Origin: Haliotis rubra
Taxonomy: Eukaryota
DNA: 64,000 bases
Assembly (NCBI RefSeq): GCF_003918875.1
Contig: NW_025765725.1
Location: 1,426,001-1,490,000 of the forward strand
Reading direction: 5' to 3'
The position numbers were made by a program, and so were the translations under genes. Shown here piece by piece: positions 1 through 64,000 of the stretch. The notes below the pieces were generated by a model, which worked only from the letters and a program-made list of their open reading frames with translations, searched no databases and was not told the DNA's origin. Every line of letters begins with the position of its first letter. Positions within the stretch are counted from its first letter, which is position 1.

Positions 1-780
1 TAGCGAGGTGATGACTTCCGAGACCTGCGCTTCATTCAGCTAAAAACACCTCTCGCCTCGATAATATACAATAAGTACGACAATACATTGGATTGTTAGC
101 CTTTCGCCAGACCGACCCCATGCTCACTAAAAAGTGATTATTTCCTAAACTATTTGAGGATTTCCCCAAAAATTTCATCTTAGATCAAATCAATTTACAA
201 TTTTCAAAGCCTAATGAATTAGGTTTGGTGAATTTTGCAAGATAATGTGAAAGTTTATTTGAAGGAATATATCATTAGATTTAATTACATGTATATTGCA
301 TGAGCTTTGTTGGCTATCGATCACCTATAAAAACCATATAAAAATAAACACAAACATGTTCGGTTTCAACATCAATGTCAAAAGTAGCTACATTTGTCTA
401 CATGTTAAGACGTGGAAAGCGGTCGATTTCTCGGCTTTTCCGATTCGCGCCGACAGACGTGTCACGAAATGCTTCAAATGTAAACAAAATGTAATATGTC
501 ATGACCAACTGATATAGGGGCTATAATCAATGATCATTCAGTTGATAAGTCGATTTCAAAAACATTTACTACTTGGAAATATCAAAACCTTGCGAAGTTT
601 GGGACTCACTCTCTACCGGGATCGACTGTCTATCTAAGAAATGGTAGTTGAAGACGACCAACTTCCGCTTGAGCATGAACGGGGAAGCACGAAACCTACT
701 TCATCTACAGAGGGCTACGGTTATCATTTTGTGACAGTAATTCAGCATCAATCAGTGACATTGATATTACAATAGAACCC

Positions 781-1140
781 AGTAGATTTCACATAATTTC
801 ACTGAATGTCTGCCGTTTACGTATTAAGCTCCAATATCAGGGCTTAATAGATTAAATAAATACAGTTAGTATTGTTGGATTTCAAGAAATATAAACAGAT
901 GTTATAGATGACGTGATTGATATTGATAGCTTTAAAACAGTGTTAACTAGCAGGGCTTCTGGACAGAGACGTAGGAGGTGTTGTGTTTTGATTAAAAATG
1001 ATATCTCTAAATATGTAACAGTTTTTCAATCAGATTTTGATGTGACACTAGGGATTAAGATTGGCAAGTGTGTATTTCAACCTCCGGACGAAGTCTTTAT
1101 TGGATTTGTTTGCATCTTTCCATTCCAAGATGGAACTTAA
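781..1140 (+). mobile_element. Decayed LINE ORF2 N-terminus (APE endonuclease)
   Basis: Frame from 781 reads HIISLNVCRLRIKL...IVGFQEI*TD...CCVLIKNDI, matching the APE motifs S(W/L)NV.GL and (F/L)QET, with two in-frame stops. Confidence 0.7.
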
Positions 1141-1236
1141 AACGTTTACCAGGAATCATTCCCAACTACGAGTAGGTCTACAACCAACACAGGCAAGGGC
1201 AAATGTTCTTTAATTAGCAACTGTTTTCTAAAATTA

Positions 1237-1326
1237 GAGTGAGTGAGTGAGTTTAGTTTTACACCGCACTCAGCAATCTTCCAGCTGTATGGCGGCGGTC
1301 TGTAAACAATCCAGTGATTAACAGCT
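1237..1326 (-). mobile_element. SINE family B 3' fragment with (ACTC)n tail
   Basis: gagtgagtgagtgagtttagttttacaccgcactcagcaatcttccagc is the reverse complement of the tail of the other SINEs in the window; the body matches 4316-4497 and 14805-14986. Confidence 0.7.
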
Positions 1327-2843
1327 GTCATCAACGACAACGCGTCTCCTTACTTTTATCTCGGTGCTGTACATTAATTGTGGTGAATGTTTTTTTTGCT
1401 TGTGGGTAACATCACACAGTTTGGACCTACTTGTGGTGTGTCGTTCTGACTGTGTCACCTTGTTACATATCCGGTGGGCATGGACGAGGTTGTTTTCAGT
1501 GGTTCTCAACTTGGAATATGTTTTTATGCCTTCGACATCGGAATATCCACCTAACATGGTGGCTAATATCACATACACTCTTCAAAGAAAGAATGCAGAT
1601 TTTGTTTTCAATGCTAATTGCAAATTGTTTTTATAATTTTCTTTTCCAAAGGTAGTTTTCTGTCATTTTAAATTATATTTCAATTATATTCTAACAAGTT
1701 ACCAAAAAGCAAGAAGTAATTTCAGTGGTCTTTCCATGTAATCAGTATTTAATAAGAGCCTAGCAGTAAGTCTAGAGAGGAGCCAGGGCAGTGTGTGGTC
1801 ATGTGACCCAAAGCATGTGCAGTTCATGCAATCCAGCCACATGGCATAAGAGTGGAAGGCCTCAAGGTGTACAGATGTGTGAACAGAGATGGTCTCTGGT
1901 GTAATGACAAGAGTGTTGGAACACAAATGTAAGTTTATTTCATGTATTTGAGGTTATCTGTCAATTCTGAAAGGTTGGAGTAATGACTTATTTTGAGTAT
2001 AGTATTTTATCATGCTTGTGGTTATTGAATAGGAATTGGAATTCTAAAGTAATGTTTGCATTTCATTGCAGAAATAATTCTATTCTCAATTCATGTTTCA
2101 TTTGAATTATTATTCAGCCAATGTAACTACTAACACAGCAGTAATTATGCCTTAAAGTTATGCTGCTGTAAGTAACTTGTTTCAGAAACTGTTTTATGGT
2201 ATTGTTTGTCAAAGCATATTTAGTAAGGTATTTTTTGTTTCTTTTTAGTTTCTGAACCTCGCCATTTAATGAACCTTGCCATTAAATGAACACTGGTCTA
2301 TCTAAAGGCTAATGGAAGAGACCAGCTTTAATGTTACCAATTCATGGATTTGTGTAGTATTGTGCCGACAGTTTCTAACCGTCCCTTGACATGTGGACTT
2401 CAATGTCGTCAAGGTTATATTGCCAAATTGTCACCAGTACAACCAAATGCCACAACGTGAATAAATGAACATGACGAATATGCTCCAGTGAATAAACTTT
2501 GTTAAATGGTGCGAGTTTTTCGTATTTGTAGTTCTTGCATCAACAAAACGCATAAGCCATTTTGAGAAGATCGCCTTATTCTGTAGCAGAAATGAAGTAT
2601 GGACATGGCAAGGACAGAGAGAACTCGACTTCCCTCAATCCACAGACACATCGGCAGGCACTTGGATGAATCCGCAATGAAACAGGATTCACTAGGTTTA
2701 CTTATTCGTGTTACTATCACACTGCAAAACATGATTAGTCGGCAATCGTTACCCTTAAGTGTTACCTATTATCATATTGTATATTTCTGACTCATGTGCG
2801 GTTCTTTTATTTAAATTTACTGTAAAGTTGTATGGATATGTGC

Positions 2844-3219
2844 GGAGCGCAATAGTGCAGTGGTAAGGCGTCTGCCTATCACGCTGAAGGCCCGGGTTCG
2901 ATCCCCGTGGAGGCACCTAGGTTTGGGTCCCGAGGTGGGCACATTTGCGTTTATCCTTGGACAAGATACTTAGATCCACATTGTCTCAGTTCACCCATCT
3001 GTAAAATGGGTACCCATGAGGATGTGCTAGCAATGTGAGTGTTTAGTCCAATGTGCCTAACAGGCACCATGGCTGTATGATCTCCAGGGAGTTGAAAAAG
3101 TATCGGAAAGTACGATAGTGTCCTAAGACAGGGCATAGTAATGTACGTAGCGCCGTGAGCAAGCAATGTGCCTGGATATGAGCGCAATATAGGCGGATTA
3201 TTACTAGTATTACTATTAT
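2844..3219 (+). mobile_element. tRNA-derived CORE-SINE
   Basis: tRNA-like head with A box (tagtgcagtgg) and B box (ggttcgatcc). MIR-like CORE block tccttggacaagatactt...tgtctcagttcacccatctgtaaaatggg at 2954-3010. L2-like tail ending in (ATT)n-like repeats. Confidence 0.85.
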
Positions 3220-4315
3220 ATCCAGCAGTGAGATTTCGTGTTACACGGATTACAGTGATATCATAAGGTATCAGTACACTGTTGCTTCCCGAGGTTTTAT
3301 GAAGCTAACGGAATGAGACGAGGGATTCCGAATGCCAGTCAGTGTCAGTGATAAGTATTTTCAGTTCACTTAAAAGGTTACACGTGAGAAGTTGGGATAT
3401 GAGATATTTCCTTAGTTCATAGATATGTGCACAACATACTATTTAACCTTTACTGTTTTCTGTTGAGTGTGTTTATTTTTGTGTTTAAATATCTGCTTTC
3501 TCCAGGTTTGGAATAAGCAGAGTATAACTTTGTTGGAGGCAAAACTATATTTTCTAACGGTCATTACAATGAAAGTTTTCTTTTCTAAGCTCTGCAGCCA
3601 AGATGATTCTTTTCCAACTATTTCTAGGATTCCGAGCGCCTAGTCCATCATATTAAACTTGCGACTTTCCTCGGAATAGCTGAAATATTATAGAATACAC
3701 AGTTAGTATTTATAATAGAAAATACATAATTAATAATAATTTTTAAACACACTCAAACCTGATGTGAGTGATGCGAGGGTATTATTTAAACTTATGAATG
3801 ACTAAACGTTTAAGGCTTGAGGACACTTTGGCATCGTATAGTAATGAATATTCAAACTTCACATGCCAGGTTTCGTCGAAGTCATCTACAACCACAGTTT
3901 GTTTTTGTCACGACAATGTATCTGAATATCCCCGGGGAAAAATCACTGGGACTTTCAACGGGGTAAACTTCCGCCTGGTTCTGCCTTAAACATCTGCATG
4001 AAGACAAACGTTAAATGTCAATACGATGCCATTATGTAAAGGGTCAAGATCACCGTCAATGCCTAAACGTAATAGTAATATTAAGGCAATAGTAATTGAG
4101 AATGCTACATTAATTGAGAATGAAACAGCTTACATGTTTTATGGGAACGTAGTCACTGCATGCTTAATGACATTGGGCCCGTGGAAGGAACATCAGTTTT
4201 GTTTTATGGACATCGAAGCTCTTTCGACTGTCCTTGAAATACTTGGAATTCACTGTCAAGGACCAAGGCTGAAATGATATTCTTCACAGTGAACGGGAAG
4301 CATCCAGAGGTATGC

Positions 4316-4497
4316 AAATAACTGAGTCTGGACCAGACAATCCAGTGATCAACAGCATGGGCATCGATCTGCGCAATTGGGAACCGATGACATGTATCAA
4401 CCACGTCAGCGAGCCTGACCACCTGATCCCGTTAGTCGCCTCTTACGGCAAACATGGGTTACTGAAGATCAGTATTCTAACCCGGACCTTCACGGGT
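4316..4497 (-). mobile_element. SINE-like repeat family B
   Basis: Homologous to 1237-1326 and 14805-14986 (ggaccagacaatccagtgatcaacagc...gttagtcgcctcttacg...ttctaacccggaccttcacggg). Confidence 0.75.
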
Positions 4498-5741
4498 GCG
4501 TCCAGTGTAGTAGGATGGAGCATGTGCCTGCTGGGGGCTGGTAATTGATGTGGTGAGGTTTGGGGCGACACCTAACCCTATGTTTGTTTGACATATTCAT
4601 CAGAGGTGACACACATATTTTCAAATAATAACAGTTAGATACGCGGATGCCTAAAACTCCTATATACATATACGTTTCATATTCCTACAGCTGCATGGTT
4701 TGGACTTTACATAATATTATTAATATAATACAATAGCAGTAATAATAGCCATGAATTCAGCAAAAATAATGTTACTCAAGTCACTTCATTATCCGGGTTT
4801 TAAAAAAAAGCCAAGGCTGGATATCCAGCAATATTATATTCGTACAACCGCTAAATTCCTTCCAGAATTGTCCATTCTGTGGTCTATGCTGTTTGGGATT
4901 ATATCTGACGATTCCAAACCACTGCTGCATTAGATATTAATATATTCCGACATATTTTTTGGTTGCAACACCACGTTATGAACTGAATCTAAACCGAAGC
5001 AATGTCACAGCATTGTGTATGCTACCACATGACCATTAAAGACTTGTCTGAGGATCCGAAATTCGCCGTGGGTAGTTTCTAAGGCATAACAGAACCTTGG
5101 CGAAAACACAGCTCAAAACCTCCGTTGTTTTCAGCTACGAGATAAGGGACCAGACTTACCAACACTACTAAACCGAAGACGTTATATGGGTGATATACTG
5201 TTCACAGTCACGTAGAATATCATGCCTTCATCAAAGACACATTGCAGAACGACTTCAGAGTAACACAGTCGTCTAAAGGCAAGATCCCCTGGATCTGAAC
5301 CGGAAGTTAAACATTAACCTAAACTGTCACCTGCCAGAGGAACAACGAGCTATTGCACATGCGTTTCGGAAGATGGCGGAAGAGAACCTATACACCTGGG
5401 ACATTATATCATTCTGTGATTAATCATGAAGCTTCTCTGTGAATGTACTGAATAGGCTTTTTTTGTAAATCGTAATACATGTATATGAAAGGGAAATATG
5501 TTTGCATCCGGAATTACAAAAAAACACCTATTCTAACTGAATGTCTGAAAAGAATGTGCTGGTTCTCCAAATCATGTCAGCTTATTCATTCAGAGAAAGT
5601 ACTGTATGTTATGAATCAGTGACCAAAAAACGATTATCCCACACTACTAGATCGATATTTAAGTTTTATCAGGATCCACTTCTCGTATGTTCCTTTAGCA
5701 TTAAGGGCCGGGCGAAAGTAAAATTGGGCCACTGCGTAGAT

Positions 5742-5797
5742 TAGCGCTTAAAGCATTCACTCGTCACGCCGATGACCGGGATCGATCCCCCACAATG
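5742..5797 (+). mobile_element. Truncated SINE family A tRNA-like head
   Basis: ttaaagcattcactcgtcacgccgatgaccgggatcgatccccc matches the head of 17662-17833. Confidence 0.55.
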
Positions 5798-5808
5798 GTT
5801 GAGTATAC

Positions 5809-6238
5809 CATGCTACACCAACAACCTCACTAGACTTCAGCAACGTGCATGTCACACCCAACAACCTCACTAGACTTCAGCAACATGCATGCCATACCCA
5901 ACAACCTGACTATACCTCAGCATCGTTAATGCCACACCCAACAACCTGACTATACCGCAGCAACGTGCATGCCACACCCAACAACCCCACTAGACTTCAG
6001 CAACGTGCATGTCACACCCAACAACCTCACTAGACTCCAGCAAGGTGCATGCCACACCCAACAACCTCACTAGACTTCAGCAACGTGCATGCCACACCCA
6101 ACAACCTCACTAGACTTCAGCAACGTGCATGCCACACCCAACAACCTCACTAGAGTGTTGCAACAAGCATGTCACACCCAACAACCGCACTGGACTTTTA
6201 GGAACATGAATGTCACAGCTAACAACCTCACTGGACGT
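5809..6238. repeat. 40-bp minisatellite, about 10-11 copies
   Basis: Unit acaacctcactagacttcagcaacgtgcatgccacaccca recurs at 5821, 5861, 5901 and onward. Confidence 0.95.
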
Positions 6239-7029
6239 TTACGAAAATGCACCCACATAACCTAAATGTAACATTCAGGGTGCACCTAAACAACATTAGG
6301 GAAAATACCACATGTTGCACAGACTCACACATATGAAGTGGCACAGTCACATGACTTGTTTTGGCAGGGCTGCCAGTTTGCACGAGGTTAGGTCCCCTGT
6401 ACTTACAGACATATCACCGTCACCAGGTGGCCACTGTTACAGCAGATGTGAGTGTCACAAACGTGTACCTTCAGTGATATATCTTAACTCCGATTCAGCT
6501 ACAACACCGTGGAAAAAATTACGTCGCTTGATAAAAGGGTAAACGCTAGACGCCCTACATCACAATCTGGAGGTCAGACTGCTTCTCCTGGTTTATGGGT
6601 GTTTTCGTATCCCAGTTGCGTGGGTGGATGCTCAATCCCAAGATTGTGTTGTCCAGACTCCATAATCAACGGAAGACGTTATCTAGGTGGGGTATTGGTT
6701 CAAGCAAAGTCATGGTACATACCAACAAACCTCACTATTGAGTGTAGTGAGGTATGAGCGCCATGTGACGACCCTGCGAACAGTTTGGCGTTGGAGTGGC
6801 AATAGTACTGTTTATGGAACTGCTCTGAAACTCGCATCGTCGTCAGGGAGCCAGGGAACCATCGACCGATGCTCTGAAGAACCAGCATAGTATTCATGCA
6901 CCACGGGCACATGAATGCCAGTACCAACACAAGACAAGGTTTGATACTCAAATAAACGTTACTAAAATTGTGTCGATCTACAAAACAAAACTGCGTGGAC
7001 AGGACAGAGTCGTCACAGAGTGGGTAACG

Positions 7030-7135
7030 TGTGTGAGTGTATGTTTATGTCTGTTTGTGTGTCTGTATTTGTCTATGTGTATATGTGTATAAGTGTCTTT
7101 TGGTACATTTATAAACGTGTCTGTATGTGTGTGCG
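7030..7135. repeat. Degenerate GT-rich microsatellite (paralogous copy at 44972-45190)
   Basis: Imperfect (GT)n preceded by the same flank gtcgatctacaaaacaaaact.cgtggacaggacaga.tcgtcac.gagtgggtaac at both loci. Confidence 0.8.
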
Positions 7136-7331
7136 TCTGCTTCTGGGTGACCCTAAATGGTTGTTTTCTCCCACGTGAGTATATTACGTCTGCAATACAA
7201 CGTGACATACTTCAATCACTAATGATAGAGCTGTATTCAACATGTTATGTATATATTCACGTGAGGGTTCTGACATAGCAGGTGGTAATCAAACGACCTT
7301 CACCCTGACTTCGTTGCGATAACACAGTGGA

Positions 7332-7364
7332 TATAAACCTGTACCTCACGTCAACCTGTCACTC
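7332..7364 (+). promoter_or_regulatory. Putative TATA box + initiator of the secreted propeller gene, copy 1
   Basis: TATAAA at 7332-7337 and Inr-like TCACTC with A at 7361 (29 nt spacing). The same motifs and spacing occur in copy 2 (56042 and 56071). Confidence 0.65.
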
Positions 7365-7453
7365 GCAGGATACGTCGAATCATGTGAACGGCTTCATGCA
7401 TAGATTACTCTAACGGAAAAGGACATCTCACAGGCATTTGTACAGTTCACAAG

Positions 7454-7746
7454 ATGGCCGTCTTCAAATGCATGTCGTGGTTGTTGACATCTATGTCCCT
7501 AATCTGTATTTGTAATGGCCCGGACAGTATGGTGTCTGTCCTAAACAAACTGGGACAGTTTGAGAAGGATCTGCTTGATAATAAGGTGGGCGTGCTCCTT
7601 ATGGAGAAAAGAGTACTTAACACCATAGATGTTGCCAGGGCCTCTTTGAGAGCTGAGTTGAAGGAAAACATACGGGATAAAGTGAGAGAAGCCATGGCCG
7701 AGATTCTACAAGGAGATTCTCTTCAAGACATGGTGAAAAGTCAGGT
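7454..7746 (+). pseudogene. Truncated secreted coiled-coil/beta-propeller gene, copy 1 (signal peptide and coiled coil only)
   Basis: MAVFKCMSWLLTSMSLICICNG signal-like leader, then MVSVLNKLGQFEKDLLDNK..., clearly paralogous to 56164-57474. Homology stops at KSQV where the 53-bp array begins. Confidence 0.75.
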
Positions 7747-10003
7747 TATCTACCCTGGTGACATACAGGGTTGTATGACCACTCTTATCTACAGTAACAC
7801 TGACCATCTGGTGACATACAGGGTTATATGACCACTCTTATCTACAGTAACACTGACCACTTGTTGACATACAGGGTTATATGACCACTCTTATCTCCAG
7901 TAACACTGACCATCTGGTGACATACAGGGTTATATGACCACTCTTATCTACAGTAACACTGACCACTTGTTGACATACAGGGTTATATGACCACTCTTAT
8001 CTCCAGTAACACTGACCATCTGGTGACATACAGGGTTATATGACCACTCTTATCTACAGTAACACTGACCATCTGGTGACATACAGGGTTATATGACCAC
8101 TCTTATCTACAGTAACACTGACCATCTGGTGACATACAGGGTTATATGACCACTCTTATCTACAGTAACACTGACCATCTGGTGACATACAGGGTTATAT
8201 GACCACTCTTATCTACAGTAACACTGACCATCTGGTGACATACAGGGTTATATGGCCCTTCTTATCTACAGTAACACTGACCATCTGGTGACATACAGGG
8301 TTATATGACCACTCTTATCTACAGTAACACTGACCATCTGGTGACATACAGGGTTATATGACCACTCTTATCTACAGTAACACTGACCATCTGGTGACAT
8401 ACAGGGTTATATGACCACTCTTATCTACAGTAACACTGACCATCTGGTGACATACAGGGTTATATGACCACTCTTATCTACAGTAACACTGACCATCTGG
8501 TGACATACAGGGTTGTATGACCACTCTTATCTACAGTAACACTGACCACTTGTTGACATACAGGGTTATATGACCACTCTTATCTCCAGTAACACTGACC
8601 ATCTGGTGACATACAGGGTTATATGACCACTCTTATCTCCAGTAACACTGACCATCTGGTGACATACAGGGTTATATGACCACTCTTATCTACAGTAATA
8701 CTGACCATCTGACGACATACAGGGTTATATGACCACTCTTATCTACAGTTATACAGGGTTGTATGACCACTCTTATCTACAGTACATACAGGGTTATATG
8801 ACCACTCAGTAACACTGACCATCTGGTGACATACAGGGTTATATGACCACTCTTATCTACAGTAACACTGACCATCTGGTGACATACAGGGTTATATGAC
8901 CACTCTTATCTACAGTAACACTGACCATCTGGTGACATACAGGGTTATATGACCACTCTTATCTACAGTAACACCGACAATCTGGTGGCATACAGGGTTA
9001 TATGACCACTCTTATCTACAGTAACACCGACCATCTGGTGGCATACATAGAGAATACTACACGAGGTCTCATTACATACGAATTATACGAAACGAGTGTC
9101 CTTCCTATGGTATCTGACCGAGCGAAAGCGAGGTCAGATAACATAGGAAGGTCACGAGTTTCGTATAATTCGTATGTAATGAGACCGAGTATGGTATTTT
9201 ATTTATTACCCACGTCTTACATGCATTAAATTGACAAAATAGCGTATTTTTATTATTTTTGGTTTCAAACCGAAACCGGTTTCATAAAAAGGTTGCGGAA
9301 GAGTTTTGTACTGTAGTACAATATTTGCATGACGTCACACTGTAATGACGTCACTGCCTTGGTAACCGACGTCAGGATGCATGTCAGTTGTCATCGCCTC
9401 GTACAGCCTCCTACAGTAAACTACTCCGTAGCACCCCGTTTCTTGGTTTGCAGTTGCTTCGTTCGGCTAACATTACAGGTGGAAACATTGCGTTTCTGTT
9501 TTTCGACGGATATAATGTCTCAGTTCGACTCACAATTAAACAGCGACACGGCAACGTTCGCAATGTTTACATTCCCACAATGCATTTAAGTTGTAGAATG
9601 AATGAATTCACGTGTTCGTTATGAATGAAAACATAGTTACGTCAGAATGTGACCTAATTGAGAGGTCATCGGTTATCCAATCAAATCGTTAGAATCTCAG
9701 GTCAAGTCGTTACAACACAGGTCAACGCGATACGACACTCGTGTGACGTACGAGATTAGTATGCAACTACCCATACGTTGACCACGTGGGTAATAAAGGG
9801 TTATATGACCACTCTTATCTTCAGTAACAACGACCATCTGGTGGCATACAGGGTTGTATGGCCCCTCTTATCTACAGTAACACTGACCACTTGGTGACAT
9901 ACAGGGTTATATGACCACTCTTATCTACAGTAACACTGGCCATCTGATGGCATACAGGGTTATATGACCACTTTTGTCTACAGTAACACTGACCATCTGG
10001 TCA
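7747..10003. repeat. 53-bp minisatellite array, interrupted at 9048-9797
   Basis: Unit gacatacagggttatatgaccactcttatctacagtaacactgaccatctggt (e.g. 7813, 7866). About 24 units before and about 4 after the insertion. Confidence 0.97.
9048..9797. mobile_element. Non-autonomous hairpin-ended element with asymmetric inverted repeats and no TSD (Helentron/HINE-like or Crypton-like)
   Basis: Splits one repeat unit cleanly (gcataca|gggttatatg). Hairpin at 9053-9198; perfect 14-bp inverted repeat at 9202-9215 and 9784-9797; small stem-loop at the right end. Confidence 0.8.
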
Positions 10004-10117
10004 CGTAGTCCAAACATAATTACCACTACCACTAAAGATTACGTTAGGTTTCCTCGGTCAAGTAGATTAAGACTGCATCTGTACTGTCTACTTGGTCTAG
10101 GGTATAGTGTGTCTGCC

Positions 10118-10373
10118 TGGTGACTCTGTGTTACAATGGTTGTCGGGGTAACCCTGTCTTACAAGGGTGGTCAGGATAACCCTATGTTACAAGGGTGGTA
10201 AAGGTAACCCTGTGTTACAAGGGTGGTCGAGGTATCCCTTTTTACAAGGGTTGTCGGGGTAGCCCTGTGTTACACGGGTGGTCAGGGTAACCCTGTATTA
10301 CAAGGGTGGTCGGGGTAACCCTGTGTTACAAGGGTGGTCGGGGTAACCCTGTGTTACAAGGGTGGTTGGGGTA
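10118..10373. repeat. 28-bp G-rich minisatellite, about 9 copies
   Basis: Unit gggtggtcggggtaaccctgtgttacaa (10301 to 10329 period). Confidence 0.93.
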
Positions 10374-10379
10374 AGGCAA

Positions 10380-11175
10380 AGTGCTTTTTACATTCAAATT
10401 CTGATTGGGGAGTGGGCCAGGCAACCTTGTACTGGTCATTAATTCTTTCTAAACTAGATTATGGCTCCAATGTCTATGGTGGAACTATTCACCACCAGGG
10501 CCTAAGTCTACATCTTGGAGATTATAGGACCTCTACGATGAATAGTATGTATGTGGAGGCTGATAAACCTCCCCTTGACAAATGCCACATGGAACTTTCA
10601 ATAAAAACCCAGTATGCAGGTGTGTTTACAACCCTCTCTATGAAAATCTGTTTCTTAATCTGCAGGGCCTGGTTCCACCTATTGGAATCAAGATTCACGC
10701 ACACCTCTCTGCATTTAGAATTGATCTCATTATCTTATCACCTTGCTGACATCGGTCTTCCCCGTGCTGGCAGATGGCGAAGGCAGAGTGAGACCTTACC
10801 CTCACAAACTGAAACGTCCGAGACAAATCCTTTGATGTTTCAACTGCATGCTACCAATAGACCCATTCTTACAGACGCATCCACAAATGGTGGCAAAGTT
10901 GCCAGTTTTACTGTCATTGGATCTAAGAAGGTCTCCTCAATAATCCCAGACAGTTCGTTAATATCCACTGTTGAGACCCAATCTGTCTCTACAGCTTAAC
11001 ATAGTTAACAACAAAACTTAAATAATCCATCATCTGTTCAGATTCACTTCAGGTACTTCAAACTGTCAGTTGGAGTCATCTTAACAATCTCAACATTTTA
11101 CAGCTTTACAACGAGCCTTCTACTGGTCAAAGTGACATTGACTTTTGTTGGTTTCCAAATCGTGTGGGCATAGGT
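10380..11175 (+). mobile_element. Decayed Nimb/I-clade LINE ORF2 fragment (post-RT to RNase H)
   Basis: SNSDWGVGQATLYWSLILSKLDYGSNVYGG...YVEADKPPL aligns with SNSKWGGDQATLLHLYTSLVRSKLDYGSIVYGG...YVEAEEPSL of the LINE at 58176-63230. Confidence 0.85.
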
Positions 11176-12015
11176 AATATGTGGTAATAATAGCAGGTAA
11201 TACAAATACCACCACAACCACGAGAAGTTTAACAGTTTCTGCTGATGTCTGTGTCTGATCTCAGAAAGGTTAAAATTGTGTGTCATTCCATGAATATGTT
11301 CCTTTAGACAGTGCACATCACCGCGATATGTGTCCAGTCATTTCAAGAAATATTCATTTTGACATGCCAGCAGTTACCTATGTTTAGCACGTGTCTACTT
11401 GTTTCTGTAAGAACGGACATATTGTTTCGATTTTGAAATATATAGTCTTGGTATGTCAATGGTTGTTACTGTACTCAGTGCATGCATGTAGTTCTGTCTG
11501 TCACTTTGTTTAAAAAACACACGAAAACAAAGCACTGCCAAGATAAAGTATTCAAAATCGTGCCACGAATAATAATGCTTACTTGTATCTCATTTGTTCT
11601 GTCTTTGCCACTTGTGTTTATGGTTTTGTCAATATTTGTTATTGACTCTGTTGATGAAAGTTCCTCCACCAAAGTGTTTCCATTAAACATTTGCTGTTAA
11701 CTTCGACAAACAGAGCAAGTAGATCACACTAGCTTTATGCACTTTGTTTTGCTTATGTTTTTCACATGTTATGTTAAAGTAGGTATTGAACACGCACCAG
11801 GTCACCTGGAATACAATATGCTTGCCAACCATTATCTCAGTTCCATCTGTGGATGCAGATGCAGTGTAGCTTGTCATTTATGTATATGACACACGGAGCC
11901 TAAGTAACAGCAGCATATACTTAACATCGAACAATTCCTTCATCTTCTGCAGTAAGTCGACAATTTGAAGTTGGCCTAGGAATTAGTGTTGAATGACATG
12001 TGAACGCCCAGAACC

Positions 12016-15000
12016 ATGGAGGTTGTACGCATGTACATATATGTAACTGCTCATTTGGTGCTTATCGTCGGTTCCTCCTGTACTCCTCCCGAGGACTTGA
12101 CAGGTTGGTAGAAAAAACTATTTTATATGTTTAATATCGCGTTGCTTAAAACAGCACTACCAAATAACCACATCACATCAGATTTTCTATTTTAAGGTAC
12201 TAATGTTTCATATATACTGAAAGGCAAAAGAAACGTCGTAATAATGGAAATGACATTTAAGCATCATTGGAGTATTTGAACCTATTTCTTTTTAGATATA
12301 CACCGGCAGTCAAAGTCAAGTTTGAGGAAAACATACACAGCAGCTATGGCTAGGTTAACGAGAGGTGTTGATGGACGATATGACGGTCCTGGTGACGTGT
12401 TGTTACACGGGGTCGACCACTACGTGGATGGTCATCAGTGTTGTTGGTGGTGTTGTATCGCTGTCTAAGATGTTCTATCGGTCTTACGCTGCAACTGAAG
12501 TCATTAGCAATGACTCGAGCACGTTGACTAGCGCCGAGACGGCCAATGGCTTGTTGTCGTTGAGCTCTCGTTAACCTAGCCATAGCTGCTGTGTTCAGTA
12601 AACAAGTTAACGACTGACGTTCAAGCCGGCAATTTATGCGTGAATGCATGTATGATGCACGTGCATCTCGATTTCAATGTTGTGCTTGTGCGAACTCTAC
12701 CCTTTCCACAAGCAAAACATTTTTAACCTCAATCTCAAACAATACTTTATTGGGCAAAACAGTCTATACGACCACGATTCAGGTTTTCCTCAACTTGACT
12801 TTTGGTGTATATTTAAAAAAAATACTTAGTTCAAATACTCCATTGATACATATATGTCCAATATTACGACGTTTCTTTTCCAGTATATTTTCATCTCAAT
12901 TTTATTAAACAGCGCCTTCCAAAATAAAAATTGGCAAGAATGAACTTCATCACGTATTGAACAAGATGTCTCTGAACCCGGGCTCATCCTTGATATTTGT
13001 CAGTCAGTCATCTATGGGCAAGTATATTTCTATTGATCCTTAGTGAGTGAGTTATTATTTAACGTCGCATCGGCAATATTTCAGCCATATCGTGACGAAA
13101 ACACATGTGACACCGAAATGGAATAGATGTATACTATAAAAACTTGTCGACGAAGGACAGTATAAACAACTAGAATATCACAATTACAACTAAAACTAGC
13201 GTGGAAAATTAAAACTAATAGCACTATTTGGACAATACAATATAAAAACTGGCCATAGATCGCCAACAACTGAAGGTAGATCACCAAACTCTATTGATCC
13301 TTAAAATTCAAACACAGTACTTCCCAGAAGTACAACATGTCATGGTATCCTTGGTCTGCACTTATAACATGTTGCTGTTATCATAGGCAAATATGCTTAT
13401 TATACATGCAAGACGTGTTCCTGTTATTATCTCACGTTTCCATTTCCTAAAAGGAAGAGACACACATGACTTTATTGAGGAATGGACAACACAGCATGGT
13501 GTGACTATAATTTTCTTGCTAATGGACGCCTTTGAACAGAGCCTGACTGGATTAATAGAGAGAACTCTCAAGAAGAACAGTCTAAACATTTATCGTAAAT
13601 TATTCAACTTCGTCGTCTTCTGTGACGGTATCTACAACTGCGTGCCACGCATCACAATTGCCGTATGTCTACTCCTAAAATAATGCTTTACGTTCTTTTA
13701 CAAAGCAATTAAGATATTTGTTTGACACTGGTTTCACCTGTAAGTTCAATCATTTAAATATATTTCGTCTTTTCACTGCAACATACAGATGTCATCATGA
13801 ATATAATATACATTCATTATTTGTTCAATATGGCAAAGTGCTCCAGTAGAGACAATCAATACGGACAAGGAACGCTGCTACGTCATTTTTCGAAATGGAT
13901 CTTCCTAAACCAAGATCCGACAAATTTACCGGAAGTACAGGCTGATGTGGACAACATAGCAATAGCAGCCAAGGTGATTAGATAAGAAATATCCTGACAT
14001 GAAACTTGAAGAAAATGATTGACCCAGCATAGCAACCATCATTGACTGAGTGTCAGTACTTCTGCATTGAACATTTGGTTTTATTCCCTAAGATGTGTTT
14101 TACTTTTTTGTTTTCAGGAAAACGGTATATCCGGAAGCTCTATTGTTAGAATCAGTACTCTTTTGTGGAAGCCCAACGGTCGACAATGGTCATCAGTCGG
14201 CCACATCACGAATAACAGGAAAATACACGCCGCCTTTGTAGCCCCTCTCTTCCCCAATACAGCATACATGCTGAATGGAAGAAAACTGAAAATTGGCATC
14301 ATGGCTGTAAATAAATGCATCCACATGTTTAAACGGTTTTGGATAATTCGCATAACATAAAAGGGTTGTCACATAAGTGCAGATCTGGATGATATTTCAG
14401 AAAGAAGAAATAGCAACATATTCACTATACTTTAGCAATATTTATCAAAGACATTAAAATGAAAACTTCAGTCACATGAAACTGATTAACATGAAAAATA
14501 ACCTTTTTGAGAAAAAAAAGCATAACCTAAACTGCAACCGTAAACAACTTCTCTCGTGTATCTGGCTAAAAAATGATCACAACGAATTGGTTTTAGAATA
14601 CAGTTGATCTTTATGTATGCTTGTCTTCTCTGCAGTGGGAACAATTTTGCAAGAAAACAACTTCAACGAATGCGTCCATTGTGTACACTCATGCCTGCAA
14701 GGACTTATTTGACAGCCTTGGTGAATATCTCAATTTCACGTACGTCTTATCAATAATCATTTCCATTATTTGTACCAGTCTTTTATTTCTTATCCTTTTA
14801 TTATTTGTTTAACGCCGCATGTAGCAATATTCAAGCTATATGGCGGCCATCTCTAAATAATCGAACCTAGACCAGACAATCCAGCGATCAACACCATAAG
14901 CGATGGTCTACGGGATACGATGTGTCAACCAAGTCAACCCGATCCCGATAGCGGCAAACATGGACCAATTCTAACCCGAAGGATCTTGTTTATTGCCAAT

Positions 15001-18000
15001 ATCACGATACAAACAGAACAACCGAGCAAATGAAGTGTGCAACTGAAAAAAACATTAGTATTAGATGTAATTATGTTAATATACTGTCACTGTCATGCCA
15101 GTTCACTTTCATTAAGTACTTATGTTTTACATTTTACAATGACCAATACGTTTTGATTTCACTTCAGATATGAGCTGATCGAACCACCTGACCAGTCTTG
15201 GGGTGAATTGAACGGAACATGGAGCGGTCTCCTTGGAATGGTAGAACGAAATGTAAGGAGGGATGTATTGAATCAATCAGATTGCATATGTAGGACCATT
15301 GGAACATTACACATTCAATCATTTTGACCTTGTTCCGTTTTGTTTGTTTTTCTAGGAAGTCGACCTGTCTGGCATACCTTACGGACTAGTCCTTAAGAGA
15401 AGCAAGTCCTTTGCATTTTCTTCTATTCTGTACCAATCAGTATGTGAAGTCGTCTATAAGAAACTGTCAACTAATGACAACCGCTGGATGTTGTTGTTGT
15501 CTGTATTTAAATGGGAAGTGTATGTATGCGGACTGCTGACGATGGCCTGGTGCATAGGTCTGTATACACTGCTGGAACGATACAGAGTTAGAGAGCATAT
15601 TGGGACTGATGAGTTTCCTACACATCCACCATCAACATCGGACAGTGTCATGACGGTGATTCGTGTGCCGTTCAATAAAGGTATTTAGATTTGTGGACAA
15701 TGTTGGCTTTCAACGTTTGAGTAAAGAATTAATATTATCATTGCTTAAATGATTGGAAATACAAATTGTTAACATCTCTGAAAATTGTGCAAACTTATGT
15801 AGACATGTTTTCAATTTATGTATTTATTATAAGCGTATAACTTTTTTAAGAAGCTAAACTTTAACTCACTCACTCAAGCATGATAAATATCTGCTAAAAG
15901 CAGCGTCATACACTCGGTAATAGTGATTCATCACATAATCCTCACTATTGGAGAGTGAATCACAACGTGTTCGGGAAAAGGTAGTCACCGTTCACCTGAA
16001 AAATATTGGGAATACACAGTATATATGTATTATATATATATGTTATTTGCATCAGTTATAAAATTTGTCACTGATGTGTCAAATTTGGAAAATATTTTCC
16101 ACATCTAACATCAAACGTTTTAATGAAGCCTTGAATGTTGTAACCTTGTAAGACAACATCCAAGCAAGAGTTGTATGGTGCTCAATCAATTCTCTCTTTT
16201 AAATGTAAAACACAATTGTAAACCACAGTGAGGCCAGAGGTTGACTCAAGGCAAGGTCAGCAGGTTATGTATCTGGTGCAGCTTCTTCCATTACCTACAT
16301 GCGTGAAATGAAGGGGAATATCACAGGAAAAAGTCATGATTCGTCAAATGACCTTAAGAAGTATTGTTCCTGGAATGATCTTAAAGGCTTGGCGTCTCTG
16401 CGCTTCCGCCGCTGAAGTTCCTCATGTAAATGTCATTACAGAACATAAGTAGGAGGATGCTATTTTAGTTACAATATATACAAGAATTTCTCAAACCACC
16501 CAAAGTCTACTCCAAAGAAGTTAAGTAACACGCGATTCTTTCTTATGACAGCAGTTAATCTTCAGCGATATGAAAGTTTCAGGTGTTTTAACTCCTTTTG
16601 AGTAGTAAATTTAACAACAGTAAACTTTGCATCCACAGGTTCCCTGCATCTCCCACAGAGCGTACCGGGCCGCATATTCCACACAAGCTGGTGGATGTTT
16701 TGCATCAGCATTGTTGCAGTATACACTGGTAACCTGGTTGCCATTATATCAGTGGTGAAAGAGATAAACCCTTTTAATACAATGGAAGACCTTGCAGAAA
16801 ACGAAGACTTCAAAATATTTATTCGTAAAGGATCATCCTATGAAGATCTGTACAAGGTCTGTACTATTTGTACGCTGTGTAGTTGCATTGACCTCGCCTA
16901 GCCATACTGTTGGGAAAGACACACAAGGAAATAGGACATATATAGGACTTTTGTCTGCTGAAGTTTATTCTCAACCCAAATGGTCAAAGCTATACGTTTA
17001 CGCACTGTTGTAGCTGAACATTAACTTTTGTCGGCGGAAGGCCCATTACAATCCCCCAAAATATCGCTTTACTTATCTATTGATCACATTTCGAGAATGT
17101 AATTTGATGTCACGGATGAAATACGGATGAACGTTTCTCACGCCCCATATCTGCAACCGACTTATATCAGATGCTATCTAACAAATGTACTTTTTGAACG
17201 TTTTTCAGAATTCTACTGATAGTGTAAGTCAGAAAATCTGGACAAAGGTGTTGGCCACCCGATCTTCAAACATACAAAACTCTCTGGACGAGGATCGTCA
17301 CTACAAGATGCTCCTACAGTCTGGCTACTACGCATTCATGACCGGTTCAAACACTGCTGATGGTATGGAAACTACAATCAATAACCTACAAAGGATGACA
17401 TGTGGTCTTGGTCCATTTTATCTCAGCCTGCCCTTTCCTCTCAACTCACCTCTTGCAGAGCTTTTTTCAGACAAGTAAGTACTAATGTGTATGTTTATAT
17501 TATAGATATTATCCTCTGATATATACTTTGGTGCAATTTGCTTCCATTTGTCGCAATTGTGGTCCTCATTGCGATGTGTTGATGATCAAATAATAATGTT
17601 ATGGAGAAGTAAACGGGAAAGCAGAATGTGCCGTTAAATACAAACTAGTTACGTTCCTAAAGGGGCGGTGGGGTAGCCTAATGGTTAAAGCGTTGGCTCG
17701 TCACGCCGAAGACCCGGGTTCGAATCCCCACATGGGCACAATGTGTGAAGCCCGTTTCTGGTGTCCCCCGCCGTGATGTTGCTGGAATATTGCAAAAAGT
17801 GGTGTAAAACCAAACTCAGTCAGTCAGTCAGTCCTACACCCCTAAACGAAAAGAATATTTAAGCAATCTTAAAGCAAATGTAAGTGTTCCTAATTCCAGA
17901 CTCATCCGTCTGTATGATAACGGTGTATTGGAAGCCTTGACAAGGAAGTGGAACAGCACACAGCGTGAGGAATATGTACCTGCAAGGACGAAAGTGGACA

Positions 18001-18101
18001 TCAGTAGCTTGCGGAGTGTTTGGGTCATGTGTGTAGCTGGAGTTACAGGAGCCTTTGTTATGTTAGGAGTCGAATGTTTTCTCAACTACTGTATCAAATA
18101 G
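12016..18101 (+). CDS. IR-A: divergent ionotropic receptor (iGluR/IR family), 11 coding exons, 641 aa
   Basis: Exons 12016-12103, 12913-13017 (GC donor), 13454-13662, 13839-13973, 14118-14306, 14636-14739, 15168-15252, 15356-15680, 16639-16856, 17209-17474, 17900-18101 total 1926 nt and give an open frame. Signal peptide; S1 WG...W.GLLGMV and EVDLS...R...FS; M1; M3 VYTGNLVAII (cf. SYTANLAAFL); S2 GSS and NSPL; M4. Confidence 0.9.
12215..12885 (-). mobile_element. Non-autonomous Tc1/mariner derivative in IR-A intron 1
   Basis: TA flanks at 12213-14 and 12886-87; imperfect inverted ends of about 115 bp; minus-strand HTH fragment MARLTRAQRQQAIGRL...HPRSGRPRVTT; no catalytic domain. Confidence 0.85.
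13043..13289 (-). mobile_element. 5'-truncated Nimb/I LINE 3' end with 14-bp TSD
   Basis: TSD tctattgatcctta at 13029-13042 and 13290-13303; sequence matches the LINE 3' UTR at 32950-33150; (ACTC)n tail. Confidence 0.88.
14805..14986 (-). mobile_element. Decayed SINE family B in IR-A intron 6
   Basis: Homologous to 4316-4497 and 1237-1326. Confidence 0.7.
17662..17833 (+). mobile_element. tRNA-derived SINE family A, (AGTC)n tail
   Basis: A box gtagcctaatgg, B box ggttcgaatcc; near-identical to 41809-41974. Confidence 0.92.
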
Positions 18102-19099
18102 CTGATTGAATATTCTATGAAGATGTGTACATCACTGTTACTGTTTAAAACAATCCGTTTTAAATATAGGTTCAATAGTAGTTAATTTATTTGTCGTAGC
18201 ATACCAAAGTATAAACTACTGTACTCATGGTGTAATAACGATTCGGCACATTAGGTATAGCAATATGAAAGAATTGGACATGTTTTAGGTAGAACATCAG
18301 CCATAGTGTTAGTAACTGTATCCTAAATTATGACATAAACAATGGTTGAATTGAATTTATGAACATGCGCTAATCGCCCATTGTTATCACATATGTCTGT
18401 CATGCCATTTCAGCCATATTTTAAAATCGAAATACCTTTCATGCCGTTTGCAACACATAAGAATAAATGTTTACTCCTATCTGTATGGTAGTGAGGGAAT
18501 TAATGAGCATGGCTTTACGCTGTTAGTAATAATATTGCAAAGAAGCTGACATCCATAAATTCTCACCTTCTCCTAAAGAAAATGGTTATGCACTATGCGC
18601 CAATCCCAGGTCTTCAGCATGACATTGATAATGCTTAATAACAAGGGTGTCCAAGTCAACCACCATTGGACCTAGGAGATGGACGACAAATTGTCTTTTG
18701 AAGTGTCTGCAAAGATTATGAGAAAATATATATATATTATATATATATATATATATATAAGATTTTACAGTAAAAATACTAAAACTGTACAATCAATAAT
18801 GCCCTGAATACAAAAGGCTACAGTAGTATCATAATCGACATAACTAATGCCTGTGTGTTTCCAAATATAATATATGTTGCATTTGACCATTTTCTGAAAG
18901 GCATAGTGAATTCAAAGCTTTCTTGTGTGGGAGCCGCTCCAATTTACAGTTGCTAGATGGGTATAAAAGTGTATGAGCTAGGCTACTAGTTCTCAGAAAT
19001 CCAATTTTTTTTTGGTCACTGCGATGGCTGATGTGTGAGATCTCTGATCTGTGATTCAAACAACCATACAGTGATACACACGGCCATACAGTGATTTAC

Positions 19100-19630
19100 A
19101 AGAATCCGTGCTTTCCCGAGGAAGTAGAAATCCCAAATTGTGTATATGTTACATTTATGATACACATCTGTCTGCCATCGTCAAGTTTATCAACGTTTCA
19201 AGACCGACCGTGCTTGTCTACTCTACTGCTGTCATTGTCAACAAAGTTCAGTCAGTATATCTGTTACCCAATATTTTAGATTTGTGACTCAATTGCACTG
19301 TACTAGACATCAGTGTTGTCATTCATTGTACATTACACACTGTTTGATCAATATATCATTGAATATTTTAGACTTGTCTGTGTTCTATTTTTCTGGTTGA
19401 AAAGGGCATTCACAAACCTTTTGTCACTCCAAATTATCAACCGTAACAATAGAATTATCGTTTTGGGACATAATGCTCGTTTTAAGTCTAAATCTGTCTA
19501 GTTGTTTACTGTCCTTGGTCGACTGGTACTTACATTGTCTGATTATGTTTTTATTAATATACAAGTTTCATAGTCACGATATGGCTGAAATAATGCCAAT
19601 GTGACTATTAATTTAAGGTTCACTCAATTA
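19100..19630 (+). mobile_element. Old Nimb/I LINE 3' fragment
   Basis: Ends in gtcacgatatggctgaaataatgccaatgtgac...cactc, the tail of 13043-13289 in the opposite orientation; tgtccttggtcgac matches the LINE 3' UTR. The left boundary is approximate. Confidence 0.55.
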
Positions 19631-20479
19631 GTCACTGTCCATGTTCGTAAGAAATATATGCTGAAAACAGTGCCAACTGTAAGATCCCGACTATGAGAAG
19701 AGCACATGGTCATGAATCAGGAAAACATTATTTGGGTGATGTGTCCATGCCAAAGTACAACATTGACAGATTGGACACATCCAAGGTCGATACTGGTTAG
19801 TGGCAGAACCGTGGCCAACCGTTGGCGGGAGCAGAAGATCGGGCCACATCGCCAAGCGACACTCCAAAGTCTACTCCCGAATCACCATTGCTTTGTGTAC
19901 ACATTATTTGAGGTTCAGAAGATATTTTTTATCACATTATTTCTTTTTTGTAGGTATCCCAACATGTACAACATACATTTTCAAAATAGCGTACCTTGTA
20001 GATCAAGACATGTTCTATTTTATGGCATACATTTCGAAAAGGCAGAGTATGGCAAAAAAGGAATTATGTAGAAACGTTGTGGCATGAAGACCAGAAGGAG
20101 ATGAATCTATAATCTGTGTAGAGGAGCTGCTTACTGGCGTTATAGGAGTTATAGGAGTCTTGTACATCTAATTTAAAGCCATTTATGTGCGGGGTTGTTT
20201 TTTTCTTGTTTATTTTCTTTCTTTCTTTCTTTTTCGGGGGGGGGGCATTTGCCTGTATATATGTAATGTTTGGTAGTACATCGCGTCTTCAATATGATGT
20301 GTGTTACACTTGGTTTTGGAGTGATTCCAGTTTTATATTTGATCCATTCCAACAAGTGTTGCCATAAGCTTTTGACCTGTTTCCCGAGCGTGAGACATTA
20401 CACGACTATCTAGGCCTCGACGTGCCGAATGGAGTTTCTTTTATAGGGGTATTAGAAACTCCCAAAGAGTCGAGGTCTA

Positions 20480-22233
20480 GACTGACTATACTGTAGGTGT
20501 CCGTACGCGTAAGTCGTGAGGCCATCGATGGCGATCCATTGTGTCCAAGAGGGACAGCAACGTCTTGTTGAGGGTGATCCCGTAGATTTTGTGCTTGTCA
20601 CTTCTTAACGCATTCATTTGGTGTTTGAACATTATTCTTGAAGAGAGCCTGTTTGACTGACTGACTGACTGAGTTTGGTTTTACACCGCTTTTAGCAATA
20701 TTCCAGCAACATCACGGTGGGCTTCACACATTGTGCCCATGTGGGGATTCGAACCCGGGTCTTCGGCGTGATGAGCCAACGCTTTAACCATTAGGCTACC
20801 ACACCGCCCCAGAGCCTGTTTGAAGAGGGTGTGCTTGATGTGCTGTTTCACCACACATTTTTTCACACCCTTAGCCTTTCGGATTTCATCGTTGTCGGCT
20901 TTCTTGATGGAATACATCTTGGGTCTCTTAACCCAATGTATTCCACGATGGGTGTCCCATCACATTCGTCTTTCATCTTGCCGGGGACCTTTTTATTCGT
21001 TTGGTCGTGTAGGGCGTGGTCGGGGGTTGGGGGATGGTGGTGGTGGTGTAACAACTTGTATCGTACAGGTACATGTCCTCGGTACGAATTTCCAATAAGC
21101 AGGGAATCCGTGTCCGTGTAAAAACACTTTGCACCTGTCACTGTTTTGCTTTTTTAACTCGTTGAACATGTGTTGCGCCATGTCCTCGTACATGTCCTCG
21201 GTACGAATTTCCAATAAGCAGGGAATCCGTGTCCGTGTAAAAACACCTTGCACCTGTCACTGTTTTGCTTTTTTAACTCGTTGAACACGCAGGCTTCGTG
21301 TTCTTGCGTTTCGTACGTGAAACTTTGTTCGGGCTTGATGTGTTTGACCTGTTTGATCAGGGCGTAAGTCGGCGTAGATGACGTAGTGTACGGACATTTG
21401 ATGTTTATGGTTGACGAATTTTAAGATGTTTTTCTCTTCTTCAGGCATGTCAATTCGAACAGCAGTCTCTCCCACGCCTTGGCAATCCTCCTTATGCGAT
21501 TCCAGCAGGTCTGCTCGCGTGAAGCAGTGCAGGCTCCCTCACAGAAATGTTTCTTTCTGGCTAGGTTCTATTGGTCGTACAACAGTCGACTCAAGCTTTT
21601 AATCGTCGCGTAGTGATACTGGTCGCCTTTTTCGATGAGGAATAAATTGATTCTGCGGACATCATCGGACCTGGAGCTGATTCGGTGTACGATGGCTTTG
21701 TCCCCTTCATGGCCGAACATGTTAATAGCACAGGGTTTTGGTTTTTGAATCATGTCCGGTAGGAGATGGGTGTGAGGCGTTCTACACCCGTGAAGTCGGC
21801 ATCTGGATGCCTCCAACTTTGGGTAGCTGGAACGCCTGCACGGATTTCCTTTCGGTTCGTGTCAGGCAGCTATGACCGCCACCATCATGCAATAATTATG
21901 AACATCCTCCCCTTTGGTTTTGGGGTTGAGGATGGCCCTTTTATCTCCGAAATGCTTCGGCACCCAGAGGTAGGATCCACCTTTGAGTGGTTTGTAATTC
22001 GCTATGTCAAGATAAACGGTGTTGACGGTATCCATCCCGCATCCCGAACCTCGATGCGTCCATTTTTCTAACGATGCTTGTAGTTTTTTGGACTGAGGTT
22101 TTTGGAGCGTCATTTGGAGCGTCTGTTGGAATTTGATACTTTTCAAATCGTTTAATTCTTCATGAAGTTTACTGTCGATTAAGGGTTTGATTTTATCAGT
22201 ATTGATTTTCAAGCCTTGGAGATGCTTACCCAA
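20480..22233 (-). pseudogene. Polinton/Maverick-type protein-primed DNA polymerase B relic 1 (internally deleted)
   Basis: N-terminal motifs RGSG...YKPLKGGSYL...KRAILN, HYATIKSLSRLL and VIYAD joined almost directly to FYTDTDSLL, KKVPGKMKDE, KAKGVKK; many frameshifts. Confidence 0.85.
20657..20810 (-). mobile_element. SINE family A inserted in the PolB relic
   Basis: TSD agagcctgtttga at 20644-20656 and 20811-20823; small internal deletion. Confidence 0.9.
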
Positions 22234-22872
22234 TGTTACTACATGCGGAGGGGGTTCGGGGTTTGGTCGTGAAAACTGGTTTGGGCGGCTTCTCGTCGAC
22301 TAGTCTGTCGGTCGGTGGCGTGCTGTGTTTCCAGGTCTTGTCGACGACCCCCCAGACAAACACGGCGGCTAGCGAAAGGTAGGTCCACTTTTGGGTCGAT
22401 TCTATCATCTGTCGCACCTTCGCATTTTCTAGACGGGTATCTTCTTGTTCCTCCTCTATTTCCTCCCGGAGCTCTTCGTTGTTGTCGTCGTCGTCCAGCC
22501 TAGACAAGATGTTGACCAACATGGTCGTGGTTTGCTCCGCACGAGCCGACAACATCGTCGCGTTTTGCTTCACACGAGCCTCGATCTTCCACAAGTGGTT
22601 GTAGAAGTCCTGGATGATCAGATTTGGAGGGGGCAAGAGGGTCGACGGTTCTGCGGCAGGCAATACGGTTGTGCTGGAGGGCGACGTCAGATTTGGAGCT
22701 ATCTCGTTGGTGGGCAAGAGGGTCGAAGGTTCTGCAGCAGGCTCTCGCCATAGCTCGTACAGCCTTGTGGATCTAATACCGAAGAACTTTTTGACCTCGC
22801 TTGCTGGGAGCACACCACGAAGGAGCGTATTTCTTGGATCTGGTCCGAAGTCAAATCTGTTCTTGGTGGCAT
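22226..22872 (-). pseudogene. Polinton-associated accessory ORF (putative HTH, internal repeat, acidic coiled coil, hydrophobic segment)
   Basis: ATG at 22872 gives MPPRTDLTSDQIQEIRS, then a frameshift into LPASEVKKFFGIRSTRLYELW; PAAEPSTLLP occurs twice; WTYLSLAAVFVWGVV. GC-rich like the flanking PolB. Confidence 0.5.
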
Positions 22873-22904
22873 GTCGTATATCCGATACTTCCCATATGTC
22901 TATA

Positions 22905-23135
22905 TGGAAATCCCAGTCCTCTCCCAGGAAATCCCAATCATTTCCCAGGAAATCGCAATCCTATTCTATTTTCCTGAGAAATCCCAATCGTATCCCCATA
23001 CTCTCTCATTTTCCCCAGAAACACTAGCCAAACTCCAAGCAAATCTTAGCAAACACCTAGCAAACTGCTTAGCAATGCTTTGCAACACTTAGCAAACTGC
23101 TTAGCAAACGCCAAGCAAAACGCCAAGCAAAGCAA
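22905..23135. repeat. Short degenerate tandem repeats (cccaggaaatccc / tagcaaac)
   Basis: Directly visible repeats between Polinton-like ORFs. Confidence 0.75.
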
Positions 23136-23139
23136 TAGT

Positions 23140-26100
23140 TTAATAAATATAAGAGTGGCGAAGTCCATTTATAATACCTAATTTGCAACAGTCCTCTTTC
23201 GACCTGGTTTCCATGATTTGTCTGTCCGTTAGTAATTTGTCTACCCCCGAACATGCGTGCTCCTTGGACGAGGTGCCTTGCAGACAGACATCGCAAAAGT
23301 ACTTCTTGTCGGGTGGATCGAATAGGAAATGGTTTAAGTTTTTTATCAATGTGTAATGAAATTTACCGCCTTCTCGGCGAGGAATAAATGAATGCGTGGA
23401 ATCGGTGTGGGTGCAGATCAAACTCGATAGACGACGGTACCGTCATGGTCTCCGAAGACATTGATAGCCAATATGTTTTGCTTTTCTACTTTGGAGATTT
23501 GTGAAAGTGGTGTGGGTGTGTTTATTCCCACGAAATTTAAACCATAGTCTTTACTATAAGAGGAAGGACTGACGGGATTTAGGTCGATCTCAATGCCCAT
23601 ATTAAGCAGTTGCCGTCTCTGTTTTTACATTGATGAAGGCGTTCTTTCTTGAATAATAAGCGGGCAGTTCGAGGTAAGAGTCACTACGGAGTGGAGATGC
23701 ACTGACTACGTCCATGTCTAAACTAGTCTTTATTCATGTGAATTTAGGCCATCGGCCCATGGTACAACATTATACATTGGCAGCCTTCAAGCTGTAGCGA
23801 CGACAATTCTTAGCTTAGAAGATAAACAAGACAAGATTTCTTAAAACCAGAGGAGTAGCATTACTGATCAGTCGATTAAATTTACACAAGGTTGGATGGG
23901 TGAAAACATCTACAGGGATAAAACGTACAAATCAATAAGAAGTGGTACTCATTATTCTACATAGTTACAGGAACACATTTCACACAATCTTGATCTTTTT
24001 GGTTTCTTTATATGTCTACCAGTTTCTATATTCAGTTGGTGTGAACTACACCTGAACCTCGCTAAGGCAATACGGAATTTGTTGATAGTAATGCAATGGA
24101 GATATGGCTCAACACCCAAAATAAATTTAAATTGAGAATATAGGTCAGTTTTTGAGCCATTAGACAGCGAGGAATGCCATTCCTGTAAATATGTGTTTGG
24201 GCTCTAGATATAAATTCAGAAATAAAAAGATTTATATTAGGAATAAATTGATTTTCCCATACATATTCAAAACCCATTGTATACAATAAGTTTATTAATT
24301 TTGTTTTCTAGTTAATTTTACCATTTGAAGCATCTAACAGTAATAAATTGTAACATTTCTTAGGGAAACGTATAGAAGGCATATTTAACAGTTTGGACCA
24401 AAACATAATACAGCCTTTGTACGCAAAGATATACATAGGGTATCTCCCGAATTCGCCACGTACAACGTACAAATTCCGAAGGAGACATCACATTTCATGT
24501 GCTCAAATTTTGATAAACATTTCAAAATACAGAACAAAGCCTTGTTGTATTGTATATTAGAGCTGTCAAAATGATTATGCCATGACAATGTTTGTGAAAA
24601 TACTATTCCTAAATATCTATATGAAGAAACGCACTCAATTAATTTACCTCCTAGATACCATTTTTTGTGCTTAGTAAGGCTGCTACCATTTCTAAACCCA
24701 ACAATTTTAGATTTATTTAAGTTGACATATAGCTTATATTCCTTGCAATGCTGTTCAAGGACATTAATACGTTTTTGTAGCCCATAGATGGTGTCAGAGA
24801 GTAGAATGACAGCATCAGCAAATAGAAGGAGAAACAACTGAGTAAATTCTGGATGTAACTGTAATGGACTCAAGACACATCCTTGACGAACTCCAATATT
24901 ACAGTCGAACAACTGTGAAAAAGAATTATTGACTTTAACGCAAGATTTAACACAACCATAGATGAATTTGATGCAACCTAACATCTTGGGTGTTAATCCT
25001 TTCTGTTGCAAAACCATAATTTGATCTATTTACCAAATCAAATGCTTTCGAGAAGTCGACGAAGAAAGCATACAACTTACCCCTTTTCGATAGAATTCTC
25101 TGTGTAATAGAATGAAGAATAAAGATGTTGTCGACGGTTGAGTATCCTGTTCTAAAACCTGCCTGTCTCTCGGATATTTTAGCATAAGCTTCACTCCAAA
25201 ATTTAAGTCTGTCGTTAATCACTGCAAGTTAAAGTTTACTAGATACACCGAGAATAGTAATTCCTCTATAATTTGAAACTGAATCTCGATCTCCCTTTTT
25301 ATGAATAGGGACAATAAGAGCAACCGACCACTGAACAGGAAACACACCATTATCAAAGATCATGCTGAATAAAACTGTTAAATACGGAACAAGAAAATCA
25401 GAAGAAAACTTGAAAAATTCAGCAATTAACTTATCATCACCACCGATTTAGGGCACCTGGGGGTATTTATTGCTTTCAGAGTCAAGAATTGTTGTAACAT
25501 TAATATCCGTGGGCGGATATTTGCTATTGTAAGTAGCATTACCATCTATCGACCTAGCAGCGTCCATGTACAGAAACAGTCAAACCACTCTTGTAAAGAT
25601 ATATTGGGATGAACTACAGACGTCCCCGAAAACCTTTTGAATATGTTCCAAAAAGCTTAACTATTAAATTTTAATATTATAATTAAATTTTAATATTATA
25701 ATTAAATTTTAATATTATAATTTTATTATTTTAATAACCTCTCCCTCTCAGTTCGATAATAACTACATTCCCTATCGAACCACGTTGATCTTGGGTATTG
25801 ACTACAGAATTACTTCGTTTCGTACAATTAGCAGCTGTACATATTACATTTACCAATAAATCAACAACTTTATTAATGTTTTCAGACACAGCATCAAGAA
25901 AATTATCAAACATGTTTATACTGTCCTTGGACAATAACCTTTCTCTAAATATTTCAGCATTGGTTTCATCCCAAACAAACCGGTACTCGGCCCGCAGATG
26001 AACATCGGGATACTGCACGGGCTTAACGTGGCAGTCACGTGACTGAAACTGACACGATGACGGTAGATGGTCACTAGATACAATTACAAATTGTTTACAA

Positions 26101-27415
26101 ATTAAAAAGACAGCAGGTGATCCAATGACATAATCAATCACACTTTTACCCGAGTGACATTTTGTCGCATGAGTGTCTTTATGTATTTATTGTATGAAAG
26201 AAAGTGTCAATGTCGTCATCTCCCAAGATATCTGCAATGGTGTTGTCAATGTTGTCTGCTTCCTCGCCGGCTCTAGCCTTAAAGTCCCCACCGATAATGA
26301 CAATGGGATCACACAGGCCACATATGATATTTAACAGCGATTCAAAGAAAAATGATAAACCACATGTAAAATGTTTGGTCTTATACCACGGAAAACCAGC
26401 AGGATTGATGTATGCGAGTATAATATCCCGGTCTTGTCGAGCACAACAAAAATAGCATTGTCAATTATTTTCACAGATTTCACATTACGATCAGAAAAAC
26501 ATTTGCTAACAAAGAGCACTAAACTGCCAGAGAGTCGTCCTGTACATAATGTTTTAACTGCATAAACACAATAACACTTATAGTCAGTGAATAACGCCGA
26601 AAATCATAACGAGATGTCCATGTTTCCGTAAGTCCCATGATGTCATAAGACTTGAGAAATGTTATAAAGTTCACATCGTCACCTTTATTACAGAAGCCTG
26701 CAGTATTCTAGAATAGACAGTTGAGTAAACCTAGGATCCAGGCGTTGTGTATGGGGTCGGCCACATCCGTATCTGTTGTTGATTGTGTTGCTGTTATCTG
26801 TCTCATCTATAATAACAGAGTCAGATGTTTCTCGGGCTTGAGAGTCACGAAAAGGTCGCCTGTCCATCACCACTAATTTACCATTTTTGAAGAAACCATA
26901 TTTGTTTTGTTGTTTCAAAGCAGCTAACGTTTTCCACTGTTTGCTTGTGATGCACTGGAGATTCCATGCCCATTAGCTTTTAACTTGTCACGTTACTGTA
27001 AGGCACGCATGTTACACTGAGTAGATGAAAACTTGGCTAGTATAGGTCTCGTGCGATTATTTCTGTTCGATGTTTATAAACATCGATAATGTCATTGATA
27101 TGAAACGGCATGTCACTAGTGGCATGACGAGTGAGAATATCACAAACAATATTTCTACAGTTAAGATTAGTTTCATCTGGCATTTCACTCACCCGCTGAA
27201 TGAGAGTATTGTTTTTCCAGTGTAAACAGGATGTAAACACCGCCGACTTCGTTTGAGGACCATATCACATCGGGTTTCACCCACTCATATAGTTTTGCCT
27301 CGATCGTTTTGATTGATGTGTCAATGCTTTCCCTTAACAACGCGGCATCTTTCGGGGTTAAAGGCGCTAGTCTCACGATGTTGCATTGATGAATCGTTTC
27401 AGTTTGTCTAGGCAA
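23140..27415 (-). pseudogene. Second PolB-N-terminal-like ORF, split by a LINE insertion
   Basis: 27415-27232 ends ...WSSNEVGGVY and resumes at about 23722 with LDMDVVSASPLRSDSYLELP...EKQNILAINVFG...HYTLIKNL...FCDVCL, paralogous to 21257-22233. Confidence 0.6.
23723..27231 (-). mobile_element. Decayed near-full-length CR1/L2-group LINE
   Basis: ORF1 remnant (GFFKNGKLVV), APE remnant (IDYVIGS, SDHLP), RT (QAGFRTGYSTVDNIF, FVDFSKAFD, GVRQGCVLSP, LLFADA); 3' end aataaag near 23730. Confidence 0.88.
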
Positions 27416-27539
27416 TGATTCTTCGATTGTTTCTTACCATCCTACTAGAAGGAGTTCAGACCTATCGCTCGTGTATCCAGAGGATTTCGTGATGGATAGT
27501 TTGACCGAAAGATGATACCTGACGCTACCCAGATCGAAC

Positions 27540-28900
27540 AATTCCAACATAACCTGCATCCCAAACAACATGGAAAAATACATTTCGTTCTCGCTAGACG
27601 GTCTGAAATTCATTCAAAGCTATCAGTTTGTACACTCGGCACTAGAGAACCTAGTGAAGGCGAATGACCCCGATGCCTTCTATATAACCAATCGATACAC
27701 CGACGAGTCGAGTCGACTCGACTTGCTGAGGAAAGGCGTTTATCCATACGAGTACATGGACAACTGCAATTACCTCCTATGGACCGCTTTTACAGTAACT
27801 TGACCGACTCGGGTATCAGCGAGGAAGATTACTCGCACGCATTCTACGTGTGGGACAAACTGGGCTGCAAGACTTTAGGCAACTACCACGATCTGTACTT
27901 TCAAAATATTCAGAAAAACCTGCTTGATGCATTACGACTTGGATCCCGCCTGGCATTACACCAGTCCCGGTGTCTCCTGGGATGCCTTGTTGAAGAAGAT
28001 CAGCATCGAATTGACTACGACATGCAAACCGACCAAACACAATCTCTACCTCGACGCAAAGAACCTGTATGGCTGACGCATGAGCAAGCCTTTAATCACT
28101 GGCGGATTCGGGTGGACGACCGATGGTGACACGATCATCGCTCCACATTCGAACATCAACTACATACTAAAAGTGGACTTGGACAATTGCACAGACTTAT
28201 ATCGGCCACACATCAGCTACCCGCTGGCTCCCAAGAGGTTGGCGGTGAATCAATACTGGCTGTCCGACTACAAACGAAACTTGCTGGGCAAAAAAGTAAA
28301 ACTGGCAAAGATCAAAAACCTTGTGCCCAACTTGATGGACAAGAAAAAGTACAGTGTGCACTACAGAAACCTGCAGCTGTACATGTCGTTGGGAATGAAG
28401 CTGAAGAAAATACACCAAGCGCTACCATTTGATTGTGCTGTACACGGACACGGATTCGCTGCTGATGGAAATTAATACCGAGGACATGGCGAAACACATC
28501 CACCTGTACGACATGAGCGATTATCCCAAAAGAGCATCCGCTGCGCACGCAAGTCAACAAGAAGGTACTTGGAAAAATGAAAGACAAATGCGCAGGCACG
28601 CCGATCATGGAATGCGTTGGCTTGAGACCCAAAATGTTTTCGATCAAGAAAGCAGACAACAATGAAATGAGAAGGCGAATGGCGTGAATAAATAGGTGGT
28701 GAAAAAACATATCAAGCACGATCGATTCAAGGGGGGCCCTGTTCGAGAAACGGACCTTCAAACACGTAATGAACATGCTGAGAAGCGATAAACACATGAT
28801 ATACGGTGTGAGAGTTAACAAGACGTCGCTGTCCCTCCTTTACACGAAAAGATGGAATGCCGACGTTGGCGTCACGACTTACGCGTGCGGACATCGACAT
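27540..28900 (+). pseudogene. Polinton/Maverick-type protein-primed PolB relic 2 (C-terminal two-thirds)
   Basis: IPNNMEKYISF, LRKGVYPYEYMD, YHDLY, YLDAKNLYG, YPLAP, KNLVPNLMDKKKY..HYRNLQLY, LYTDTDSL, LRPKMFS; multiple indels. Confidence 0.92.
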
Positions 28901-28928
28901 ATCAAACATACATACAAAAATCATCAAA

Positions 28929-29820
28929 TATGAATTGAGAAAATTTACTACAGCCCACGCGGATACTGTAAAGGCAAGGGTGACATCCCAAAACTCGCCA
29001 AAGCCGCCAGAGTTTCCAAAGACGTTGCTAAAGCTTGGCTTAAAAAACAAGCCCTCTTGCAAGTCTACCTGCCGGTACCCCTGTACATTCTGAGAAGAAA
29101 ATTTGATGTTTCCATACCGAATCGAGTGCATCAAGCCGACCTCTGGTTTCTGCCACACGATAGTGTGAGACGTAAAACGTACAAGTATGCCCTGACATAG
29201 AAGCCAAACTGTTGACAACGAAAGATTCGACCGAAGGCACCAAAGCACTGGCCTGCCGAGCGGCAAGTCGATCCCGGACGCGAGTTAATGGGAGCCGTGT
29301 CGCAGCTGCTGGCCAAGCACAAAGTCCAGGTCAAACGAGGCACGGTTGGAGCGCATCGTAGTCAAGCCATAGTTGAGAGATTCAACCGCACGAGCGACTG
29401 TTCACACATCAGTACGCAAAGATTTGATCACTCCCGAGACAAGATCTACGAAATGGGTTGTACGTTTGCCTCAAGTGGTGTCAGCCATCAACAACGAAGT
29501 CACTAGACTCGAAGGCAAGAGACCCGTCAAAGCCATCAAAATGAAATCTATCATTGCCGAATCGTCCGCACCACCTACACGTCGTACAAAAGAGAAAAAA
29601 ATTACCTGACCGGGTCATTGTTTGGTATTTGCACCAGCCAGATGAACATGACGGAGATAGCAGAAAACGTGCTACGGATCCAATATGGTTGATGACAGCG
29701 TACAACATCGACCGAGCTGATATCAAAGACGATGAACTATATCTGTATTATCTCAATGACGGGCTGGACCAAGGATTCGTGCGAGAGGAATTACAGGTTG
29801 TACCTCACTCAAAATCGTAA
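28929..29820 (+). pseudogene. Polinton-type retroviral-like (rve/DDE) integrase relic
   Basis: HQADL (D1), QVDPGREL (D2), SQAIVERFNRT (E), KWVVRLPQVVSAINN, KRATDPIW, GFVREELQVV; frameshifted. Confidence 0.88.
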
Positions 29821-30328
29821 TCTGATGGTCTTATGGTGTTAGGCAAGACCGTCAGTGTGGTTGGATAGTAAGTTATTAGTCTGCCTTTGTCATTCCAGAA
29901 TGTTGTAGCTTGTCCCACACGAACTTCAAAACCAGCATTTGAATCGCGTTCGTCTCTTACTATACACTTAAATGTCTCTTCTGCAAACGCTAATGTTACA
30001 GCGTAGTGAGGATTCACTTCTTACGCTCTCTCTAGACTTTCATTTGCCCCAATAACCCTCCTTTTTTAACCAAAACGTTTTACCTTCGTGCTTACTCCAG
30101 CCAAATATGCGTATTGTTTGTCCTGCTGTCGCTGATATTTCTACTCCCTTAAAAATACAGCATCATGACAACATGACGTCATACAAATGTCAACAACAAA
30201 CATCACGGCAAACATTGCAAAGCACGCCTGTCCATAACAATCACCAAACCATTTTCTCATTCTGACCAAAGTCGTAGATTCTACTTCCTACACAATTACC
30301 CCCTGTACTTCTTAATTCATTTACATTT

Positions 30329-30467
30329 GGGCAGTGGTGGGGTAGCCTAGTGATTAAGCGCTCGCTCGTCACGCCGAAGACCTGGGTTCGATTCTCCACA
30401 TGTTCCACGCCGTGATATTGCTGGGATATTGCTAAAAGCGGGGTAAAGCTAAACTCACTCACTCATT
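30329..30467 (+). mobile_element. SINE family A, (ACTC)n tail, internally deleted
   Basis: Homology to 17662-17833. Confidence 0.85.
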
Positions 30468-31456
30468 CATATTTGAAACTTGTGACAGTTATCATAAAAC
30501 GTCTACGCAACACTTGATTATCTTAAACATTTTATCATATCTGTGATCACTGCGAAATATTGACGATGTCAGGTGTTCATGTGCAAATATGGAATCTTTA
30601 TCTGATGACAGAATTGAGTCGCAATTGACTCTGAATTTTGATATGGATATAGAAAGGGTTTTGATGCTTTTATATTCATTCATGTTCAGATACATAATTT
30701 TGTATACTGATATCACTCACCACGCTGCTGAAATGTGTATGGTGTCCAGTGGTGCGACATTTTCTACTGATCGTTTTAAAGGAAGGTTTTGCTTGCGCAA
30801 GTCATGAATAAAATCTGTCATTTAAATTCAAGCAGCAAAACCATTTCCAATGGCTTTGAATAGGGTTAAACAGACCTATCCATGAATAACAAGACAAGGA
30901 TCATGCAATTCTTGTATATTGCTTAACTCAATCTGTCGTTATTACCAAGGTCCTGTAGTAGTGCACACAATAGTATGTTTTCGTATTCTAGGACACATAG
31001 TATTCAATCACGTTTTTTAATGATGTAAATTAGGAAACATTCAACTCCTAATATAGTACAGGCAGCTGCGATGCCTGATAAACACAGGACCCAGACACTC
31101 CTCAAGTTACTCAGGTCAACCTTCGTCATTGCAGGTACTTGATCCTTGCGTTTTGTGCCATACCATTTCTTCCCCCAAGCTTCCAGCAGACCGTTATCAT
31201 ACAGGCGAATGAGTCTGAAAACAGTAACATGTACATTTGTAAACCTGCTTAAGATTTGACGTGGATGCTTCTTGGGGTTTACGTTTTTTTTAATTGTTGG
31301 TGTTTTTTTCTTTTGTTACTTTTCTATTTGTTCCAGCCGCTTATTTTTATGGATGTTTTGACGTAACAACTTTGTACTTCACTGCCAAATGGTTTCTTAT
31401 GTTTATGTCTTCTTAGATCATTTAATCATGAACACAGAATTATGAAGACAGCTATA

Positions 31457-31711
31457 GGGTCCGTAAGTAGGTCACGGATTTCACGAGACCGGTGACAAAC
31501 AACGTACACTTGGTCCGGGCTAGTAAAGTCACATTTAGCGATTGCGCAATTTGGATCCAGAACTTGCTCTTGTCACCGGAAATTTGGTACTGGTCACCGG
31601 AAATTTGGTATAGGAAGTAAGCTGTGCACTGTGTAGCAAGTTGGCACGCGCAAAGGGAGAAAGGGAACCAGCTTAGTACCGGAAGTAGTGCCTCGCGAGA
31701 CTTACAGGCCC
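31457..31711. mobile_element. Small MITE in IR-B intron 10
   Basis: ta|gggtccgtaagt ... acttacaggccc|ta imperfect TIRs; internal duplicated gtcaccggaaatttggta. Confidence 0.6.
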
Positions 31712-32949
31712 TATTACGAAATAGATCACTAATGTTAAGGAATCATATCACTAGATAATAATATTTATTTCTGAATATTATTGAAATATGAAAACGTGCT
31801 TTTGTACTCACTTATCTGAAAATAACTCCGCAAGAGGTGAATTAAGAGAAAAGGGCAGGCTTAGATAGTTCAGACCAGAGTTGCATTTCATCCTTCGTAG
31901 GTTATTGACTGTTTTTGCCATGAAATCAGTCTTGACTGAACCGGTTATGTATGCGTAGTAGCCAGACTGTAGCAGCATCTTATAATATAAATCCTCGTTC
32001 AGAGAGTCTTGGATGTTTGCAGATCGGGTGTCCAGCACCTTAGTCCAGATTTTCTTACTTACACTGTCGTTATTATCCTGAAACCGTTTAGAAAGCATAT
32101 TTATTATAAATCAACTGCCAAAGGTAGTTTGGGGAAATGGGACTTAAATAGCTTGGTAATTATCGACATGATTAGTAAAAACGTATAGTACATACCTCCA
32201 CGGGTGCAGTTCTCACAGGGAGGACATGCATGAGCATAAAGGCAATACAATTACGCACTTTCCAAAGCGGTTGTGCTACTAACCTTGTACATATCTTCAT
32301 AAGATGATCCTTTAAGGAAACAAATCTTGAAATCCGCATGTTCTGCAAGCTCTTCCATTGTATTGAAGGGTATCTTTTCCTTTGCCACCGAGATAGTTGC
32401 AAACAGATTACCTGCGTAAACGGCGGCAATGGTGATGCAAAACAACCACCAGCTTGCCAAGAATATGCGGCCAGATATGCTCTGTGGCAGATGCAGGGAT
32501 CCTGTGAAGCAGAGGCTTCCAGTTATTTTATTTACCACTCAAAAAATATAATTGCCACTCGTTTGTATTTCCATATATTAACTATATGATATGAAAACAT
32601 GTTTTAACTTCTTGCTTTAACACTGATGACAAAGGAATGTCTTCAAGCTCTAGTGCCAGCACCACTTTCAAAGGGTGCTCTTTGCATATGTATAACATCG
32701 AAGGCCTCATTAAAGCTTTCATGAGGTTTTATGGTGCACATGTGAAGGACATTTTAAAATTTTACGCATCAGTGATAAAACCATTTTTTTCAGGTGTACG
32801 ATTGACTAGCCTTCGTAATTGTTTAAGATGGCTGCCACCGATGTTGTTGGATACATTCAATACATTTAACAGTGATTCATAAACGCTTATTCAGGAGTTA
32901 GAATCTGACAATCGGCTCTGCTTATTGTAGTTTACATTTTACATCACAT

Positions 32950-33702
32950 CTGCAATATTAAAGCCATATAGCTATGAAAATAAGGTAATCAATATAAAAT
33001 ATCTGTCGACAAAGGACAATAAAACCAACTAGACTATCACATATATATATAATTAAAACTAGTGATTAAATCTAACATACTTTAACTATAGAGGACAATA
33101 CAATATAAAAAACAGGCTATAGATCGCCAACAGCTGAAGGTAGATCACCATCAGGGGACCATGGGGACTTACAGTACCTTTCCTACCTGCATGGACCCTA
33201 GCTGGAATTACAATATCCCTTCAGCCAGTGGCGATTGTAGGAAATATTTAGCCAAACTTTAAAAGAACAAAAATACTACGTTTTAAACTGTGGTAAGTTT
33301 AACTTTAGCTTTGAAAGTTTTGGGGCTTACCTATCCTCTTATGAGGACAATAATTTCACGATACTTTAACCCCCTTCGAGGATACAGCCACTAAAAATCG
33401 CAGTTGCTAATTTATATTACCATGTTTAAAATACCATTTATCTATTTACAAAACATATTATTCAAAGTGTATCAAGTACTTCTGTTTCCTTTAAAAATTC
33501 AATAATTAAATGATAATTAATATTATATAAAAGATCCTTAACTGTTTTGACATCGAAATATGTATCCCTTGTGATGGAAAAATCAATACAGTCAAGCAGA
33601 ACATGCTTATAGGGTTTTATTTCATGTAATTTATTTTTACCTACCTGTGTGTCCCACTTCTTCTGCATCAGATCACGGATGTAAGTTCTAATGCTAGCTT
33701 TG
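32950..33702 (-). mobile_element. Nimb/I LINE 3' fragment in IR-B intron 8
   Basis: IRDLMQKKWDTQVG shared with the 58176 ORF, followed by KHVLLDC C-terminus and a 3' UTR matching 13043-13289. Confidence 0.88.
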
Positions 33703-33891
33703 TTGTAAAGCCAGTTGAAATAACATATTTTATAGATTCCAGCATAATTCCAGCATAATCAAGTAATTGAGGACCCCATTCTTTTTGGGATGTACGAAAG
33801 CATTAATTATTTCCTGCCGCCAGACCAACGATAATATGTATTCGCTGATCCAACGTTGACAGTCGACATTGTCCTCAACTCTGAATTATAG

Positions 33892-34945
33892 TGTGTATAA
33901 TGTGTTTCGTATTATACATATGTGGGTTTAATATTCTCATCCAGACTAAATTGGTCAACAGCCTGTAAAATTTGTATACCAGTTATTCAAAAAGAATTCT
34001 TTTATTTCTTTCAAACTGCTTGTACCATCTTTGAGTGTAAGATTTTACGGGTTCTTTTATATGGGTCCAAAATATTTTCACTGTATAGAAAAGGTTCATG
34101 CATCATATTATAAATGCTTCTTAAATTTGGGAAAGTATGCTTTAAATAAGGCTGTATTAGGGGAAACTGGTCGTTGTAAATATATTTGTTCTCACTAGAT
34201 TAAGAGTAATAACATTTTGGCAGAATGTATTAAAAATGGTTTCTTATAGGTACCCTAGGCAAAGTTATATTTTCCTAAAGTTACAAAATGATATTGGCAA
34301 GATTAATTGGGCATCAGAAGTTAGAAAGTTACTTTTCTCGACTCGTTTGTCTCAAGTGTGGATTTCACAAGAGGTTGGAAATGAATGTAATATTTTATGT
34401 TTTTATGCAACGTCTTCAGGACATTCCCTTCCAAGAATGGTCTATGTCTATAAATAATTCAAGTTTTTAGAACACTATTCTTCTTATAAATCTGTGTTAA
34501 AAGCCGAGTTTTATAATACGAATCTACAAGACAAATCGTTAATACGGGCGTTGTGTCAATTTAGAATTGGCTTCCATGATTTTAGAATTCACTATTTACG
34601 CAAACCCACTAGAGCTTTCAGTGATGATAATGACTCCATCTGTAAAAATTGTAATACAGGTAATATTGAAAGTGAATTTCATGTATTATTTGTGTGTACC
34701 AAGTATTCAGATTTACGAAGTAAGTATTTATCATTTGTATCAGCACCTGTGAGGGATAAACAAATATTGTCCAGTCTGTTAAATTCTAAGAATATTGATA
34801 TTACCAAACAAATATATTTAAAACATGTCTTCAATGCAAGAACTTTCACCACCACCACCACCACCACTACCACCACATGCATTTAATAGTAGCAAGTGTG
34901 TTTGTACTATAGACCTTTAGGCCAGAAATACTGAATAAAAATAAA
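33892..34945 (+). mobile_element. 5'-truncated CR1/L2-group LINE in IR-B intron 8
   Basis: TSD tctgaatta(t/c)ag at 33880 and 34946; C-terminal CKNC...ESEFHVLFVC Zn motif; aataaa tail. Confidence 0.82.
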
Positions 34946-37900
34946 TCTGAATTACAGCTATGTACCTTGACGTAGTGGCACGAGAAACGCCGTCATTATA
35001 CTGTCTGATGTTGATGGTGGACATGCAGGAATCTCCTCATGTTGATCTCCAACACTGTATCGTTCCAGCAATGTGTACAGTGCTATACACCATGCAATCG
35101 TCAGCAGTCCGCATGCATACACTTCCCATTTAAATACAGACACCAACAACATCCAGTGGTTGTCTTTAGCTGACAGTTTCTTATGGACTGCCTCACATTC
35201 CGATTGATACAGTATGTAAGAAAATGCAAAGGTCTTGCTTCTCTTGAGGGAGATTACGTAAGGTATGCCAGAAAGGTCGACCTCCTGAAAGAAAACAAGG
35301 AAGAAAAGGCCCAATGTGTAATGTTCCAGTGGATTCTAAACGTTCGAAACATATTGGCTTAATACATTCTTTCCTTACATTTCGAGCAACAATGCCAAGA
35401 AGACCACTCCATGTTTCTGACAATTCGCCCCACATCTTCTCAGGAGGTTCGACCAGTTCGTACCTGAAGTGAAATCGAAGTATATGGGTCATAAAAAACA
35501 ACATATTACGTACTTTATATGTTTGACGTGTGTTTGCACAATAGCTGAACGGGACCGATCGTTTATATTTATGTTTAATCCATCGGTGTAATTTCAGTAG
35601 CTCACTCATAGTTGTTATGGTTGTATGGTAACACTGGTGGTAAATGTCGAACTGACACAAATAGTGTGGATGGTTATTCATAACACGTACGTAAAATTGA
35701 GACATTCGCCAAGGCTGTCGAATAAATCCTTGCATACTTGAGTGTACACAATGGACCCATTTAATGGAGAAGTTGATTTCTTGCAAAAATCTTCCACTGC
35801 AGAAAAGAAGTTTCGATCAGAAGAATAATCATACTCAAATATTAAGTCCTTATATTTATGCTAAATCAACTTGCGCGAGAACCACTGTTATGGTTGCAGT
35901 TTAGGTTACCAATTTTCAGTAGTACTAAAATTGAAATAAATTATAAAAAAAACTTGAATATGTACAAGTGGTAGCAATGATTTACCTCCAATATACCAAT
36001 TTTCAATTTTCTTCCATTCAACATGTATGCTGTATTGGGGAAGAGAGGACCAGCGAAAGTGCCATGTATCTCCCCGTTGTGTGTAATGTTGCCAACTGGG
36101 GACCACTTCCGATTGTTGGGCTTCCACAAGAGAGTTCTGATTTTCACAAAATAGCTACCTGATATGTTCTTTTCCTGGAAACGAATGTAAAAAGCACCTT
36201 ATTGAATAAAATAGTGTTCAATGGGAATAAAATCATGCTACTCAGTCGATGTGTCTATGTTTCTTCAATCAGTTTGATTGCATTTCGTGTCAGTATATTT
36301 CTTATCGAATTACCTTGACTGCAATCGCTACGTTGTCCAGATCAGCATGTACTTCTGATAACAACTGTGGGTCCACAGTGAGGAAGAGCCATTTCGAAAA
36401 ATGACGCAGCAGCGTTCTTCGTCCGTATTCCTTGTCTTTTCTGGAGGCCTGTGGCAGAAAGAACAATCATGAATGTATACTGGCCACAAAACGAAACGGT
36501 ATTCATAGGAGATAAAATATATATTAGAACTACATGTGTACATGTGCATGTCTACGTTTCGATGCGTCAGTGGTTTTGGAATCGGCTCGTGGGATATTTC
36601 TGTGCATGTGAATGTCCATAACTGAAAAATCAAAACTGTTTGTTTGACGTTTTATCGTTTATACAATTAAACAGCTCATGAACTGCATATCATAAAATAA
36701 CTGAAATAATTTATAAACGAACACAAAACATGTAATTCGCTTAACTTACGATATCTGTGACGCATGACAAGCAGTAGTTACTCCCATCACAGAAGACAAC
36801 AAAATTGAACATTTTGCGATAAATGTTGATCCTGTTCTTCTGGAGGGTGTTCTCTATTAAGCCAGTCACACTAAGTTCAAAGGTACGTATTTGGAGGAAC
36901 ATCACAGTCACACCATGATTTGTTGTCCACTCCTCAATAATGTCATGTGTATCTCTTCCTGTTAGACAATGGAAATGCAGGATTATAACAGGAACAATAT
37001 GAACATGTACGATGACTGAATTTGTCTTTGATAATGGGAGCAAAATTATGTAATTAGAGATCAAAGATTACATAATACTTTGTTTAGCTAAGAAGTACTG
37101 TTAATTGTAAGGACCAACGGAAGATTTACTTACTCAGAGTTGTATCACTAACAAAAATCAAGGATGAGCCCGGATTGAGAGATAGCATGTTTAATATGTG
37201 ATGCAGTTCATTTTTCCCAAATATTAGTCCGGAAGGCACTGTAAATAAATAATGAAATGAAATATCTTGTACATTTGCACCAAAGGAAATATCGCATTAT
37301 GTGTTTAGTTCGTCCAGCCACTGTAACACCTGCAATAATTCTGGAATATCATGGCGGATGTATTAAATGTGAGTCCCAAGGATATTCATCATTATTCATA
37401 TTCATACAATTAGAGGAGCCAAATTTGGGAACCATCATATGCACACTTAAAAAATGATATTTTATATGCACTATATTAATGTCGACACATATGAAATAGC
37501 TTCTCCACATATCAGAAAGTATCATGGCAGGATTACACTCAAGAAGAGCAATGTAATGAAGTGCGACCTAATTATGCATAAATAGAGGCACATTGTGTGT
37601 CTGCTCAAGGCAAGGTTCGCTATAGAAGCAGCATGATATTATAAACGTTACAATAAACGTAATATACTTTGGCAATATCAAACAATCATATTTAATTGTT
37701 TCTACAAACCTGTCACGTTCTCGAACGGCGTGCAGGAGCAACCGACAGTAAGCAAATGACCAGATACATACAGGTACAAGCGTACAACGTCCATGGCTCT
37801 GGACGTTATTACAATATTCAACAGAATGTCCAGATTAACCGACGTACTGCAGGAAATAAACGAATAGTTTGGATAATTAGACGCTGTTTTCGTTTAGTGG

Positions 37901-39828
37901 TTGTGTTTCCTGTGTATGAATTGCTGGGTAAATATACATTCATGAGTAAACCTACTGGAACAGAGATAGAATTCAGTAAACATTGTACGTTTCTGGCCGA
38001 CCGACGAGTGCGTTCAATACTTTATCGTGGTGTTTTGTGGGGTGCTCCTTCGTCAGCATAATCCATAATTCAAGGTTAGCGTGATATACCTTGTCGATTT
38101 CAAAAGCAAATTTCAAAATACACTAATGGAGGAATTGTTTTTAACGGAATCAACTGGAAGTATTGACACAGCCATAAACACAAAGGCCACCGGCGAAAGG
38201 TAAGCCTTCAACATTCTTCACGAGCTGTCGTGGACGTTCAATACTTCACCGTGCTGTGTTTTTTTAAACAAAGCAAAAATGTCAGTTCCTGAAGTCAAGT
38301 ATAATCGGTTGAATATGTAACTCGATCTAAATATATTAATATTAGATTTTACTTCACCGTAGTAAGCGACATTGCTTCACTCAGCTTGGTCAAATGTGCA
38401 GCAGGACTATAAGTAAGTTCCGTCTTCATCGCAAACGCGTGTAATTGTAAAGTTGTTTGTGTGTTTCCATGATATCTCAGAGATTGCAGAAATACTTCAA
38501 ATGTTTTGAATATCTTGCTTTAACCAACTTCCAATTGTTGACTTACTAGTGTTCTCATTTAGTCTTCCTGTGCATGTATTGCTGGCTAGATGTGCATTCG
38601 TCACTAAAAGTAATAGAACGGACTCATCAAACAGTGTACATTCCTGACGAGCTTCCGCATGTGTACTTTGTCATGTTTTCTTGTCGGTTGTGTCTTAATC
38701 AAAGCTAAGAAAAATCACTTATTGAAGGTAATCATGATCTACTTACTATGTTGTCGATTTCAAAAGCAAATAGAGAAATTGTTTTCAAAAGAATCTATTG
38801 GAGGTATTGAAAAAGCCATGAAAACAAAGGACAGACATATTCGCTTGTTTTGAATATCTTCCGTAGCATATAATGGAAAACATATATTGTTCCGTCGTAT
38901 TTGTTTTTTTAATTATTGGATCAGAAAACATGACACACCTCTTTTTCGTTTTGTAATTTTAACTGTAGGTATACTCATACATACATGACGCCCGATTCCA
39001 CATTCACATTGATGCATAATACAGATATATCGACAAATAGCAAATGCTTTTAACTGCAGACACTATTTACATATTCAGATGTGTTAAGCCAGAGAATATC
39101 TTGGCTGGCGACACCAGTAATACATCCAGAGGCTCATGCGTTATGTCATATGCCTTTAATAGATTTATGTTATAAATAGTTCCACGCTAATGGCTCTTTG
39201 GGTAACACTCTTCCAGCATAATTGGCCTGTTAAGGGACACTTAATGGCCGAGATTATAATCCATCTTTAAATACGGAACATATCTATTGTATCTGCATTT
39301 TTACAGATATCACGAGTATAGCGTTAGAATGGTTTGAGACAGTTTACGTATATTGCCAGTTTTGTAAAATCAAAAGAATGAAAAACACATTTTCTTAACA
39401 AGCATTCGGTGCTATAATAGACATTGAAATCGTATGATTAAGTACATATTTCAAAAAGACCAATATTGTGCTTTCTGATAAAAACGGCATGCTAAATACA
39501 TATGCTGTGTTATTGATTGTATAGTTTATGTCATGAACACTAACATGTTAAGTGAGAATTATTGCATGAAATGACTGGAAAAAGATCGACGTGATCCGGC
39601 ACTTTTAGAAGAAACGTGGACTTTAATTGGTATTCTAGCTGTTCTAAAATCTGAAAACATTCAGTCGAGAGTGTTAAAATGCTTGGAATATTAACAGCAT
39701 GTGCATATAATGTATGATAGGTAACCCTGGTGGGGACAGGGTACGCTCATGTGTTTGCGCACGCCCGGTATCACCCTTAATTCATTTTGATTCAATTATA
39801 TTGTCCTCGAAATTGTACAGTAGATACT

Positions 39829-42050
39829 ATTAGAGTGACATATCTATTGATAAGAATGAAGTTAAGGATATTTTATTGTCTCTCAATGTTACAAAAGCGT
39901 CTGGTCCGGACGGCTTAAGTAACAGATTCTTAAAATTGTATCCAATCATATAGCCGAACCTCTAGCGAAGTTATTTAATATCTCTTTAAAACATAGTGAG
40001 TATCCGAAAATCTGGAAGGAAGCGACGGCTGAGCCAATTCACAAGAAGGGTAGTATTACAGGCCAGTTGCTTTAACAAGTTGTTTACCTAAAGTTTTTGA
40101 AAAATGCGTTTTTAAATACTTAATCACTTTTCTTAATGACAACCATATACTTTCGAACCTTCAATCAGGTTTTATGCCCGGTGACTCAACCTCTAATCAG
40201 TTAACATTTCTCTACAACTTTATATCAAAAACACTAGATCAAGGCAAAGAAATTAGAGCTGTATTCTGTGACATAAGTAAAGCCTTCGATAAAGTATGGC
40301 ATAAAGGCATAATCCATAAACTGGAGCGTTACCGTATTAAAGGTAGTTTATTAAATTCGTTTAGAAGCTATCTAAATGAAAGAACACAGAAGTTGTCACC
40401 CAGGGTATAAACTCATCTGAGCGTGCTGTGTTAGCTGGGGTTCCACAGGGGTCAGTCCTTGGACCCTTGCTGTTCATAATCTACATAAATGATATTACAG
40501 ATGGTATAGATAGAAACATACGTTTATTTGCTGATGACACCTCATTATATGTCATTATCGTAGACCCAGCAATTGCGGCTCGCTACCTAAACAGCGACAT
40601 GTCTAAAATTTCCTCATGGACAAAACAATGGAAAGTCACATTTAACCCATTAAAAACAGAATCCATACTTTTTACTAGAAAAAAATATCCGAGCTCTAAA
40701 CTACCACTTTTATGAATAATACTGTTACCCGCGAAGTCGAAAGTCATAAACATTTAGGGGTTAATCTGCAGAGCGATTGCACTTGGAGCAAACACATTAC
40801 CGATGTCGCAGAAAAAGTAAGCCCAATGATAAATTGCTTACGGAAATACAAATACCGTCTTAATCGTAAAACCCTTGAAATTATGTACAAACAGTATATA
40901 TTACCCTTGTTTGACTATTGTGTTCACATCTTGGACAACTGCACCTAAGAGCAATCTGAATTTCTAGAAACATTAAACCTAGATGCTAAACGAACAATAT
41001 GTGTAGCGGTACGTGGAACTAGCCATAACAAATTATATGACGAAACAAATATCCAGCCTTTAAGGATGAGAAGAAATAATCATAAATTAATTTTGTTCTA
41101 CAAAATGGTAAATAACTTAACGCCTGGTCATCTACCCAGTCTTGTCCCTCCTTGTGTATCTGATTCAAACCAATACAACTTAAGAAATCGTAATAACATT
41201 AACCATTAATTGCAGAACAAGAAATTACGAAAACTCGTTTTTACCCAATACTATTAAACTATGGAACAACTTACCCCAACATCTTACTCAATTAGAGTCC
41301 CTGTCCAGTTTTAAAAGACGACTGAGGACTATTAATCCACCTCGAATATGTTTCAATCTCAACAATGGAAGCCGTTTTGCTCAAATCGTTCATTCCCGCC
41401 TGCGACTCGGCTGCATTGACCTCAATGCTCACAAATATGAAAGATACATTTTAGAAAGTCCGATATGCTCATGTGGACTAGCAAATGAGGATAGTTTTCA
41501 CCTTTTCTTTACGCGTTCAATATATACTGTAACTCGAAATAACATGTACTTTTACCAAAAACGATATACATTAGACTCAGTATTATTCGGAAATGTCCAT
41601 GCAACTGCACCTGTAAATATGCAGATTCTTGAATCTGTTCATATATATATCGTACAATCAGGCAGATTTGACGCCCTTTTCTCAAGATAATGATTGTTTA
41701 CTCTCAACCTATGATGTCGACATACCTCTCTTCCTTTGGACTATGTACAGCGTATACATGACTAACAGCCAAACTATGTAATTATTATTTGTTTTTGTAA
41801 GGGAGAGGGGGGCGGTGGGGTAGTCTAGTGGTTAAAGCGTTGGCTCGTCACGCCGAAGACCCGGGTTCGAATCCCCACATGGGTACAATAAGTGAAGCCC
41901 ATTTCTGGTGTCCCCCGCCGTGATGTTGCTGGAATATTGCTAAAAGCGGCATAAAACCAAACTCAGTCAGTCAGTGTAAGGGAGAGGTGTTCATATAAGC
42001 TTGTTCACCGATCCCTATTCAATATAATTTGAATAAACATATGTTTAAAC
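39829..42050 (+). mobile_element. 5'-truncated CR1-clade LINE
   Basis: RT motifs [38 protein letters not shown]; 11-bp TSD cagtagatact at 39818-39828 and 42051-42061. Confidence 0.92.
41809..41974 (+). mobile_element. SINE family A nested in the CR1 3' UTR
   Basis: 13-bp TSD tgtaagggagagg at 41796-41808 and 41975-41987. Confidence 0.93.
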
Positions 42051-43099
42051 CAGTAGATACTCTTTTAGTACAGATTTGAGATTTAGTATGGAGTTCTCAC
42101 AAAATTATCTTCATGGACGGTCAGCACATGGTCACGCTTGTCATGGGATATCGCAGTGTCATATTGAACTCTACACAACAACTCTTGTGAAGAAGCATGT
42201 ATCAGACTCTTCCTGAACCAGTACAACTATAGTGACGAGAAAGGTTTCACAACAGGACACATAAGGGTCATGTAAAGTCATCAGGTGGAATACTATACTG
42301 CTCTGTAAGACGTAACCATTGTGTTAACAACAGGAACTATATATTGCTTACCGAGAATCAAGTTAAGTCATTTTTATTGTGGGTCCCTGAAGCGAAATAT
42401 TTCTTCTGCGTCCATATATTCAATATGTTTGTGCTTACTGTCCAGAACACAATGATGAGTATGTTTGAAAGATATTATCCTATAGCAACAAATGCTAAAA
42501 AAGTGTTTTGCAACTACACTAATGAAGTGTTTTAGATACTTGTCATTGTCAACTACATATATACAATGGTACATTGATATGTTCAAGGAAAATGAGTGTC
42601 AGTGTCATGAGTTTCACATATCAACGGCGCAGTGGCTTGCAATGTGCGTATTTAGCGAGTGAGTGTTGAATTTAACGCCGTTTTGTGCAGTATTCCACTT
42701 CCTGGCGTGCCGGCGTTATGTGAGATGAAACCCCGTATTGATACAGATCTCAGGCGGTTACCACTTTGAAACCAAAGAGTATGGACATGGTACTGACAAG
42801 CCTGAAAATATTATCAAGGTGAACTGGGATCTGGAGACACAAATATGAGCATAATGTCGCATATATAAACATCGCATATGAACTGTCTGCTGAACATGTC
42901 TCAAGTTTCACTATTCACTGGACAGTACTGTTACAGCTGCACCTGCCTCGTATTTACTTACATGCCCGATGTGACCTTTTCACGAACTGTTCGATAGTGA
43001 TTCAGAAACACGTGCTCTGTTATTGTATGGTGTCAATCACCGGACTGTCTGGCCTTGGCTCGATTGTTTCCAAACCACATCGTACCACTGTGGTACTGA

Positions 43100-43620
43100 C
43101 CAGACCATCAACCCTGACACTAAGCCTCCCCGACAGCAAGCAGCCCCCTTCACCATCAGCCTCCCCTACATTGGACCAACTAGCCATCACATCCGACGAC
43201 TCCTCAAACAGCAAGCCAACATTGATGTCATCTTCCAAAGAGGCAACAATATACAGAACCTCCTGCAGGCCACAATCCACCCGGCAAAGACGCCAGATCC
43301 CGCAGGTGTCGTCTACCAGATAGAATGAGACTTCGGCGAATCCTACATTGGTGAAACCTCAAGACCAGTCACCATTAGGATCAACGAAACAAGTCCTCAG
43401 TAAGAAACAAAGACTCTAAATCCGCCATAACTGACCACCTCAAAGCCAACCCAAACGACAACATCAGTTGGAACACCACCAAGGTCTTCGAGAGGAACCA
43501 GGCTCATTTCAAAACCCAATATTACTTGAAGCTGCCCAGACAAAGAAGATTTGCCCAGCTATCAACAAAGATGATAGTTATGTCATCCCCAAGGCTTATG
43601 GTCACTTGTTGTCATTAGTT
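43100..43620 (+). mobile_element. Penelope-like element C-terminal GIY-YIG endonuclease remnant
   Basis: ISLPYIG...IRRLL, GVVYQIE*DFGESYIGETSR...RINE, KSAITDHL, LLEA...INKD. Confidence 0.85.
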
Positions 43621-43909
43621 CCATGTAACCTACTCAACCATTGTCTATTATCCATTGTGTAACATCACTTCACTGTTGGCTTCCCAACAGTCCCTTTATC
43701 ACCTATGTAAACAACCTATGTACATCATTCCCTACTGGTTGCCCATCAATATCCTTAATCTCTTATGTATACAACCATGTACATCGTCTTTACTGGCTTC
43801 CTATCAACCTACGTAATCCTGTGTTATCAACCTCTTCTATTGTATAAACAACTCATTTTCGCACACGGTGTTAACACTATCTCAAGACTGAAGCAGGGTT
43901 TTAAAAGGT

Positions 43910-44550
43910 GAACAATTAGGGAGGGGTGACCAAGACTAAAGTTAGTGTGAACAATTAGGAGGGGTGACCACGACTGAAGTAGGTTTAAAGTTAGGGAGGG
44001 TGACCACGACTGAAGTAGGGTTTAAAGTTAGGAGGGGTGACCACGACTGAAGTAGGTTTAAAGTTGACCACTGACTGAAGTAGGAGGGGTGACCACGACT
44101 GAAGTAGGTTTAAAAAGGAGGGTGACCACGACTGAAGTAGGTTTAAAGTTAGGGAGGGTGACCACGACTGAACGAGGTTTAAAGGGAGGGGTGACCAAGA
44201 CTGAAGTAGGTTTAAAGTTAGGAGGGGTAGGTTTAAAGTTAGGGAGGAGGGTGACGACCACGACTGAAGTAGGTTTAAAGTTAGGACGACTGAAGTAGGT
44301 TTAGGGAGAAAGTTAGGTTTAAAGTTAGGGAGGGGTGACCACGACTGAAGTAGGTTTAAAGTTAGGGAGGGTTGACCACGACTGAAGTAGGTTTAAAGTT
44401 AGGGAGGGGTGACCAAGACTGAAGTAGGTTTAAAGTTGGGGAGGGGTGACCAAGACTGAAGTAGGTTTAAAGTTAGGGAGGGGTGACCAAGACTGAAGTA
44501 GGTTTAAAGTCAGGGAGGGGTGACCACGACTAGGAAGTTAGGTTTAAGGG
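43910..44550. repeat. About 37-bp G-rich minisatellite containing TTAGGG
   Basis: Unit agggaggggtgacca(c/a)gactgaagtaggtttaaagtt with many length variants. Confidence 0.92.
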
Positions 44551-47500
44551 GTGAAACAGGGACTGGTCGGCTCTTGGTCAATATACTGTGGATGCCTGAG
44601 GTATTGTTCGGACTGTATTTTAGGGTGCCATGCAGTGCCCTACACCAGTTACCTCAGAGTATTGCCGTAACTCTAACCCGTGTTCCCGAGATTGAAAATA
44701 CCAAGTTGAGTGGCAATGATTAGTTTAAGACACAAAAGGTTCATCGACCGATGCGGACTGTATTTTAGGGTGCCATGCAGTGCCCTACACCAGTTACCTG
44801 AGAGTACCAGCATAACATCATCGACCGATGTAACATTCATGTATCATGAGTCCATTAATACAAGTAATAACACAGGACAAGGTATGACAATCCAATAAAC
44901 GTAACCAAAATGTAGTCGATCTACAAAACAAAACTACGTGGACAGGACAGACTCGTCACGGAGTGGGTAACGTGTGTGGGTGTGTGTTTATGTCTGAGCA
45001 CATGTGTGTGTGTATGTGTTAGTTTATGTCGTATTGTACATGTATTTATGTCTGTATGTGTGTGTTTGTGTATCTGTGTCTGTATTTGCTTTTTGTTTTC
45101 GTGTCTGTCTGTAGTTTTGAATCTGTGTGCGTCTCTGAGTGTGTCTACTCCCTCTCACTCTGTTGTTGTGTGTCTGTGGTTGTGTCGTCATGTGGTCTGG
45201 CATGGACTGCTACTTCGGACACACATCACAAATGACGAAGCAAGTAAGACTCGTGTTATGTTGTTTACAGGTATCCCAGCATAGCTGTTTAAGTGAGATG
45301 CTTTAAGGCCACATGCAACGCAAAACACAACTTTGCAGGTCCTGATACCTATAACAAATTATCAAAAATGCAAAAAAGTTGAAAAATAAGGCGATTAAAA
45401 AAAACCCGCGAAGTCGGAGTTCAAACGATTCACTAAATTCACCCCAGCTGGGGCGAAAAGTGTTTTCAGCAGCTGTGCTGAGCTGCTCTCACAGCGCATG
45501 CGCAGTGAGTAGGTTCGCGCGACGCGTGAGTAGCGGGATGCCCGAATTATAAGGTCGTGAGCAGGAGTAGTCTAATCTCGGTCGTGTACACAAACAACAA
45601 ATAGTAAATAATCTACTCGTTACATAAAAGCACCTTGTTAAGGATCAAGATCTACTCAGATATTATGTGTGAACGAGTGAGGCGTTCGGCATTTCAAGGC
45701 GGAAAACCTTCACTGGCGGTGAGTACTCGGAGTAGGCTTTGATGTGAGCTAGTTTTCTAATGTTTTGTTGATATTTCACAGGCGCGAGCTATTGATATGT
45801 TATGACAGTGGATTACCGATTTAACTGTTTATATAATTTCATTTGACTATTTCACCACATCGAGTCTTACCAAGTCACTTTCTCAGTTCGATACATAAAA
45901 GCAACGTCATTATTTAGCATTGTCAGAATTTCTAACTGTGATATAGATATGCCTCTGTCACAGACAAAACTCAATGTCTGTTTTATTGTCTGCCTGCCTG
46001 TCTGCTAATAGCAATATGCAATACACAACTTCGATCACTGACCACATGCAATTTGAACTTAACACCTATCAGGCTATACACCATAAAAAACCATTGATTT
46101 ATGGCTCGTGCACCCGAGTTCTGTCTGTCACATTATGTAATTACACAGACAGGCAGGTGTGATACTTGTACACATGACATGTTATGATGTCTGTTGGTTG
46201 CAAAATATTAACACAGTAGTAGTTATTTGCTTTATTTAACGTCGCATGCTCAACTAAGGTATTTCGGCGACGGGGTAGTACACTTATTAAGAAATGAGAG
46301 GGAACAAAAAACAAAACAACAACAACTGAGTATTAAGGGAAATTTGAATGGGAGGCCGAATTAAAAAGGTAAAAAATATGAAATAGGTAAAGAGTAATAC
46401 AGATTTGGAATTTAATATAGATGTAGTGTAGTAAATAGTTATTGTTATTGTGATTGTTTTTACAACCAACTTATGTTTAAAAACATATTTATTAGGTGAA
46501 TAATGATAAACATAGAAAAGGTTGAAAAATGAAGTTGATAAAAAGAAAGAACTGATTTGAAAATTTAAAAGAACATAAAAACATATTTATAAAATCATTT
46601 AAAATGGTAAAAAGTGGAATTATTGTATTATTGTTTTTGTTGCTACGTTATTTGGTATAATTTTGTATGAATGAGATATTTAGTGAGTGGTTTAATTAAT
46701 CTGGGATTTGTCAGAATGTACTTGAGATCAGAAGAGTTAGCATTGTTGAGGTACTGTTTAAAGCATTGGTAAATGGGGTTCTTTGTTTAACATATTTTGT
46801 TAGAAAGGCTGATACAAAATTTAGAAGTGCCCCTTTTAATCCTTATGGGGTAATTTTTGGACGACACCTGGTCTCCAGAGCATATTAAAAGCCTTAGAGA
46901 AATCCGAAAAGACTGCAAGTATGTGTTTTTGGTGTGTATTTTATGCAGTTCTCATGGAGTTATGGATTTGTGCTAGATGATCTGAGGTGGAGCGATTTTG
47001 CGAAAGCCTGATTGAGTTGTATGATATAGGTTTTGTGTTTCAAGACATTGTGTGAGGCGGTTGTTAACCATACCATCCGTGGTTTTGCATATGTTAGATG
47101 TTAGAGATATGGGCCGATATGATTCGGCTTTGTTTCCGTCTTGGCCTTGTTTGTGTATGGGTATGATAAGGGAGTGTTTCCAGCCTTTTGGTACTTGACC
47201 CTTCATCCAATCTGTATTATACAGTTTTAGTAGTTGGTTTATTAATGGTTTAAGGGCGTTTTTTTAACATGATATAGCTGGCATTGTCTTGATCTGGGGC
47301 AGTGCGTTTTTGTGTGGTTGATTACGTTGTAAAATTCCACTTCAGTAAAGGTTTATTGTAAGTTAGATGCGTTTGGGGTTTTGTATGTTGTAGGCTGTTG
47401 CTTTTTTAGATTTTTTTTGAAATTGTTGATTGTTATTAGCAGTTCTGCTAACAGAAGCAAATTGGTTCGCGATGTTTTCAGCTTTTTGTTATTTGTTTCT

Positions 47501-48443
47501 ATTGTTGTTTATAACTGGAATATGTTGTTTTTTCAGACTTTTCTGGAATTTGTTTTGAAGCTTAGGTTGCTGCAGAAATTGTGCCAGTCCTGGTCTCTGG
47601 ACTTTTGTATTATTTGTTTGACATATTTTGTCTAGCTGTTTTAGTATTTTTTTTCCTGTTTTTTCTGGCTTTATCTATTTCGTTGTTCCACCAGGGCACT
47701 GGAGTGTTGCATGTGTATTCACTTAAGGGGATGCTTTGGTCAGCAGCAGTAAGTAATATGTCTATTGTTTGCTGGTTTATAGTTTGACTGCATCTTCAAG
47801 AAAGTTGTTTTGTTCAACTTGTTGTGTGCACAACCTTTTGGTTTTTCCCAGTTTGCTTTATTAAAATTATATTTTTTCCTTATTTCTATGTTTGATGTGT
47901 GGATAGATGAATTTTCTTTAAGACTGCCATTTATATGTGTGTAGGAAAACAGGGTTAAATTATAGCGTAAGCCTGGGGGCAGGGGCTTCATAACACTATA
48001 CGTACCACATGTAGAATAACTGTCTACCAGATAGTCTTGTAGCACATTGTTTCACTTGCTCTACTACGGGACAACTTCTTGACCGGGGTTACCGTTCATC
48101 GTAGCGCTAGATACATTGGGTAGGCCACGTGGTTGGTGCTAAATATGTTGGGTAGGCTCTGATTGGCGGAGATGTCCGTCATCAGTAGTTGAACTTTGAT
48201 CCATGTCAGAGGTCGTTCTAGAGCGTCTGTTATTTCCCAATAGGCTTTATGCCCGATTTACGAACTGGTCACTGAGTTTTGAGTAGAGAACAGATTAACC
48301 CGAACGCACCCCTATAAAAATAAAAGTACACAACGCAAAGTCCAAACAAGGTTGATTAAACATCATGTTCCTACACACTATGTAACTTAACTCAGCTGTC
48401 ACTGGCCGTGATTGTCTACTGAGAACCACGCCTTTTACAGATT

Positions 48444-48462
48444 TGGTGCCGAGACCAGGATC
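48444..48462 (+). promoter_or_regulatory. Primer binding site, tRNA-Phe-like
   Basis: tggtgccgagaccaggatc just after the 5' LTR resembles the complement of the eukaryotic tRNA-Phe 3' end (TGGTGCCGAAACCCGGGATC). Confidence 0.75.
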
Positions 48463-48603
48463 GGGATTTAATAAAGTTAATTTGCACATTTATATAGCAG
48501 GATAGTAATTAGTAAACAATGTAACTTAATTGATTTAGTGCAGGGTTTTTTTTCATAAGATTAATTTGGGAGGTTATTTGAGTAGTTCGTGGTTATTTTC
48601 AAC

Positions 48604-49737
48604 ATGGATCAGTTTGACTTGTTTTCACTATCCAACGCTGGTTTCTCATCCAGTGAGCAGCCTGGTAATTTGAATCAGACGCATGTTATTCCTCCTGTGT
48701 CTGTAGCTACACGTCCAATGCAGTTTGTTACGTCCACACCTAATGTTCTTCCAGTAAATAGAGAGGATGAAGGTTGGGGGGTTGGAGTAGATATTGGAGT
48801 AGCTAACTCACAGAGTGCGACAGCGACTGGTTCAGTCCAACCGCCATTTCCGGGTTTGAATCTTGGTCGGATGGAGGATAGTGCAGCGTTTGATAGTGGA
48901 AGGATAGATAGTAGGTCCGTTCGTTTCAATTTAGCAAGTCGGCATTTGGGAAACCTTAACCAAGACATGATGGGTATCCCGTCAGCTAGTCTGGGTTTGG
49001 ACCCAAGGCCACTTATACCACAGCCTTTAGGTTCAGGATCGGCTGGAAATGAGACATATCATAGCGATCCAGCTGGATCTTTGCTTGCTAGTGGGTCATC
49101 TCAACTCTCACGAAGGGAAGTTAGACCTGATTGTTTTGATGGGAAATCTTGTGACTGGCAGGATTATGTGGTACACTTTGAACAGGTTGCCAATTGGAAT
49201 AGGTGGTCTGATAGCGAGAGAGCTCAACAATTGACAATGTGTCTCAGAGGTGATGCTCAGAGGTTACTCAGTAGCTTAACTATGGGTCAGCTCAATAGTT
49301 ATTCTGCCGTTAAGAACGTTCTGACACAAAAGTTTAATCCTAGAGAACGGTGTTTAGCTTACAGGAGTGAGTTTAGAAATCGTAAACAAGGCAGGGATGA
49401 ATCGGTCACTGATTATGGGTGTCAGCTAAGGAGGTTAGCACATCTGGCATATCCAGATATTCCATACGTGTCCATGGAGGTTCATTTGATCGACCAATTT
49501 TTGACTGGGTTGATAAACTTTAACATGAAGAAACATATTGCTTTCTCGCACCCTAGGACTTTAGACCAAGCTGTAGCATATGGTATTGAGTTTGAGGCAG
49601 TGGATGGTAGTCGGGGTCGGGAGCCAGATCATGTTGAAAGAATAGCTGTTGTCAATTCTACTTTACAGTCGGGTAGGGAAGAACCGTCCAGACTGCAGGT
49701 ACTTCTACCAGTTACATTTCCTTACAGGAGGAGTTAA
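48604..49737 (+). CDS. gag: Gypsy Gag capsid-like protein (about 377 aa)
   Basis: PDCFDGK..DWQDY..HFEQVA.WN.W...L...LRGDA...F...RKQ..DESV.DY...L..LA..AYP...DQFL.GL...P.TLDQAV; no Zn knuckle or protease downstream. Confidence 0.85.
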   Translation: MDQFDLFSLSNAGFSSSEQPGNLNQTHVIPPVSVATRPMQFVTSTPNVLPVNREDEGWGVGVDIGVANSQSATATGSVQPPFPGLNLGRMEDSAAFDSGRIDSRSVRFNLASRHLGNLNQDMMGIPSASLGLDPRPLIPQPLGSGSAGNETYHSDPAGSLLASGSSQLSRREVRPDCFDGKSCDWQDYVVHFEQVANWNRWSDSERAQQLTMCLRGDAQRLLSSLTMGQLNSYSAVKNVLTQKFNPRERCLAYRSEFRNRKQGRDESVTDYGCQLRRLAHLAYPDIPYVSMEVHLIDQFLTGLINFNMKKHIAFSHPRTLDQAVAYGIEFEAVDGSRGREPDHVERIAVVNSTLQSGREEPSRLQVLLPVTFPYRRS

Positions 49738-51779
49738 ATGACAGTATTTCAAGTATGGGGGAAGAAGAAAGAGAATCTCCAGTTCCTGTTACCAGGACAA
49801 GGACTGGGAGGGTAGTTAGACCCCGTTGTAGATAATCGCCCTGAATGAATGACAATGGGACCTTAAGCTAGACCAAGAAGTTTAGTTACATTTTATTCAT
49901 TTTTCCAAATGTTATTCAATTTCGTTCTTTTATCCAGCGAAATATTTAGCAAACTACATTCAGACATGGAAATCCATGCAGATGAGAGAGAGTTAACTGA
50001 ATTCCTAGAACAGGAGGTACATTTGTCCAGGAGACAATGTTCTGCCACGTCGCTCAGCTCCGGAGACATCCCGCACCCTTTCAGAAGATCGTGTCGCTGC
50101 CAGGGAAGAGGCTCTCCGACGTTGAAGAGCCATGCCCCGCCATCCAAGTCGTGAGGAGCAGGAGGAGGAGGACCAGGAGACCCTCAGATCTATGCCCCCT
50201 GGATATTGGGACTTGTAATATCCTGGAATGTAACTTCCCAGACCGCAACTCTTTTCGCATTTTTCGCATTTCTTGTTGTTATATTTTGTTGTGTCATTAA
50301 ATGATTTGTATTTGTTAATAATTTGCCATTTTCCCTTTTTGTTTTTTTTCAAGGGATAAAGTAATTTCGGGGAAATAACTATTTAAGGGGGGAGGAATGT
50401 AGGAAAACTGGGTTAAGTTATAGCGTAGGCACTGGGGCAGGGGCTTCATAACACTATACGTACCACATGTAGAATAACTGTCTACCAGATAGTCTTGTAG
50501 CACATTGTTTCACTTGCACTACTACGGGACAACTTCTTGACCGGGGTTACCGTTCATCGTAGCGCTAGGTACATTGGGTAGGCCACGTGGTTGGTGCTAA
50601 ATATGTTGGGTAGGCTCTGATTGGCGGAGATGTCCGTCATCAGTAGGTGAACTTTGACCTATTTCAGAGGTCGTTCTAGAGCGCTATATAAGTGACCTGG
50701 CTCTCTGGATTCAGTGTCTAGCTTTCAGTCATCCGAGCATCAGGTAATATCTCTGTCCCGAGGTCCTGTTTCAGGATCATTCCCTCCCCTTTTGCAGAGT
50801 CGAATGTTAGGTTTTATGTAGGGGATGCTAAGTTCGTGTTAGGTCGGGTTGGGGGAAAAGTAGAAGTTGGAAACGGAATAAGTATTAAGCTTTAGACTTT
50901 GGGTAATGTCCAGTTAAACGGGGTTGGTTTGGGGTGGCTTTTCAGAAGAAGTTTTTCTATGGATTGTTGAGATGGGGAAGTTAGGTTCTTGTTAAACTAG
51001 TGTTAGGTCGGGTTGGGGGAGAATTAGGAGTAGGAAACGGAATAGGAATTAGGTTATAGACTTTGGGTAATGTCCAGTTAGACGGGGTTGGTTTCGGGAG
51101 GTTCTATTTTGAAGAGGTTATTGGAGTTCGATGTTTTTCCTCACGAAGCTGGTATTTTTAAACTTAATTATGTGAGTGAGAAAGAAGTGTAGTTTACAGA
51201 CTGTTAAGCTTTTGTTGTCTTTTGTAATAAATTATTATCAGTGTTATCTTGTGTCTGCTATTTCCCAATAGGCTTTATGCCCGATTTACGAACTGGTCAC
51301 TGAGTTTTGAGTAGAGAACAGATTAACCCGAACGCACCCCTATAAAAATAAAAGTACACAACACAAAGTCCAAACAAGGTTGATTAAACATCATGTTCCT
51401 ACACACTATGTAACTTAACTCAGCTGTCACTGGCCGTGATTGTCTACTGAGAACCACGCCTATTACATGTGTAGGAATTGTGAAATGGTCACTACCCCAG
51501 GAACCCAATATCCCATAAGCAGTCGTGGCCTAGTTGAGAGTTTATTAATGAGAGATCAATTGCTGTGTATTGGTTTTTGATTAAGCTGTGCCATGTGGCT
51601 TGACCCTGGTTTAAAATGATGAAATCATTGTTTTCTGTCCATTTTACCATTATAGTGCCTCTTGTACAGGTGGTGCATCCTCTCCCAAAAATGCCACTGT
51701 GGGCATTGAAGTCTCCTGCTATATGGGTGCTGCTTGTAACGTATTTGTTGAAGACATTTAAATGTTCAATTGTTGTGTT

Positions 51780-51961
51780 NNNNNNNNNNNNNNNNNNNNN
51801 NNNNNNNNNNNNNNNNNNNNNNNNNNNNNNNNNNNNNNNNNNNNNNNNNNNNNNNNNNNNNNNNNNNNNNNNNNNNNNNNNNNNNNNNNNNNNNNNNNNN
51901 NNNNNNNNNNNNNNNNNNNNNNNNNNNNNNNNNNNNNNNNNNNNNNNNNNNNNNNNNNNNN
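51780..51961. other. Assembly gap (182 N)
   Basis: Run of N. Confidence 1.
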
Positions 51962-54741
51962 AAATACATATATAAAAATATGAATGCAAGCAAACATTTA
52001 AAGTGATGATATGTATGCATTTGATATGCCATATTATCGACTTCGGGAGTAATAGCCTGGTCTTTTAACTCCTTGAAGGTTGGAGTGTGATACAGTGATA
52101 TTTACTGCCTACTTAAACCGTTTGAGTGTTTTTGTATTTATTCTGAGATTTTGTGCTAGTCTGAAGATTGTAAGGATATTTCCTTCCAAGGTTTGTAGAT
52201 TTAGACGGGGTTGGGGGTGGTGAGTGGTGTGGATGTAAGTGCCACTTGCGTAATGAATTCAACCAAAGTATTGAAGTTTGGTTGGTTCTGGTGCTGTCAT
52301 CTATACTTTGGTACAAGTCATTTGACTGATTGTTTTGGTTTTATTTTGAGTAGTTTAGTCGTCTTGCAGCTTAAGATTTGTTTGTGTTTTCCATTTTTTT
52401 TTTTTTTTTTTTTGCGGGGGTGTATTTTGTTTTTCTTTGTAAGTGCTGGAAGCTGAGGTTTGAAACTGGTTGAAGTTTACCTTTTTTCTGATTTCTCTAG
52501 TTGTACCAGAGATTTTTCAAACTCAGAGAGAAGTTTGATGTTTTGTTTGTTTTTCCCTGGAGTCATTTAGAGAAAGATCCATTTTAGATAGTACCGTGTT
52601 ACTGTTTGGAGTTGAGGAGTTTGGTCTTTACCGACTTAGATCAATAGACTGATTGTGTCTATCTTGTGTATGGGTTTTATGATGGTTGTTGTTTGCCTGT
52701 TTAGCGTATTTGGTTGTCTTGGTTACACGTCTGTTGAGTTCAGCTGTGAGCTTTTGTTTATATCGATACTTATGGGAAAGTGAGCTATGTCCTGATATCC
52801 GGCAATTAATGCAGTAAAGACGAGCTTTAGATTTATCAAATGTATGGTTATTTCTGCCGCATTTAGTGCAATGTTGGTTTTCTGTACAAGCTGTTTGAGT
52901 ATGGTCATATTGGAGACACTTTGTACTTTGTGTAGCTTTTGTAGGTGAGGTTCTACCTGAGGTCAATGATGCCAGCAAATGGTATATTTGTTTTTGTTTT
53001 GACATGATTCAGTTAGCAAAAAAAAAATCGGGTTTGTGTTTTGTTGTTGGCTGTTTGGACGAGAGAATCTAGTTGTTGTTGTTGTTGTTGTGTTATTATT
53101 GGGTGTAGTTGTATAACCCCTTTTATTTGTTGAGTCCAGTTATGTGTTACAACTTTAACTCGAATGTTTCTGATTTTGTTGATTGCTTTGTAGTTTGGTG
53201 CATAAGCTTTTCTGTGTGAAGTGGATGAGATATCCATGATCACATCTTTTAAGTTTTGCAGGTGGTACTCCATTCTGGCTAAGACCCACACCCACCTGGA
53301 CTACTGTTAAGGTTTGAGATAGGCTTATGTCCTTCAGTGTACTCACAATGAGTAATTGTATGTGGTTTACGGGTTTGTTGTGGTTTAGATGTTCCTTAGT
53401 GATATTGACAGAAGTGTCAGAAGATACTGATGTATCTGTAAGGGTATGATTACTTATTTCTTATCTTTTGTTGCTTGGTCTTGTTACTTGGGTGATGAGT
53501 CTCTGGTTTAGTTTTAACATTACTGAATGTCCAGAAGTCTTGATCTTGGTCTGGAAAATTGAGTTGTGCTTGGCTTTTATAGGTTTGGATATCTTGTAGA
53601 CGTTGTGATAAATCTAGGAGATTGGTGGACTTTGAAGCCCCAGGGCTATTCATTTTGGGTACATGGTATACTTTCGTGGCTATGAAGAGTAAACTATAAG
53701 GATGAGAGTATAAAAACACCTGAGGTTGCTGTATGAATATTTTGTTTAGTTTGTTTAACAATACATGTTAAACAATATTTTGTATTTTTTTCAGTCGAAC
53801 GTAATGGTTATTAGGTGAACGTAGTTTAATATATGAGGGAGTATAGTATTTTATACTGCCAGCAAATTTAAGCTGTATGAGGTACATTATGCTGGGAAGG
53901 AGACGCCTATAAAAAATATAATGGTATCACAAAAGGCAATTATTGTGCCAATTGTATAAATAGTGTATTAGATGATAAAAGAGTGGCAGGATTGCAGTTT
54001 GCCAAAGCAAGATTGCTAAAACTAAAGCCCAGTATAATATGTTGATACCCACAGGGTGGGGAAGTTTGCAATATGCCAAAAGCACAATTGCTAATACGAA
54101 AGCCCAGTGTGGTATATAGGCTAAGCAGTGTGATTTATGTTTAAATATTGTATAAAATATCATACGGCACCAACTGTGTATGGGACAATAATGTTGAGAT
54201 GTCGAAACGCCTTTGTAGCACGTACTAAGTACTGGGGATTTGCACATAGCCGGCAAGCCGAGCCACGCAACTGTGCAGCCCAAGTAAAAGGGCAAAAAAG
54301 GTCACAATGTGCCAAAGCACAGTAAATACCAACCCATATAATAGAAATAAAAGCCTATGAATGATACTAGATATCCCTGGTGCTTCGTTTCGAGGGAAGT
54401 AAACCTAAGTACAAAATATTGCACTTTTGATTTGCGATTGTACCCTTATAATTGTGTTTATTTGTTGTTGTTGTATTTTCATAATCAGCAATGCATATTA
54501 TATATCATGAATAAATGATAATTGTGTTTTTATTTATATATTTATTTATTTATTTTATTTTTTTTTTTTTTTATTATTATTATTTTTATTTTTTTTTGGG
54601 GGGGGTGCATCTAAGCTTTAAACCACTAATGACAGAGCTGTGCTCTACATATTATACACAGGGATACGTGAGTGTTCTGGCATATCAAGTGGTTATCAAA
54701 CGACCTTCAACCTTTATTACGTTGTGATAACACAGTAGATA

Positions 54742-56041
54742 CAGTACAACCAGAAATTATTGAGAATTTAAAGATTGTAATTTTTTTTTTGTTTTCACTC
54801 ATTACTCACGTATTAAATGTGAATATTAGCAGAACATAACTCCAGATTCAAAGACAGGTGATCAGTTAGTATTTTGTCAAGTCACCATGGGCAGCAATGC
54901 AGGCTTCACTGCGGCTGGGCATACTACTGATCAAAGAAGTTAGAAAGTCGTGGTCCATGCTGTCCCAATATCGGACCACCTCTTCTTTCATTTCAGCAAT
55001 ATTTGTCAGATTTTTCTTATTGACACTTTCCTTCATAAGTCCCCAAACATTTTCTATTGGATTTAGGTCAGCGCTATAGCTTGGCCAATCTAATAATATC
55101 ATATTTTGGGTCCGAAACCAAGCCTGTGAATGCTTTGAACGATGTTTTGGGTCGTTGTGCTGCTGGAAAATCCACAAATTTCCATAGAACACGTGAGCAG
55201 ATGGAAGTAAATGTCCTTCGAGAATATCTGTGTACCGCTCACTGTTCATATTCCCTTCAAATACACAGAGGGGCGTTGCCCCTAACACAGATATGCCACC
55301 CCACACGTTAAATTTCGGACTGTACTTTGGGCGCTGATACAAAGGTTTTTCAGTTTGTTTGGTCCAGAATTTCAGTGTATTTGGAAACAGCCACACAGAA
55401 CTTTCATCTGAGAAAATCACATTGTCCCAGTTAAAATTTCTATGTTGTAAGCACCAGTTCAACCTTCGCTCCTTTTGTTCAGGTTTCATGATCGGTGGTG
55501 GAATTCCTCGACTTTTCTACCATTCCATTGCATGCAGCTCAGTTCTAGCTGTCTCCTTACAGACAGCCACAGTTCCTCTATCAATCATATCCAGCCTTAA
55601 GTTTTCTAAACTCCTTCGTTTGTTTTTAGAAACAAGAATACTCAAACTGCCTCCTGTCACCGACAGTCAATTTTCTGGGCCTACCTGCGCCTCCCTGGTG
55701 CTCAATGCCATATCCATTTGCAATATTTTTCAAAACACGATAAACAGTGAACAAAGGGATGCCTGTTCTACTTGAAATCACTTTAGCTGATCTGATGTCC
55801 TTGTTATAATACTCTAAAATCAACTTCCTCTTCTCTAAATCATCCATACTGAGGATCACTGAAAATGTCGTCTGCTAGCAAGTAAACAAAGGGGGATGAC
55901 TCTTCACAAACTAATGAAGAAGGATTAACGGAGTTGTCGCTCTTCAATGAAACCAAGCACTTGATAGCTGGTCAAGGTTGTTTATACTAGAAATCCAATT
56001 AAACATATTCCTAAAATTCTCAATGATTTCTGGTCATACTA
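54742..56041 (-). mobile_element. Full-length but inactive Tc1 (DD34E) transposon
   Basis: 28-bp imperfect TIRs, TA TSD (54740-41, 56042-43). Transposase split by frameshift (55859-55626 HTH/GRPR; 55489-54866 FSDES, QQHNDPKH with the second D changed to H, DLNPIEN 34 residues later). Confidence 0.95.
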
Positions 56042-56163
56042 TATAAACCTGTACCTCACGACGCCCTGTCACTCACAGAAAACGTCGACCCATACCGAGA
56101 GCTTTGTGTATACATTACTCTGGCGGAGTCGGACATCTCACGGATTTTTATACAGTTCACAAG

Positions 56164-57474
56164 ATGGTCGAGTTCAAATGCATGTTAGGGTTGCTGACAT
56201 CTATCTCCCTAAGCTGTTTATTGCTGTGGCCAGGACAATATGGTGTCTGTCCTTAACAAACTGGAACAGTTTGATCAGGATCTGCTTGATAATAAGATGG
56301 ATATGCTCGCTATGGAGAAAAGGATACTAAACACCATAGAGTCTCTTCAAGACAGGGTAAAATGTCAAGTCTCTGACTTGCAGCATCTGAAACATGGCTA
56401 CGATCAGATGAAGAGGCAGTTGTATCATGTCTCAAGATCATTCAAAGATGTCCAGGACGACACGACCGTATTTCACGAATCACTCCTGATGACGACAGAC
56501 GTGTGGAATCAAGATAACTCAAGTGGTATCTGTGTCAGAGAGAAATACAGACTGGAAATAGACCTACAAAAGTGCGATGTTGCCACTGTCAGTCTGAAAG
56601 CTGACATCAAGCGATGTTCGACATTGAAGGAGACATGTCAGTCACAAATGTCAAACCTGATAACAAATGTCACGGTGTCTCCTTCTAACCCCGCTCCTCT
56701 AAATGTCACATCAACCTCCAGGACATCTGTGTCAACGACACCCAGACCAGAGGAGGAGAAAAGTAGGATTTTGATAGCTCTAACCTGGTCAAGTAAACCA
56801 CATCAGTTCCGTAAACTCAGCATTCATAGCAACACAGTTAGAGCCTATCCTTCCCACACCATGAAGCTGGTGAGATCCCTTGCCTACATTGCAGAGACAA
56901 ACAAATTTCTGATATGGCTACGCTTTCCTGATAAGATAGTGTCATCTACCCTGGATACACATCACGTGACGGTATTAAGAGAACGAGTACATACAAATGG
57001 CATGGCAGTGGATGAAGATCGGGACATCGTGTTCATGTCCACATCTAAACCACGACTCTCAATCAGCCGCATGTCTACACAGGGGAAAGATTTCACTACC
57101 GTCATTAACTTATCCAAGTACGGTAGTGATCCAAGGCAAATAACTCTTGACACAAAGAGGAGAAGGGTATATGGGTGTCATAACAAGAAACTGTTCACTG
57201 TGACATGTGATGGTCAAGGTCTGACAACATTAACCACAGCAAGCCAACTGTATGCTTTGGCCCTAGATCAGACAGCAGGTGTGTTGTACTATGGTCTACA
57301 CAAGAAACTGATGAACTCTGTAATATGATACTGTATAGAGGCACCATCTACTATAGTGGCTGGATTTTTCCTATTGTAGGTGCAGTTAATGTGACACATA
57401 ACACTGTTGCAAATACTCTCCAGTCAGTCACAATGAAGGGGACTAATATTGTCTGTATGTGTTTGATGCCCTAA
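56164..57474 (+). pseudogene. Intronless secreted coiled-coil + Ser/Thr linker + YWTD/LDLR-B-like beta-propeller gene, copy 2 (frameshifted)
   Basis: ATG 56164 signal peptide is 1 nt out of frame with ORF 56240-57328. Propeller blades GMAVDEDRDIVF, PRQITLDTKRRRVY, ALALDQTAGVLYY. A further blade LYRGTIYYSGW...MCLMP* continues in another frame to 57474; AATAAA at about 57680. Confidence 0.78.
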
Positions 57475-57993
57475 ATTTATCAATCGTGTCATCTGTATTC
57501 CGATCTCAACAAACCTAGGAAACTAATTTTAAGATTACATATTTCACATTGTGCTTAGCCTAAGCAATGTTAGTTTATTGTGAGGTTATATTAAAAAATA
57601 TCCTTTATTAGTTCTGTTACTTCTATCTGTGCATATATAGCATGTAGCCTATGTTGCAATGTTAGTTTCCTGTTTTATCAATAAATATCTTTTTACAGTT
57701 CTGTTGCTTCTAACTGTGCTTCCAACTTACACAAAATAATGCTTCATCACCAATTACATCAGCTAATCTTCATGTATTTTGAAGCAGAGTAGACAATAGC
57801 ATGTTTTCTTTGTAATAGGCTTTAATGTAAAGTGACGATAGATCACTATGGTTTCAATATAGCCCCATTTCACTTGTGGATTCAACAAGTAGTTATCATT
57901 TGATGGGATATCAGACCTGTGGGTAATAGGATTAAATGTAGAGTAGTGAACATCTGTGAAGAAACTTCTAAACCGTCAACACCAGATAAAAAA

Positions 57994-58175
57994 NNNNNNN
58001 NNNNNNNNNNNNNNNNNNNNNNNNNNNNNNNNNNNNNNNNNNNNNNNNNNNNNNNNNNNNNNNNNNNNNNNNNNNNNNNNNNNNNNNNNNNNNNNNNNNN
58101 NNNNNNNNNNNNNNNNNNNNNNNNNNNNNNNNNNNNNNNNNNNNNNNNNNNNNNNNNNNNNNNNNNNNNNNNNNN
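57994..58175. other. Assembly gap (182 N)
   Basis: Run of N. Confidence 1.
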
Positions 58176-61100
58176 TCATGTAATACCTACTTGGGTGTCC
58201 CACTTCTTTTGCATCAGATCACGGATGTAGGTTCTAAGGCTAGCTTTGTAATCGGAGTATGGAATAAGAAGAGGTGTCACAAATGTGTTCAGTGCTGCCT
58301 TAGCAGCAAGATCAGCCAGAGTATTTCCAGAAATGCCCACGTGGCTGGGTAACCAACAGAGAACGATGTCGCATTGGCCAGTAGCAAGCTCATTATACAA
58401 TTCAATAATTTCTAATAAAAGTGGATGTTTACAAGAAGGATTTTTAATAGCCTGAAGACACGAAAGAGAATCGGAAAAGATGATGTATTGTTCATATTTA
58501 CGGTGTTTATTAATATATTTAAGAGCTGTTAATATGGCGTTAGCTTCTGCTGTGAAAATAGAGCTATCATTTGGTAGTCGAGAAGATATTGTTCTGGAAC
58601 CAAGGACAGTGGCACATGCCACCGCGCCACCATCCTTGCACTCATCTGTAAATAAGGATTTGTATGTATTATATTTAGTTTTTAATTGATTATATTCTTG
58701 TTTATATTGTAGTTCATTAGTTTCAGATTTCTTAGACTTTGTCAGAATGAGGTCAACATCAGGCCTCACCAGTTGCCAAGGAGGAGAAGAAAGAAGACGG
58801 GAAGGAGATATATTTTCCAGCTCAATGCCGGCAGCAGAAATGGATGGCTTAATTCTGTGCCCAAGAGGCGGAACAAGAGAAGGTTTTTTGTTGTATAAAT
58901 CCTCATATAGGGAATTAAAGACACAGTTATATGCAGGGTTAGATTTGTTAGAGTACAGTTTGGTAATATACTGTAATGATAATTTGATACGGCGTTGTGC
59001 AAGGGATGGCTCTTCTGCTTCGACGTAGAGGCTGTCAACAGGTGAAGTTCTAAAAGAGCCAAGACATAGTCTTAGACGTTGGTGGTGGACAGAATCAAGT
59101 AGTTTTAGGTTGCTTTTGCAGGCTCCACCATATACGATGGAGCCATAATCAAGCTTCGAGCGGACCAGTGATGTATATAGGTGAAGGAGGGTAGCTTGAT
59201 CCCCTCCCCACTTTGAATTAGAAACAACTTTCAATAAATCGAGTGCCTTCAGGCATTTATTTTTCAAGGATTTGATATGTGGAAGAAAAGTTAAATGGGA
59301 GCCGAAAATTAGTCCCAAGAACTTGGCCTCCTTCACAACTTTGATGGGAGTGCCATTTAAAAATAATTCCGGGTCCTTATGCGGCTTATATTTTCTACAG
59401 AAGTGTAGACAATTAGTTGACGATTTTGAAAAAAAAGCCGTTTTCAAGACACCATGTATCTATTTTGTTAAAGCATAACTGCAGTTGCCGTTCAATAGTA
59501 TGCATTCTTTTACCACGACAGGAAACATTAAAATCATCCACAAATAACGATCCATCTATTGAATCGTTTAAAACTTTTGATAAACTATTTATCTTTATAC
59601 TAAAGAGTGTGACAGACAAAATACTGCCTTGTGGGACACCCTGATCCTGATTGTAATGATCAGACAGGGTAGAACCCACACGGACTTGAAATTGTCTGCC
59701 ATTTAAAAAGTTGGCTATAAATTGAGGCAAACGGCCTCGCAATCCGAAGCCATGTAAATCTCTTAAAATGTCATATTTCCACGTAGTGTCATATGCTTTT
59801 TCAAGATCAAAAACGATAGACACAGCGTGTTGTTTATTAATTAGAGCGTTTTTAACAAAGGATTCCAAACGCACTAAGTGATCGACAGTACTTCTGTTTT
59901 TACGGAAACCCCATTGTATATATGTTATGAGGTTATTTGTTTCCAATTACCAAACAAGTCGATTATTTATTATGCGTTCCATGTTTTTGCAAACACAGCT
60001 AGTTAGTGAAATTGGTCGATAATTTGACGGATCCGTATGATCACGTCCAGGTTTAGGTATTGGTACTACTATAGCGTCACGCCATGAGGGAGGAAATTTA
60101 CCTGACGTCCAAATATCATCCAAAATATTTAAAAGAGTCTCTAGAGAGGATTTTGGTAAGTGCTTCAGGAGTTGATAATGTATGTTATCAGCTCCTGTAG
60201 CAGTATCGTGAGCCTGTTCAAGAGCAATATGGAGCTCGAATAGAAAATAGTTCATTATAATCTTCCCCATTATCTGAATTGAAATTCATAGTTTTCTTTT
60301 TCTTGTTGTTTTTTATATTGTTGCTATTTAGGCACATAATTAGAAGAGGAAGAATGTTTAGCAAGAGTTTCACTAAGTTTATTCACAATATCTGATTTAT
60401 CGGTTAGTAATTGATCTCCATGTTTAAGATGATGGACGCTAGATTTTGAACCTTTACCTTTAATTTTCTGGACCATGTTCCATACCTTGGACATGGGCGT
60501 TCGAGAATCTATTTTGGAGACATAATTTTGCCAAGATTGGCGTTTATTCTGTTTAAAGTTACGCCGCGCTTTAGCATTTATAATTTTAAATTTATTTAAA
60601 TTATGCACCATAGGGTGGCGACGGAAATACTGTTCTGCTTTTTTCCTTGCCTTCCTAGCTTGTTTGCACTCATCGTTGAACCAAGGTTTTCGAATATGTG
60701 GAATTGCTGAGGACTTTGGTATACACTCATCAGCTCTGATGTTCAGTTTATCAGAAAAAAACCCATTTGATAGCATCAGGAACATCAACAAAAAAGTCAG
60801 GTTTAAGTTTCGTAACACACTGCAGTTCATACAGAGGCCAGTTAGCCTTTCCAAAATTCCATCTTGATGATGAAGGAACATCAGATGGGGTTACAGGTTT
60901 TAGTAAAGTAGGAAAATGGTCACTTCCACAGAGGTCATCGTGAGCTGACCATTCAAATTTATTCAGTAAGCTGGAGTCAGTTATTGACATATCAAGAGCT
61001 GAATATGTTCCTGTGCCAGGATGTAAATATGTATTTATATCATCATTACATATACATAAATTATTATTCGAAATGAAATCCTCCAAAACTTGACCTTTTG

Positions 61101-63230
61101 CGTTTGTGGTCACACCACCCCAGAGAGGGTTGTGTCCATTCAAATCACCCATGAATATACAAGGCTTGGGTAGTTGATCGTAGAGGGTTTGTAGATCAGC
61201 CTGCTGAAGAGTTGATGAAGGTGGAATGTACAATGAACAAAGAGTAAGTGTAACGTTCAAAGTAATTCGCACTGCAACTGCTTGAAGATTAGTTTTGAGT
61301 GTCACAGGGCTATGAATAACATCATGCCTTACAATGATTGATGATCCTCCAGTGGCTCTATCACCAGGTGGAGAAAAATAATGATATGCATTATAGTGAC
61401 GGAAGTTAAAAGTATTTGTCTGCAAGCAGAATGCTAAAGGTTTAAAGTCTTGGCCTAATAGGTGCAGTTCTTTAAGATTAGTCTCTAGGCCTCTGCAATT
61501 CCACTGAATAATTTGTGAAGTAACTATTTCTTCGGAGGGTTTATTGGGGATCTACCCCTTGCTTTTCCTTGAGGGCGATAGGCTATGTGCCCTAATTTGG
61601 ATGTTTTCGGACACATCCATGTCCTCTAAGGATCCGAACTTATTAAAAACTTGGATTTTGTCATTTGAACCTTTGGAGGCTCTGCTACTGACATTTTTGC
61701 AAATCATTTCTGGCTTTGATTTTATTTTTGGTAGGATGTTTCCCATTATTTTGTGATTGATGTTTTGGTATGGGCTGTGATGATGATGAGGATGATTGTT
61801 CTTGAGAAGATGACCGTTACTAAACTTGAACTGTTTTTGGAATTGATTCAGCAGTCTGAGTGGACTGGTTGAGTATATTTCAGGTTTTTCTGTATCCACC
61901 CATGTCAGATCAGTTTGGCACAGTGTTGATGAAGTGGATACATTTGATTTGTGACTGATGGCAGAGGGTGATCTCGTAACTGAGGCATAAGATGTGTTTA
62001 GTTCTGTTCGGGAAACAACAAGTTTCTTGGCATCAGTAAAACTGATATTCTGTGTGAAGTTAATTTTATTAATCTCCATTTGTTGATTCCAGATAGGACA
62101 TTGTTTAGAGTAAGATGAATGTGTCCCAGAGCAGTTGGCGCATTTTTTAATTTTATTATTGCAATCCTCAGTAACATGAGTTTTCTCACTGCAATGAGCG
62201 CATGTTACCGAGTACATGTATTGGCATCGTGTCCGTATTTTTGGCATTTGAAACATCTCAGTGGATTGGTAATATAAGTATCAACACTGATATTGCAATA
62301 TCCTGCTCTAATTGATTTTGGAATGGTTGGAGAAGAAAAATGGAAGAATTAAGTATTAGTAGGTTTTGTTTCAGAGTTTATTCGGGTTGTAAATCGTTTA
62401 ACAAATGTTACTCCTTGCTCTTTCATTTCTGACACGATATCAAGTTCAGTCAAGTCAGCAAACAATCGATCTCTATCTCAGACCATCCCTTTGCTTGTGT
62501 TCAGAGTCCTGTGCGGGGAACCGAGACCTGAACTCCAACGAACATTTGAGTAGACATCAGGTTGGGGGATTGTTGTTTTCTGCTACACTCAATAAGTAGA
62601 GAGCCTGAACGCAATCGTTTGATATTTCTGACCTCACCTGCGATACCTTGTATACCTTTTGATACTGCAAAAGGGTTTAATTTCACTGGTGATTTGTAAA
62701 GAGTCTCAATAACGAGAAATCGTGGCCAATATTCGAAGTGAGTTGGACGGTCGAGGTTCATCATCATCATTGTCAAGCTGACGTTTGTTTCTTTTAAGGG
62801 GGTTTGTGTAAGCCATAGCTAATGTAGCATGGTTCATCATCTGAGCTCCCCACCCACCACGGAGTATCATGAAGACAATGCAAAAAACAAGTAGGTCTCC
62901 AACTTGCAGCACCAAGGATACTCAGATGATATACTCCAGCAGAAGAACTAACAGAATAATTATCAATAGCTGTATTGGCCCATGAGCCACCGCCTTCTGG
63001 GCATACGATTCTAGGCAAATTTAACATTTTTTAAATTTATAATCAATATAAGCTCAGAGAATTAATTTGGCCAATACCCAAAAGAGGATCATTTAGTGAA
63101 ATAACATTTGTGCAAGATGAAAATAGAATGCACAGGGCTTGGCGTGACCAGCCGATTGATTGAACCGGGCCCATTCAACCACTCGTCTAAGTGAAGTAAG
63201 GGGCGAAGTGGTGTGTTGGACAAAGGGACG
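58176..63230 (-). mobile_element. Near-full-length Nimb/I-clade LINE (ORF1 Zn knuckles; ORF2 APE-RT-RNase H), frameshifted, 3' end lost in gap
   Basis: QWNCRGL, GDLNGH, GSDHFP; FDLEKAYD, GVPQGSILS, LFVDD; RNase H FTD..K, IFTAEA, IFSDS, WLPSHVGISGN. Confidence 0.93.
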
Positions 63231-63379
63231 CTGTTCCTGGAACGGTTTTGTTGGAACCCAGGCTATCTCAGTTCAACGGGCCATTGCAGTAGTCGAGCCC
63301 AGATGTTACCATAGCATTGACTAGGACTTCTGCGACTGAGGGGTCAATATAACGCCTTATTTGGCTGATATTTCTGCAG

Positions 63380-64000
63380 CCAGAATTTACATATTGGTCA
63401 ATGGTGTGTGCGGTATCCATGGTGACTCCGACATTCGTTGCATTGCTACTTTGCGAGATTCTGCGTTGCTCACAAACGCACAGTGGAATCTGTCAGTTAG
63501 ATACGAGGAGAACCATTGTGAGGCTTTTCCTCTGACTCCAATACAGGATTCTCGTCGTGAAATCATTACTTGGTGATTTATTGTATCAAATGCTGCTGAC
63601 AGGTCCAACAGAATAAGAGTGTCAGCTCCGTCAGAGTCCATTGCTTTCAATAGGTCATTTTGTACGCGAAGGAGAGCTGTTTCTGTGCTGTGCTCTGTAC
63701 TCTATAGGCTGACAGCATAACTTCACCAAGATTGTTATCCTTGTTGTGCTGCTGCAGTTGGTTTGCTACTGCTTTTCTATTACTCTAGAGAGGAATGGTA
63801 GGTTTGGCACGGACATGTAATTACGAAGGTTGTCGGAATCAAGACTGGGTTTCTTCAACAGAGGAGTGATGAGAGCCTCTTTTTCATGAAGTTGGCATTT
63901 CACCCTAAAGAAAGACCGATTGACAACGTTCTGGCAGTTCTTCAGCAACCATGTCGGAATTGGATCCAGACTACATGACTTTGTTGGGCTCTTTCTGATG
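63380..64000 (-). mobile_element. L2-clade LINE RT fragment running off the window
   Basis: LLKKPSLD...NLPFLSRVIEK, HSTETALLRVQNDL, LILLDLSAAFDTINH. Confidence 0.88.

What the first reader, a model, noticed from the sequence alone, without database searches (positions are those of the whole stretch)
9048..9797. TSD-less 750-bp element whose hairpin appears built for single-stranded DNA (three tandem G.A mismatches and a c(GAAA)g loop)
Seen: the host 53-bp array gives the exact empty site (gcataca|gggttatatg), and there is no target duplication beyond an ambiguous single A. The left end is a 146-nt hairpin (9053-9198) with about 67-nt arms. Its mismatches look non-random: two CGAG/CGAG internal loops in the arms, a third beside the apex (cc-GA-gc-GAAA-gc-GA-gg), and some G.T or single mismatches. 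Just inside lies a 14-bp sequence (9202-9215) perfectly inverted at the far end (9784-9797), which has its own stem-loop. The interior is non-coding with TGACGTCA palindromes (about 9330, 9346) and a CCAAT. Established: tandem sheared G.A pairs and c(GAAA)g loops are unusually stable in folded ssDNA; folded ssDNA is the substrate for HUH rolling-circle transposases and for some tyrosine recombinases (integron attC, CTXphi attP). Inference: a non-autonomous element mobilised through an ssDNA intermediate. The layout resembles Helentron/HINE elements, but the target is not the usual T^T site, so a tyrosine-recombinase (Crypton-like) or unclassified partner is possible.
Basis: partly seen in the sequence, partly recalled or inferred. 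Interest (0 to 1): 0.8.

Follow-up and report, generated by a model that had tools for sequence, protein, structure and literature searches.

The report
Abalone Helitron-like transposon, giant end hairpin
This is one copy of a very abundant, young, non-coding jumping element of an abalone-like genome, built like the rolling-circle Helentron/Helitron2 class, and unusual for a 146-base end hairpin marked by conserved one-strand G-A mismatches and for choosing targets that resemble its own joined ends.

Summary
Window 9048-9797 (or 9047-9796; one A is ambiguous) is an exact 750-bp insertion in a 53-bp satellite, with no target duplication. It carries a 146-nt hairpin (DNA fold -57.7 kcal/mol, z -14), three CGAG/CGAG loops, a GCGAAAGC apex and a perfect 14-nt inverted repeat.

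It is not private or single-copy. There are 2314 first-look candidates and at least 42 full copies, about 98% identical to their consensus. All 31 aligned copies share the G-A loops. Head-to-tail arrays occur, some mixing sister families.

Five sister families share a homologous end module. In it, CGAG occurs 16 times and CTCG never; 38 of 40 CGAG letters are kept at about 70% overall identity; terminal-stem pairs covary.

The layout is that of non-autonomous Helentron/Helitron2 elements (HINEs): terminal inverted repeat, subterminal copy, then a stem-loop. The hairpin is far longer than usual. The target is RTAHA|N5-ATAY, not T^T.

The genome has intact Helentron genes and no other HUH enzyme family among those searched. 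No autonomous partner with these ends was found, and a tyrosine-recombinase partner is not excluded.

The scan found this family before on other DNA of this genome (s1-333075, s1-339747) and read it the same way.

Verdict: a new variant of a known kind; moderate interest.

The parts
7755..9047 (.). Host 53-bp satellite array, left part. Its last five bases (9043-9047, ATACA) are the left target half-site RTAHA.
   Evidence: TRF: period 53, 24.2 copies; target table
9048..9797 (+). The 750-bp non-autonomous element. Boundaries could equally be 9047-9796. In the conventional Helentron orientation it reads on the minus strand: 5' TTTATTACCCACGT ... GTATTCTCTA 3'.
   Evidence: At least 42 full-length genomic copies with the same ends; exact 53-bp empty site; 11 differences from the 31-copy consensus
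9048..9065 (+). Terminal motif TAGAGAATACTACACGAG, conserved across the superfamily as TAGAG-R-W-TA-Y-TA-H-A-Y-GAG.
   Evidence: 465 genome matches when preceded by TAAA, control 0, in several family variants
9053..9198 (+). 146-nt terminal hairpin with arms of about 67 nt.
   Evidence: DNA fold -57.7 kcal/mol, z -14; present in all 31 copies
9062..9065 (+). CGAG motif 1, opposite motif 6 (9186-9189); together they form a tandem G-A loop.
   Evidence: 31/31 copies; kept in families F4, FB and FD
9093..9096 (+). CGAG motif 2 (within ACGAGTGT), opposite motif 5 (9155-9158).
   Evidence: 29/31 and 30/31 copies
9119..9132 (+). Apex CGAG-CGAAAG-CGAG: two G-A pairs flanking the GCGAAAGC mini-hairpin (GAAA loop at 9124-9127).
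   Evidence: 1169 genome matches against 30 for the control; 27/31 copies keep the apex 8-mer scored intact
9155..9158 (+). CGAG motif 5.
9186..9189 (+). CGAG motif 6.
9202..9215 (+). Subterminal inverted repeat TTTATTACCCACGT, three bases after the foot of the hairpin.
   Evidence: 100% complementary to 9784-9797; 25/31 copies identical; pairs with the far end in the whole-element ssDNA fold
9330..9353 (.). Two TGACGTCA palindromes (9330-9337 and 9346-9353), a motif shared by all sister families.
   Evidence: 10 perfect copies in the 3.75 kb of L013, but only 3 in the whole 64-kb window
9681..9738 (+). Short 20-21-bp internal tandem repeat containing AGGTCA.
   Evidence: TRF
9784..9797 (+). 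Terminal inverted repeat ACGTGGGTAATAAA, which includes the CCACGTGG palindrome. The last base is variable between copies (A19, T6, C1, G1).
9798..10001 (.). Host satellite, right part. Positions 9803-9806 (ATAT) are the right target half-site ATAY.

Best explanation
The element is a non-autonomous member of the Helitron-like group 2 (Helentron/Helitron2, i.e. a HINE-type element). It most likely moves by rolling-circle, copy-and-paste transposition using a Rep-helicase supplied in trans.

Shown:
- The insertion is exact and has no target duplication.
- One inverted repeat is terminal; the other is subterminal and is followed by a stem-loop that runs to the end of the element.
- The family is young and has on the order of a thousand copies or more.
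- Insertion is orientation-specific at RTAHA|N5-ATAY.
- Head-to-tail arrays occur.
- The hairpin carries a conserved motif on one strand only.

Inferred:
- One strand is nicked at an end, peeled off by the helicase and folds.
- The giant hairpin stacks next to a 14-bp panhandle formed by the subterminal repeat and the far end, which brings the two termini side by side for cleavage and joining.
- The CGAG/CGAG tandem G-A pairs and the GCGAAAGC apex are favourable only on the window's + strand. The complement would carry C-T mismatches and a TTTC loop. So the + strand is the one that folds.
- The element's right end (AATAAA) fits the left target half-site. Each insertion therefore re-creates a target at its right junction, which explains arrays of mixed families.
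For: Structure: 14-nt perfect asymmetric inverted repeat plus hairpin. This matches the published group-2 definition of 12-16-nt inverted repeats with a stem-loop after the 3' one and no target duplication (PMC11417382, PMC4067079, PMC7492417). The subterminal repeat is itself palindromic, as in mite and Culex HINEs (PMC4067079).

Mobility: 2314 candidates and at least 42 full copies with identical ends. Mean identity to the consensus is 98.3%.

Arrays: C59 holds a run of adjacent copies with no spacer. L013 holds FB|FC|this family|FD. This family followed by F4 occurs at C2771 and at C145. Tandem insertions are reported for Helitrons and Helitron2 (PMC5148889).

Target: A at -1 in 26/26 insertions, T at +7 in 22/27, with P values from 1e-14 to 1e-2.

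Functional constraint on the hairpin: all 31 copies keep it. Terminal-stem pairs change on both sides between families at positions 7, 10, 13 and 18. CGAG 16 against CTCG 0. 38/40 CGAG letters kept at about 70% identity. The + strand folds better than the - strand in 5 of 5 families.

Panhandle: it is present in the whole-element minimum-energy fold.

Enzymes: the genome encodes Helentron proteins, including an open 2350-aa frame with DUF6570, Helitron_like_N, PIF1 and Exo_endo_phos domains. No IS200-type Y1 transposase and no circovirus-type Rep was found.
Against: No autonomous element with these ends was found. None of the 34 Helitron-like loci held shows the end motifs. The one intact Helentron family whose 3' side could be read seems to end in a short palindrome followed by Ts, unlike this family (tentative).

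The target is not the T^T reported for the group. The hairpin is roughly ten times longer than the usual 3' palindrome.

A tyrosine-recombinase gene lies 2 kb from one superfamily end at C466. An earlier scan note (s1-353951) reports G-A hairpins at the start of a tyrosine-recombinase element in this genome.
Confidence: 0.65

Rival explanations
1. The superfamily is mobilised by a tyrosine recombinase (Crypton-like). A circular form would recombine, through its joined ends, with a look-alike target site, perhaps on folded single strands as in integron attC or CTX-phi.
For: The target resembles the element's joined ends and is roughly dyad-symmetric (RTA-N8-TAY). There is no target duplication. 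The genome holds many tyrosine-recombinase genes (958 candidates). One of them, C466:72952-73293 with a 424-aa frame, lies 2 kb from a superfamily left end at C466:75247; about 0.04 such pairs are expected by chance.
Against: Cryptons are defined by the absence of inverted repeats and by 4-6-bp terminal direct repeats (PMC3212892); this element has the opposite. The first five flank bases to the right are random, so there is no shared crossover core with the constant TAGAG. The element's right end does not vary with the target's variable -2 base. The C466 gene lies outside the adjacent element, and two sister copies of that gene in listed contigs have no such end nearby.
Confidence: 0.12
2. 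It is an unclassified single-strand transposon whose enzyme is neither a Helitron-like Rep nor a tyrosine recombinase, or whose partner is extinct or absent from this assembly.
For: No partner was found by any route. Target choice and hairpin size depart from every described family.
Against: The family is young (98.3% identity to consensus), so a recent enzyme source is expected. The end layout matches group-2 Helitron-like elements feature for feature. No other HUH family was detected.
Confidence: 0.15
3. It is a cut-and-paste MITE of a DDE transposon, or a SINE-type retroposon.
For: Small, non-coding and high-copy.
Against: There is no target duplication at an exact empty site. The ends are asymmetric, with only one inverted repeat terminal. 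There is no tRNA, 5S or 7SL head and no A-tail or 3' repeat. Arrays are strictly head to tail.
Confidence: 0.02
4. It is a local inverted duplication, a single-copy oddity or an assembly artefact.
For: None.
Against: 2314 candidates on hundreds of contigs; 31 copies with independent flanks.
Confidence: 0.01

Closest known systems
HINE / DINE-1-type non-autonomous Helentrons (mite HINE-Mo, Culex HINE-Cq, oyster Cg_HINE; PMC4067079, PMC7492417)
   Same: No target duplication. 11-15-nt inverted repeats, with the 5' one at or near the terminus and the 3' one subterminal. The subterminal repeat is itself palindromic. A palindrome or stem-loop lies between the 3' repeat and the end. There are T runs at the boundary. 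Copy number is high, a short internal tandem repeat is present, and tandem insertions occur.
   Different: The 3' module is 154 nt with a 146-nt hairpin, against 38-60 nt with a 5-10-bp palindrome. The target is a 14-position motif, RTAHA|N5-ATAY, rather than TT or T-rich DNA. The hairpin has a conserved one-strand CGAG design. There is no microsatellite module. The autonomous partner has not been identified.
Fusarium FoHeli1/2 and other Helitron2 elements (PMC5148889)
   Same: Asymmetric terminal inverted repeats with hairpins. The target is not T^T (TNAT followed by A or T). Joined-end circles have been detected and tandem copies seen.
   Different: Those are fungal, autonomous, 5-6-kb elements with short hairpins. 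There is no sequence similarity, and their target motif is shorter.
'HLE2-reverse' / proto-Helentron layout (PMC11417382)
   Same: The stem-loop lies outside the inverted repeat at the end that would be 5' if the folding (+) strand is the strand that moves.
   Different: In those elements orientation is defined by the gene. This element has no gene, so its orientation cannot be assigned.
IS200/IS605 (IS608) and IS91 bacterial HUH transposons
   Same: Works alike in several respects: single-strand logic, subterminal hairpins, no target duplication, and insertion next to a short sequence that resembles the element's own cleavage site at the other end. In IS608 the target is read by pairing with the element's DNA.
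   Different: The host is a eukaryote. No Y1 transposase is present in the genome. The hairpin is far larger. Pairing-based target reading is only a hypothesis here.
Crypton (PMC3212892)
   Same: No classical target duplication; a circle-plus-target recombination would be imaginable.
   Different: Cryptons lack inverted repeats and have 4-6-bp terminal direct repeats. This element has inverted repeats and no direct terminal repeats.

Membership tests
Helitron-like group 2 (Helentron/Helitron2), non-autonomous (HINE) | No target-site duplication | tested here: met
   The empty site restores an exact 53-bp satellite monomer. No repeated flank in 26 independent insertions.
Helitron-like group 2 (Helentron/Helitron2), non-autonomous (HINE) | Short (about 11-16 nt) inverted repeats, one terminal and one subterminal | tested here: met
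   14 nt, 100% complementary, at 9202-9215 and 9784-9797; kept in most of the 31 copies.
Helitron-like group 2 (Helentron/Helitron2), non-autonomous (HINE) | Stem-loop between the subterminal repeat and that end of the element | tested here: met
   Hairpin at 9053-9198, z -14; much longer than in described members.
Helitron-like group 2 (Helentron/Helitron2), non-autonomous (HINE) | Insertion between T and T | tested here: not met
   In Helentron orientation one junction base is always T. The other junction base is T in 19 of 27 copies if the variable base is counted as flank, and the base beyond is T in only about 38%. The window's empty site holds a single T (CCCTGT). The real preference is RTAHA|N5-ATAY. 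Published Helitron2 families also depart from T^T (PMC5148889), so this feature is not universal for the group.
Helitron-like group 2 (Helentron/Helitron2), non-autonomous (HINE) | An autonomous partner with the same ends that encodes Rep-helicase (with or without endonuclease) | tested here: inconclusive
   Helentron genes exist. No held Rep locus has these ends.
Canonical Helitron (group 1) | 5' TC, 3' CTRR with a short hairpin 10-12 nt from the end, insertion between A and T | tested here: not met
   The ends are TAGAG... and ...GTAATAAA on one strand, and TTTATTAC... and ...CTCTA on the other. Inverted repeats are present.
Crypton (tyrosine-recombinase DNA transposon) | No inverted repeats; 4-6-bp direct repeats at both termini | tested here: not met
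   A perfect 14-nt inverted repeat is present. The left end TAGAG and the right end ATAAA are not direct repeats. The flank RTAHA resembles the right end but does not covary with it.
Crypton (tyrosine-recombinase DNA transposon) | Element encodes, or is partnered by, a tyrosine recombinase | tested here: inconclusive
   One PF00589 gene lies 2 kb from a superfamily end. It could not be fetched.
IS200/IS605 | Y1 HUH transposase present | tested here: not met
   PF01797 gave no match in the genome, while 6 of the 14 control genomes matched.
DDE-type MITE | Symmetric terminal inverted repeats flanked by a target duplication | tested here: not met
   Asymmetric repeats and no duplication.

The most novel reading that the evidence does not exclude
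The target may be chosen by base pairing with the element's own folded strand, as in bacterial IS608.

In the folded + strand, the stretch GGTATT-TTA-TTTAT (9193-9206) acts as a splint. One side pairs with the element's 5' arm (AATAC) and the other with its 3' end (ATAAA). The target, RTAHA-N5-ATAY, looks like those two ends joined.

Three of its degenerate positions accept what wobble pairing with the splint would allow: R at -5 opposite T, Y at +9 opposite G, and A or G in 21 of 27 at +6 opposite T.

If true, this would be a DNA-guided, in principle re-targetable, single-strand transposon in an animal. The G-A-marked hairpin would also show for the first time which strand a group-2 Helitron-like element folds.
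Probability: 0.12. Interest if true: 0.85.

Novelty: new variant of a known kind. Interest (0 to 1): 0.45.

Why it matters
To my knowledge, and in the papers read here, group-2 Helitron-like elements (Helentron, Helitron2, HINE/DINE-1) are among the most abundant repeats of many invertebrates, yet nothing is known biochemically about how their ends are recognised or which strand moves.

This family gives a natural handle on that question. Its end hairpin has mismatches that are favourable on one strand only and are conserved across diverged sister families. It also has a well-defined 14-position target that mimics its joined ends and explains how mixed head-to-tail arrays build up.

These features turn 'which strand folds' and 'how is the target read' into simple oligonucleotide experiments.

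For genome annotation, the practical point is that the T^T rule and the short-palindrome rule used by detection software would miss or mis-trim this superfamily.

Tried and rejected
**Search for the autonomous partner**
- BLAST of the element, and regular-expression scans for both end motifs, found nothing in the 34 Helitron-like loci L031-L064.
- Long-hairpin scans of the 10-kb downstream flanks of five Rep genes found nothing.
- Comparing the two 98%-identical Helentron copies (C2101, C2412) gave only a tentative, different 3' end.
- The second Helentron family runs into 210-bp tandem repeats and other repeats.
- The public homologue from Haliotis asinina (P0001, 77% identity; contig L065) has no such ends; a 12-mer match there is chance.
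- P0002/L066 comes from an unrelated AT-rich organism.
- Pfam scans of open frames in the flanks of the 30 copy loci and in the window found only unrelated transposon or host domains.
- The sister family F4, first suspected of being long enough to code, is a roughly 1.1-1.6-kb non-coding family.

**Other checks**
- Subfamily test of the variable last base: T-ending copies are scattered over haplotypes, so the base is not inherited.
- Apparent 'truncations at the hairpin apex' turned out to be an internal deletion of one arm (L002) and a plain truncation (L003).
- The Rfam MIR2655 hit (29.5 bits against a threshold of 122) is only hairpin likeness.
- Replitrons were considered and set aside: they have direct terminal repeats and have been described only from plants, algae and protists (PMC10288648).

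I did not try to read more genome letters through pattern searches.
- The search of earlier findings by sequence returned nothing, as the operators had warned.
Full report
**1. What is at the site**

A 53-bp satellite runs from 7755 to 10001. It is interrupted after ...GGCATACA (9047) and resumes at GGGTTATATG (9798).

The 13 bases before the break and the 40 bases after it add up to one exact 53-bp monomer. So exactly 750 bp were inserted, with no duplication and no loss. Because the flank ends in A and the insert also ends in A, the boundaries are 9048-9797 or 9047-9796.

The left 151 nt fold as single-stranded DNA into a hairpin covering 9053-9198, at -57.7 kcal/mol. Shuffles average -15.8 (z -14.35), and none of 200 shuffles folds as well.

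The fold has three symmetric 2x2 loops. In each, a CGAG on one arm faces a CGAG on the other. The apex reads CC-GA-GC-GAAA-GC-GA-GG.

Three bases after the foot of the hairpin lies TTTATTACCCACGT (9202-9215). It is the perfect inverse of the last 14 bases, 9784-9797.

The interior has no ORF above 86 aa, no tRNA and no Rfam family. The one Rfam match scores 29.5 bits against a gathering score of 122. It holds two TGACGTCA palindromes.

Only the far end's 'own stem-loop' is weak.

**2. It is a mobile, young, abundant family**

Searching the window's own genome (1.38 Gb, 2855 contigs) gave 2314 first-look candidates. Among the 40 that were scored there are at least 42 full-length places, 96-98% identical, that start and stop at the same bases.

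Thirty-one distinct copies were aligned. Mean identity to their consensus is 98.3%, and the window copy differs at 11 positions.

Every copy has the hairpin. The six CGAG motifs are intact in 29-31 of 31 copies, and the apex 8-mer scored in 27 of 31. The G-A loops are thus a property of the family and not of this copy.

The closest public relative of a Helentron protein encoded elsewhere in this genome is from Haliotis asinina, at 77% identity. This agrees with earlier scan notes that call the genome an abalone. From memory, the assembly size and contig number fit the published Haliotis rubra assembly; this is unverified.

**3. Sister families and selection on the hairpin**

The flanks of two copies (L008, L013) contain four other families, here called F4, FB, FC and FD. 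They begin with the same 18-nt motif, TAGAG-R-W-TA-Y-TA-H-A-Y-GAG, followed by a hairpin and then TTTATTAC. Where the right end could be read (FC, FD and this family) it is G-TAATAAA; F4's right end did not look like this.

With TAAA in front, that left-end motif occurs 465 times in the genome, and the reversed control occurs 0 times.

The end modules of the five families are homologous at roughly 70% identity, while the interiors are unrelated. Within these modules:

- CGAG occurs 16 times and its complement CTCG never. About one CGAG would be expected from the window's background rate.
- 38 of the 40 CGAG letters aligned between families are unchanged. The binomial P is about 1e-4 at 70% identity, with the caveat that local alignments favour anchors.
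- The terminal stem that pairs the conserved end motif changes on both sides at positions 7, 10, 13 and 18 in the four families where it forms.
- The + strand folds better than the - strand in five of five families, by 0.3-3.7 kcal/mol, in an energy model that may carry no special bonus for sheared G-A pairs.

The apex CGAGCGAAAGCGAG has 1169 exact genome matches against 30 for the control. By coordinates it also sits about 76 nt from the left end of typical F4 copies.

That tandem G-A pairs in a pyrimidine-GA-purine context and the GCGAAAGC mini-hairpin are unusually stable in DNA is established knowledge that I recall. I did not test it here.

On the other strand the same places would be C-T/T-C mismatches and a TTTC loop. 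So the design is strand-specific, conserved, and accompanied by covariation.

**4. Target choice**

This analysis uses 26 left flanks and 27 right flanks that are not other copies. In the window's + orientation the insertion site is R(-5) T(-4) A(-3) H(-2) A(-1) | N5 A(+6) T(+7) A(+8) Y(+9).

Counts include A at -1 in 26/26 (P 2e-14), A at -3 in 21/26, T at +7 in 22/27 and A at +8 in 21/27. The satellite monomer carries a perfect site, CATACA|GGGTTATATG.

The last base of the insert is unusually variable (A19, T6, C1, G1). It does not follow subfamily haplotypes. So it is either a target base, which would put the element at 9047-9796 with a target RTAH|W, or an imprecisely copied end base.

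Either way the published T^T rule is not met. Published Helitron2 families also deviate from it: TNAT followed by A or T in Fusarium (PMC5148889).

The element's own right end, AATAAA, fits RTAHA. Every insertion therefore re-creates a full target at its right junction. This accounts for the spacer-free head-to-tail arrays:

- a run of adjacent copies of this family at C59;
- FB|FC|this family|FD in L013;
- this family followed by F4 at both C2771 and C145.

**5. What kind of element**

The published definition of group-2 Helitron-like elements and their non-autonomous HINE derivatives has four parts: no target duplication, 11-16-nt inverted repeats, a stem-loop after the 3' repeat, and insertion at TT (PMC11417382, PMC4067079, PMC7492417).

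Read on the minus strand, this element is 5'-TTTATTACCCACGT ... ACGTGGGTAATAAA-hairpin-CTCTA-3'. That is the same layout, including a subterminal repeat that is itself palindromic (CCACGTGG), as in mite and Culex HINEs.

The genome encodes Helentron proteins. One open 2350-aa frame has DUF6570, Helitron_like_N, PIF1 and a C-terminal endonuclease domain, and it has a 98%-identical second copy. No IS200-type Y1 transposase and no circovirus-type Rep was detected. Helitron-like Rep is therefore the only HUH enzyme seen.

I rate this classification at about 0.65. The differences from described members are the size of the hairpin module (154 nt against 38-60 nt), the long target motif and the G-A design.

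**6. The missing piece**

I could not link the family to an autonomous element.

- None of the held Rep loci shows the end motifs.
- The intact Helentron family appears to end in a short palindrome followed by Ts, unlike this family (tentative).
- The Haliotis asinina homologue's 16-kb contig has no such ends.

One tyrosine-recombinase gene lies 2 kb from a superfamily left end at C466, where about 0.04 such pairs are expected by chance. It lies outside that element. An earlier scan note (s1-353951) reports G-A hairpins at the start of a tyrosine-recombinase element of this genome, and I could not check it.

The defining Crypton features are absent: Cryptons have no inverted repeats and have 4-6-bp terminal direct repeats (PMC3212892). 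The right flank shares no core with the constant TAGAG. The right end does not track the target's variable -2 base. I therefore keep this rival at about 0.12.

**7. How it most likely works**

Everything in this section is inferred.

- A Rep-helicase nicks one end, unwinds the strand and releases it at the other end.
- In the free strand the hairpin forms, and the subterminal repeat pairs with the far end. This panhandle is part of the minimum-energy fold of the whole 751-nt strand.
- The 3' end then lies next to the unpaired 5' TAGAG, ready for joining or for transfer to a target.
- The strand asymmetry points to the window's + strand as the folding strand. On the conventional orientation that is the bottom strand. 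So either the hairpin end is really the 5' end, as in the 'HLE2-reverse'/proto-Helentron layout (PMC11417382), or the hairpin acts on the strand that stays behind.

A more speculative reading (about 0.12) is that the target is read by pairing with the same splint, GGTATT-TTA-TTTAT, that holds the element's two ends. The target looks like the joined ends, with a one-base difference in spacing. R at -5 (opposite T), Y at +9 (opposite G) and A or G at +6 fit wobble pairing. H at -2 and the lack of G at +8 do not.

**8. Verdict**

A single-strand intermediate is not shown, and the tyrosine-recombinase idea gains no support.

The same family was already found by this scan on other pieces of this genome (s1-333075, s1-339747) and read the same way.

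- the target motif and its likeness to the joined ends;
- the explanation of mixed arrays;
- cross-family conservation and covariation of the hairpin;
- the absence of other HUH enzymes;
- the negative partner searches.

It is a new variant of a known kind, of moderate interest.

Noticed in passing
L013 (G000:C113:4146097-4149847), reverse strand; also window 9330-9353: Every sister family carries one to three perfect TGACGTCA palindromes (the cAMP-response-element consensus) in an otherwise unrelated interior. There are 10 in 3.75 kb of L013 but only 3 in the whole 64-kb window. In the ssDNA fold of this element the two copies pair with each other. They could be a binding site for a host factor or for the transposase.
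   Followed up: partly
L026 (C2578:1663066-1664472) and L020 (C2101:2058159-2059504): In two independent places a full copy starts directly after AGGTCA inside another copy (at element position 657 or 677), and the rest of the interrupted copy is missing on the far side. This is not a simple nested insertion and remains unexplained.
   Followed up: partly
G000:C2101:2302741-2309791 (L031, L060) and C2412 (L037, L061): An apparently intact 2350-aa Helentron gene (DUF6570, Rep, PIF1 helicase, AP-type endonuclease) with a 98%-identical second copy. It is followed by 38-bp tandem repeats. The closest public protein is from Haliotis asinina (77% identity).
   Followed up: partly
L060:1660-5000 and L061:1-5189: Downstream of that Helentron lie tandem units of about 2.1 kb. 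Each ends in a hairpin with a c(GAAA)g loop (GGTCTTCAGAC-GAAA-GTCTGGAAGACC), about 20 nt, and an (ATT)n tail. This looks like the 3' end of a CR1/L2-type LINE or SINE.
   Followed up: no
G000:C466:72952-75264: A tyrosine-recombinase gene (424-aa open frame, minus strand) lies 2 kb to the left of a superfamily left end (TAAATAGAGGATATTATATGAG, plus strand). It could not be fetched.
   Followed up: no
window 10119-10374: A second satellite, 28-bp unit GGTAACCCTGTGTTACAAGGGTGGTCAG, about 9 copies, lies 120 bp after the 53-bp array. Its core is the inverse of part of the 53-bp unit (TTGACATACAGGGTTA / TAACCCTGTATTACAA), so the two arrays may share an origin.
   Followed up: no
window 24388-25017, 48589-49734, 54869-55489, 58179-59447, 60754-61425: The rest of the window is rich in transposon remains: reverse transcriptase, retrotransposon gag, a DDE_3 (Tc1/mariner-type) transposase fragment, RNase H, and the endonuclease of a LINE.
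   Followed up: partly
L002 (C59:272031-275781), reverse-strand position about 820-840: One array member has lost one hairpin arm and the apex (element positions about 16-86) while keeping both ends. This is the kind of deletion long palindromes suffer during replication.
   Followed up: yes
G000:C2771:99414-101662 and C145:136883-138791: The same pair, this family directly followed by family F4, occurs at two loci. This suggests a composite that moved as a unit (read-through of an end) or a segmental duplication.
   Followed up: no
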